Below are positions 1-64,000 of a stretch of DNA of 64,000 bases, in pieces. This stretch comes from Eledone cirrhosa (taxonomy: Eukaryota), in NCBI GenBank assembly GCA_964016885.1, contig OZ024741.1, positions 208,010,001 through 208,074,000 of the forward strand, in the 5' to 3' direction. The translations under genes and the position numbers were made by a program. Numbering within the stretch: position 1 is the stretch's first letter; the number at the start of each line of letters is the position of its first letter. The notes under the pieces were generated by a model, which ran no database searches, had not been told where the DNA came from, and was given only the letters and a program-made list of their open reading frames with translations.

Positions 1-155
1 AAACTATATATATATATATTGTATATGTGCAACATATATACGTGTATCTATGCATACATATGTACTTATGTATGTATATGTACATATAATATGCATACAA
101 ACACACAGGTAAATAACGAACATATATATGTATACATATGTATATGTGTGTGTGT
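1..155. repeat. Degenerate (TA)/(TG) low-complexity tract
   Basis: Alternating TA/TG/CA runs; overlapping ORFs are Y/I/V/C repeat artefacts. Confidence 0.85.
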
Positions 156-405
156 ATCCCGGGTTCAATCGGGGGTAATCACAGTAATTAAGGTTCCAAT
201 ACATAGTAGAGTATATACAAGATTTAATATAGAAATAGTTTCTACAGGACTAAAACAGTTTCATTCATATATATTCAATACAAAGTGTGTAAGCGATTCT
301 ACCCCAATGGATATAAATATATGCACATATCTGTAAACACATATCAGTAAACAGATATCAGTAAACAGATATAACTTTATCCTATTCTTCAGCTGGTAGC
401 ACATT

Positions 406-805
406 TCAGGTGTCGCAGAAGAGAGGGGGTGAGGGTGAGGGGGATTGTGATTTGGACCTAGGGTAAGGAGGCAGGAGTGCTGTCCGGACGATGGTCAGTG
501 ACACCCGCTGCAACAGCCACCCGACATCACGGGGCTCCCTCCTGTACGGGAGCTGACGCTCCGATTCTGTGAGTAGCTCGGCAGTACGGGGTCCAAATAT
601 GCCTGAGGTCTCGACGGCGACCGGTGCGGAGAGGAAGTGACCAGACAAACCCCGATATTTGTTTATTTTACGTTCTTCTGTGAGGCGCGGGCTGCGATGC
701 CGGGGTTTGTGGCCGAAGCCACTAAGTTGGAGGCGGAGAACTTGTCGCAGCAGGTGGTGTCTCTGAAGAGGGATCTACCTCCTTCGAACGGGAATATCAC
801 GGGCG
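406..805 (-). pseudogene. Degenerate C-terminal restriction-like endonuclease (RLE) fragment of a CRE-type non-LTR retrotransposon
   Basis: Minus-strand translation, with a frameshift, gives IFPFEGGRSLFRDTTCCDKFSASNL...KINKYRGLSGHFLSAPVAVETSGIFGP...WLLQRVSLTIVR. This matches the CRE RLE pattern (P..G+.L.WD.T..D ... K..KY ... P.A.ET.G..G ... QR.S..+.R). Confidence 0.7.
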
Positions 806-1074
806 CTAATTATGTGCAAATGTGTGTGTCCATTTCAGAGTAATACTACAAACAAATGGGTATATACACCCATCAAATACATGTCTCTTTGTGCTTGATT
901 GGATGATGTACACCTCTTCTGAGTGGGGTCCAATAAGATCCGAAAATTGATTAAAGATGTTTATCATTCTTATCAATTTACATGGAAATTTGCATTTTCT
1001 CACAATTTTATTAGATATGTGTATATATTTATACATGGTGGTGCAGTTTCGGTTACACCCCGACAACAACAAAA

Positions 1075-2469
1075 TTGAAAACAACATTCGCACATACTGT
1101 GATAAACAAAACAGAATATAAAGAATTGGAGATCAGCAATTCAAAACAGATGTCTGGTGCGAAACAATTTATAACATTTGAAGAAAAGGGTGGGTTTCAA
1201 AGGAACTCACCCTTGGAAATTAAACGAGAAACAGTTCGAAGGACAGTGACCTTCAGAACTGTTTCAAATCAAAAAAAAAAAAAACGGCATTCCTCAGTCA
1301 AGGGCAAATTGAAACCACCTTGAAAGAGGTTCTGCCGGACATTGATTTTATGCAGAGGCCAGTCTATATGGAAGTATTTCGGTACATTTTAAAAACGAGG
1401 CTCTCGCACGAAAGCATTCTGTTACACCCGTCATTACAAAAGCACACGCCTTTTTTCCCTACTTAGGAGGACGACCAGAAAAAGGTGGGCAGGAAATTCT
1501 GGGTGGAAATTCTGATACAAATGAAACCAGAAAGAATTTCCAAAATCCTCGAAAGAGTGCTGGTCGACAACCAGAACTACATTAACATTGTAACTGGAGG
1601 CAGAGAGCCACACTGTTTTCGATTTGCAAGCACATCACATTTAAAAGCTTCCTGCCCTTTACAAACAAATTTAAAAAAAAAAGTACTTTTGTCAACACCA
1701 AAACAACCACCATCACCATAACAACAACACATAAAACAAGCAAACATACCCAAACAAGTAACCACTCAACCACAAAAAAAACAGAAAAACATAGTCAGCA
1801 CCCCCGAAGAATACATCCCACCCTACCCCACTCAATCCAACACTACCACAAACACACACCAAAACACCATCACTATACAACATACACATAGCCCACACTC
1901 CTGATGATGATTATTCATTAACAGACGAGGCTGCTTCTCATTCTTTAAGTGAAGAAGAAGAAGAGCCTCGGAAATGCATAAAAATTAAAAAAGAGACACC
2001 CCAAAACCCCCAAAACTCCAATCACACAACCACAGACACAAACAACAACACAAAGAACACCACAACCAAATCTCCCCAACCAACAAAATAAATACCAACT
2101 CCACTCCAAACACAAAAAAGAAAACTCACAGACGAACAACAAACTAAACAACACAACCAAAACAAAAACAACTATATACATACATCAAGACAAACAACAA
2201 ACATTTTATGGAGGTCATCTAACAGGACCCCAAAGTGGAAACTGAGGGGAAAACTTTTGTCAAGGCAGATTCTCAACCACACCTAAACTTATAAGGTTTC
2301 GATAGAAACCTATCAGAAATCCAAAGAAAAGTTTTCACAGGTCTTTGGCAACCCCTGCCAAAAACCAATAAACATTTTCCTGTTGAAATGTTTCCCCACC
2401 CCACTCAACACCCGCACCAGAACTAAAATGGAGATTGAACAACCCGATCTCCAGGAAACGAAAAGGTAA
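1075..2469 (+). pseudogene. Copy A ORF1 (frameshifted)
   Basis: Fragments FAHTV..., TVTFRTVSN, QMKPERISKI, CFRFASTSHLKASC are homologous to the intact ORF1 of copies D/F/G. Confidence 0.85.
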
Positions 2470-2510
2470 GTGCACCTTTTCGTCCTTTTCGCCAACTCTT
2501 CTCCACCAAC

Positions 2511-5500
2511 ATGGCTGACTTACACGTTGGAAGCGTGAATGTGCGTGGCCTAGGGATGCCCTGGAAACAGGGCCAACTTTTAAACGACCTTAGGTCACTC
2601 GGTATAGATGTAGTAGCCATCACCGAGTCCAGGATCCACAACAGGCAGCAACTAACCCCGATTTTCAATTACTTTGAGATCTACGCATCTCTCTGTCAGC
2701 CAGGAGATGGAGGGGGAGTGGCTGTCATGTTTCGGAAAAACCTGGATCTCGAAGTACAGCAAGTACACTTGGACCCGAAGGGTAGACTTATAGTCCTAGA
2801 CGCGAACAGTATTGGAGGTGGAGCCTTCAGACTGGTGGCTGTTTATGCCCCGACCGGGCAATCGCAATCCCGGCCAGACTTCTTTAAGGGTCTAGAGTCT
2901 TTTCTGGGAACGTCTTGCTCGTTGCTTTAAGTGGGGGACTGGAATGGTATCCTAGATGCACGATGGGACTATGTAGGATCATGTCCCAGTAGAGCGGGGT
3001 GCAACAGCCTCAAACATTTAATCAGCCAATTCCAACTGGCCGATAGATATTCGACTGGATTTCCCAACTGCACCACAGTGGACGTGGGCAAACCGCAGCG
3101 GGACATCTAGATCGTATTTAAATAGGTTCTTAATTAGAGAAAGGGACAGGGAGATGTTAAGCTATCCACAAATGTACATGGTTGCCTATTCAGATCACAA
3201 GCTAATCGTCTGCAGAGTCAACCGCGATAGAATACATAGACAAGGACCCGGATACTGGAAGCTGAAAGTGTCGTTGCCTGTACGAAAAGCCTACAGTGAA
3301 CGGATAAATAGATTAGTTAAGCAAGAGTTGATGGGAGCCATCGTCAACAATAGAAGGTGGTACTCTCTCAAGAGAGTAATTAGAGTAGAATCGATAGTGT
3401 TTAGCAGAGAATTAGCTTTAGAGAAAAACAAATCAGAAACAGAACTAGGAGCCAAGGTGGAGGAGGTTTTTAGGAATGGCAATGCAGGTAGAGTGCTAGC
3501 ATCGAGAACGGCACTGGAACAGTTCTTCGACGCAAAACACGAAGGCTGCGTGGTCGGAAGTAAATCACGTGCTCTAGGAAACGAGGGAGCAAAAGCTGTT
3601 GGCTGGGCCCGAGTGGCGGAAGCGAAAAGTGGCAACAACTCCACGATTCGGTCTTTGAAAGATCAAAACGGACGCGTGCTACTTGACCCCAAGCAGATGT
3701 ACGCGACCTTTCAGCGGCACTTTGCGCGACTGTTTGAGCAGAACGACGGTGCACCGAACGGGGCAATGGACTTTTGTTCATACCTCGACGGCCTGCCGCG
3801 TCTCTCGAGCATGGACGCCGAGTTCTGCGAAAGACTGATCACAGCCACTGAGAAACGGGACACTCTGGGCCGCTGCGGTAAACGCAAATCACCCGGTCTA
3901 GATGGTCTACCCTATGAATTTTGCATAGGCATGCCGGACTTGTTCTCTGGCGTCCTCGAAGCCGTCTATTGCAATTGGCAGCAGAACGGGACAACTCCCA
4001 GTTCTGCAGGCAAGGGCGTAGTAACGCTGATCAGGAAAGTCGAGAACAAGGGGGACGAATTAAACAATTTCAGGCCCATAACTCTGCTCAACACAGATTT
4101 GAAGATTTTGGCCAAGGTGCTAGCAACGATGCTGGCGCTTGTCATCGAAAACCTGGTAAGGAAAGCGCAAACGTGTGCAATCCCGACCAGGTCCATACAC
4201 GACAATCTCCACTTTATGCGATACATCATAGAGAGGGTTGGGTGTAAACCTGGCTTCGGTGGGGCTCTGATCAATTTAGATCAGTCTAAGGCATTCGATA
4301 GGGTTGGCCATCGATAATTGGAAGCGGTTCTCAAGGCAGCCGGTTTCGGTCCCGTTTTCAGAGGCTGGATCAAGGCGATGCACACCAGCATCTGCTCGAA
4401 GGTCAAGGTGAACGGCACCCTATTGGAACCGTTCGCAATCACGCGTTCCATTCGACAGGGATGCTCTCTCTCCTCCATTCTGTACGTATTGTCTCTAGAG
4501 CCACTACTGCGGAAGCTGAAGCTTTTTCAGTTCATCCATTTAGAACCGGGACTGCGAAAAGAGGCGTCGGCTTATGCCGTCGACGTGACGGTAATGGTGT
4601 CGAGCACCTCGGAAATCGAAGTAATCGGTAACCTACTACAGGAATACGAAAGATTCACAGGAGCAAAACTGAACCCGGATAAGTCTGTCGGTTTGCAACT
4701 CGGAACGTGGAGAGAGAAACCGATGCCGTCCGACAGCGTCGTCGGATGCTGAACGGAAGGACCGGTGAAATTGGAACGAGGTCATGGCCAAGGTATTTGC
4801 GCTCACCCAGAAGTGGGCAGGGTGCAACCTATCCTTGAAAGCTCGAGCGGAGGTGGCGAACACTTTCATAGCGTCCGTCATCTACTACCGCTTGTCTGTC
4901 CTGCCTTGTCCCCGTGAATACCTCACCAAGATGGAACGCATGCTCTTCCAGTTCCTGTGGAAGAAGCAGGCTACGCTGGTGAGGAGATCCGTCTGCTGTC
5001 AACACCCTTCCAACGGAGGGCTGGGCATGCCGTGGCTAACGATGCGCAAAACATGCGCTGAGGCTACGGCATCTCCAGGTATTCCTCACAGACCAACCGG
5101 TGTGGTCACCGTTTGTGAGACAGGCCTTCCCACACCTTGTCTCGCTGACGGAGCTTTAGTCCTGGGTCAAGCGAAGACCGAAGAAGCTGGGCACCTGTTA
5201 CATTGAATGCGCCCAGGCAGTTACAGTCCTCTGTCAAACGGGCACAGCAATCAGTGGAGACTCCACTTCGACATTCTATAGAGGGTTAGTACTTTACAAG
5301 TGCGACGACGTGCTTGGGGAGACTCTAGGCGTCGTAGACGACGAGCTCACCCGTCTGTTCGGTAGGACTTTCTGCCTGGGAGCTATGGACATCTTCCAGA
5401 GGTCCCTGGTCTGGCAGTGCTACCGAGGAGCTCTATCCGTTCGAGATAAGATCTACAGACACAGACGCCCCGCCAGGGATCCTTCCAAGAGGAGGTGTCC

Positions 5501-5909
5501 AAGATGCGAGCAGGACATTGAAACCGTCTTGCATGCAATTGTACACTGCCCGGGCGTAACCGACCTGTGGAACTATGCAGAACAACTGCTGATGCGTATG
5601 GGGCAAATCTAGTTGATTGCCGAGTCCATAGTAAGCATCAAACCGCCAGCCTCTTTCAGAAACGAAAGAGAGGCGGTTTACCTCTGTACAGTGGCTATGG
5701 TGAAAGAAGGTATATGGTGGACGAGATTGAGATGACTGAGGACAGATGCCTTTCTCTCCGGACAATAATTGATTCCCTTCTTTAAGTATCACTTTAGAAG
5801 GAGAATCAATCTCTCAGAGAGGCACTGCACCCCAGTAAATTTACTAAAAGGTGTTGAATGAAGCGAAAATCGCCGAGTGATTGGGCCTTCTCAGTTTATA
5901 AGCCTGTAA
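2511..5909 (+). pseudogene. Copy A ORF2 (APE endonuclease-RT-zinc finger), multiple stops/frameshifts
   Basis: GSVNVRGL, SDH, GPGYWKL, KSPGLDG, RPITLLNTD, LDQSKAFDRV, RQGCSLS, YAVD, CPRC..H...HC. Confidence 0.92.
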
Positions 5910-6142
5910 GTTAAAGAAGAGAGAAAAGGGAAGAAGGGAACACTTGCACAACACGCTCCTGAAGTTGAGGGTTGTTCTATCGACGGGGTATTAAACAACC
6001 CATTTGTGGCGCTTCCTCCCTATTGGGGATTTCGATTGTTATCATTGTTTGTTTCATATTTTTACAGGATAGTATGTAAAATCCCCGGAATGTGTCTTTG
6101 TTTTGTCCCCTTTTCTTGTGCGCCTTTGTGGCTAATAAAGAA

Positions 6143-6143
<1 letters not shown>

Positions 6144-6210
<67 letters not shown>
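6144..6210. repeat. (TATC)n microsatellite between copies A and B
   Basis: Pure CTAT run. Confidence 0.98.
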
Positions 6211-7194
6211 CGTAATTTATTACGAGAAGCGGTAAGTCTGTTTAAGTAATTTGTTATTTGTTGTGTTTAACCCCTCGCGTGTGCCTGCAGACGTTGGGTA
6301 AAATAAATTTATTAGTTATAAGTTGTCGATAGAAAGTCGTTTAGTGACAATGGACGTCATTAATACGACGCATGCCCCCCCCCCCATCCCAAGGAAAGTG
6401 AAAGAGAGGATGTAGCAGCACAACCCTGTAAGCCTTCCCTCCTCACTCCCGCAAAAGACACCACGGAATCAAAAGAAAAAATTGTGGAAATGGGTGAAAA
6501 CCCCAAAAGTAACAATTACACAAATAAGAACATAATAACAATAACAACACAACCAAAAACAGCAATAATGACAATAATAACACAACCAAAAACAGCAATA
6601 ATGACAACACCAACAAAGGAAAATAGCAAGCCAACACGAATAACAACAACAATGACAACAACACGAAAGAAAACGGACCCACAGCTGCAGTATTCTTCGC
6701 ACAAGCGGTCCGAGAAACGCAGACATTCAAGGCACTGGACATCTCGAATGCCAAGTAATTGCTGAAAGAAGCAAGGAATTGTGTAAATTTTGGGGAAGGT
6801 GGGGAATTCACAAATACCTCCCCCGAAGAAATTAGAAGGGACACAGTCCTCAGGACTGTAATCTTTAGGACAGTTCCGAACACGACTAGGAAACTGGCTC
6901 AATTGTCCCAAAGCGAAATTGAATGGTCCTAAGTAGTGCCAGGAAGGATATCGCTTTCATACAGAAAGGGAAACTGTATGGAAGCATATCTGTTTTAATG
7001 CAAGATGAGTTGGCGGCACGGAAATATTCTGTGTCGCCAATTGTATCCAAAGCATACACCTTTTTCCCCACATATTTGGAGAAAAGAACTCAAAAGATAA
7101 GAATCTCGGGCATCAGGCCAAATGCAAACATTTGGTGGGTGCTAACGGGATTCTTAGAAGAAGAGGACACAATCCTTTCCATAGGCAAATCCAC

Positions 7195-7432
7195 CTACAT
7201 ACTATCGCGTAAAAATATGAAACAAACAATGATAACAATCGAAATCCCCAATAGGGAGGAATCGCCACAAATGGGTTGTTTAATACCCCGTCGATAGAAC
7301 AACCCTCAACTTCAGGAGCGTGTTGTGCAAGTGTGCCCTTCATCCCTTTTGCTCTCTTCTTTAACCTCCAGGCTTATAAACAGAGAAGGCCCAATCACTC
7401 GGCGATTTTTGCTTCATTCACCCACCTTTCAG
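7195..7432 (-). mobile_element. Inverted fragment of an A-type ORF2 end/3' UTR inserted in ORF1 of copy B
   Basis: Reverse complement aligns by eye to about 5842-6077 of copy A. Confidence 0.9.
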
Positions 7433-8509
7433 TATTCGGCAGTATTCGGCGGCAATTTGCCTTGAAGTTCTGGTCCAAATGAGACCAGAACGGATAGCAA
7501 GAATACCACAGATTGTGTCCCTGGATGGAGTCGCCTTCATAAACATTTCTGTTGAGGGCAGGTGGCCTTCATGCAACCACTGTTCAAGAAGTGGTGACCT
7601 GAGAGCTTCCAGCCCCATTTAAATGCCCCCCCCCCCTCCCACAAAAAGACGCTTCTGCCCACCCCACACACATCAACACAACCACCACCACCACAACAAC
7701 ACGAAAAAATAACAATACAAGACACTGTCCCACCCAACCCTTCCCCATTTAAAACAAATACAAAAGCAACCACAACAAAACCCCAAAATATACCCCTCCC
7801 CAACAACACGGACGGGGACCCCTTATCAACGTCCCCCATTGATGACGAGGGAGAACCCTTTCAACCTGTAAAAAGAAAGAAAAGAAGGCACCACATCAAC
7901 AAAAATGCAACAAACACACAACCACCAGCACAAACAGAACAAACAGAACAAACATCACAAACAAAAAACCCACCCCTCCCGAAAACATAACACATACTAC
8001 AAAACGCAAACATACACAAAAACAAAAACAAACACAACGCAACAAAAACAGTATACATACATCAACACAAACAACAAAACACTTGTGCAAAAAATAGACA
8101 AAGACCCTTCGGTTTAAACCGAAGGGTCTTTGTCTATTGTTTGCACAAGTTTCCACTGAAGGGAAAATGTTAACCAACGCGGTGACTAAACCGCATTTAA
8201 AAATGATTAGGGTCCCATGGGACACATACGCAATGCTCAAACAGAACTTTCCCGAGGACGTGGGGAGCGCCTGTACTAGACCTAGCAACCGCGTCCTCTT
8301 GAAATGTTTCCCCACCACCACCCCATACACCCCTCCCCCACCAAACACCTCCGCCCCACCACACACTGATGTCCCCATCACATCCCAAACCACCACCCCA
8401 CCAAACAACCCCGCCAACACCCACATGGAAATTGTGCAGCCTGGTCCCCAGGAGAAGGACAGGTAGGTGTCTTTTCCTTTTTCTCCACTCTAAACTATTC
8501 ACCACCAAC

Positions 8510-11500
8510 ATGGTTGTTATAAGAGTTGGATGTTTAAATGTGCGCGGCCTGGGGATGTCCTGGAAGCAGGGCAAACTCTTAAATGACCTCAGGTCGCACA
8601 GAATGGATGTGATAGCTATTTGCGAGTCCAGGATCAGCAGCGAGCACCAACTGGCCCCCATCTCGACGACTTTGAGATCTATGCACCTCTCTGTCAGCCG
8701 GGAGCGGAGTGGTCGTTCTGCTGCGAAAACACCTGGGCCTCGGAGGGTCGACTGGTGGTTCTAGACGTAGGCAGTACTGAAGGTGGACCCTTCAGGCTGG
8801 TGGCAGCGTATGCTCCATCTGGGACACCGCGACCGGACTTCTTCCAACGCCTAGAGACATTTCTGGGAACGTCTCGCTCCTTGCTTTTAGTGGGGGACTG
8901 GAATGGTATCCTGGATGCACGTTAGGACTATGTAGGGGCATGTCCTGATAGAGGGGGGTGTAACCACCTCAAACGGTTAATCGGCCGATTTGATCTGGCC
9001 GATAGATATCGACTAGATTTTCCGACTGTGCCACTGCGGACGTGGACTAATCGCAGCGGAACATCTAGGTCTCAGATAGAAATAAGGATAGGGACATATT
9101 AAGCTGTCCACGAATGTTCATGGTTGACTATTCGGATCACAGAACCCATAGACAAGGACCCGGTTACTGGAAGCTAAACTTGTCCTTACCGACAAACAAA
9201 GCTTACAGTAAGCGGATTAGCACTATAGTTAAGCTGCGGTTGACGGGGGCAATTGTCAACAGCAGGTGTTGGGGATTTCTCAAGAGAGAAATTAGAATAG
9301 AATCGATAGGTTTTAGTCAGGAATTAGCATCAGATAGGAATAGAACTGAAAGGGAATTGATAGATAGAGTAGAAGAAGCGATTAGGAGGGGCAACGTGGC
9401 CCGCGTGCTGGCGTCAAGACCAGTTCTTTGACGCGAAGCTCGAGGGCTGTGTTGTCAGGAGTAAAATACATTCTCTGGGTAACGAGGGAGCCAAAGCTGT
9501 TAGCTGGGCCCGAGTGATAGAGGCAAAAAGTGGAAACAAGTCCACGATTCGGTCTTTGAAGGACCAGGATGGACGCGTGATCCTTGAACCTGAGCGGTTG
9601 TGCGCGGCCTTTCAACGGCGCTTTGCACGACTGTTCGGGAGGGGCGACGGGCCGGGTGAGGCCATGGAATTCGGACGGGGAGGCTAAGTGCTGCGAAAGG
9701 CCAATTTCAGCCGCCGAAATAGGGGAAGCGCTGAGCCTATGCGGCAAACGCAAATCTCCCGGTCTCGATGGTCTACCATACGAACTTTATGTAGCGATAC
9801 CGGACTTGTTCTCCGATCTCCTCGAGGCGGTCTACTGCAACTGGAAACAGAACGGGAGAATTCCCAGTTCCGTGAGCAAGGACGTAGTCACGCTGGTGAG
9901 GAAGGACGAGAACAAGAGGGATGACATAGATAACTTCAGGCCCATAACTCTGTTAAACACAGAGTTAAAGATTTTGACAAAGGTGTTAGCGAAGAGGTTG
10001 GCGCTTGCCTTCGGGAACCTGGTGGGAGAAGCGCAATCCCGTCCAGGTCCATACACGACAATCTCCACCACATGCGATACATCGTAGAGAGTTTAGGGAA
10101 CGAACCCGGCTTTGGTGGGGCCCTTATCAACTTGGATCAATCTAAGGCGGTCGATAGGGTTGACCATCGGTACCTGGATGCGGTGCTCGAGGCGGCAGGC
10201 TTCGGACCTGTTTTCAGGGGCTGGATTGCTGCAATGCACAGCAGCAACACCTGCTCGAAGGTCAAGGTGAACGTCTACCTCTCCGACAGGGATGCCCTCT
10301 CTCCTCCTCTCTGTATGTGCTCGCTCTCGAGCCACTACTGCGGAAGCTGGAGCTGTTGCAAGGAATCCCCTTGGAACAAACGATTGCGGAAAGCGGTGTC
10401 GGCCTACGCCGATGACGTGACAGTAATGGTGTCGTGCGCCTCGGAAATCGGGCACATCGGCACCTTACTGGGGGAATACGAAAGGTTTACAGGAGCCAAG
10501 CTGAACCGGGACAAGTCCATCGGTTTGCAACTCGGAACGTGGAGAGGCGAACCGATGCCCTCCGACGGCGTCGTCGGACGCTGGACGGAGGGGCCGGTGA
10601 AGCTGCTCGGGGTCTGGTTCGGACCGGACCTCCAGGTGGAGAAAAACTGGGACGAGGTAACGGGCAGGGTGTTTGTACTCGCCCGGAAGTGGGCCGAGTG
10701 CAAACTATCCCTGAAAGGTCGAGCGGAGGTGGCGAACACTCTTATGGTGTCCGTCATCTACTACCGCTTGACCGTCGTGCCTTGCCCAGCGAAAACGCTC
10801 GCCAAAATGGAGCGCGCGCTCTTCCGATTCCTTTGGAAGAAGCGGGCCCCTTTGGTGAGAAGATCCATCTGCTGTCAACACCCTTCGAACGGAGGGCTGG
10901 GGATGCGTAGACACGCATTAAGGCTACGGCACCTCCAGGTATTCCTCACGGGTCAGCCGGTGTGGGCCCCTTTTGTGAGGCTAGCCTTTCCGAGACTCGT
11001 CTCACTCACCGAGCTGCAATCCTGGGCCAAGCAAAGACCGAGAAAAGTGGGCGACTGGCACATTGAATGTGCCCAGGCGCTCACGGCCCTCTGGCAAGCG
11101 GATGCGGCAATCAGTGGAGACTCAGCCTCAACATTCTATAGAGGGTTGGTGCGCAGAAAGTGCGACAACGCTCTCGGAGAGGAGAGGCTCTGAGCATGGA
11201 GGAAGACGAGCTAGCCAGTCTGTTCGGAAGGACGTTTGGCCCGGGACCGATGGACAACTTCCAAAAGAACCTGGCTTGGCAATGCTACCGAGGAGCTCTA
11301 CTCGTTCGGGACAAGCTCTACAGACACGGTCGCCCGAGTAAGGACCCCTCGAAGAAGATCTGTCCGAGATGCGTGCGTGACGAGGAAACCGTCGTGCACG
11401 CATTCGTACACTGCCCGGGCGTTGCTGACCTCTGGGGCTATGTGGAACGACTACTGTCGCGGGTGGCACCAATTCGGTTGACCACCGAGTACATTGTAAC

Positions 11501-11783
11501 GATCAAACCGCCACCCTCCCTTCAAAAACGAAGGAGAGGCGGTTTTCCTCTGTGTGATAGCTATTTGCGAAAGAGGTTGTATGGTGGACGAGGTTGAAAG
11601 GGCTGAGGTCAGACACTTTTCTCTCCGGCCAACAACTGGTCCTTTTTTTCAAGTACCATTTTAGAAGAAGGATCAGAATGGAGAGACAGGTGCTCTACCC
11701 CAGCAAGTTTTATGAAAGGTGGGTGAAAGTGGCGAGAATGGCCCGAGTGAATTGGCCTCCTCTCTATATCAGCCTGCATGTGA
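8510..11783 (+). pseudogene. Copy B ORF2, disrupted
   Basis: GCLNVRGL, GDWN, KSPGLDG, YADD, CPRC motifs across several frames, with internal deletions. Confidence 0.9.
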
Positions 11784-12041
11784 GAGAGGAGAGGAAGGAG
11801 GAGATGAAGGGAGCACCCGCTCTTTGTGCTCCTGAGGAGGAGGGTTGCACATTTTTTTCGGGTGTGTGTGCGACCCACGTCAACGCCCCCTCCCTATTGA
11901 GGACTTCGATTGTTGAATTTGATTTGTTATATATTTTTACACGTCCCTTGAAATGTATGTAAACTCCCCCTCTTGTATTTGTCTCAATCTTTGATGCCCT
12001 GGTGGCAAATATATAGAAAGTTATCTATCTATCTCTCTATC

Positions 12042-15000
12042 GGACGTGCGGTAGATCGCTGGTAAGTTTTTGTAAAATTTTCCATACAAAAACAGTATTC
12101 ATTGTGTAGAATTTTATATTGTTTGATAGATTAACACCTAGTCTGAACTGTCAGCTGGGTGGTAATCTCAGTTTTGACCCCACAGGGGTGGAAATTTAAT
12201 TTTAAAAATTTGACAAGTTTTAAAAATGTTCCTAACTTTAACAATGTGTGGCGTACAACGAACGCTAAACTGCGAGAAGAGAAGGAAAGAGACAGATATA
12301 AACGTTATATCTCCCTCTATTTCCATAGAAGTATCTATGGAGACGAACAACAACAAAACTTTCGTAAAGAAATGAATATTCACACAACAAAAGATGAAAA
12401 TAACAGCCGACAACAGACACCAAAAAACACAGAAAATGTTGAAATTGAAACAATTGACACAACTACACACGGAAAAACCAACAACAACACCAATAAGATG
12501 AAAAATGTGAACACCAACCAGAACAACAACAACAACAACAACCAAAACAACAACAACAACAGCAACAATGATAACAACAACACCACCAACAACAACAGCA
12601 ACACGAACAACTCCACAAACAAGGAAAAGATTTCCTTTGCTCAAACCGTCCAAAAGACGGAACTGTTTACATAACTTGACATTTCCAATGCTAGGGAGCT
12701 GTTAAGTGATGCAAAGCAGTATGTAACTTTTGGTGAGAGTGGTGCTTTCAGCATCACTTCTCCTCAACAGTTGCGTAGAGAAACTGTCCTAAAAACAGTA
12801 ATTTTTAGGACAGTTTCGAATGTGTCAAAAAACCAGTCCAATCATCCCAGAACGACATTGAACTGGTTCTGAAAAATTCAATGAAGGATATTGCCTTCAT
12901 CCAAAAAAGTAAACTTTTTGGAAGCATTTCGGTGCTGATGAAAGACCAATTGACGGCACAAAAATATTCTGTGTCGACAATTGTGGTGTCTCCCCCTTTA
13001 CACTTTTTTCCCCACATATATGGGAAAAAGAACCCAACAAATTAAAATTGCAAATATTACACCAAAGGTAAACGTTTGGTGGATTTTGACTGGCTTCATC
13101 GATTTCGATGAAGACACAATTATTTCAGTGGGAAAGTCCCCCAGAGGCACGTTCAATGGTACAAGCCTGGAAGTTCTGGTCCAAATGAGGCCAGAATGGA
13201 TAGCTAAAATACCCCAACGTGTGCCTCTGGATGGAATTTCATACATAAACATTTCTGTTGAGGGTAGGCTGCCTTCATGTTACTACTGTTGAAGCAGTGG
13301 TCACCTGAACGCTTACTGTCCTCAGCTAGCTGCAAAAAAAAGAGGCACTACTGCCAACACACAAAGAAACAACACAACCACCACCACCACCACAACAACA
13401 ACAACAACAACACGCAAACATAACCAAAACAAGAACAACAAACCAAACTGCAAGCACAGTCCCATCCAACCCCACTCCACCTAAAACCACTGCAAAAACA
13501 CCCACAAACAGAACAGCTCCTCAAAACAAACCCCTTCCAAATAACACAGACACCACAACGGACGAGGCCCCCTCATCATCACCAAGTGACGATGAGGGAG
13601 AGCCTCTCCGTTCGAAAAGAAAGAAGAAAAGCCACCACAAGAACAAAAAAGCAACAAACATCACTACAAACATATAACTACCAACACAAACAACACAAAC
13701 ATTACAAACAAAAACCCCCCGTCCCGAAAACAAAACCACGACATCACTCCAAACACAAACACCTGCAACAAAACGAAAGCTCACACAAGAACAACAGACA
13801 AAAACAAACACAACACAACAAGAACATTACACATACATAAACAGTGACAGCAAAACTTTAATGGAGGTCATCTCCCACGACCCTTCGGTGAAAACCGAAG
13901 GGAAAACTTTTTCGTACTGTGCAGACAGACATAATTTAAAGATGATTAGGGTCCCTACAGACGCCCATACGTCTTTAAAGGACAACATTCCTAAGGACGT
14001 GGGTAATCCTTGTGTTAAACCCATTAAACGCGTCCTTTTAAAATGTTTGCTCACCCTCACCCAAGACACCCTCGCTCTATCAGACAACCCCTCCCCACCA
14101 AACATCTCCGTCTCCACCCCGCCGGAAACCACCACCCACCCAGACAACCCCTCCAACACCTCCATGGAAATCGTGCAGCCTGGTCACCAGGAGACGAAGG
14201 GTGAGTGATTTCTTTTCCTCTTCTATTAACTTTTCAGCACCAACATGGCCAATATAAGAGTTGGATGTGTGAATGTACGCGGCCTGGGGATGAACAGGAA
14301 ACAGGGCAAATTCTTAAACGACCTCAGGTCGCACAGTATGGAAGTAGTAGCCATTTGCGAGTCCAGGATCCACGGCGAGCGACAGCTGGCCCCCCATCTT
14401 CGACGATTTTGAGATCTACGCGTCTCTCTGTCAGCCTGGAGGTGGGGGCGGGGTTGCCGTTTTGCTGCGGAAACACCTGGACCTCGTAACACAGACAATA
14501 CATCTGGACCCGAAGGGTCGACTGGTGGTCCTAGACGTTGACGGTGGTGAAGGTGGAGCCTTCAGGCTGGTGGCCGCAAATGCCCCATCCGGGACACCGC
14601 AGCCAGACGTCTAGAGACTTTTCTGGGAACGTTCCGCTCCTTGCTTTTAGTGGGGGACTGGAATGGAATCCTAGATGCACGTTGGGACTATGTGGGAGCA
14701 TGTCCCGATAAAGAGGGGTGTAACAGCCTCAAACAGTTAATCGGCCGATTTGACCTGGCCGATAGATATAGACTAGATTTTCCGACTGTGCCACTGTGGA
14801 CGTGGACTAATCGTAGCGGAACATCTAGATCGAACATAGATAGGGTTCTAATTAGAAATAAAGATAGGTACATGTTAAGCTGTCCACAAATGTTCATGGT
14901 TGCCTATTCAGATCACAAACTAGTGTTTTGCATGGTCAACCTTGATAGAACCCATAGACAAGGACCCGGCTATTGGAAGCTAAACTTGTCATTACCGACA

Positions 15001-17868
15001 TGCAAAGCCTACAGTAGACGGATTAGCACTTTAGTTAAACAGCACTTGACAGGGGCCATTGTCAACAACAGATGGTACTCTCTCAAGAGGGGAATTAGAT
15101 TAGAATCGTTAGTTTTTAGTAAAGAATTAGCGTTAAATAGAAATAGAACCGAGAAGGAACTGGTAGATGAAGTAGAAGAGGCTATTAGAAGTGGCAACGT
15201 AGCCAGCGTGCTAGCAACGAGAACTGCCTTAGACCAGTTCTTCGACGCAAAGCACGAGGGCTGCGTTGTCAGAAGCAAAATACGTGCTCTGGGTACCGAG
15301 GGAGCCAAAGCTGTTAGCTGGGCCCGACTGACGGAGGCAAAAAGTGGCAACAAGTCCACGATTCGGTCTTTGAAGGACCAAGACGGACGCGTGATACGTG
15401 AGCCGAAGCAGATGTGCGCGGCCTTTCAGCGGCACTTTGCTCAGCTGTTCGGGCATGGCGGCGCGCCGGGAGGGGCTATGGATTTCGGTCCATACCTTGA
15501 CGGCCTACCACGACTCTTAGACAGCGAGGCGAAGTTCTGCGAAAAGCCGATTTCAGCCGCTGAGATAGGGGAAGCGCTGAGAGAATACGGCAAACGAAAA
15601 TCTCCAGGTCTCGACGGTCTACCCTACGAATTTTACGTAGCAATGCTGGACTTGTTCTCCGGTCTCCTGGAAGCGGTATACTGCAACTGGCAGCAGAACG
15701 GGAGAATTCCCAGTTCTGTGACCAGGGGCATAGTCACACTAGTCAGGAAGGACGAGAATAAGGGGGATGACATACGCAACTTCTGGCCCATAACTCTGCT
15801 AAAAACAGAGTTACAGATTTTGGCCAAGGTGTTGGCAAAGAGGCTGGCGCTTGTCGTCGAAAACCTGGTGGGAGAAGCGCAGACATGCGCAATCCTGACC
15901 AGGTCCATATACGACAACCTCCACCTCATGCGATATATCATTGAGAGGGTAGGGTGTAAACCCGACTTCGGTGGGGCACTGATCAACTTGGATCGGTCTA
16001 AGGCTTTCGATAGGGTTGACCATCGGTACCTGGATGCGATGCTCGAGGCGGCAGGCTTCGGACCCGTGTCCAGGGGCTAGATTGCTGCAATGCACAACAG
16101 CAACATATGCTCAAGGGTCAAGGTGAACGGCTACCTCTCGGAGCCGTTCCATATCACGCGATCCATTCGACAGGGATGCCCTCTCTCCTCCCGTCTGTAG
16201 GTACTGACTCTCGAGCCACTCTGAGGAAGTTGGAGCTATTGCAGGGCATCCCTCTGGAACCGGGACTGCGGAAAGCGGGTCGGCCTACGCCGATGACGTG
16301 GCAGTAATGGTATCGAGCACCTCGGAAATCGAGGAAGTTGGCACCTTAATGAAGGAATACGAAAGGTTAACAGGAGCGAAGCTGAACCGGGACAAGTCCA
16401 ACGGTTTGCATCTCGGATCGTGGAGAGGCAACCGATGCCTTCCGATGGCGTCGTCGGACGCTGGACGGAAGGGCCGGTAAAGCTGCTCGGGGTCTGGTTT
16501 GGTCCGGACCTCCAGGTGGAGAAGAACTGGAACGAGGTGACAACTAGGGTGATTGCACTCACCCAGAAGTGGGCCGAGTGCAAACTAGCCTTGAAAGGTC
16601 GAGCGGAGGTGGCGAACACTTTTATAGCGTCCGTCATCTACTACCGCTTGACCGTCGTGCTTTGTCCACCCAAAACGTTCACCAAAATGGAGAGCGCGCT
16701 CTCCAATTCCTTTGGAAGAAGCGGGCTCCTTTGGTGAGAAGATCCATCTGCTGCCAACACCCTTCCAACGGAGGGCTGGGGATGCCGTGGCTGAGGATGC
16801 GTCAACACGCGCTCAGACTGCAGCATCTCTACGTATTCCTCACCGGACAACCGGTGTGGGCCCCGTTCGTGAGGCGAGCCTTCCCACGCCTCGTCTCGCT
16901 GACCGAGCTGCAGTCCTGGATCAAGCAAAGACCGAGGAAAATGGGCGACTGGCATATCGAATGTGCTCAGGCGCTCACAGCCCTCTGGCAGGCGGACCCG
17001 GTGATCAGTTGAGACTCCACTTCGTCATTCTATAGAGGCTTGATCCGCAGTGAGTGCGATGACACATTCAGAGAAGCTCTGGGCGTAGAGGAAGACGAAC
17101 TGGACCGATCGACAACTTCCAAAAGACCCTGACCTGGCAGTGCTACCGAGGAGCTCTACCAGTTTGAGACAAGCTCTACAGACATGGGCGCCCGGGCAGG
17201 GACCCTTCGAAAAAGATCTGTCCGAGATGCATGCGAGACGAAGAAACCGTCGTGCACGCATTCATACACTGCCCGGACGTCACTGACCTGTGGGGCTATG
17301 TGGAACGACAATTGTCGCGGGTGGGACCAATCCGGTTGACCACCGAGTACATTGTCATGATCAAACCACCACCCTCCTTCAAAAGCGAAGGAGAGGCGGT
17401 TTTCCTTTGTGTGATAGCTAAGGCGAAAGAGGTATGGTGGACAAGGTTGAAAGGGCTGAAGTCAGACACTTTTCTCTCCGGCCAACAACTGATTCTTTTT
17501 TTCAAATACCACTTTGGGAGAAGAATCAGGATGTAGAGAGAGGTGCTGTACCCCAGCAAGTTTTATGAAAGTTGGGTGAAAGTGGCGAGAATGGCCCGAG
17601 TGAATGGGCCTTCTCTCTATATCAGCCTGTAGGTTGAGGAAAAAGAGGAAGAGAGGAAATGGGTACAAACTCCTTGTGCTCCTGGAGATGAGGGTTGAAC
17701 ATTTTTTCGGGGGTATGTGTTACCCATATGAAATGTCTCTCCCTATTGGGGAAAATCGATTAACTTTTAAATTGCGTTTGTGATAATATTTTACACGTTT
17801 TTATTGTATGTAAACCTCCCCCTTTGTATTTGTCACTTCTTTTCTGCCCCTGTGGCTAATAAAGAAAC
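12042..17868 (+). mobile_element. Tx1-group copy C (full length, decayed)
   Basis: Starts after short TATC at 12022-12041; Asn-rich ORF1 remnant to 14208; ORF2 remnant; ends GCTAATAAAGAAAC then TATC. Confidence 0.93.
14245..17632 (+). pseudogene. Copy C ORF2, disrupted
   Basis: MANIRVGCVNVRGL start; 479-aa open segment 14641-16080; RT and zinc-finger fragments downstream. Confidence 0.92.
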
Positions 17869-17869
17869 A

Positions 17870-17911
<42 letters not shown>
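17869..17911. repeat. (TATC)n microsatellite between copies C and D
   Basis: CTAT run. Confidence 0.97.
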
Positions 17912-17912
<1 letters not shown>

Positions 17913-18146
17913 TAATCTAGCTGTCGTCTGTTCTACAGTGTGGATGTCATTCACTTCGCACAGAAGTTTTGTTCAAATTTATTGAGGAAATTTTGTGAGT
18001 TCAAACTTAATTTTGATACAATTGTGTAGCTTGACCCTCCGTCTGAACTGTCAGGCGGTGGGTCAGCTCAACTTTACCCCTCCTAGAGGTGAAAAACCTG
18101 TTTTAAAAAAAAATTTTGTGTAAAAAATTTCAATCGTCTAACAGAA

Positions 18147-20024
18147 ATGTTAAACGCAGCGAACGAAAATAGTGGTGGGGGGACAGCGGTAAGAGTTGTA
18201 AGCTCGCACGCTTTAGTCCTCCCTTCCTTCCCAACTAACGTCATAGAGAAGGAAGGAAAAATGAAAATAAAAACGGACGAATCTGCGGAGGAAAAATTAA
18301 ATGTCGAAAACAACGAAGAAAAAAAATTTGAAAAATTGCATGACAATACTAATAACACAAACAAAGACACAACAAACAAAAAAATAACAGTTGAAAATAA
18401 CATAACATCAGAAAACAAAGCAGACGACAAGATTTCATTTGCACAGAAAACAAAGAAATCTTTGACTTATATAGCGGAAAACATTTCAGATGTGGTACGA
18501 AGGATCACGGACGCAAAACAATACATAAGTGAAGGTGAGAATGGTATTTTATTGGTAAAAATGCCTCAAGAATTCACGAAAGACATTGAAAGCCGAACGG
18601 TCAAGTTTCGGACCATCAACAACAGTACAAAAAAACCTGAACAGCCTTCTCAAGCAGATATCAAAACAGTACTCGCAGAAGTACTGAATGAAACAACTTT
18701 CATAAGAAAAGACAGACTGTATGGAAGCCTAGCAATTATCATGAAGAACGAATCGGCGGCAAAAAAATGTGCTTTGTCACCGATTCGTTCGAAAAATTTC
18801 ACCTTTTATCCATCTTATATGGGAAAAAAAACTCAACGCATATGGCTGGATGCAATGATGCCAGATGTGGACTACTGCTGGCTCATAGCTGGCTTCATCG
18901 ATCCAGTGAATGACAACGTGATTTCCATTGGGAAAACCACAGGCAATGCGTTCAGTGGAACAGGTATAGAGCTGGTAGTACAAATGAAGCCTGAACGCAT
19001 CGCCCAAATACCCGACAGAATCCTATTAGAGGACCACGGGTATATAAACATTAGCGTGGAGGGGAGAAGGCCGTCCTGCCATATCTGTGCAGGCAGAGGG
19101 CACCTGAAGGCCGCTTGTCCCCAACTCAACAAAAAGAAAACCCTGCTACCAACACCAGCTCCACCACCACCACCACAACAGATAAACAAACAACAAAACT
19201 CAGTCCCACCCAACCCGTCCCTCAGTAACACCACAACACCACCACAACACAAACAGTCACAACACATTACCCCAAAACAAAATACAGGCCCACCCAACCT
19301 CTCACTCAATAAAACAACACAACCACCGCAGACACAACACACAACACAGTCTAACATAGTGACATCCATCTCCCCCACAAAGAAAACCAACACGGAAACA
19401 TTACCAGCAAACATACCTCTTCCCTCCAACACTGAAGATAACCCAACGAATTCGGAGGAAGAAACGGAGTCCTTCAGACAGATTAAAAGGAAAAAAAGAA
19501 AACATGTGCAAAACACACAAGGACAAACAACCCCCACCCAAATCGCAACACAATCTAACAAAACAGAAAACACCCCTCCAGCAACAAACAAAACCAAACC
19601 TGCCCCTCCCCTCTTCGAAACACTCACACCATCGGAAAAAAAGACATTACACTATACTTACATCAACAGAAACAATAATAAATTAAATGAACTCATATAC
19701 AATAATCCTTCGGTACAAACCGAAGGTGTAAACTTTGTTTCATCAGAAAACCACCCACATTTAAAACTAATAAAAATCCCAATGAACCTCTACCAAAAAC
19801 TAAAAAAGGATTTTAAGGAGGACGTAGGACCACCCTCTGTCAAACCCATAAACCGCGTCCTACTAAAAAGCTTTCCCCCTCCCCTTCCCCTCCCCAACAC
19901 AACTCCAAACACCCCAACCCCACCACACACCGACGACCCCACACCACCACAAGACACCCCTTCACCCAACACCCCCGACCCCATGGAAGTCGTGCAACCC
20001 GAACCCCGGGAAGCGGAAAGGTAG
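18147..20024 (+). CDS. Copy D ORF1 protein, 625 aa (gag-like, single CCHC knuckle)
   Basis: Open ATG-to-stop ORF; ISFAQ motif, CHICAGRGHLKAAC knuckle, Pro/Thr-rich linker, conserved C-terminal block. Confidence 0.93.
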   Translation: MLNAANENSGGGTAVRVVSSHALVLPSFPTNVIEKEGKMKIKTDESAEEKLNVENNEEKKFEKLHDNTNNTNKDTTNKKITVENNITSENKADDKISFAQKTKKSLTYIAENISDVVRRITDAKQYISEGENGILLVKMPQEFTKDIESRTVKFRTINNSTKKPEQPSQADIKTVLAEVLNETTFIRKDRLYGSLAIIMKNESAAKKCALSPIRSKNFTFYPSYMGKKTQRIWLDAMMPDVDYCWLIAGFIDPVNDNVISIGKTTGNAFSGTGIELVVQMKPERIAQIPDRILLEDHGYINISVEGRRPSCHICAGRGHLKAACPQLNKKKTLLPTPAPPPPPQQINKQQNSVPPNPSLSNTTTPPQHKQSQHITPKQNTGPPNLSLNKTTQPPQTQHTTQSNIVTSISPTKKTNTETLPANIPLPSNTEDNPTNSEEETESFRQIKRKKRKHVQNTQGQTTPTQIATQSNKTENTPPATNKTKPAPPLFETLTPSEKKTLHYTYINRNNNKLNELIYNNPSVQTEGVNFVSSENHPHLKLIKIPMNLYQKLKKDFKEDVGPPSVKPINRVLLKSFPPPLPLPNTTPNTPTPPHTDDPTPPQDTPSPNTPDPMEVVQPEPREAER

Positions 20025-20057
20025 GTCTCTACACTCTCCTTTGGCTCTGCCGCCCAC

Positions 20058-23000
20058 ATGGATGTGTTAAGAGTAGGATGTTTGAATGCACGTGGCCTGG
20101 GCTCAACTTGGAAGCAAGCAAAGCTTCTAAATGACCTCAGGTCATGTAGTATAAATGTAATGGTTATCTGTGAGACTCGAATCAGCGTCATGCGGCAGCT
20201 GGCCCCCACCTTCGATGACTTTGAGGTGCATGCATCTCTCTGTCAACCTGGAGGTGGGGGTGGGGTTGTCGTGCTGATGCAAAAACACCTGGGTCTTGCC
20301 GTACAGGCTGTGCACTCGGACCCGGAGGGTCGTTTGTTGGTGCTAGACGTTGGCAGTAGTGAAAGTGCGGCCTTGAGACTGGTCGCCGTCTACTCCCCTT
20401 TCGGAGCTGAACGGCCCGACTTCTTCCAGCGTTTGGAGACTTTTCTGGGAACGTCGCGTTCCCTGCTTCTAGCGGGGGATTGGAATGACATCCTAGATGC
20501 ACGTTGGGACTATGCAGGAGCATGTCCTAATAGAGGGGGGTGTAACAGCCTCAAGGGGTTACTCGACCGTTTTAACTTGGTCGATAGATATCGACTAGAT
20601 TTTCCAACTGTGCCTACCTGGACTTGGAGAAACCACAGTGGTCAATCTAGATCGTACTTAGATAGATTCTTAGTTAGAAGTAAGGATAGGGACATATTAA
20701 GCTGTCCAGAAATGCGCACGGTTGGCTACACGGATCACAAATTAGTGACCTGCGTGGTCAATCTCGAGAAAACACATAGACAGGGTCCCGGTTACTGGAA
20801 ACTTAATTTGTCTTTACCGGCAAAAGAGACTTACAGAAACCGGATTAGCAGATTAGTTAAGGAGAGGTTGACGGGTGCAATCGTCAACAACCGATGGTGG
20901 GCATCTCTCAAAAGAGAGATTAGAACAGAATCAATAAGTTATAGCAAGCTGCCAATAGGAATAGAAACGAGAAAGAATTAACAGGTAAATTAGAAGAGGC
21001 AATCAAGAGCGAAGATGTGGCCAGAGTGCTGGCATCGAGGACGGCCTTGAACCAGTTTTTCGATGCAAAGCATGAAGGCTGCGTCATTCGAAGTAAAATA
21101 CGTGCTCTAGGTAATGAGGGGGCCAAAGCCGTTGGATGGGCCCGCGTGACAGAAGCTAAAAGTGGAAATCGATCCACCATCCGGTCGTTGCAAGACGAAG
21201 ATGGACGAGTGATCCGGGAGCCTAAGCAGATGTGCGAGGCCTTTCAAAAGCACTTTGCCCGATTGTTCGGGGGAGGCGAGGGTCCGGGCCGGGGCGTGGA
21301 TTTCGGTCCATACCTCGACGGCCTGCCGCGTCTCTCGAACAAAGAGGCGGAGTCCTGCGAGGGACCAATCTCGGCTGATGAGATCGGAGATGCGCTGAGC
21401 CAATGCAGCAGACGCAAATCTCCAGGTCTCGATGGTATACCTTACGAACTTTATTTAGCAATGCCGGTCTTCTTCTCCGAACTCCTCGAAGCGGTCTACT
21501 GCAATTGGCAGCAGAACGGGAGAATTCCTTGTTCTGTAGCCAAGGGCGTAGTCACGCTGGTGAGGAAGGACGAGAACAAGGGGGATAGTATAAATAATTT
21601 TCGGCCCATAACCCTGCTAAACACAGAGTTAAAGATTTTGGCCAAGGTGTTAGCAAAGAGGTTGGCGCTTGTCGTGGGTGGCCTGGTGGGAGATGCGCAG
21701 ACATGTGCTATCCCATCCAGGTCCATTCACGATAACCTCCACCTCATGCGATACATCATAGAGAGGGTTGGCAACAAACCCGGCTTCGGTGGGGCCCTGA
21801 TCAACTTGGATCAGTCTAAGGCCTTCGATAGGGTCGACCATGGTTACCTGGATGCGGTGCTAGCGGCGGCTGGGTTCGGTCCTGTTTTCAGAGGCTGGAT
21901 CACTGCCCTACATAGCAACCACATCTGTTCTAGGATCAAGGTGAACGGCTACCTTTCGAAGCCGTTCGAAATCACACGATCCATTCGACAGGGGTGCCCT
22001 CTCTCCTCCCTTCTGTACGTATTGACTCTCGAGCCTTTACTGAGGAAGTTGGAGTTGTTGCAGGGTATCCCCCTGGAACCAGGATTGAGCAAAGCGGTGT
22101 CGGCCTACGCCGATGACGTAACAGTAATGGTATCAACCGACTCGGAGATCGAGGCGATCGGTACCTTACTGGAGGAGTACGAAAGGTTGTCAGGAGCGAA
22201 ACTGAACCGGGAAAATTCCATCGGGCTGCAACTCGGAACGTGGAGAGGCAGACCGATGCCTCCCGATGGTGTCGTCGGACACTGGACGGAGGGCCCGGTA
22301 AAGTTGCTTGGGGTCTGGTTTGGACCGGACCTCCAGGTGGAAAAGAACTGGAACGAGGTTACGAACAAGGTGTTTGCACTAACCCAGAAATGGGCCAAGT
22401 GTAAGCTGTCCCTAAAAGGCCGGGCGGAGGTGGCGAACATTTACATAGCGTCCGTCACTTACTACCGCCTGACTGTCGTGCCTTGCCCTAAGGAAACACT
22501 CACCACCATGGAACGCATGCTCTTCCAATTTCTTTGGAAGAAGCGTCCTCCTATGGTGAGAAGATCCATCTGCTGCCAACAACCTTCGAAAGGAGGGCTG
22601 GGAATGCCGTGGTTGATGATGCGTAGGCACGCATTAAGGCTACGGCACCTACAGGTATTCCTCACTGGTCAACCGGTGTGGGCTCCGTTCGTGAAACGAG
22701 CCTTTCCGAGACTCGTCTCACTCACCGAGCTACAGTCCTGGGTCAAGCAAAGATCCGGAAAACTGGGAGACTGGCACACTGAGTGTGCTCAGGCGCTCAG
22801 GGCTCTCTGGCAAGCGGGCCGGGCCATCGGTGGAGAATCCACCTCATCATTCTATAGAGGGCTGGTGGCTAGCAGGGGCGATGACACCCTTGGAGAGTCG
22901 CTGGACATGGAAGAAGACGAACTGGCCAGCCTGTTCGGTAGGACTTTCGGCCCAGGACCAATGGACAACTTCCAGAAGTCACTGGCCTGGCAGTGCTACC

Positions 23001-23488
23001 GAGGGGCTCTACCCGTTCGAGAGAGGCTCTACAGACACGGGCGCCCGGGCAGGGATCCCTCAAAAAAGATTTGCCCTAGATGCGTGCGTCACGAAGAAAC
23101 CGTGGCGCACGCATTGGTGCAATGTCCGGGCGTGGCTGATCTGTGGGGCTACGCCGAACAACTGCTGTCGCGGGTGGCGCCGATTAAATTGACAGCCGGG
23201 TCCGTGATGACAATCAAACCGCCTCCCCTCTTCACAAAGGAAGCAAAGGCGGTTTTTCTGTGCGTAATAGCCATGTTGAAAGAGGTTGTTTGGTGGACAC
23301 GATTGAAAGGTCTGAGGTCAGGCAACTTCCTCTCTGGCCATAGTCTGGTCTACTTCTTCCGATATCACTTCGGAAGAAGGATAAGAATGGAGAGAGAGGT
23401 GCTTGGCCACAGGCAGTTTTATGAAAGGTGGGTGATAGTGGCGAGAATGGCTCGTGTAAATGGGCCTTCTCTGTATACCATCCTGTAG
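20058..23488 (+). pseudogene. Copy D ORF2 (APE-RT-ZnF) with a single frameshift near 20950
   Basis: 307-aa endonuclease ORF plus 823-aa RT/ZnF ORF; the junction aligns to ELALDRNRTEKEL of other copies. Confidence 0.94.
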
Positions 23489-23702
23489 GTAAAGAAGTAA
23501 AGGAGAGGGGGGCACCTTCTCCATGTGCTCCCCGGGCAAAGGATTGCACACTTTTTCGGGGGTGTGTGCAACCCCCATCACGTCCCCTCCCTTTTGAGGT
23601 TATTTTCGATTATTTTCATGTTACACCCTTTTTACTCGATTATATGTAAACTCCCCCTTTGTATTTGTCCCTTCTTTTTATGCCTTTATGGTAAATAAAG
23701 AA

Positions 23703-23760
<58 letters not shown>

Positions 23761-23773
23761 TTATCTATCTATC
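23703..23773. repeat. (TATC)n microsatellite after copy D
   Basis: ATCT run. Confidence 0.98.
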
Positions 23774-24286
23774 CTTGAAAGGTCGAGCGGAGGTGGCGAA
23801 CACTTTTATAGCGTCCGTCATCTACTAATGGCTTGACCGTCGTGCCTTGTCGAGCCAAAACGCTGACCAAAATGGAGCGCGCGCTCTTCCAATTCCTTTG
23901 GAAGAAACGGGCTCCTTTGGTGAGAAGATCCATCTGCTGCCAACACCCTTCAAACGTAGGGCTGGAGATGCCGTGGCTGACGATGCGCAAACACGCGCTC
24001 AGACTGCTGCACCTCCACGTATTCCTCACCGGACAGCTGCAGTCCTGCGTCAAGCAAAGACCGAGGAAAATGGGCGACTGGCACATCGAATGTGCTCAGG
24101 CGCTCAGAGTCCTCAGGCAAATGGACCTGGCTATCAGTGGAGACTCCACTTCGTCATTCCGTAGAGGGTTGGTCCGCAGCAAGTGCGACGACGCGCTCGG
24201 AGAAACTCTAGGCGTGGAGAAGGACGAACTGGCCAGTCTGTTCGGTTGGACCTTCCGCCCGGGACCGATGGACAACTTCCAAAAGG
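23768..24286 (+). mobile_element. Tx1 ORF2 internal fragment E (truncated at both ends)
   Basis: Matches the LKGRAEVANTF...PGPMDNFQK region; starts at CTATC|CTTGAAAGG, overlapping the microsatellite. Confidence 0.9.
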
Positions 24287-24557
24287 CAGGTCCGCCAGCC
24301 TAGTAGAGTGCCTCTTGCTCCGGTCCTTGAAAGAGTTTGTGTGGTTATATATCCGCGATTTAAAGGTCATGGATGTTGCGCCGATGTAGGTGCGCTTTAA
24401 ATTGTGCGTGCTTTATATTGTGCCCTTCGTTAGGCATCTTCCCTGCAGAGGGCACTGTGTGTCCGCTCTGCAGTTGCACGTTCTGTCGTTATATTGTTCA
24501 TTTCGGACGCCTGGCCCTTGATCTACCACGGCTCTCTCCCGATTCTCTGCCTATATA

Positions 24558-24636
24558 CAGGGTGTCCCCACCAAAATATATAGACATATTTATCAGAATA
24601 CTATTGAAGTGTGTATATATTTTGGGGGACACTCTG
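24558..24636. mobile_element. Tiny Tc1/mariner-type MITE
   Basis: Imperfect TIRs CAGGGTGTCCCCA..AAAATATATA / TATATATTTTGGGGGACACTCTG flanked by TA on both sides. Confidence 0.7.
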
Positions 24637-25196
24637 TATGTATTGAAATGCGAGATAAAATTACTAGCGTGTGTTTTCAATAAACAGAGAACTTTTATTT
24701 GTAGACACTGTAGTTAAACCATATAATATTTCTCAGTCTACGGGAAAAGAATAACATAAAATCTATTTGATTAATTTCAAATGATATAAAACTTTTCTCA
24801 AAACTTGACGAGCCCTTTACTGCTAAGAGAGGGAATTGTAACTGATAGCTATTTAAAGTATTCACGAACTAATTAGATTATTCTCCATGCAAATCAAGCA
24901 GAGCAAATTAATTCTCGATATTCATAACGACATAATGTGAAATACATTAACACTACATAGGGGTGTACTGTAAATTTTGTCTTCATTTCATTTCCAGTCA
25001 TTGGGTTGTTGTTATGTTGGGGCACCACCTGGAATGCTTTCGTTTGCCATATTTACATTAAGTTTTATACTTCTTAAATCGACCTTTATTTGTCGAATTA
25101 CTAAATTACCGTACAGAAAGGAACATTTTACACTCACACACATATATATAGATAGAAAGAGATGTATATATATGTGTATACACACATACACACACA

Positions 25197-25198
<2 letters not shown>

Positions 25199-25268
<70 letters not shown>
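25199..25268. repeat. (TA)n microsatellite
   Basis: Pure TA run. Confidence 0.98.
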
Positions 25269-25270
<2 letters not shown>

Positions 25271-25299
25271 TAAATATTTAAATTGAGAAAGAGAAAGAA

Positions 25300-25458
25300 A
25301 GAGAGAGGCAGATAAATAGACATAGACAGGTAGATATATATATATAGAGAGAGAGTAGAGAGAGAGATATGGATAGATAGCTAAATAGATAGATATATAT
25401 ATATAGAGGGAGAGAGTAGAGAGAGAGAGAGATATAAATAGATAGATAGATAGATATA
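25300..25458. repeat. Degenerate (GATA)/(GA)/(TA) tract at the 3' end of copy F
   Basis: Mixed GATA and GA runs. Confidence 0.9.
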
Positions 25459-25695
25459 TTTCTTTATTAGCCACAGGGGCACAAAAGAAGGGGACAAATA
25501 CAAAGGGGGAAGTTTACATACAATAAAAACGTGTAAAATGTTATCACAGATGGAATTTAAAAGTTAGTCGATTTTCCCCAATAGAGGGAGACAGTTTATA
25601 TGGGTAACACAGACCCCCGAAAAAAATGTGCAACCCTCATCTCCAGGAGTACGAAGAGCTTGTACTCCTTTCCTCTCCTCCTCCTTTTCCTCAAC

Positions 25696-28600
25696 CTACA
25701 GGCTGATATAGAGAGAAGGCCCATTCACTCGGGCCATTCTCGCCACTTTCACCCACCTTTCATAAAACTTTCTGGGGTACAGCATCTCTCTCTCCATCCT
25801 GATTCTTCTTCCAAAGTGGTATTTGAAAAAAAGAATCAGTTGTTGGCCGGAGAGAAAGGTGTCTGACCTCAGCCCTTTCAACCTTGTCCACCATACAACC
25901 TCTTTCGCCATAGCTATCACACAAATGAAAACCGCCTCTCCTTCGTTTTTGAAGGAGGGTGGCGGTTTGATCATGACAATGGACTCGGTGGTCAACTGGA
26001 TTGGTCCCACCCGCGACAATAGTCGTTCTACATAGCCCCACAGGTCAGTGACGCCCGGGCAGTGTATGAATGCGTGCGCGACGGTTTCTTCGTCTCGCAC
26101 GCACCTCGGACAGATCTTTTTTGCAGGGTCCCTGCCCGGGCGCCCATGTCTGTAGAGCTTGTCTCGAACTGGTAGAGCTCCTCGGTAGCACTGCCAGGCC
26201 AGAGACTTTTGGAAGTTGTCCATCGGTCCCGGGCGGAAGGTCCTACCGAACAGACTGGCCAGTTCATCTTCCTCCACGCCTAGAGTTTCACCGAGCGCGT
26301 CGTCGCACTTGCTGCGGACCAACCCTCTATAGAATGACGAAGTGGAGTCTCCACTGATCGCCGGGTCCGCCTGCCAGAGGGCTGTGAGCGCCTGAGCACA
26401 TTCGATGTGCCAGTCGCCCATTTTCCTCGGTCTCTGCTTGACCCAGGACTGCAGCTCGGTCAGCGAGACGAGTCGTGGGAAGGCTCGCCTCACGAACGGG
26501 GCCCACACCGGTTGTCCGGTGAGGAATACGTAGAGATGCCGCAGCCTGAGCGCGTGTTTGCGCATCGTCAACCACGGCATCCCCAGCCCTCCGTTAGAAG
26601 GGTGTTGGCAGCAGATGGATCTTCTTACCAAAGGAGCCCGCCTCTTCCAAAGGAATCGGAAGAGGGCGCGCTCCATTTTGGCGAGCGTTTTGGCTGTACA
26701 AGGCACGACGGTCAAGCGGTAGTAGATGGCGGACGCTATAAAAGTGTTCGTCACCTCCGCTCGACCTTTCAAGGATAGTTTGCACTCGGCCCACTTCTGG
26801 GTGAGTGCAAACACCTTGGCCGTCACTTCGTTCCAGTTCTTCTCCACCTGGAGGTCCGGACCAAACCAGACCCCGAGCAGCTTTACCGGTCCTTCCGTCC
26901 AGCGTCCGACGACGCCATCGGAAGGCATCGGTCTGCCTCTCCACGATCCGAGTTGCAAACCGATGGACTTGTCCCGGATCAGCTTCGCTCCTGTGAGACT
27001 TTCGTATTCCTTTAGTAAGGTGCCGACTTTCTCGATTTGCGAGGCGCTCGACACCATTACTGTCACGTCGTCGGCGTAGGCCGACGCCGCTTTCCGCAGT
27101 CCCGGTTCCAGAGGGATGCCCTGCAATAGCTCCAGCTTCCGCAGTAGTGGCTCGAGAGTCAGTACGTACAGAAGGGAGGAGAGAGGGCATCCCTGTCGAA
27201 TGGATCGCGTAATATGGAACGGCTCCGAGAGGTAACCGTTCACCTTGACCCTTGAGCAGATGTTGCTGTTGTGCATTGCAGCAATCCAGCTCCTGAACAC
27301 GGGTCCGAAGCCTGCCGCCTCGAGCACCGCATCCAGGTAACGATGGTCAACCCTATCGAAAGCCTTAGACTGATCCAAGTTGATCAGGGCCCCACCGAAG
27401 CCGGGTTTACACCCTACCCTCTCTATGATGTATCGCATGAGGTGGAGGTTGTCGTGTATGGACCTGGTCGGGATCGCGCATGTCTGCGCTTCTCCCACCA
27501 GGTTCTCGACGACAAGCGCCAGCCTCTTTGCCAACACCTTGGCCAAAATCTGTAACTCTGTGTTTAGCAGAGTTATGGGCCGGAAGTTGCCTATGTCATC
27601 CCCCTTATTCTCGTCCTTCCTGATTAGTGTGACCACGCCCCCGGTTACAGAACTGGGAATTCTCCCGTTCTGTTGCCAGTTGCAGTAGACCGCTTCCAGG
27701 AGACCGGAGAATAAGTCCGGCATTGCTACGTAAAGTTCGTAGGGTAGACCGTCGAGACCTGGAGATTTGCGTTTGCCGCATTGGCTCAGCGCGTCCCCTA
27801 TCTCAGTGGCTGAAATCGGCTTTTCGCAGAACTTCGCCTCGCTGTCCGAGAGTCGCGGTAGGCCGTCGAGGTATGGACCGAAATCCATAGCCTCTCCCGG
27901 CGCGCCGCTCCCCCCGAACAGCCGAGCAAAGTGCCGCTGAAAAGCCGCACACATCTGCTTCGGCTCACGTATCACGAGTCCGTTTTGGTCCTTCAAAGAC
28001 CGAATCGTGGACTTGTTGCCACTTTTTGCCTCCGTCACTCGGGCCCAGCTAACAGCTTTGGCTCCCTCGTTTCCCAGAGCACGTATTTTGCTTCTGACAA
28101 CGCAGCCCTCGTGCTTTGCGTCGAAGAACTGGTCCAAGGCCGTTCTCGTTGCTAGCACGCTGGCTACGTTGCCACTTCTAATAGCCTCTTCTACTTTATC
28201 TACCAATTCCTTCTCGGTTCTATTTCTATCTAACGCTAATTCTTTACTAAAAACTATCGAGTCTAATCTAACTGCCCTCTTGAGAGAGTACCACCATCTG
28301 TTGTTGACAATGGCCCCTGTCAAGTGCTGTTTAACTAAAGTGCTAATCCGTCTACTGTAGGCTTTGCTTGTCGGTAACGACAAGTTCAGCTTCCAGTAGC
28401 CGGGTCCTTGTCTATGGGTTCTATCAAGGTTGGCCATGCAGGTCACTAGTTTGTGATCTGAATAGGCAACCATGAACATTTGTGGACAGCTTAACATGTC
28501 CCTATCCTTATTTCTAACTAGAACCCTATCTAGGTACGATCTAGATGTTCCGCTACGATTACTCCACGTCCACAGTGGCGCAGTCGGAAAATCTAGTCGA

Positions 28601-29123
28601 TATCTATCGGCCAGGTCAAATCGGTCGATTAACTGTTTGAGGCTGTTACACCCCCCTTTATCGGGACATGCTCCCACATAGTCCCAACGTGCATCTAGGA
28701 TTCCATTCCAGTCTCCCACTAAAAGCAAGGAGCGGAACGTTCCCAGAAAAGTCTCTAGACGTCTGGCTGCGGTGTCCCGGATGGGGCATTTGCGGCCACC
28801 AGCCTGAAGGCTCCACCTTCACCACCGTCAACGTCTAGGACCACCAGTCGACCCTTCGGGTCCAGATGTATTGTCTGTGTTACGAGGTCCAGGTGTTTCC
28901 GCAGCAAAACGGCAACTCCGCCCCCACCCCCCGGTTGACAGAGAGATGCGTAGATCTCAAAGTCATCGAAGATGGGGGCCAGCTGTCGCTCGCCGTGGAT
29001 CCTGGACTCGCAAATGGCTACCACATCCAAACTGTGCGACCTGAGGTCGTTTAAGAGTTTGCCCTGTTTCCAGGGCATCCCCAGGCCGCGTACGTTCACA
29101 CATCCAACTCTTATATTGGCCAT
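25696..29123 (-). pseudogene. Copy F ORF2 (APE-RT-ZnF), frameshifted by a 10-nt deletion near 28762
   Basis: 122-aa plus 1010-aa ORFs; lacks TTCTTCAAAC present in copy G. The F-to-G offset is 5866 at ORF1 and 5856 at the ORF2 stop. Confidence 0.95.
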
Positions 29124-29156
29124 GTTGGTGCTGAAAAGTTAAAAGAGGAAAAGAGA

Positions 29157-31073
29157 TCACTCACCCTTCGCCTCCTGGGGACCAGGCCGCACGATTTCCA
29201 TGGGGGTGTTGGAGGGGTTGTCTGGATGGGTGGTGGTTTCCGGCGGGGTGGGGACGCAGATGTTTGGTGGGGTGGGGTCTGGTGGGATGGGGGTGTCTGG
29301 GGTGGGGAGGCATTTGAGAAGGACGCGGTTGAGTGGTTTCACGCAGGAATTCCCCACATCCTTCTCAAATGTTTCTTTTAGGGACCTATAAGTTTGTATA
29401 GGGACCCTAATCAGTTTTAGGTTCATTTTTTTGCTATTTTTTATAGAGTGGGCGAAAGTTTTCCCTTCGGTGAAAACCGAAGGGTCGTTCGTAATGGTCT
29501 CCATTAGTGTTTTGTTTTCAGTGTTTATGTAAGTGTAAGTGTAATTTTCTTGTGTTGTGTTTGTTTTTGTCTGTAGTTCTTGTGTGTGCTTTCGTTTTGT
29601 TGTAGGTATTTTGTTTTCAGGAGGTGGGGGTTTTGTTTGTGATATTTTTGTTGTTTGTGTTGGTGGTTGTATGTTTGTGGTAGTGTTTGCTGGTTTTTTG
29701 CTTTTGTGATGTCTTTTCTTTCTTTTCGAGCGATGGGGTTCTCCCTCGTCTTCACTGGGTGATGGCGAGATAGCCTCATCTGTTGTATCGTCTGTGTGAT
29801 TGGGGAGGGGTATGTCTTGGGGAGCTGTTGTGTCTGTATGTGATTTTGCAGTGGTTTTAGGTGGAGTGAGGTTGGGTGGGACTGTGTTTGTTGTGGTTAT
29901 TTTTGTGTGTTGGTGTTGTTGTTGTAGTGGTGGTGTTGGTGGTTGTGTTGCTTTGATGGGTGTTGGCAGAAGAGCCTTTTTTTGGTTCATTAGTTTAGGA
30001 CAGGAAGCCCTCAGGTGACCCCTGCTAAAGCAATGGTAACATGAAGGCCGCCTACCCTCAACCGAAAGGTTTATGTAGGTAAGTCCGTCCAGGAGTACAC
30101 GCTGTGGGATCATAGCTATTCGCTCTGGGCTCATTTGCACCAGAACTTCAATGCTAGTCCCATTGAATACATCTCTGGGGGACTTGCCTACTGACAGTAT
30201 TCTGTCTTCATCAAAATTGATGAAGCCGCACAGTATCCACCATATGTTCACCTTTGGTGTGACACTTGTGATTCTGATCTTTTGTGTCCTTTTTCCCATG
30301 TATGTAGGGAAAAAGGTGTACAGGTTGGATACAATTGGCGACACAGAGTAATTTTGGGCCGTCAATTGATCCTTCATCAGTACCGAAATACTCCCAAAAA
30401 GTTTGCTTCTTTGAATGAATGCAATATCATTCATTGAATCTTTGAAAACCAGTTCAATATCTTTCTGTGACAATTGGACTGGTTTTCGGGTAGAATTGGA
30501 AACTGTCCTAAAAACTATCGTTTTGAGAGCAGTTTCCTTGCGAATTTCTACCGGAGAATTGATGCTGAAAGCACCATTTTTTTCGAAGGTGACATATCTC
30601 TTAGCGTCCTTTAAAAGGTGTTCAGCATTTGTTATGTCGAGATATATCAATTGTTCTTTCTTTTGAACTTTCTCCGCAAAGGAGATTTTTGGTTTCTTTG
30701 TGGAATACGTATTGGTGGTGTTGTCATTATTGTTGTTATTGTTGTTGTTATTCTTGTTGTCACCGATGTTGGTATCATCCGTATTTTCCTTGGTGTTGTT
30801 GTTGTCTTTGATGCTGGTGTTATTGGCGTTGTCTTTATTTTTTTCTTTGTTGTTGTTATCATTGTTGCTTTTATCATCATTATTGGTTTTGCTGTTATTT
30901 TTGTTGTCATTGAACTGTTTGGTGTCATTTGTGTTGTTTGGATGTGAATTCGTTTTTTTATTTTCATTTTGTCTTTCCATCTCTATAGTATCTAGTGAAG
31001 AAGACGTTGTTGACTGCGAGCTTTGTAGTCTTACCGCCTCTCCACCACCATTATCGTTGGACGCAGCGTTCAT
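29157..31073 (-). CDS. Copy F ORF1 protein, 638 aa
   Basis: Open ORF; Asn-rich N-terminus, ISFAE motif, CYHCFSRGHLRASC knuckle. Confidence 0.94.
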   Translation of the reverse strand: MNAASNDNGGGEAVRLQSSQSTTSSSLDTIEMERQNENKKTNSHPNNTNDTKQFNDNKNNSKTNNDDKSNNDNNNKEKNKDNANNTSIKDNNNTKENTDDTNIGDNKNNNNNNNNNDNTTNTYSTKKPKISFAEKVQKKEQLIYLDITNAEHLLKDAKRYVTFEKNGAFSINSPVEIRKETALKTIVFRTVSNSTRKPVQLSQKDIELVFKDSMNDIAFIQRSKLFGSISVLMKDQLTAQNYSVSPIVSNLYTFFPTYMGKRTQKIRITSVTPKVNIWWILCGFINFDEDRILSVGKSPRDVFNGTSIEVLVQMSPERIAMIPQRVLLDGLTYINLSVEGRRPSCYHCFSRGHLRASCPKLMNQKKALLPTPIKATQPPTPPLQQQHQHTKITTTNTVPPNLTPPKTTAKSHTDTTAPQDIPLPNHTDDTTDEAISPSPSEDEGEPHRSKRKKRHHKSKKPANTTTNIQPPTQTTKISQTKPPPPENKIPTTKRKHTQELQTKTNTTQENYTYTYINTENKTLMETITNDPSVFTEGKTFAHSIKNSKKMNLKLIRVPIQTYRSLKETFEKDVGNSCVKPLNRVLLKCLPTPDTPIPPDPTPPNICVPTPPETTTHPDNPSNTPMEIVRPGPQEAKGE

Positions 31074-31551
31074 AACGTAATAAAATTTTACAATATTTTT
31101 TCCAAGATTCGATGGAGAAAAATTTTTTAAATGGATATTCCGCCCCTGAAGGGGCGAAAATGAGTTGACCCACCACCTGAAGGTCCAGACGGGTGGTCAA
31201 GTTACACAATGATATAAAATTGAACTAAAAACTCACGTTTTTTTTTTCATACATAAATTAACGGAAACTTCTCCGCGAAGTGACACACGACTGATAGAGA
31301 GAGAGATAGATATATTTCTTTATTAGCCACAGGGGCACAAAAGAAGGGGACAAATACAAAGGGGGAAGTTTACATACAATAAAAACGTGTAAAATGTTAT
31401 CACAGATGGAATTTAAAAGTTAGTCGATTTTCCCCAATAGAGGGAGACAGTTTATATGGGTAACACAGACCCCCGAAAAAAATGTGCAACCCTCATCTCC
31501 AGGAGTACGAAGAGCTTGTACTCCCTTACTCTCCTCCTCCTTTTCCTCAAC

Positions 31552-34500
31552 CTACAGGCTGATATAGAGAGAAGGCCCATTCACTCGGGCCATTCTCGCC
31601 ACTTTCACCCACCTTTCATAAAACTTGCTGGGGTACAGCACCTCTCTCTCCATCCTGATTCTTCTTCCAAAGTGGTATTTGAAAAAAAGAATCAGTTGTT
31701 GGCCGGAGAGAAAGGTGTCTGACCTCAGCCCTTTCAACCTTGTCCACCATACAACCTCTTTCGCCATAGCTATCACACAAAGGAAAACCGCCTCTCCTTC
31801 GTTTTTGAAGGAGGGTGGCGGTTTGATCATGACAATGGACTCGGTGGTCAACTGGATTGGTCCCACCCGCGACAATAGTCGTTCCACATAGCCCCACAGG
31901 TCAGTGACGCCCGGGCAGTGTATGAATGCGTGCGCGACGGTTTCTTCGTCTCGCACGCACCTCGGACAGATCTTTTTTGCAGGGTCCCTGCCCGGGCGCC
32001 CATGTCTGTAGAGCTTGTCTCGAACTGGTAGAGCTCCTCGGTAGCACTGCCAGGCCAGGGACTTTTGGAAGTTGTCCATCGGTCCCGGGCGGAAGGTCCT
32101 ACCGAACAGACTGGCCAGTTCATCTTCCTCCACGCCTAGAGTTTCACCGAGCGCGTCGTCGCACTTGCTGCGGACCAACCCTCTATAGAATGACGAAGTG
32201 GAGTCTCCACTGATCGCCGGGTCCGCCTGCCAGAGGGCTGTGAGCGCCTGAGCACATTCGATGTGCCAGTCGCCCATTTTCCTCGGTCTCTGCTTGACCC
32301 AGGACTGCAGCTCGGTCAGCGAGACGAGTCGTGGGAAGGCTCGCCTCACGAACGGGGCCCACACCGGTTGTCCGGTGAGGAATACGTAGAGATGCCGCAG
32401 CCTGAGCGCGTGTTTGCGCATCGTCAACCACGGCATCCCCAGCCCTCCGTTAGAAGGGTGTTGGCAGCAGATGGATCTTCTTACCAAAGGAGCCCGCCTC
32501 TTCCAAAGGAATCGGAAGAGGGCGCGCTCCATTTTGGCGAGCGTTTTGGCTGGACAAGGCACGACGGTCAAGCGGTAGTAGATGGCGGACGCTATAAAAG
32601 TGTTCGCCACCTCCGCTCGACCTTTCAAGGATAGTTTGCACTCGGCCCACTTCTGGGTGAGTGCAAACACCTTGGCCGTCACTTCGTTCCAGTTCTTCTC
32701 CACCTGGAGGTCCGGACCAAACCAGACCCCGAGCAACTTTACCGGTCCTTCCGTCCAGCGTCCGACGACGCCATCGGAAGGCATCGGTCTGCCTCTCCAC
32801 GATCCGAGTTGCAAACCGATGGACTTGTCCCGGTTCAGCTTCGCTCCTGTGAGACTTTCGTATTCCTTTAGTAAGGTGCCGACTTTCTCGATTTGCGAGG
32901 CGCTCGACACCATTACTGTCACGTCGTCGGCGTAGGCCGACGCCGCTTTCCGCAGTCCCGGTTCCAGAGGGATGCCCTGCAATAGCTCCAGCTTCCGCAG
33001 TAGTGGCTCGAGAGTCAGTACGTACAGAAGGGAGGAGAGAGGGCATCCCTGTCGAATGGATCGCGTAATATGGAACGGCTCCGAGAGGTAACCGTTCACC
33101 TTGACCCTTGAGCTGATGTTGCTGTTGTGCATTGCAGCAATCCAGCCCCTGAACACGGGTCCGAAGCCTGCCGCCTCGAGCACCGCATCCAGGTAACGAT
33201 GGTCAACCCTATCGAAAGCCTTAGACTGATCCAAGTTGATCAGGGCCCCACCGAAGCCGGGTTTACACCCTACCCTCTCTATGATGTATCGCATGAGGTG
33301 GAGGTTGTCGTGTATGGACCTGGTCGGGATCGCGCATGTCTGCGCTTCTCCCACCAGGTTCTCGACGACAAGCGCCAGCCTCTTTGCCAACACCTTGGCC
33401 AAAATCTGTAACTCTGTGTTTAGCAGAGTTATGGGCCGGAAGTTGCCTATGTCATCCCCCTTATTCTCGTCCTTCCTGATTAGTGTGACCACGCCCCCGG
33501 TTACAGAACTGGGAATTCTCCCGTTCTGTTGCCAGTTGCAGTAGACCGCTTACAGGAGACCGGAGAATAAGTCCGGCATTGCTACGTAAAATTCGTAGGG
33601 TAGACCGTCGAGACCTGGAGATTTGCGTTTGCCGCATTGGCTCAGCGCGTCCCCTATTTCAGTGGCTGAAATCGGCTTTTCGCAGAACTTCGCCTCGCCG
33701 TCCGAGAGTCGCGGTAGGCCGTCGAGGTATGGACCGAAATCCATAGCCTCTCCCGGCGCGCCGCTCCCCCCGAACAGCCGAGCAAAGTGCCGCTGAAAAG
33801 CCGCACACATCTGCTTCGGCTCACGTATCACGCGTCCGTTTTGGTCCTTCAAAGACCGAATCGTGGACTTGTTGCCACTTTTTGCCTCCGTCACTCGGGC
33901 CCAGCTAACAGCTTTGGCTCCCTCGTTTCCCAGAGCACGTATTTTGCTTCTGACAACGCAGCCCTCGTGCTTTGCGTCGAAGAACTGGTCCAAGGCCGTT
34001 CTCGTTGCTAGCACGCTGGCTACGTTGCCACTTCTAATAGCCTCTTCTACTTTATCTACCAGTTCCTTCTCGGTTCTATTTCTATCTAACGCTAATTCTT
34101 TACTAAAAACTATCGAGTCTAATCTAACTGCCCTCTTGAGAGCGTACCACCATCTGTTGTTGACAATGGCCCCTGTCAAGTGCTGTTTAACTAAAGTGCT
34201 AATCCGTCTACTGTAGGCTTTGCTTGTCGGTAACGACAAGTTCAGCTTCCAGTAGCCGGGTCCTTGTCTATGGGTTCTATCAAGGTTGGCCATGCAGGTC
34301 ACTAGTTTGTGATCTGAATAGGCAACCATGAACATTTGTGGACAGCTTAACATGTCCCTATCCTTATTTCTAACTAGAACCCTATCTAGGTACGATCTAG
34401 ATGTTCCGCTACGATTACTCCACGTCCACAGTGGCGCAGTCGGAAAATCTAGTCGATATCTATCGGCCAGGTCAAATCGGTCGATTAACTGTTTGAGGCT

Positions 34501-34989
34501 GTTACACCCCCCTTTATCGGGACATGCTCCCACATAGTCCCAACGTGCATCTAGGATTCCATTCCAGTCCCCCACTAAAAGCAAGGAGCGGGACGTTCCC
34601 AGAAAAGTCTCTAGACGTTTGAAGAAGTCTGGCCGCGGTGTCCCGGATGGGGCATATGCGGCCACCAGCCTGAACGCTCCACCTTCACTACCGTCAACGT
34701 CTAGGACCACCAGTCGACCCTCCGGGTCCAGATGTACCGTCTGTGTTACGAGGCCCAGGTGTTTCCGCAGCAAAACGGCAACTCCGCCCCCACCCCCCGG
34801 TTGACAGAGAGATGCGTAGATCTCAAAGTCATCGAAGATGGGGGCCAGCTGTCGCTCGCCGTGGATCCTGGACTCGCAAATGGCTACCACATCCAAACTG
34901 TGCGACCTGAGGTCGTTTAAGAGTTTGCCCTGTTTCCAGGGCATCCCCAGGCCGCGTACGTTCACACATCCAACTCTTATATTGGCCAT
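31552..34989 (-). pseudogene. Copy G ORF2 (about 1145 codons) with a single nonsense change at 33550-33552
   Basis: 479-aa and 646-aa ORFs in the same frame; TAA where copy F has GAA (LLEAVY). Confidence 0.95.
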
Positions 34990-35022
34990 GTTGGTGCTGA
35001 AAAGTTAAAAGAGGAAAAGAGA

Positions 35023-36939
35023 TCACTCACCCTTCGCCTCCTGGGGACCAGGCCGCACGATTTCCATGGGGGTGTTGGAGGGGTTGTCTGGATGGGTGGT
35101 GGTTTCCGGCGGGGTGGGGACGCAGATGTTTGGTGGGGTGGGGTCTGGTGGGATGGGGGTGTCTGGGGTGGGGAGGCATTTGAGAAGGACGCGGTTGAGT
35201 GGTTTCACGCAGGAATTCCCCACATCCTTCTCAAATGTTTCTTTTAGGGACCTATAAGTTTGTATAGGGACCCTAATCAGTTTTAGGTTCATTTTTTTGC
35301 TATTTTTTATAGAGTGGGCGAAAGTTTTCCCTTCGGTGAAAACCGAAGGGTCGTTCGTGATGGTCTCCATTAGTGTTTTGTTTTCAGTGTTTATGTAAGT
35401 GTAAGTGTAATTTTCTTGTGTTGTGTTTGTTTTTGTCTGTAGTTCTTGTGTGTGCTTTCGTTTTGTTGTAGGTATTTTGTTTTCAGGAGGTGGGGGTTTT
35501 GTTTGTGATATTTTTGTTGTTTGTGTTGGTGGTTGTATGTTTGTGGTAGTGTTTGCTGGTTTTTTGCTTTTGTGATGTCTTTTCTTTCTTTTCGAGCGAT
35601 GGGGTTCTCCCTCGTCTTCACTGGGTGATGGCGAGATAGCCTCATCTGTTGTATCGTCTGTGTGATTGGGGAGGGGCATGTCTTGGGGAGCTGTTGTGTC
35701 TGTATGTGATTTTGCAGTGGTTTTAGGTGGAGTGAGGTTGGGTGGGACTGTGTTTGTTGTGGTTATTTTTGTGTGTTGGTGTTGTTGTTGTAGTGGTGGT
35801 GTTGGTGGTTGTGTTGTTTTGATGGGTGTTGGCAGAAGAGCCTTTTTTTGGTTCATTAGTTTAGGACAGGAAGCCCTCAGGTGACCCCTGCTAAAGCAAT
35901 GGTAACATGAAGGCCGCCTACCCTCAACCGAAAGGTTTATGTAGGTAAGTCCGTCCAGGAGTACACGCTGTGGGATCATAGCTATTCGCTCTGGGCTCAT
36001 TTGCACCAGAACTTCAATGCTAGTCCCATTGAATACATCTCTGGGGGACTTGCCTACTGACAGTATTCTGTCTTCATCAAAATTGATGAAGCCGCACAGT
36101 ATCCACCATATGTTCACCTTTGGTGTGACACTTGTGATTCTGATCTTTTGTGTCCTTTTTCCCATGTATGTAGGGAAAAAGGTGTACAGGTTGGATACAA
36201 TTGGCGACACAGAGTAATTTTGGGCCGTCAATTGATCCTTCATCAGTACCGAAATACTCCCAAAAAGTTTGCTTCTTTGAATGAATGCAATATCATTCAT
36301 TGAATCTTTGAAAACCAGTTCAATATCTTTCTGTGACAATTGGACTGGTTTTCGGGTAGAATTGGAAACTGTCCTAAAAACTATCGTTTTGAGAGCAGTT
36401 TCCTTGCGAATTTCTACCGGAGAATTGATGCTGAAAGCACCATTTTTTTCGAAGGTGACATATCTTTTAGCGTCCTTTAAAAGGTGTTCAGCATTTGTTA
36501 TGTCGAGATATATCAATTGTTCTTTCTTTTGAACTTTCTCCGCAAAGGAGATTTTTGGTTTCTTTGTGGAATACGTATTGGTGGTGTTGTCATTATTGTT
36601 GTTATTTTTGTTGTTATTCTTGTTGTCACCGATGTTGGTATCATCCGTATTTTCCTTGGTGTTGTTGTTGTCTTTGATGCTGGTGTTATTGGCGTTGTCT
36701 TTATTTTTTTCTTTGTTGTTGTTATCATTGTTGCTTTTATCATCATTATTGGTTTTGTTGTTATTTTTGTTGTCATTGAGCTGTTTGGTGTCATTTGTGT
36801 TGTTTGGATGTGAATTCGTTTTTTTATTTTCATTTTGTCTTTCCATCTCTATAGTATCTAGTGAAGAAGACGTTGTTGACTGCGAGCTTTGTAGTCTTAC
36901 CGCCTCTCCACCACCATTATCGTTGGACGCAGCGTTCAT
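35023..36939 (-). CDS. Copy G ORF1 protein, 638 aa
   Basis: Open ORF differing from copy F ORF1 at only a handful of residues. Confidence 0.94.
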   Translation of the reverse strand: MNAASNDNGGGEAVRLQSSQSTTSSSLDTIEMERQNENKKTNSHPNNTNDTKQLNDNKNNNKTNNDDKSNNDNNNKEKNKDNANNTSIKDNNNTKENTDDTNIGDNKNNNKNNNNNDNTTNTYSTKKPKISFAEKVQKKEQLIYLDITNAEHLLKDAKRYVTFEKNGAFSINSPVEIRKETALKTIVFRTVSNSTRKPVQLSQKDIELVFKDSMNDIAFIQRSKLFGSISVLMKDQLTAQNYSVSPIVSNLYTFFPTYMGKRTQKIRITSVTPKVNIWWILCGFINFDEDRILSVGKSPRDVFNGTSIEVLVQMSPERIAMIPQRVLLDGLTYINLSVEGRRPSCYHCFSRGHLRASCPKLMNQKKALLPTPIKTTQPPTPPLQQQHQHTKITTTNTVPPNLTPPKTTAKSHTDTTAPQDMPLPNHTDDTTDEAISPSPSEDEGEPHRSKRKKRHHKSKKPANTTTNIQPPTQTTKISQTKPPPPENKIPTTKRKHTQELQTKTNTTQENYTYTYINTENKTLMETITNDPSVFTEGKTFAHSIKNSKKMNLKLIRVPIQTYRSLKETFEKDVGNSCVKPLNRVLLKCLPTPDTPIPPDPTPPNICVPTPPETTTHPDNPSNTPMEIVRPGPQEAKGE

Positions 36940-37161
36940 AACGTAATCAAAATTTTACAATATTTTTTTTTTCCAAGATTCGATGGAGAAAAATTTTTTT
37001 AAATGGATATTCCGCCCCTGAAGGGGCGAAAATGAGTTGACCCACCACCTGAAGGTCCAGACGGGTGGTCAAGTTACACAATGATATAAAATTGAACTAA
37101 AAACTCACGTTTTTTCCTTACATAAATTAACGGAAACTTCTCCGCGAAGTGACACACGACT

Positions 37162-37168
37162 GATAGAG

Positions 37169-37265
<97 letters not shown>

Positions 37266-37266
37266 T
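37162..37266. repeat. (GATA)n microsatellite between copies G and H
   Basis: Pure GATA run. Confidence 0.98.
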
Positions 37267-40200
37267 GTTTCTTTATTAGCCACAGGGGCACAAAAGAAGG
37301 GGACAAATACAAAGGGGGAAGTTTACATACAATTAAAACGTGTAAAATGTTATCACAAATGCAATTTAAAAAATTAGTCGATTTTCCCCAATAGGGGAGA
37401 CAGTTTATATGGGTAACACAAACCCCCGAAAAGTGTGAAACCCTCAACTCCAGGAGTACGAAGAGTTTGTACTCCTTTCCTCTCCTCCTCTTTTTCCTCA
37501 ACCTACAGGCTGATATAGAGAGAAGGCCCATTCACTCGGGCCATTCTCGCCACTTTCACCCACCTTTCATAAAACTTGCTGGGGTACAGCGTTTCTCTCT
37601 CCATCCTGATTCTTCTTCCAAAGTGGTATTTGAAAAAAAGAATCAGTTGTTGGCTGGAGAGAAAGGTGTCACACCTCAGCCCTTTCAACCTTGTCCACCA
37701 TACAACCTCTTTCGCCATAGCTATCACACAAAGGAAAACCGCCTCTCCTTCGTTTTTGAAGGAGGGTGGCGGTTTGATCATGACAATGGACTCGGTGGTC
37801 AACCGGATTGGTCCCACCCGCGACAATAGTCGTTCTACATAGCCCAACAGGTCAGTGACGCCCGGCCAGTGTATGAATGCGTGCGCGACGGTATCTTCGT
37901 TACGCACGCACCTCGGACAGATCTTCTTCGAGGGGTCCCTGCCCGGGCGCCCATGTCTGTAGAGCTTGTCTCGAACTGGTAGAGCTCCTCGGTAGCACTG
38001 CCAGGCCAGGGACTTTTGGAAGTTGTCCATCGGTCCCGGGCGGAACGTCCTACCGAACAGACTGGCCAGTTCATCTTCCTCTACGCCTAGAGTTTCACCG
38101 AGCGCGTCGTCGCACTTGCTGCGGATCAACCCTCTATAGAATGACGAAGTGGAGTCTCCACTGATCGCCGGGTCCGCCTGCCAGGGGCTGTGAGCGCCTG
38201 AGCACATTTGATGTGCCAGTCGCCCATTTTCCTCGGTCTTTGCTTGACCCAGGACTGCAGCTCGGTCAGCGAGACGAGTCTTTGGAAGGCTCGCCTCACG
38301 AACGGGGCCCACACCGGTTGTCCGGTGAGGAATACGTAGAGATGCTGAAGCCTGAGCCCGTTTTTGCGCATCGTCAAACACGGCATCCCAAGCCCTCCGT
38401 TAGAAGGGTGTTGGCAGCAGATGGATCTTCTCACCAAAGGAGCCCGCCTCTTCCAAAGGAATTGGAAGAGCGCATGCTCCATTTTGGCGAGCGTTTTGGC
38501 TGGACAAGGCACGACGGTCAAGCAGTAGTAGATGGCGGACGCTATAAAAGTGTTCGCCACCTCCGCTCGACCTTTCAAGGATAGTTTGCACTTGGCCCAC
38601 TTCTGGGTGAGTGCAAACACCTTGGCCGTCACTTCGTTCCCGTTCTTCTCCACCTGGAGGTCCGGACCAAACCAGACCCCGAGCAGCTTTACCGGTCCTT
38701 CCGTCCAGCGTCCGACGACGCTATCGGAAGGCATCGGTTTGCCTCTCCACGATCCGAGTTGCAAACCGATGGACTTGTGCCGGTTCAGCTTTGCTCCTGT
38801 GAAACTTTCGTATTCCTTCAGTAAAGTGCCGACTTCTTCGATTTGCGAGGCGCTCGACACCATTACTGCCACGTCATCGGCGTAGGCCGACGCCGCTTTC
38901 CGCAGTCCCGGTTCCAGAGGGATGCCCTGCAATAGCTCCAACTTCCGCAGTAGTGGCTCGAGAGTCAGTACGTACAGAAGGGAGGAGAGAGGGCATCCCT
39001 GTCGAATGGATCGCGTAATATAGAACAGCTCCGAGAGGTAGCCGTTCACCTTGACCCTTGAGCATATGTTGCTGTTGTGCATTGCAGCAATCAAGCCCCT
39101 GAACACGGGTCCGAAGCCTGCCGCCTCGAGCACTGCATCCAGGTAACGATGGTCAACCTTATCGAAATCCTTAGACTGATCCAAGTTGATCAGGACCCCA
39201 CCGAAGCCGGGTTTACACCCTACCCTCTCTATGATGTATCGCCTGAGGTGAAGGTTGTCGTGTATGGACCTGGTCGGGATTGCGCATGTCTGCCCTTCTC
39301 CCACCAGGTTCTCGACGACAAGCGCCAGCCTCTTTGCCAACACCTTGGCCAAAATCTGTAACTCTGTGTTTAGCAGAGTTATGGGCCGGAAGTTGCCTAT
39401 GTCATCCCCCTTATTCTCGTCCTTCCTGACTAATGTGACCACGCCCCGGTTACAGAACTGGGAATTCTCCCGTTATGTTGCCAGTTGCAGTAGGCCGCTT
39501 CCAGGAGACCGGAGAATAAGTCCGGCATTGATAGGTAAAATTCGTAGGGTAGACTGTCGAGACCTGGAGATTTGCGTTTGCCGCATTGGCTCAGCGTGTC
39601 CCCTATCTCAGCGGCTGCAATCGGCTTTTCGCAGAACTTTGCCTCGCTGTCCGAGAGTCGCGGTAGGCCGTCGAGGTATGGACCGAAATCCATAGCCCCT
39701 CCCGGCGCGCCGCCCCGGCCGAACAGTTGAGCAAAGTGCCGCTGAAAGGCCGCACACATCTGCTTCGGCTCACGTATTACGCGTCCGTTTTGGTCCTTCA
39801 AAGACCGAATCGTGCACTTGTTGCCACTTTTTTCCTCCGTCACTCGGGCCCAGCTAACAGCTTTAGCTCCCTCGTTTCCCAGAACACGTATTTTGCTTCT
39901 GACAACGCAGCCCTCGTGCTTTGCGTCGAAGAACTGGTCCAAGGCAGTTCTAGTTGCTAGCACGCTGGCTACGTTGCAACTTCTAATTGCCTCTTCTACT
40001 TTATCTACCAGTTCCTTCTCGGTTCTATTTCTACCTAACGCTAATTCTTTACTAAAAACTAATGAGTCTAATCTAACTGCCCTCTCGTTGACAATGGCCC
40101 CTGTCAAGTGCTGTTTAACTAAAGTGTTAATCCGTCTACTGTAGGCTTTGCTTGTCGGTAATGACAAGTTCACCTTCCAGTAGCCGGGTCATTGTGTATG

Positions 40201-43061
40201 GGTTCTATCAAGGTTGGCCATGCAGGTCACTAGTTTGTGATCTGAATAGGCAACCATGAACATTTGTGGACAGCTTAACATGTCCCTATCCTTATTTCTG
40301 ACTAGAACCCTATCTAGGTACGATCTAGATGTTCCGCTACGATTAGTCCACGTCCACAGTGGCACAGTCGGAAAATCTAGTCGATATCTATCGGCCAGGT
40401 CAAATCGGTCGATTAACTGTTTGAGGCTGTTACACTCCCCTTTATCGGGACATGCTCCCACATAGTCCCAACGTGCATCTAGGATTCCATTCCAGTCCCC
40501 CACTAAAAGCAAGGAGCGGAACGTTCCCAGAAAAGTCTCTAGACGTTTGAAGAAGTCTGGCGTGGTGTCCCGGATGGGGCATATGCAGCCACCAGCCTGA
40601 AGGCTCCACCTTCACTACCGTCAACGTCTAGGACCACCAGTCGACCCTCCGGGTCCAGATGTACCGTCTGTGATACGAGGCCCAGGTGTTTCCCCAGCAA
40701 AACGGCAACTCCGCCGCCCCCGGTCGACAGAGAGTTGCGTAGATCTCAAAGTCATCGAACATGGGGGCCAGCTGTCGCTCGCTGTGTACCCTGGACTCGC
40801 AAATGGCTACCACATCCATACTGTGCGATCTGAGGTTGTTTAAGAGTTTGCCCTGTTTCCAGGGCATCCCCAGGCCGCGTACGTTCACACATCCAACTCT
40901 TATATTGGCCATGTTGGTGCTGAAAAGTTAAAAGAGGAAAAGAGATTACTCACCCTTCGTCTCCTGGGGACCAGGCTGCACGATTTCCATGGGGGGTGTT
41001 GGAGAGGGTTGTCTGGGTGGGTGGTGGTTTCCGGCGGGGTGGGGACGGAGATGTTTGGTGGGGTGGGGTCTGGTGGGATGGGGGTGTCTGGGGTGGGGAG
41101 ACATTTGAGAAGGACGCGGTTAAGTGGTTTCACGCAGGAATTCCCCACATCCTTTTCAAATGTTTCTTTTAGGGACCTATAAGTTTGTATAGGTACCCTA
41201 ATCAGTTTTAGGTTCAGTTTTTTGTTATGTTTAATAGACTGGGCAAAAGTTTTCCCTTCGCTTTTAACCGAAGGGTCATTCGTGATGGTCTCCATTAGTG
41301 TTTGTTTTCAGTGTTTATGTAAGTGTAAGTGCAATTTTATGTGTTGTGTTTGTTTTTGTCTGTAGTTCTTGTGTGTGCTTTCGTTTGGTTGTAAGTATTT
41401 TGTTTTCAGGAGGTGGGGGTTTTGTTTGTGATGTTTTTGTTGTTTGCGTTGGTGGTTGTATGTTTGTGGTAGTGTTTGCTGGTTTTTTGCTTTTGTGATG
41501 TATTTTCTTTCTTTTCGAGCGATGGGGTTCTCCCTCGTCTTCACTGGGTGATGGCGAGATAGCCTCATCTGTTGTATAGTTTGTGTGATTGGGGAGGGGT
41601 ATATCTTGGGGAGCTGTTGTGTCTGTATGTGATTTTGCAGTGGTTTTAGTTGGATTGTGGTTGGGTGGGACTGTGTTTGTTGTGGTTATTTTTGTGTGTT
41701 GGTGTTGTTGTTGTGGTGGTGGTGTTGGTGGTTGTGTTGTTTTGATGGGTGTCGGCAGAAGAGCCTTTTTTTACTCATTAATTTAGGACAGGAAGCCCTC
41801 AGGTGACCCCTGCTAAAGCAACCGAAAAGTTTATGTAGGTGAGTCCGTCCAGGAGTACACGTTGTGGGATCATAGCTATTCGCTCTGGGCTCATTTGCAC
41901 CAGAACTTCAATGCTAGTCCCATTGAATACATCTCTGGGGGACTTTCCTACTGACAGTATTCTGTCTTCATCAAAATTGATGAAGCCGCACAGTATCCAC
42001 CATATGTTCATCTTTGGTGTGACACTCGTGATTTTAATCTTTTGTGTTCTTTTTCCCATGTATGTAGGGAAACAGGTATACAGGTTGGATACAATTGGTG
42101 ACACAGAGTAATTTTGGGCCGTCAATTGATCCTTCATGAGTACCCAAATACTCCCAAAACGTTTGCTTCTTTGAATGAATGCAATATCATTCATTGAATT
42201 TTTGAAAACCAGTTCAATATCTTTCTGTGACAATTGGACTGGTTTTCGGGTAGAATTGGAAACTGTCCTAAAAACTATCGTTTTGAGAGCAGTTTCCTTG
42301 CGAATTTCTACCGGAGAATTGATGCTGAAAGCACCATTTTTTTCGAAAGTGACATATCTCCTAGCGTCCTTTAAAAGTTGTTCGGCATTTGTTATGTCGA
42401 GATATGTCAGTTCCTCCTTTTTTTGAACTGTCTGTGCAAAGAAGAATTTTTGGTTTCTTTGTGGAATTAGCCGTGTTGGTGGTGTTGTCATTATTGTTGT
42501 TATTCTTGTTGTTATTCTTGTTGTCACTGATGTTGATATTATTCGTATTTTCCTTGGTGTTGGTGTTGGTGTTGTTCTTGTCTTTGATGCTGGTGTTATT
42601 GGTGTTGTCTTTATTTTTTTCTTTGTTGTTGTTGTCATTGTTGTTTTATCATCATTATTGGTGTTGTTATTTTTGTTGTCATTGAACTGTTTGGTGTCAT
42701 TTGTGTTGTTTGGATATGAATTTGTTTTTACATTTTCATTTCGTCTTTCCATCTCCATAGTATCTAGGGAAGAAGACAATGTTGACTGCGAGCTCTGTAG
42801 TCTTACCGACTCTCCACCACCATTATCGTTGAACGCAGCGTTCATAACGTAATCAAACTTCTTACTATATTTTTTCCAAAAAAACTTTTCAAACGAATAT
42901 TTCGACCCTGTTGGGGCGAAAATGAGTTGACCCACCACCTGAAGGTCCATACGGGGGGGGGGGGGGTCAAGTTACACAACAATATAAAATTTAACTGAAA
43001 ACTCACGTTTTTTTCTTACATAAATTAACGGAAACTTCTCCGCGAAGTTACACACGTCTGG
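37267..43061 (-). mobile_element. Tx1-group copy H (full length, older member of the F/G subfamily)
   Basis: ORF1 remnant (ATG 42845 to about 40946) and ORF2 remnant (40912-37503), both with several frameshifts. Confidence 0.95.
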
Positions 43062-43137
<76 letters not shown>

Positions 43138-43165
43138 GAGAGGGTAGAGAGAGAGATATGGATAT

Positions 43166-43242
<77 letters not shown>

Positions 43243-43275
43243 TATGGATAGATAGCTAAATAGATAGATAGATAG

Positions 43276-43307
<32 letters not shown>

Positions 43308-43347
43308 TAGAGAGAGAGAGAGATATGGATAGATAGCTAAATAGATA
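43062..43347. repeat. Compound (GATA)n/(GA)n microsatellite between copies H and I
   Basis: GATA runs interrupted by GA runs and repeated GATATGGATAGATAGCTAAATAGATA units. Confidence 0.95.
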
Positions 43348-43348
43348 C

Positions 43349-43728
43349 ATTTCTTTATTAGCCACAAGGGCACAAAAGAAAGGGACAAATACAAATGGGG
43401 AGTTTACATACAGGTATATGAAAGTAAAACTATTAATAAAACAACAAATAACAATTGAAATCCTCAATAGGGAGGAGGCGTTACACAGGGGTTGTACACA
43501 CCCTGAAAAAATGTACAACCCTCATCTCCAAGAGCACCAAGAGTGAGTACTCCCGTCCTCTCTTCCTCTTTTTCCTCAACCTACAGAGAGAAGGTCCAAT
43601 AGCTCGCGCCATCTTTGCCACATTCACCTACCGTTCATAAACTTTGCTGGGGTACAACAGCACCTCTCTCTCCATCCTGATTCTTCGTCCAAAATGATAT
43701 TTGAAAAAACGAATCAGTTGTTGGCCAG
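43349..43728 (-). mobile_element. Tx1-group copy I, 5'-truncated (ORF2 end plus 3' UTR)
   Basis: Homologous to GQQLIxFFKYHFGRRIRMER and the 3' UTR ending GCTAATAAAGAAA. Confidence 0.92.
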
Positions 43729-43731
43729 ATT

Positions 43732-43849
43732 GGAAGACATGATATGAAGGTTAAAAAACACTTGTGAATAGTGCAGTTTTAAATCAACATATGTTGATTT
43801 AAAACTGCACTATTCACAAGTGTTTTTTAACCTTCATATCATGTCTTCC
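43732..43849. repeat. Perfect 118-bp palindrome without spacer
   Basis: 43732-43790 is the exact reverse complement of 43791-43849 (centre AACAT|ATGTT). Confidence 0.95.
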
Positions 43850-44044
43850 TATTTTATCTGATGAAAACACAAATGTTATTGCATGATGATATTTGTTTTT
43901 GAAATGCGCATAATAAAATACATGGAACTCTTTTAACCATCTTTTGATCTTATATATTATGTATACTCCAGTCCTACAAACTGTAGAGTGCTTCTTATCC
44001 GATATCCGATATTGCTTTATTGTACTACAATAAAACTCACCTCC

Positions 44045-44047
<3 letters not shown>

Positions 44048-44126
<79 letters not shown>
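44048..44126. repeat. (TA)n microsatellite
   Basis: Pure TA run. Confidence 0.98.
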
Positions 44127-44128
<2 letters not shown>

Positions 44129-44315
44129 AAAAGAGTCAGGACCCCGACAGCTGAGCTCCGACTGCTTCGACAGCTAGTTCAGAACTAGCTGTCGAAACGG
44201 CCGGAGCTCAACCGTCGTGGTCCTGACTCTTTTCCTATTACCCACTCTACATCCCATAGTATGGAGTACTCTGGTGCGTTATGGTCCACCTGGTCCCTTA
44301 CCACACTTCCTCCGG
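44125..44315 (+). mobile_element. Hairpin + tail element, copy 1 (putative non-autonomous Penelope-type)
   Basis: Imperfect inverted repeat 44125-44237 centred on 44181, then tail TTACCCACTCTAC...GAGTACTCTGGTGCG...CCTTACCA shared with 56205-56283 and about 58757-58829; flanked by (TA)n. Confidence 0.7.
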
Positions 44316-44358
44316 TATATATATATAGAAGTAGTGACACAACAGTTAGTTCACCATA

Positions 44359-44399
44359 CCGAGAACAATTGTTTCACCATAGGCGGATCTTCAGCTCGG
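44359..44399 (-). ncRNA. Minimal type I hammerhead ribozyme motif in a ~70-bp TA-flanked unit
   Basis: Minus strand reads CCGAG-CUGAAGA-U-CCG-CCUA-UGG-U-GAAA-CAAUUG-UU-CUCGG: stem I CCGAG/CUCGG, intact core, palindromic stem III ACAAUUGU. Confidence 0.75.
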
Positions 44400-44581
44400 A
44401 TATATATATATATCGGTCGCGATAACCAAAGACTCCCATGTACGTCAATACTCATCTTTTTCCATTTATCTGAGGGTTTTAAACCCCATTATCAGGCTAA
44501 AATTCCTTTAGTCAAAAATACGCTGAAAGCTATTCTATTTTCTAATTTCAAACCTGCTCACTGTTTCAAAACATACTTACT

Positions 44582-44629
<48 letters not shown>

Positions 44630-44633
44630 AGAA

Positions 44634-45258
44634 GGTTATAGTTCACTTGAAGCATTGTGTAATGAGGTATAAACGTTTGAATATGTATAATAAAGCCAAA
44701 ACAATGCAGGTATTGACATAGAAAAAGGAATGCAATTGCAAAAGATATTGTTGACAATTCGTCTTTTACCTTAGATTTATTTTAAACGTCCTTAATTTTC
44801 GAGATAATATCTCTTCTTCAGAGGGAAATAAAGGTCTCAAACCAGCGTTCTAAATATCTTGCCAAGCCATGCTGACAGGAAATAGTATAGAGTATCTGTT
44901 CTATCTCTAATGTCAAAGAGTTAAAATTAGGTGGATAAAGAGTAGTCTCCCTTTAAAAGGGGTTTGTTTAGGGTTTTTTTTATATACATGCCTGTTTAAG
45001 TGTGTGGGAGAATGCATGAAGGTGTAAGTATGTGAGTGTGTGTGTGTGAGTGTGAGAAGATAAGTCTATTCGTAAATGTGGGGGATAGGTGTTATCTGGT
45101 GTTAGAACTGGTTTTGTGTGTGGATGTGTGAGAGAGAATTAGTGGAGGTGTAAGCGTGTGTGTGTGTGCGTGCGTGTGTGTGTATGGGTGTGTAAATATG
45201 GGGCTAGAAGCCCTATCAGGTTATAAATTGGGTGTTGAGTTCTAGTCTATTATTGATA
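44634..45258 (-). repeat. PLE 3' pseudo-LTR
   Basis: Near-identical direct repeat of 47759-48386; contains the ORF end, the UTR and the ORF start. Confidence 0.93.
44776..44832 (-). ncRNA. Hammerhead ribozyme motif in the PLE 3' pseudo-LTR
   Basis: Minus strand UUUAUUUCCCU-CUGAAGA-A-GAGAU-AUU-AUCUC-GAAA-AUUA-AGG...AAAUAAA. Confidence 0.7.
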
Positions 45259-47780
45259 GGTGGTTGTGTTTTATCTATAATTAGTGCTTCCTTAATTCTA
45301 AGATTGCCGAGGTTTCTTTCCTTAGTTTCTATCCTAACTGTTATGGTTTTGTCGGTGTTTTTGCATTTAACTAGGTGTTTCTTAAATGAGGAAGCGTTAG
45401 TATTGAGGTGTTCTTTTATTCTTATGTGGAGTGGTCTGGTGGTGCTACCTACGTAGAAGTTGTTGCATTTGTCACACTCTAGTCTGTATACGACGTAAGC
45501 CTGGTGGCATAGGTCTGTGTCGTTGATGGGGCAGTTGGCTAGTCTGCAGCAGTTGTCATGTCTGGTGGAGTGTCTTTTGGCTAGCTGTCCGCGCAGAGAA
45601 GGACCTGAGTGGGCCAGTTGGATATCTAGTCCTTCTCGTCTGATGGCTCTGCGGATGGCTATTGTTGTTTCTTCACTGAAGTGTGGGAGCTTCAGGAAGC
45701 AAGTGTTAGTGCCTCGGGTGTGGTGTCCTCTGTTCTTTCTGGCACGGTTTGTGGTGGATGTCGTGTATCCGTTCAGTTTGAGTACTTCCAGGAAATGTGT
45801 GGTGTGTGTGTCTCGGTCTCTAGCGTCGGTGCATTTGTTCCGGATACGTGCCAGTTCGTTCCTTATGTATCCGAACTTGGCACCGAGTGGGAGGGCCGAT
45901 CTGAAATGTACGAACAGGTCCCTGCTGGCGGCTTTTTTTATAGAAGCAGGTCTGGATGTTGCCTTCCTCTGTTACCCTGAGTTAGAAGTCCAGTAGGGAT
46001 AGGGATCCGCGGTCATCGGGGTGTTCCATGCTGAACTTTATACTGGCGTCCATGCTGGAGAATGTTGTGTATATTTTATCTGCCTCCTCACGGGATGATG
46101 TGAGGATGAGTGTGTCATCTACATATCGGGTGAAGAAGGCATGGGAATAGCAGGTGTTGAGGGCTCAGCATTCTAGCTGGTTCATGTAGGTGATGGCCAG
46201 CAGGCCCGATAGGCTGGATCCCATGGGTAATCCTGTTGTCTGTATGTGTGGTGGTGGAAGGTGAAGTACGTGTTGTCTACTGTGAAGGACAAAAGCTGGT
46301 GTATGTCCGTCGGGTGGAGGCCGTAGCAGTGGATGTCCTCTGCGACCACGCAGTCCGTCAATAAATCGACAGCTGGATGATCGGGGACTGTAGTGTAGAG
46401 TGAGACAACGTCGAGGCTAAAAGCGTATTTATTTAGTTTAAGTTGTTCTGGCTGGAGTTGGTGTAGTCTACGTATAACTTCGTCGGAGCTACTGACATGC
46501 CCGGGAAAGGTGGAGAGTAGAGGCTTGAGGACCTGGGAGAGGAGCCAGGAAATTTTGTATAGGGGTCCTTCTATGCTAGAGACGATGGGTCTTATTTGCG
46601 TCTTAGTGCTATTCTTATGGGTCTTGATGAGGTGGTAGAAAGTGGGCAGTCTGCTATTTCTAGTGGTGTAGTTGAGCTTAACTTTATTTGGGAGTTGTCT
46701 TCTCCTACAGATATCGAACCAAATGGAGTTGGTATGTTTTTCGATCTGGGCTGCAGTCATGTCCGGGATCTCTATGTATAATTCATTGTCGCTTAGGTGT
46801 TCAAAGGCTAGGTTATTGTATGTGGCTTGAGAGATGACGCAAAACTCTTTACCTTTGTCGGATGGTAAGTATATAAGTTCCCTATTCCGTAGGTTCTTCA
46901 GGGCGAGTTGTTGTGTCCTGGAGAGGTTTGGGGCTATCTTCTTCTGTTTCCGTATGATGTTAAATACGGAATGTTTTTCTTCAAGCTCGCGGTTGGCAGG
47001 CGGTGGACAGAGTGGGCGATCAAGTTGGTATATCGGGAATCTGGGTTTGATAGATTCCGTGGTGTTGTTGCTGAGAGTCGATATCCATTTTAGTTGGTAG
47101 GCAGCCCGACAGAAATTCGTTTCTATGTCGAGCCATAGTTTGTCGTCCAGTCTCTATTTCAATATGAACTTGGGACCCAGGCTGAGGAGGTCTAATTCCT
47201 CTCGGGAGAGGGATCCTGTCAAGTCTGTGACAAGGTGTTTTGCGTCAGGTGTGTTGTTGGTCGGAGCACCGCTAGGTTCGGTGTTGGTACCGTCTTGTTC
47301 GTCTCTGTTGGTGCTTAGAGTTGGGATGTTGTTAAGACAATTGGCCGTCCTGAGTTTGAGAATTGTTTGCGTTAGACGTATTTTCTCGTAGTCTCGGCGA
47401 TGGTGGTATGACCTGTCTATAGTGGCGGAGATGAATCTGGACAGAGATTCTGGGGTTTCAGCGAGTTGTGGTACAAGGCTGGAAATAGTCCGTATGTGAT
47501 GTTGTAGCGTGCGGTGTAGGTGTTGTATGAGTTTTCTTAGGCAGATTTTTTGTATGTAACTAAGTGATCGTTTGAGGTCTGGTGATTTGAAGCATGTTGG
47601 TAGGTGCAAATTTTTGATAGTTTTGGGGATGATGTTGTTATTCAGGCATCGTTTTAGGAAGTTTATTTGGCAGCCGGCTTTGGCGCGCTTTTCAGATAGC
47701 TGGAAGAGTTTCTTTACAGTTGTGAACTGGGCCTGGCTCAGGCATAAGGAAAGGAGGGGGTTATAGTTCACTTGAAGCAT
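45216..47780 (-). pseudogene. PLE ORF (telomerase-related RT plus GIY-YIG endonuclease), disrupted
   Basis: LSLGPKF, PTFYHLIKTHK, RPIVS, SLDVVSLYT, RYVDD, and C-terminal CCRLANCPI..LC..VVYRLECDKCNNFYVGSTTRPLHIRIKEH...EALII...IN. Confidence 0.92.
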
Positions 47781-48381
47781 TGTGTAATGAGGTATAAACG
47801 TTTGAATGTGTATAATAAAGCCAAAACAATGCAGGTATGGACATAGAAAAAAGAATGCAATTGCAAAAGATACTGTTGACAATTCGTCTTTTACCTTAGA
47901 TTTATTTTAAACGTCCTTAATTTTCGAGATAATATCTCTTCTTCAGAGGGAAATAAAGGTCTCAAACCAGCGTTCTAAATATCTTGCCAAGCCATGCTGA
48001 CAGGAAATAGTATAGAGTATCTGTTCTATCTCTAATGTCAAAGAGTTAAAATTAGGTGGATAAAGAGTAGTCTCCCTTTAAAAGGGGTTTGTTTAGGTTT
48101 TTTTTTTTATATACATGCCTGTTTAAGTGTGTGGGAGAATACATGAAGGTGTAAGTATGTGAGTGTGTGTGTGTGAGTGTGAGAAGATAAGTCTATTCGT
48201 AAATGTGGGGGATAGGTGTTATCTGGTGTTAGAACTGGTTTTGTGTGTGGATGTGTGAGAGAGAATAAGTGGAGGTGTAAGCGTTTGTGTGTGTGCGTGC
48301 GTGTGTGTGTATGGGGTGTGTAAATATGGGGCTAGAAGCCCTATCAGGTTATAAATTGGGTGTTGAGTTCTCGTCTATTAT

Positions 48382-48386
<5 letters not shown>
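47759..48386 (-). repeat. PLE 5' pseudo-LTR
   Basis: Direct repeat of 44634-45258. Confidence 0.93.
47901..47957 (-). ncRNA. Hammerhead ribozyme motif in the PLE 5' pseudo-LTR
   Basis: Same sequence as the motif at 44776-44832. Confidence 0.7.

Positions 48387-48450
<64 letters not shown>
48384..48450. repeat. (TA)n microsatellite
   Basis: Pure TA run abutting the PLE. Confidence 0.98.
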
Positions 48451-48454
<4 letters not shown>

Positions 48455-48739
48455 ATGTTAACAAATGAAAACTATATTTATAAAACCATATTTATTTCAT
48501 TATACATACTTCAAGGGCCACCAAGGCAAACTATGGTGCGCTTTCATCAGATCAAATATAATATAGGTTAGTTTTATAAATAAATATTGACATACCCTGA
48601 AAAAATGCAACCATTCTGGTTGGAATCTCCTGGATATTCATAATGTTAATAGATTGTATATTTATTCCAATAATTTGTTGAGTGCTTTATATCAGTTATA
48701 AAAATATTGTGCTTGTTGTATCCCAACAAATTAAATATA

Positions 48740-48840
<101 letters not shown>

Positions 48841-49568
48841 CAAGGTTTAGCAAATAAGAAAAAGTTTTTAAATAAATTAAAAAAAATTCACTGTACCTGC
48901 TATGGTTACCTTATATATATATATCAAGTCAGAGGATACACATACATATTTATACATAAATGGGCAATGCAATTTCGTACGTAAGGTTGGTATTGCATAA
49001 TATTGAGCCCAAGCTGCAACGGTTTAGAACAAGCCGCCGGAAAGGTGTATTTGAAACTACAGAACAATATAGGGCGCAACTCGTGTCTTTCGACAAGGGC
49101 AGGGAAGCGAGGATGTCAACAAATACAATACAAAGTGATACTGGAAAGAGGACATATACGGTAACGCCCTAAGGAAGGAAATATTTATAATATTCGTTTA
49201 TATATATATATATTCATGTGAAATATAAATGTAAATAAGTAAATATGCAGGTATGAGTCTAAATATATCTGATTTTACATTTGAAACGTGAATACATATG
49301 TCGAAAAGTACACCCATATATACTTACATTATTATTATTTAAAAATTTGAAGAGTGATATATTGAAGAGATGAGCTGGGGGTAGCTGAAACATATTTTAT
49401 CTGCGATTCGAAATTAATTCCCGTATTGAGTTTCAGTGAGAAACTGCATCCTCTAACTCTACACACATCCCACAACATAGACACTAGAGCTCCAGCGTAC
49501 CTTCAATCGCGTTGGACGGAACCAAGTATGGCAATTACACATAAACTTACACTCCCATATGTAATATA

Positions 49569-49802
49569 CCGTATTTCTCGGCGCCGAAGACTCTTCGTCC
49601 TCGAGGACGCACCCTAATTTTGACAACCAAAAATTTGAAATAAAATAATTGTTTCCACTTTAGGCACAAGGCCAGCAATTGACCAGTGCATTACCGGTAA
49701 TTTGAAATAAAATAATAAACAGCCTCCGGTCTCCAGGAAGCATAGAGATTTTTGAGACTTATTTTAGGAAAAAAGTAGCGCCTTCGACGCCGGGAAATAC
49801 GG
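49569..49802. mobile_element. Tc1/mariner (Tc2-like) MITE
   Basis: Imperfect TIRs CCGTATTTCTCGGCGCCGAAG / CTTCGACGCCGGGAAATACGG; TA on the left, TG on the right. Confidence 0.7.
49650..49698 (-). mobile_element. Short SINE 3' fragment nested in the MITE, with an 18-bp target-site duplication
   Basis: GGCACAAGGCCAGCAATT..CCAGTGCATTAC resembles the SINE ends at 57725 and 57898; AATTTGAAATAAAATAAT occurs at 49632-49649 and 49699-49716. Confidence 0.65.
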
Positions 49803-50044
49803 TGGCTTTAGTTCTATCTAGATGTATTTACGTTCAGTTTTGGGCAATTGCATATATGAATATCAAAAGTGAGAGACCCTTTGATAGGTGTGAGGCATAA
49901 TGGACTGTATAGGTTTGGTTATTATTGCATTTAATCGAGTTTATTATTGCATTTAATCGAGTCATTTTTATGTGAAATAGACGTGTAACTTCACTAATGT
50001 ATTAACTGTGGTTCTCTTCATATATATTTATGTTTATGTTTAAT

Positions 50045-50060
50045 GTAACACACACACACG

Positions 50061-50091
<31 letters not shown>

Positions 50092-50135
50092 TATATATTT
50101 ATATACACACACACATACATATATATGTTTATACA

Positions 50136-50199
<64 letters not shown>

Positions 50200-50370
50200 C
50201 AGTATATATTTATATACACACACACATACATATATATGTTTATACACACACACACACACACATATATATATATTTATACACACACACACACATATATATA
50301 TATTTATACACATACACACACATACATATATATATATTTATATACACACACATATATATATATATATAAT
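50045..50370. repeat. Higher-order (CA)n(TA)n-TTTA compound repeat
   Basis: Iterated units of CA run, TA run, TTTA. Confidence 0.93.
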
Positions 50371-51294
50371 ATTAGGGATACTATTTATGGTTATGTATAT
50401 ATTAAAACTTTTTATAGTTATGTATATTTTAAACCCTAAACAGTGAAGGTCAGTAATTTATTACTACCTGATTACCAGTAAGATAAATAGCTCAATGTAA
50501 TAACATCAGTTGTTCTACAGAGCATTAATTCCCCTTAATTACACACATACTTCCGGGTAATAAACCGCTGTAAATTCTCGCAGCAGAATCAACCTATTCT
50601 ATAAACTTGGATTAAATAACACTGAGCCTCAATACGCTAAAATAATTTATTTTAATGCATCAAACATTCAATACGGAATCATCGTTACTTATGTGATGGA
50701 TGTAGAAACTATAACTTACATTTTCTGAATGTGAAAATGATGGTGGATACGAAAGCCATAACTTTCTTTTGCTTCTTCTTTTTATTTTTATTTTTCTGCA
50801 CACATACCTTTTTGTTCTATACAAAATATACCTTACCACTACAACCACCATAGTAATCTTGCTTACCCGCTTAAAGTGCTTGCATTACGTGTAACACCCT
50901 GCCACACAATAATAGTATAAAAATGAGAAATAAACATGCATGACCCACGTGTAACTAACGGATACACTACCTACTAGACCTGACTATCAAACTATCCTCT
51001 TGCATTATCTGTGTTATCTGCCGAATGTATTTTAATTTTTATTTTTATTTTAATTTTGATTTTGATTTTGATTTTGATTTTGAATTTGAATTGCTGTACA
51101 AAAATAGTATAGTATAATATATGCCACTTCACTGTACATCAATATATATATATGTATTTGTATGTCTCTTGCGTTGGAAAGGAGGTCAATTATGTGTAAA
51201 ACATTGAAAAATGCTCCGAAGAATCCAGTCTAGGTTTGGATGAAACAATTGTAAGTGAATAAATGCTTTCAACATAGCTTTGATTCTTGTGAAT

Positions 51295-52214
<920 letters not shown>

Positions 52215-52947
52215 TGTTAGATGATAGGTAGGTATTTCAACATATATATATATACATTTGCATATAATTTGTCTTCGTTATGTGTGTGTGGTAATTTTAG
52301 TAGAGGTGACGCTGGAACTTTTACGCATTCTTACGTTTCTCAGAGAATATTAAGCTGAACGTAATATGCCAGGAAGCACGGTGATACCAATTTTTTCCAT
52401 TTAATTACCACAATTACACACTCGCACTCACACACGTGCATATACACACACAAACAAACATACATATATCAAACACACACACACATATATACATATATAT
52501 GTATGTGTGTGTCTCTGTATTTGTGTAAGTGAGTGTGTATGTATGTGTATATGTGTGTTCACGTATACACAGCCATTTCTAGGAGAAAGACACGCACACT
52601 AACTCACACAGACGTAATAGGCTACACCACTCACATAAACCTATAGAGATTTCTTCGAAATAATTATTTCTAACTTAAGCAAAATACCAATTATTTGACG
52701 GTGGGATGGAGTGATTAGTTGAGAGAACATAGATGATCTAAATCTCAACATAATTGGAATATTGTCTCATTATGACTATAACTGTGAAAGACAATTTCCG
52801 GATTTGAACCTATAAAGAAGTGAGGCGAAACAAAATATTTTAAATATGTTTAAGTAAGTAGACTTTTTCTAATCCGCTATTCAATACGTTAACTCGATTT
52901 GCTAGAAATAGTTGCCAAATATCCTCCAAACTACCCTTAACATACCC

Positions 52948-52999
52948 TTGACTATAGGTGTGTTGGATCAAAACTTTGATCCAACACACCTATAGTCAA
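52948..52999. repeat. Perfect 25-bp inverted repeat with a 2-nt loop
   Basis: TTGACTATAGGTGTGTTGGATCAAA-AC-TTTGATCCAACACACCTATAGTCAA. Confidence 0.93.
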
Positions 53000-53914
53000 A
53001 ACAATAACAATAATCTGTGGGATCTTTTAACTGGGCTAACAAGAGAGCCTCCTAGTGGTTGCTTGATCTGCTAGAAATCGCAAATAAAACTATCTTTAAA
53101 ATATTAATTTTGCGTTAGATCAGAGGTTCTCAAAGTGAGCACTACCGAGCCCCCCGGAGGGTAGTGGCATAAAGGTCCAGTGGGACACGGGAGTCTAAGA
53201 GGGCGCTTGGGTAGCCGTAGAGATGATATCATAGTATATTAAATAACAAATGATGCATATCATATATAAATATAGTAAAATAAAAAATATATAATATATA
53301 TTTATTTATACATAGTATATATTATATTATTTATTATATATTAATTAACAATTTTATTATATATTGTTTACAATTTGCGTGTAGGCAGATCTCTCTGGAA
53401 ATAAGGTTGGGGGGCGCTGAGGGTATTATGTGGTCGTGTGTGTGTGTGTGGGGGGGGGGCAAAACCTTTGCGAACCTCTGCGTTAGATAATGATGCAGTT
53501 TTAGATATACTGCGTGCAGTATAGACGGAGTGGTCACAAATGGAATGTCTTTGATCATAGGTCTGCTGGATCAGATCTGACATAGGGCTGGGGAATAATT
53601 AATAGTCGAGCATTAATACATGTCCAACCATAAACTTAAACTACTGATGTTTTCTCACACCTTCATATGTACACTCAATTCGTTTAATGAAAAATATTGG
53701 ATTTTACAAAACCTTAAATCACCAAAAACCTGCCTAAATACTAAGACAGACATTTTTACCAGTTGCCCACACATGAAATCACACTTGCTTTCCAGCTCAT
53801 ATAAACTTAACACACTTTCAGATACTTATCCTCCATAAGCTCTTATTCTTCACTTAAATTATTCTCTTTAAAGACTACTCTTTCTGATTTACTTTCATTT
53901 TTAACCTTATTATT

Positions 53915-54212
53915 AATTTTAATTTTATTTTTATTTTTATTTTTATTTTTATTTTTATTTTTATTTTTATTTTTATTTTTTTTTTTATTTTTATTTTAAT
54001 TTTTATTTTTATTTATTTTTTTTTATTTTTTTTTTTTATTTTTTTTTTTATTTTTTTTTTTTTATTTTTTTATTTTTTTTTTTATTTTTTTTTTTATTTT
54101 TTTTTTATTTTTTTTTTATTTATTTATTTATTTATTTTTTTATTATTATTTTTTTTTATTTTTATTTATTTTTTTTTTTTTTTTTTTTTTATTATTTTTT
54201 TTTTTTTTTTTA
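53915..54212. repeat. ~300-bp T-rich tract, (TnA)n
   Basis: Poly-T interrupted by single A residues. Confidence 0.95.
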
Positions 54213-55591
54213 CTAGTACCCCCCCCCCCTTATCCTTCGATTCACTTACCTAATATCTTCACTTTCCACTTTTTACTTCCCTATTTTCTTTACTACCTGA
54301 TTACATAAGTCACTTGCGTTTTCCACTCCAGATATTTTCTGTTATTTCGCAGCCAATTTTATATTTTTATATTTGTACTCATTTATTCATAAGACTGCTT
54401 TACACCCTGTATCTATGTGTCTGAGCGTCTTTATGCGTGTATACGTTCTGTATATGTACACGAACGCCTCCGTATGCGCGGGTGCGTGCGTGTATATATA
54501 TGTGTATGTATGTGTGTTTTTATATCTGTGTTTATATCTATGTTTTTTACATTCTTATTTTTATGTGTGTGCGTGTAAGCGGGTCAATGTACGTGAATAT
54601 GTTTGTGTATGTGTGTATATATGTATTGTATGTACGGATGTGTATGTGTGCGTGTATATATATATATATATATACAGTCGCGTACGTACGTGTGATTAGA
54701 TATACATGGGGCGATATGTATGTATATGTATACGTGCATCCTGTGTAAGTATGTACGCATGCATACGCTTTTGTCTGTACGTATTGCGTGTATATATATG
54801 TTTTCTTATAGATATATGTTTTTTATAGATATATGTGTATGTACGCGTGTATCTTCTTTTCTTTTCTTTTCTTTTCTTTTCTCTAGTGTTAATTGACTAC
54901 TTTCTCTTTCATTTAACATTTTTTTTCTTTCTCACATATTGTTTAATTTTTATACATATATCGAGAATGACACTTTTAACTATTACACTCCCTTCCCCCT
55001 TTATCTTCCGCATATAAGTGATCGCGCGTGTGTGTGTTTTTATACGCGTGCTTTCATATTCATATGTGTTTCTAATACCTGCTTCTGGATTCGTCTCAAC
55101 TAGATTATATATATGTGGTTACATATATGTATATGTGGTTACATATACACAAATATACTTGCCCTCATATATGTACTTACGCACACATGTTCACCATACA
55201 CACGCATTTTTACATACATACATATGTACATTTGTGAGTGTATACATATACACACACCTAACTATATTTCCTTATATTTTTTATTTATTTTTTATATATT
55301 TTATATGTCTATTGCATTAACTTTATTTATATATATATATTTTTTTTGCATTTCTTGAGGAGACTTTCCAAATATTTCACTATGTTTTATATTGCCTTGT
55401 CCGACGAACGAATGAGGACGTTTCTTTCGTATTCGTCTTATTCGGGAAACCTCTGGTAATGAGGTAATTATATTGTATTGTTTATTATACATTAAATTTT
55501 GCTCTGGTACTTACATAGAACACTCTTCACTCCTATGACTTTTTCAATTCCAACGGAAACTTCAATACATATATATATTTATATATATATA

Positions 55592-56283
55592 TAGGAAAAA
55601 GTTTAACACGCGACCGCCCTCCAGCCTACCATCTCAATCTATTCCCGTCCACCGCACGACCAACCCGCAGCCGCCTTCATCCTCCTCCTCGACACCCACC
55701 GAGAGAAGAGCAAAGAAAACGAAACGAACGACACGAACGGCGCAAACCGGCCGCCCGACCCACGCTCGGACGTCGAGTCCGACGCCAACGCTACAGCCGA
55801 CGCCAACGCTACAGCCCCGGTAGCGCCAATGTAGGTAAGGGAAGTCGGCAAAATGGATCCGTACCTTCGGAAGAAGGATTGGCTCCGAGGACCGGGTCGG
55901 TCGAGTCGAGTGTGTGTCGGTCTGTTGGCCGTCTCCTGGTTTTTTACTCGGGTCGGTCTCGTGGCACGTCTGTACGCGAAGCGGTGAACGGGTACGGGGC
56001 TGTAGCGTTGGCGTCGGACTCGACGTCCGGGCGTCGGTCGGGCGGCCGGTTTGCGCCGTTCGTGTCGTTCGTTTCGTTTTCTTTGCTCTTCTCTCGGCGG
56101 GTGTCGAGGAGGAGGATGAAGGCGGCTGCGGGTTGGTCGTGTGGCGGACGGGAAGAGATTGAGATGGTAGCTGGAGGGCGGTCGCGAGGTTAAACTTTTT
56201 CCTATTACCCACTCTACTACCCTAAGTATTGAGTACTCTGGTGCGTCATAGTCCATCTGGTTCCTTACCATACCTCCTTCGTT
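55592..56283 (+). mobile_element. Hairpin + tail element, copy 2, carrying 28S rRNA-derived sequence
   Basis: Inverted arms 55592-55819 and 55995-56204, a spacer containing a 28S motif, and the shared tail 56205-56283; TA-flanked. Confidence 0.75.
55827..55890 (+). pseudogene. 28S rRNA conserved-core fragment
   Basis: CAATGTAGGTAAGGGAAGTCGGCAAAATGGATCCGTACCTTCGGAAGAAGGATTGGCTC matches the conserved eukaryotic LSU segment preceding expansion segment D8; no rDNA context around it. Confidence 0.88.
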
Positions 56284-56329
56284 ATATATACATACATATG
56301 CGCGCACACATAAATACATGTGCGTTGGA

Positions 56330-56570
56330 CCTCTGTTGGTTCCGGCGAGGAATGTGTCTGTTGCTGGAACAACGGAACAGTCTGCTCATAAAATGAACGT
56401 GCAAATGGCTGAGTATTATACCACAGACATGAGCACCATTAACGTAGATCTCAAGCGGATTCTACGTAACAAAGCTGACCTTTTGAACTACAGATACAAC
56501 ACATTTTTGCCAGGGAAACGACTATAAGGTCATGAGCCCAACATCCTAACCACTAAGCAACGCGCCTTTA
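56330..56570 (-). mobile_element. Degenerate SINE-like remnant
   Basis: Resembles, from memory only, abundant octopus SINE body sequence (GGCTGAG..CCACAGAC..TTAACGTAG..CATTTTTGCCAG). Confidence 0.35.
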
Positions 56571-57714
56571 CACATAAATTACTCATTCGCCCTGTCTTCA
56601 ACTATTCACCACTCAGTGTCGGACATTGAAAGTTTTGACGCAACCTTCATGCCTGTGCACTGGGGTTTTAATGTGCGGTGCAGTGTGCACATAACCAGCT
56701 CCACTCTAAACCTGGAGTCCGTCTGTTATAGCCAGGCAAGCCGGGACGGTGACAGCGAGGATTTGGGGTTATAGGATTTACTTTGAAGTGTCCTTTTTCT
56801 AGACAGTTTCCAGCCAAGGCTGAGGTGTCTACCTCTCCTTAGACGTCGGTTAGGTTTGAAACCAGGCAGACTGCTTCCCAAAGCTGACGAGTCCCCGCCT
56901 GCTGGTTTTGAGGAGCCTGAGAATCGCCTTTCACACTTTTGCCGTTTATGTTAAACAAGGATCGGTGCTAGATGCCGAACATTAAGAGTTTGGTTAGAAG
57001 CTGTTGGAGATGCTATCCATGTGGGGCATTTAGTACGTCAAGGTTGGCTCAACTCTTTTTCCCACACCAGTCAACCTAATCCTTTCACCTACCACTCAAT
57101 GTAAACAGACAATTAATCCATTTTTATTTTGTAAATGAAGCTCTGAAAATTAGGATTTTGGGCCATATGTTTTTTTCAAGACCATCAACAGTAAATATAA
57201 GAACATTTTTGTCTTGGTTAACGGCCGAAGTTTGAAAAAGCATAAACTTTAGTTTTCATCATTCTAAACGTTGTCAGAAGTTGAAGGAACAGTTTATAGA
57301 TTATAGGGTGTATTTTTCTTTTCCTCTTCTAATTGTAACATTTCAGAAATTGGTAGAGACCATATATAGGGAGACAATTTCTATAGGGTGAACTGATTTA
57401 TTTTCTGTAGAAACTTTTTAGACATTGGAAGTGAAAGTTATTTCATGTCAACTTTTTGAAAACAACGGACGAATTTCGATATACTGGAAGATTTAAAATA
57501 CAACTTTCTAAGAACTGGGATATTTAAAATACTTCGGTATGGAGTACTTTTGCTTACAACACACGGATATTTCACATTGCTCTTTCTGTCAGGAGTTGCA
57601 AACGGTACACAGTAGCAGCAATGAGAAAACTAAAGGAAACATTGTTCCCACACGGGAATGTGGTCGGATCTTGTCGATCGATTCGATTCGATATATATTT
57701 AGTAATAATAATTG

Positions 57715-57865
57715 TTTCTAGTTTTGGCACAATTATCCCAGTGCATTACTGGTACTTTATTTTATCGACCCCGTAAGGATGAAAGGCAAAGTTAACCTCG
57801 GTGGGATTTGAACTTAGACCATGGCCTCCGACACTCTACCAATACTGCCAATCCACCGCCCTCTT
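57715..57865 (-). mobile_element. tRNA-derived SINE remnant (Deu/Nin-like central domain)
   Basis: CTGGTACTTTATTTTATCGACCCCGTAAGGATGAAAGGCAAAGTTAA followed by GGGATTTGAAC (reverse-complement B-box); duplicated at 57958. Confidence 0.75.
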
Positions 57866-57884
57866 TGATCATAGTAATAGTAAT

Positions 57885-58100
57885 GGTTTCTTATATAGGC
57901 ACAGAGCTAGCAATTTTGGGGGAGGGGAAAGTCGATTAAATCGACCCCAGTGCGTGACTGGTACTTTATTTTATCGACCCCGTAAGGATGAAAGGCAAAG
58001 TTAAACTCGACGGGATTTGAACTTCGACTAAAAGGGTCGTAACTCTATGCTGCAACGCATGGCGTCCGATCCTCTAACGATACTCCCAGTGCACCACCAT
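57885..58100 (-). mobile_element. tRNA-derived SINE (same family)
   Basis: Same central domain and B-box-like GTTCAAATCCC on the minus strand; (AAT/AGT) tail on the left side. Confidence 0.75.
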
Positions 58101-58140
58101 CTTTGATCATAGACTAAAACCCGAAGAGGGCTTGATAAGG

Positions 58141-58142
<2 letters not shown>

Positions 58143-58204
<62 letters not shown>

Positions 58205-58233
58205 CTGTACATATAATAAATATATATATATAT
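58143..58233. repeat. (TA)n microsatellite
   Basis: TA runs. Confidence 0.95.
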
Positions 58234-58560
58234 AAATGAGAGTGTCTACGTGTGGCTAATTTCTGAGATATTGAGGAAATTCGAAAATATGTATGCTTGT
58301 CGGAGGAATTCACCTCAATGCAAATAACTATAATAAGGTATTTGAAATAAGTCGGTTAAAAGTGGACAGAAATGCCTACAGGGACCGAAAAAATACTCCT
58401 GACCCTTCCACATACATTTATTCCGAATTGAAATAAATCTCCTTCACATACACAATCTGAATAACCGGATACTTTGAAGTTTCTACCTTTCTCCATCCCA
58501 CGTTCTTCCTTTAAATGCCATGTACATATTCAACCATTTATCCATTTGTCTATCTATTTA

Positions 58561-58563
<3 letters not shown>

Positions 58564-58656
<93 letters not shown>
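58564..58656. repeat. (TC)n microsatellite
   Basis: Pure TC run. Confidence 0.98.
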
Positions 58657-58658
<2 letters not shown>

Positions 58659-58690
58659 CACATACACACATGCACACACATATATATATA

Positions 58691-58825
58691 TGAAAAGATT
58701 CAGGACCCCGACGGCTGAGCCCCGGCCATTTCGACAGCTAAGATCCGAGTTCGGATTACCCACTCTATTAGCCCAAGTATCGAGTACTGGTGGGCTATGG
58801 TCTAGCTGGTTTTTCTCACACCCTA

Positions 58826-58829
<4 letters not shown>
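58691..58829 (+). mobile_element. Hairpin + tail element, copy 3 (right arm missing)
   Basis: GAAAAGATTCAGGACCCCGACGGCTGAG...TTCGACAGCTA matches the left arm of copy 1; tail TTACCCACTCTA...GAGTACT..ATGGTC; TA-flanked. Confidence 0.65.
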
Positions 58830-58868
<39 letters not shown>

Positions 58869-59016
58869 CAGAAATAGATATAGAGATAGAGTGAGAGAGG
58901 GAGGAGATTAGATATTACTTATTAAGATATAGCTCCGACTTGAATGAAATCAAAACCAACAGATTTTCTCATTTGTTATGGAAACGGCATACACTTAATC
59001 GTTGGACAAAGAATTG

Positions 59017-59084
<68 letters not shown>

Positions 59085-59126
59085 CTCTCTTTCTGGCCAT
59101 CTATCGATCGAGTGATCTCTTTAGCC

Positions 59127-59202
<76 letters not shown>
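59127..59202. repeat. (TATC)n microsatellite
   Basis: CTAT run. Confidence 0.98.
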
Positions 59203-59203
<1 letters not shown>

Positions 59204-59432
59204 CCATCCTGTAGGTAAAGAAGTGAAGGAGAGGGGAGCACCTTCTTCATGTGCTCCCCGGGCAAAGGATTGCACACTTCTTCGGGGGGGGGGGGTGCAA
59301 CCCCCATCACGTCCCCTCCCTTTTGAGGTTGTTTTCGATTATTTTCATTTTATACCCTTTTTACTCGGTTTTATGTAAACTCCCCCTTTGTATTTGTCCC
59401 TTCTTTTTATGCCTTTATGGTAAATAAAGAAA
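59203..59432 (+). mobile_element. Tx1 copy J: heavily 5'-truncated D-subfamily 3' end, within (TATC)n
   Basis: Closely matches 23477-23703; TATC on both sides. Confidence 0.94.
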
Positions 59433-59457
59433 TATATCTATCTATTTATCTAACTAT

Positions 59458-59599
59458 CGAGAGTCAAGTTGAACGGCTACCTATGGGAGACGTTCGCAAT
59501 CACGCATTCCATTCGACGGGGATGCCCTCTCTCCTCCACTCTGTTCGTATTGACTCTAGAGCCACTACTGCGGAAGTTGGAGCTTTTGCACGGCATCCC
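59458..59599 (+). mobile_element. Tx1 ORF2 RT fragment
   Basis: Matches the RVKVNGYL..RSIRQGCPLSS..LEPLLRKL region. Confidence 0.88.
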
Positions 59600-62500
59600 T
59601 TTTTTGTAAATTTCTATTAAAAAAACTGAACTAATTGTTTGAAAAAACATATCATTTTGTAGATTAACCCCCAAGCTGAATTATCAGCTGGGTGGTAATC
59701 CCATTTTTCGCCCGAAAATTTAATTTAAAAAATTGTTTAAAAAAACCAAATTTTGCCGACTATAAAGCACGAATAGCTCGAAAAGAACGCTAGAGAACGT
59801 CGACAGAGAGAAGAGAGGTAAAGAGGCAGATATTAACGTTATATCTGCTTCTGCTACTATGGACGTCGCCATAGATGCGACTGTCAACAAAGAGAAAAAA
59901 ATATTACCACTTGAAGATTTTAAAATTTCTACCGTCGAAGCGTAGAAAAATAACACAAAACATACACAGGAAAAGACAGGAATTAAACCTATTAATATAC
60001 ATACACATGAAAAATCCAACAACAACAACTCCATAGATACATCTACAGATAAAATTTCACCTCGTCAAGCAATTGCGATTTCCAACACCGAGGTTAACAA
60101 CGCTAACAACAACAACAGTAACACCACAAAAAAATGTCTTTCGCTGAAACAGAGAACAAAAAACAAGATTTTATAAATCTTGACATCTCCAATGCAAGAG
60201 ATATGCTCCAGCAAGGGAGAAAATGTGTAACTTTCGAAGACAAGGGTGGGTTTAGAATCAACACACCCCTCAAAATAAAAGAAAAGACAGTTCGAAGGAC
60301 AGTGACCTCCAGGACTGTCTCAAACACAACGAGAAAGCCAATATTTGTGAGTGAAGGAGATATAGAAGCCACCTTGAAGGAAACTCAAGAAAATATTGAC
60401 TTTCTTCAACGAGGAAAACAGTATGAAAGTATTTCCGTACTTTTTAAAAGCGAGGCACTCGCCCAAAAACATTCTGTGACACCAATGGTGTCAAAAACAT
60501 TCACCCCTTTCCCTACGTACATCGGAAAAAGGACACAAGAAATAAAAATAAAAAATATACGACCAAACATTAACATCTGGTGGATCTTGGCTGGGTTCGT
60601 GGAGCCAGAGACTGATGCTATTCTTTCAATACGAAAGTCTAATTGACAAAGGTGGGCGGGTATTGATTTGGAGATTCTGATGCAGATGAAGCCCGAGAGA
60701 ATCTCCAAAATACCCGAAAAATTGGTCATCGACGACAACAAAAAAATGAACGTTTCGGTGGAGGAGTGTAACCCTCATTGCTTTCGCTGTGGTAGACCAA
60801 CACACCTAAAGGCCTCCTGTCCTTCGCAAACACACCACAACAACATCATTAAAAAAACTCTTTTACCAACACCAACACCAAAACAACCACCACCACAAGT
60901 ACAACAACAGACGAAACGAGTAAATACACCAAAACAAACAGCCACACAACGAACAACAACAGAAAAAACACAGACAACACCCCTGAAGAACACAGCCCCA
61001 CCCTATCCCACTCCATCAAACACTACCACAAACACACACACCGAAATACCATCACCACACAAAATACACCTACCCCACACTCCTGACGATGATTATTCAT
61101 TAACAGATGAGGCTGCTTCTCCTTCTTTAAGTGAAGAAGGAGAGCCTCGGAAATTTAAAAAAACAAAAAAAGAGACACCACAAAACCCCCAAAACTCCAA
61201 TCACCCACACCAACACACAACCACAGACACAAACAACAACACAAACAACACCACAGTCAAACATCCCCCTACCAGCAAAACCAACACCAATACAACCCCA
61301 AATACAAGCACCCACCATAAAAAGAAAACTCCCGGACGAACAACAAACTAAAACAACAACAAAAACACAAACAACAATACGCATACATCAACACAAACAA
61401 CAAGAGTTTGATGGATGTCATCTCCCAAAACCCCAAGGTGGAGACGGAGGGCAAAATTTTCGTCAAAGCAGAATCGTCTCCACACCTAAAACTAATAAGG
61501 GTTTCGATAGAAACCTATCAGAAATTGAAAGATTTTTCGCAGGATGTTGGCAACCCCTGTCAAAAACCTATTAACCACGTCTTATAAAAATGTTTCCCCA
61601 CCCCACCCAACACCCCCACCAGAACTGAAATGGAGAATGAACAGCCCGATCGAAAAGGTAAGTACACCTTTTCGTCCTTTTCGCCAACTCTTCTCCACCA
61701 ACATGGCTAGTTTACGAGTTGGAAGCGTGAATGTGCGTGGCCTAGGGATGCCCTGGAAATAGGGCCAATTTTGAACGACCTTAAGTCATACGGTATGGAT
61801 GTGATAGCCATCACCGAGTCCAGGATCCACAACAGACATCAACTAACCCCCATCTTCGACGACTTTGAGATCTACGCATCTCTCTGTCAGCCAGGACGTG
61901 GAGGGGGGGGGGCTGTCATGTTTCGGAAGAACCTGGACGTCGAAGTACAGCAAGTACACTTGGACCCGGAGCGTAGACTGGTAGTGCTAGACGTGAACAG
62001 TATTGGAGGTGGAGCCTTCAGACTGGTGGCCGTTTATGCCGCGACCGAGCAATCGCAATCACGGCCAGACTTCTTTAAGCGTCTAGAGTCTTTTCTGGGA
62101 ACGTCTCATCCTTATTTTTAGTGGGGGAGTGGAATGGTAGCCTAGATGCACGATGGGACTATGTGGGAGCATGTCCAAGTAGAGGAGGGTGCAACAGCCT
62201 TAAAACTTTAATCGGCCAATTCCAACTGGCCGATAGGTATCGACTGGATTTTCCGACTGCACCACAGTGGACGTGGTCAAACCGCAGCGGGACATCTAGA
62301 TCGTCTTTAGATAGATTCTTCATTAGAGAAAGGAACAGGGAGATGTTAATCTGTCCACGAATGCACATGGTTGCTTATTCAGATCACAAATTAGTCGTCT
62401 GCATAGTCAACCGTGACAGAACACATAGACAGGGACCCGGATACTGGAAGCTGAACGTGTCGTTGCCGGCACGTAAAGCTTACAGTGAACGCATAAGTAG

Positions 62501-64000
62501 AATAGTCAAGCAGCAGTTAACGGGAGACATCGTCAACAATAGATAGTGGTACTCTCTCAAGAAAGCAATTAGAATAGAATCGATAGGGTTTAGCAGAGAG
62601 TTAGCCTTAGAGAAAAATAAAATAGAAAGAGAACTAGTAGCCAAGGAGAAGGAGGCACTTAGAAGTGGCAAAGTGGCTAGTGTGTTAGCGTCGAGAACGG
62701 CACTGGACCAGTTCTTCGATGCGAAACACGAAGGTTGCGCGGTCAGAAGCAAAACACGTGCTCTAGGAAACGCAGGAGCGAAAGCTATCAGCTGGGCCCG
62801 AGTGGCGGAGGCAAAATGTGGCAACAAGTCCCCGATTCGGTCTTGGAAAGACCAAAACGGACGCGTGGTACTTGACCCCAAGCTAATGTGCGCGGCCTTT
62901 CAGCAGCACTTTCCACGACTGTTTGAGCAGAACGACGGTGAGCCGAACGGGACAATGGACTTTAGTTCATACCTCGACTGCCTGCCGCGTCTCTCGAACA
63001 CGGACGCCGAGTTCTGCGAAAGACCGATCACGGACATTGAGATACGGGACGCTCTGGGCCGCTGCGGGATGGCCTACCCTATGAGTTTTACATAGGCATG
63101 CCGGACATGTTCTCAGGCGTCCTCGAAGCCGTCTACTGCAATTGGCAGCAGAACGGGAGAATTACCAGTTCTGCAGGTAAGGGCGTAGTAACGCTGATCA
63201 GGAAAGACGAGAAGAAGGGGTACGAAATTAACAACTTCAAGCCCATAACTCTGCTCAACACAGAGTTAAAAATTTTGGGCAAGGTGCTAGCGACAATGTT
63301 GGCGCCTGTCCTCGAGAACCTGGTAGGGAAAGCGCAAACGTGTGCAATCCCGACCAGATCCATACACGACAACCTCCACCTCATGCGATACATCATAGAG
63401 AGGGTGGGTAGTAAACCCGGCTTCGGTGGGGTTCTGATCAATTAGGATCAGTTTAAGGCATTCGATAAGGTCGACCATCGATACTTGGAAGCGGTTTTCA
63501 AGGCGGCCGGTTTTGGTCCCGTTTTCAGAGGCTGGATCGAGGCGATGCACACCAGCATTTGCTCGAGAGTCAAGGTGAACGACTACCTACTGGAGCCGTT
63601 CGCAATCACGCGTTCCATTCGACAGGGTTGCCCTCTCTCCTCCATTCTGTACGTATTGTCTCTAGAGCCACTACTGCGGAAATTGGAGCTGTTGCAGGGC
63701 ATCCTTCTAGAACCGGGACTGCCCAAAGTGGCGTCAGATTATGCCGACGACGTGACGGTAATGGTGTCGAGCACCTCGGAAATCGGGGTGATCGGCAACT
63801 TACTGAAAGAATACGAAACGCTGACAGGAGCAAAACTAAACCCGGACAAGTCTGTCGGTTTGCAAATCGGTATGTGGAGGCAAACCGATGACGTCCGACA
63901 ACGTCGTTGGACGCTGGACGGACGGATCGGTGAAATTGCTAGGGGTCTGGTTCGGTCCAGACCTCCAGATAGAGAAAAACTAGAACGAGGTTACGGCCAA
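59600..64000 (+). mobile_element. Tx1-group copy K (A subfamily, decayed, runs off the window)
   Basis: 5' UTR hairpin at about 59665, ORF1 remnants to 61661, ORF2 from ATG 61703 with APE and RT motifs. Confidence 0.93.

Follow-up and report, generated by a model that had tools for sequence, protein, structure and literature searches.

The closest described systems to the locus reported here are Penelope-like elements (PLEs) of the Hydra clade (PMC8557442), fusions of 28S or U6 RNA with LINE-1 (PMC13174262; PMC6789731), the 28S-derived SINE28 (PMC4994717) and the metazoan non-LTR retrozymes (PMC7229834), each taken as far as the consulted part of the paper describes it. For a PLE of anole in vitro, cleavage and extension of both strands are described, with starts at two neighbouring internal sites that mark the limits of its tail (PMC11167929, in part). 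Hammerhead ribozymes of PLEs are reported to include U3-A8 cores and to have low activity in vitro (PMC4209133, in part). The ligase RtcB is described as joining cyclic-phosphate to 5'-OH ends in U6/L1 chimeras (PMC6789731) and as ligating hammerhead products (PMC7229834), and the D8 segment of mammalian 28S is described as prone to cleavage (PMC5523017, in part). A search of mainly open-access literature listed no description of an rRNA chimera made by a PLE, nor of a joint that lies on the hammerhead cut of a PLE; the supplements of PMC8557442 may list the family and its hammerhead. The unit studied here lies in a window of 64,000 nt of Eledone cirrhosa DNA (contig OZ024741.1, positions 208,010,001 to 208,074,000), in the coordinates of which it is described below, and is probably a one-off, dead PLE insertion.

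Structure of the unit and its parent element

The unit has inverted arms at 55591-55798 and 55998-56205, which are 96% alike over 209 columns (7 substitutions and 2 one-base indels), and TA runs adjoin both of its ends. The original prediction of arms of about 210 bp around a 28S-bearing spacer, in (TA)n and with a tail of about 80 bp on the right arm only, is therefore confirmed by the alignment. On the left, a (TA)n target tract (55567-55593) is followed by an inverted piece of PLE core without the tail (55594-55609, minus strand), which is the inner end of the element, and direct tailless copies of the family stop at the same TTTTCC site. The arm alignment then gives an inverted copy of the 28S-derived sequence 55995-56185 (55610-55819, minus strand), in which an 18-nt tandem duplication (55779-55816) extends the left arm to 55819, and its mirror reaches back to 55995. 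A 28S rRNA fragment of 368 nt lies at 55818-56185 on the plus strand and consists of a conserved core and then an expansion segment; the CG at 55818-55819 is common to its start and to the end of the left arm. Family alignment identifies 56186-56202 (plus strand) as PLE core from the predicted ribozyme cut to the inner end site, and the 80-nt tail (56203-56282, plus strand), present on the right side only, is 96-97% identical to the best family copies and is followed by a TA-rich target remnant (56283-56300). Because the 17 nt of the arm at 56186-56202 are PLE sequence, the 28S/PLE joint falls between 56185 and 56186 (plus strand), inside the arms and not at an arm end. RNA of the unit is predicted to fold into a long hairpin (-519 kcal/mol). 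A reading of the unit as a MITE or a DNA transposon is ruled out by its asymmetric arms and by its carrying the tail of an RT-bearing element.

The sequence 56186-56282 comes from the end of a PLE that targets (TA)n and is abundant (1720 and 1853 first-look candidates, which are not copy numbers); its copies have a 5' extension of varying length and end at the 3' side with either the tail or the inner TTTTCC site. The parent element is 3.3 kb long, contains direct repeats resembling a pLTR and has an RT/endonuclease frame that is broken; the tail is joined to it in two loci, L094 and L095, so that the predicted link of the tail to PLEs holds. The broken frames of both loci show YRDD, the RWR and DKT motifs and a C-terminal IYQC..HIG region. 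By eye, neither has a cysteine pair between the GIY- and YIG-like motifs, i.e., no CCHH, and in the linker of L095 CxC is present and the third Cys of CxCX5C is replaced. Atlas neighbours of the parent at 0.91-0.94 carry HTH_animal, RVT_1 and GIY-YIG; no Pfam family was found for three parent frame fragments, and a PDB search with the parent frame fragments gave nothing relevant. By its motifs and its (TA)n target, the parent matches the description of Hydra-like PLEs in the consulted part of PMC8557442, and on these sequence features it is Hydra-like. A second Hydra-like PLE in L095 (4630-6141), with a 504-aa open stretch and a full CxCX5C, lies head to head with the parent copy and is 35% identical to it. 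The window itself also bears two further short copies of this PLE end (44126-44316 and 58690-58828), which represent sister subfamilies; the one at 44126-44316 is a tailless-inverted foldback in (TA)n. Another PLE-like element lies on the minus strand (44628-48386), with GIY-YIG at 45219-45971 between 634-bp direct repeats that are 98% alike. A dense array of roughly eight non-LTR retrotransposon copies of 6 kb, lying in either orientation and each ending in (TATC)n, occupies 1-43750 and 60100-64000. In one copy, frames of 679 and 1040 aa are open, and the longer bears RVT_1 and zf-RVT; the array gives the impression of a LINE that targets microsatellites and is building up a cluster of its own copies.

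Among the 181 distinct copies of the family examined, 83 are foldback copies, in 76 of which the left arm begins at a (TA)n tract like that of the window unit and stops at the tail boundary against TA-rich sequence; the left arm includes the tail in 3. Among 167 copies with a tail, 162 have A/T-rich sequence at their end, as has the right end of the window unit. The tailless inverted 5' copy, put forward in the original prediction as a PLE hallmark, is thus standard in this family, and the window unit can be regarded as a normal family insertion with foreign sequence inside. At three diagnostic sites that vary among subfamilies, the two arms agree in 72 of the 83 copies, against a mean of 17 and a maximum of 32 in 10,000 shuffles, which indicates that both arms derive from one template. 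The left arm carries PLE sequence that is missing from the right side in 49 of 74 copies, taken from pattern sets and chosen for short right sides, and hence was not copied from the right side. We infer that two cDNAs are primed at the two ends of a break, in agreement with the anole PLE in vitro as described in part of PMC11167929. Because the 28S/PLE joint is present in both arms of the window unit, the template was likely continuous across the joint, or else both enzymes jumped at the same end. A mirrored joint of this kind indicates one template for both arms of PLE inverted insertions.

The 28S-derived piece and its source

The claim of a 28S core, which was to be checked by alignment to the host 28S genes, stands: 55818-56152 is 85% identical to a genomic 28S locus (L002, which itself scores 1062.6 bits to Rfam RF02543) within an 18S-5.8S-28S unit, and about 85% identical to 28S loci on several chromosomes. 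In the window, RF02543 aligns from 55827, at model position 1896, with 22.6 bits (E 0.006), which is below gathering, and at the gathering threshold Rfam finds no family in the whole window. The GC/CpG-rich stretch was likewise rightly suspected to be an expansion segment, being the one that comes after the same core in the genomic 28S genes, and we take it to be D8, the name used in the original prediction. The 28S piece is in sense and lies wholly inside one insertion, between two PLE ends that adjoin TA tracts.

The 33 nt before the PLE part (56153-56185) have no alignment to present 28S loci. They do align to a dispersed 28S pseudogene of older type (L021), and this local alignment stops at 56185. 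The best genomic relatives of L021 are the two arms of the unit, which rank above the present 28S loci (23 candidates, all scored). Since the arms differ from each other by less than 4%, most of the 15% distance from present rDNA is older than the insertion. This divergence of arms and rDNA suggests that the 28S source was an older rDNA type, and the unit would preserve the expansion-segment sequence of an rDNA type absent from the assembled 28S loci. In L021 (G000:C7 near 5.632 Mb) the older-type fragment at 1501-1830 has no PLE ends and begins 24 nt downstream of the start of the window fragment. It was also observed that 15 of 18 readable 28S loci (20 examined) are interrupted by one element at the same 28S position, presumably the R2 site. 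These rDNA units are found on at least eight large contigs, and the interrupting element, which is 1177 bp long with no frame above 105 aa in L096 (6696-7873; G000:C6 near 69.59 Mb), is possibly a non-autonomous R2-dependent element.

Position of the joint and competing explanations

Just upstream of the tail, the parent bears a stem I, a UUGAAAA core with a U3-A8 pair, a long stem II, GAAA, a stem III and a GUC triplet. This is the layout of a type-I hammerhead in the pLTR, for which self-cleavage is predicted. A type-I descriptor with the UUGAAAA core matches 26 of 41 longer copies and fails in 15, and the minimum-energy fold of one copy (L065) is a three-way junction with the core and the cut base unpaired (z -2.36). 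A sister-subfamily copy (L324) retains stem I and has UUGAUAA. Rfam finds no hammerhead in the parent copy L095 at E up to 5. The products of hammerhead cleavage carry a cyclic phosphate on one side and a 5'-OH on the other. In the window unit, PLE sequence starts at G 56186, the first base past the predicted GUC cut, and the C before it is common to 28S and PLE, a microhomology of 1 nt. A 28-nt pattern across the joint has a single match, at up to 3 mismatches, in the 3.0-Gb assembly.

The explanation that we favour, and to which we would give about an even chance, is that a PLE RNA cut by its own ribozyme was joined to a 28S fragment and that the product served as template two times, once from each end of a break in (TA)n. 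The pLTR hammerhead would cut after GUC and leave a 5'-OH piece that retains both reverse-transcription start sites. A 28S fragment, broken in its expansion segment, would then be joined to this 5'-OH end, either by a ligase of the RtcB type or by the RT jumping off the cut end. The PLE protein would nick both strands of the (TA)n tract and prime two cDNAs, one at the tail end and one at the inner site. Both cDNAs would run through the joint into 28S, one for 368 nt and the other for about 190 nt, and be joined at the CG microhomology, which would yield the asymmetric inverted repeat. Ligation proper, as one form of this explanation, is possible and in our view on the unlikely side. At the joint itself the two arms do not read alike (AGG versus TG, the left arm differing in two letters), which is easier to reconcile with two jumps made separately, or with mutation afterwards, than with a single, cleanly ligated RNA.

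A second single-copy chimera at the same PLE site (L177/L204, G000:C24:17764510-17764610, near 17.7645 Mb) has as its foreign part a piece of another hammerhead repeat (202 matches), which runs up to the predicted GUC cut of that repeat, and its joint is also mirrored in the left arm. Its 3-nt GTC microhomology could alone place the joint, and the case was sought in a narrow window near the site. The repeat family concerned (L205-L213) has a canonical CUGAUGA or CUGAGGA hammerhead core and 202 matches, often occurs as inverted pairs and ends near TA runs. Mirrored captures number only 2 in the 181 distinct copies. A screen for foreign sequence flagged 10 of 85 copies, of which 3 were kept (the window unit, L177 and L127) and 7 were set aside on inspection as flank, as TA-interrupted or as diverged PLE. 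Among 48 site and 47 control loci there was no additional foreign joint with a mirror copy, and the 18 unmirrored cases viewed are indistinguishable from plain flank.

Several observations count against the explanation by a ribozyme cut, among them the differing joint letters, the small number of mirrored captures, the copies that fail the descriptor, the Rfam result and the lack of enrichment of PLE 5' ends at the cut that is described below. In L127 the foreign spacer begins one base past the site and is not mirrored. The sister-subfamily copy L324 folds no better than shuffles (z 0.28). The link between the ribozyme and the joint was noticed only once the joint was known. In the consulted part of the anole work, ribozyme cleavage is dispensable for insertion and no reads end at the cut (PMC11167929).

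The strongest rival, possible and in our view on the unlikely side, is an ordinary template switch, in which the PLE RT left an uncut RNA and went on along 28S rRNA, the position at the predicted cut being due to chance. The original prediction had offered rRNA capture by template switching, of which the one-off capture of rRNA fits the locus; what it missed is the ribozyme-like fold of the parent and that the joint sits at the cut predicted from this fold. The sense orientation, the 1-nt microhomology and the unlike joint letters of the two arms are all consistent with a switch, and chimeras of 28S and LINE-1 are known, with 18 human loci, a median of 269 nt and 83% in sense (PMC13174262, in part). 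The 5' ends of the PLE point the same way in being flatly distributed: they are not enriched at the predicted cut, the starts being spread over 0-7 matched bases in 85 copies. The pattern for the site and its +4 control have 48 hits each, where the control anchor is shorter and many of the site hits are longer G runs only. A chance switch would nevertheless have to occur in both cDNAs at positions no more than a base or two apart, on the one RNA as well as on the other. Both mirrored captures fall at the predicted cut, and for the first of them we roughly estimate a few percent as the probability of landing within 1 nt of it by chance.

All readings other than the ribozyme-defined joint and the chance switch are, even taken together, rather unlikely. 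The first of them, improbable in itself, is 5' transduction, which assumes a truncated PLE that had earlier been inserted in a 28S gene, was transcribed together with the pre-rRNA and was copied out along with the flank upstream of it. It would account for the same joint in both arms, its source would be an rDNA type since lost, and the rDNA array is under-assembled (about 20 loci matched versus roughly 500-fold depth over the unique flank contig). Against it, the targets of the family are A/T-rich in the 162 of 167 tailed copies, whereas the expansion segment is GC-rich, and no second copy of the joint exists in the assembly. Capture at the DNA level, to which we assign a similarly low and marginally smaller probability, supposes that repair of a PLE insertion copied in 28S sequence, either from rDNA or from a pseudogene nearby, and that fold-back synthesis then mirrored it. 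Dispersed 28S fragments do exist (L021 and others), and the microhomology and the 18-nt slip at the inner joint resemble repair synthesis; but the PLE-only left arms with sequence missing on the right (49 of 74) argue that left arms are not usually fold-back copies, and the entire 28S piece lies between two PLE ends, each adjoining TA runs.

The original prediction had also proposed a 28S-headed SINE family mobilised by a PLE, which is very improbable. SINEs derived from 28S exist, such as SINE28 (PMC4994717, in part), but a joint that is single-copy is not that of a SINE family, and the last 92 nt of the 28S part (56095-56186) match only the two arms of the unit. Copy number already defeats the proposal, unless further copies are to be found in DNA missing from the assembly, and among the matches listed no other rDNA-bearing upstream sequence is found in the pattern-selected copies.

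Reads were checked in four sequencing runs of one study, three of which are from one sample that may be the source of the assembly (best share 0.42). A read contig on 55602-55760 with a depth of 7.3 (6.4 for the unique flank contig) and one differing letter crosses the left joint, with only 8 letters on the PLE side, which is below the bridging rule. No read contig from the four runs lies over 56103-56176 or across the whole unit, and this absence is uninformative either way. An assembly chimera, for which the missing contigs could be taken to speak, is the least probable reading of all, because the arms differ at 9 places, the ends follow the rules of the family, the 28S part is of an old type that is unlike all present rDNA loci and follows a separate pseudogene, and a read contig crosses the left joint.

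If the ribozyme-cut explanation holds, it may extend beyond this locus. PLE hammerheads may cut in the germ line, and their 5'-OH products may be ligated to other cyclic-phosphate RNAs (rRNA fragments or the 5' halves of other ribozymes). Since neither start site of reverse transcription is lost by the cut, the ligated RNAs may remain able to retrotranspose; we consider this general form possible and on the unlikely side. If it is true, such chimeras would be genomic records of PLE ribozyme activity in vivo and a route to new heads of PLE-dependent SINEs. Joints on the predicted cut would provide a genome-only test of the role of PLE hammerheads, usable in any PLE-rich assembly. The locus itself is probably inert, and its value is mechanistic.

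Comparison with known systems

Going by the consulted parts of the papers, the window unit belongs to a known class of chimeras between RNA and retroelements, of which 28S/LINE-1 is an example (PMC13174262). Like the 28S/LINE-1 and U6/LINE-1 chimeras described there and in PMC6789731, it arose when, in a single event, a fragment of a cellular RNA was fused in sense to the 3' portion of a retroelement. Unlike those chimeras, it was made by a PLE and has no poly(A) or L1 target site; its joint is duplicated in an inverted arm, and the acceptor end is the predicted ribozyme cut of the element. With SINE28 it shares a dispersed sequence derived from 28S. SINE28, however, is described as coming from the 3' end of 28S, as multi-copy and as transcribed by Pol III (PMC4994717), whereas the unit bears internal 28S sequence, is single-copy and has a PLE end.

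The metazoan non-LTR retrozymes, in the consulted part of PMC7229834, resemble the present case in having type-I hammerhead products, in ligation by RtcB in vitro and in that PLEs are proposed as their mobiliser. Those elements are tandem monomers that circularise, whereas the window unit itself lacks the hammerhead and has a foreign RNA as the partner. The Hydra-clade PLEs, as described in part of PMC8557442, share with the parent the DKT motif, the C-terminal GIY-YIG-like region and the CxC part of the linker, with RWR in the parent for RWK, as well as the (TA)n targets, the pLTR-like repeats and the tailless inverted 5' copy. The parent differs from that description in a tail of 80 nt, compared with 30-40 nt, and in a hammerhead with a U3-A8 core and a long stem II, and the window copy differs further in retaining only 97 nt of the element and in bearing foreign RNA sequence in both arms.
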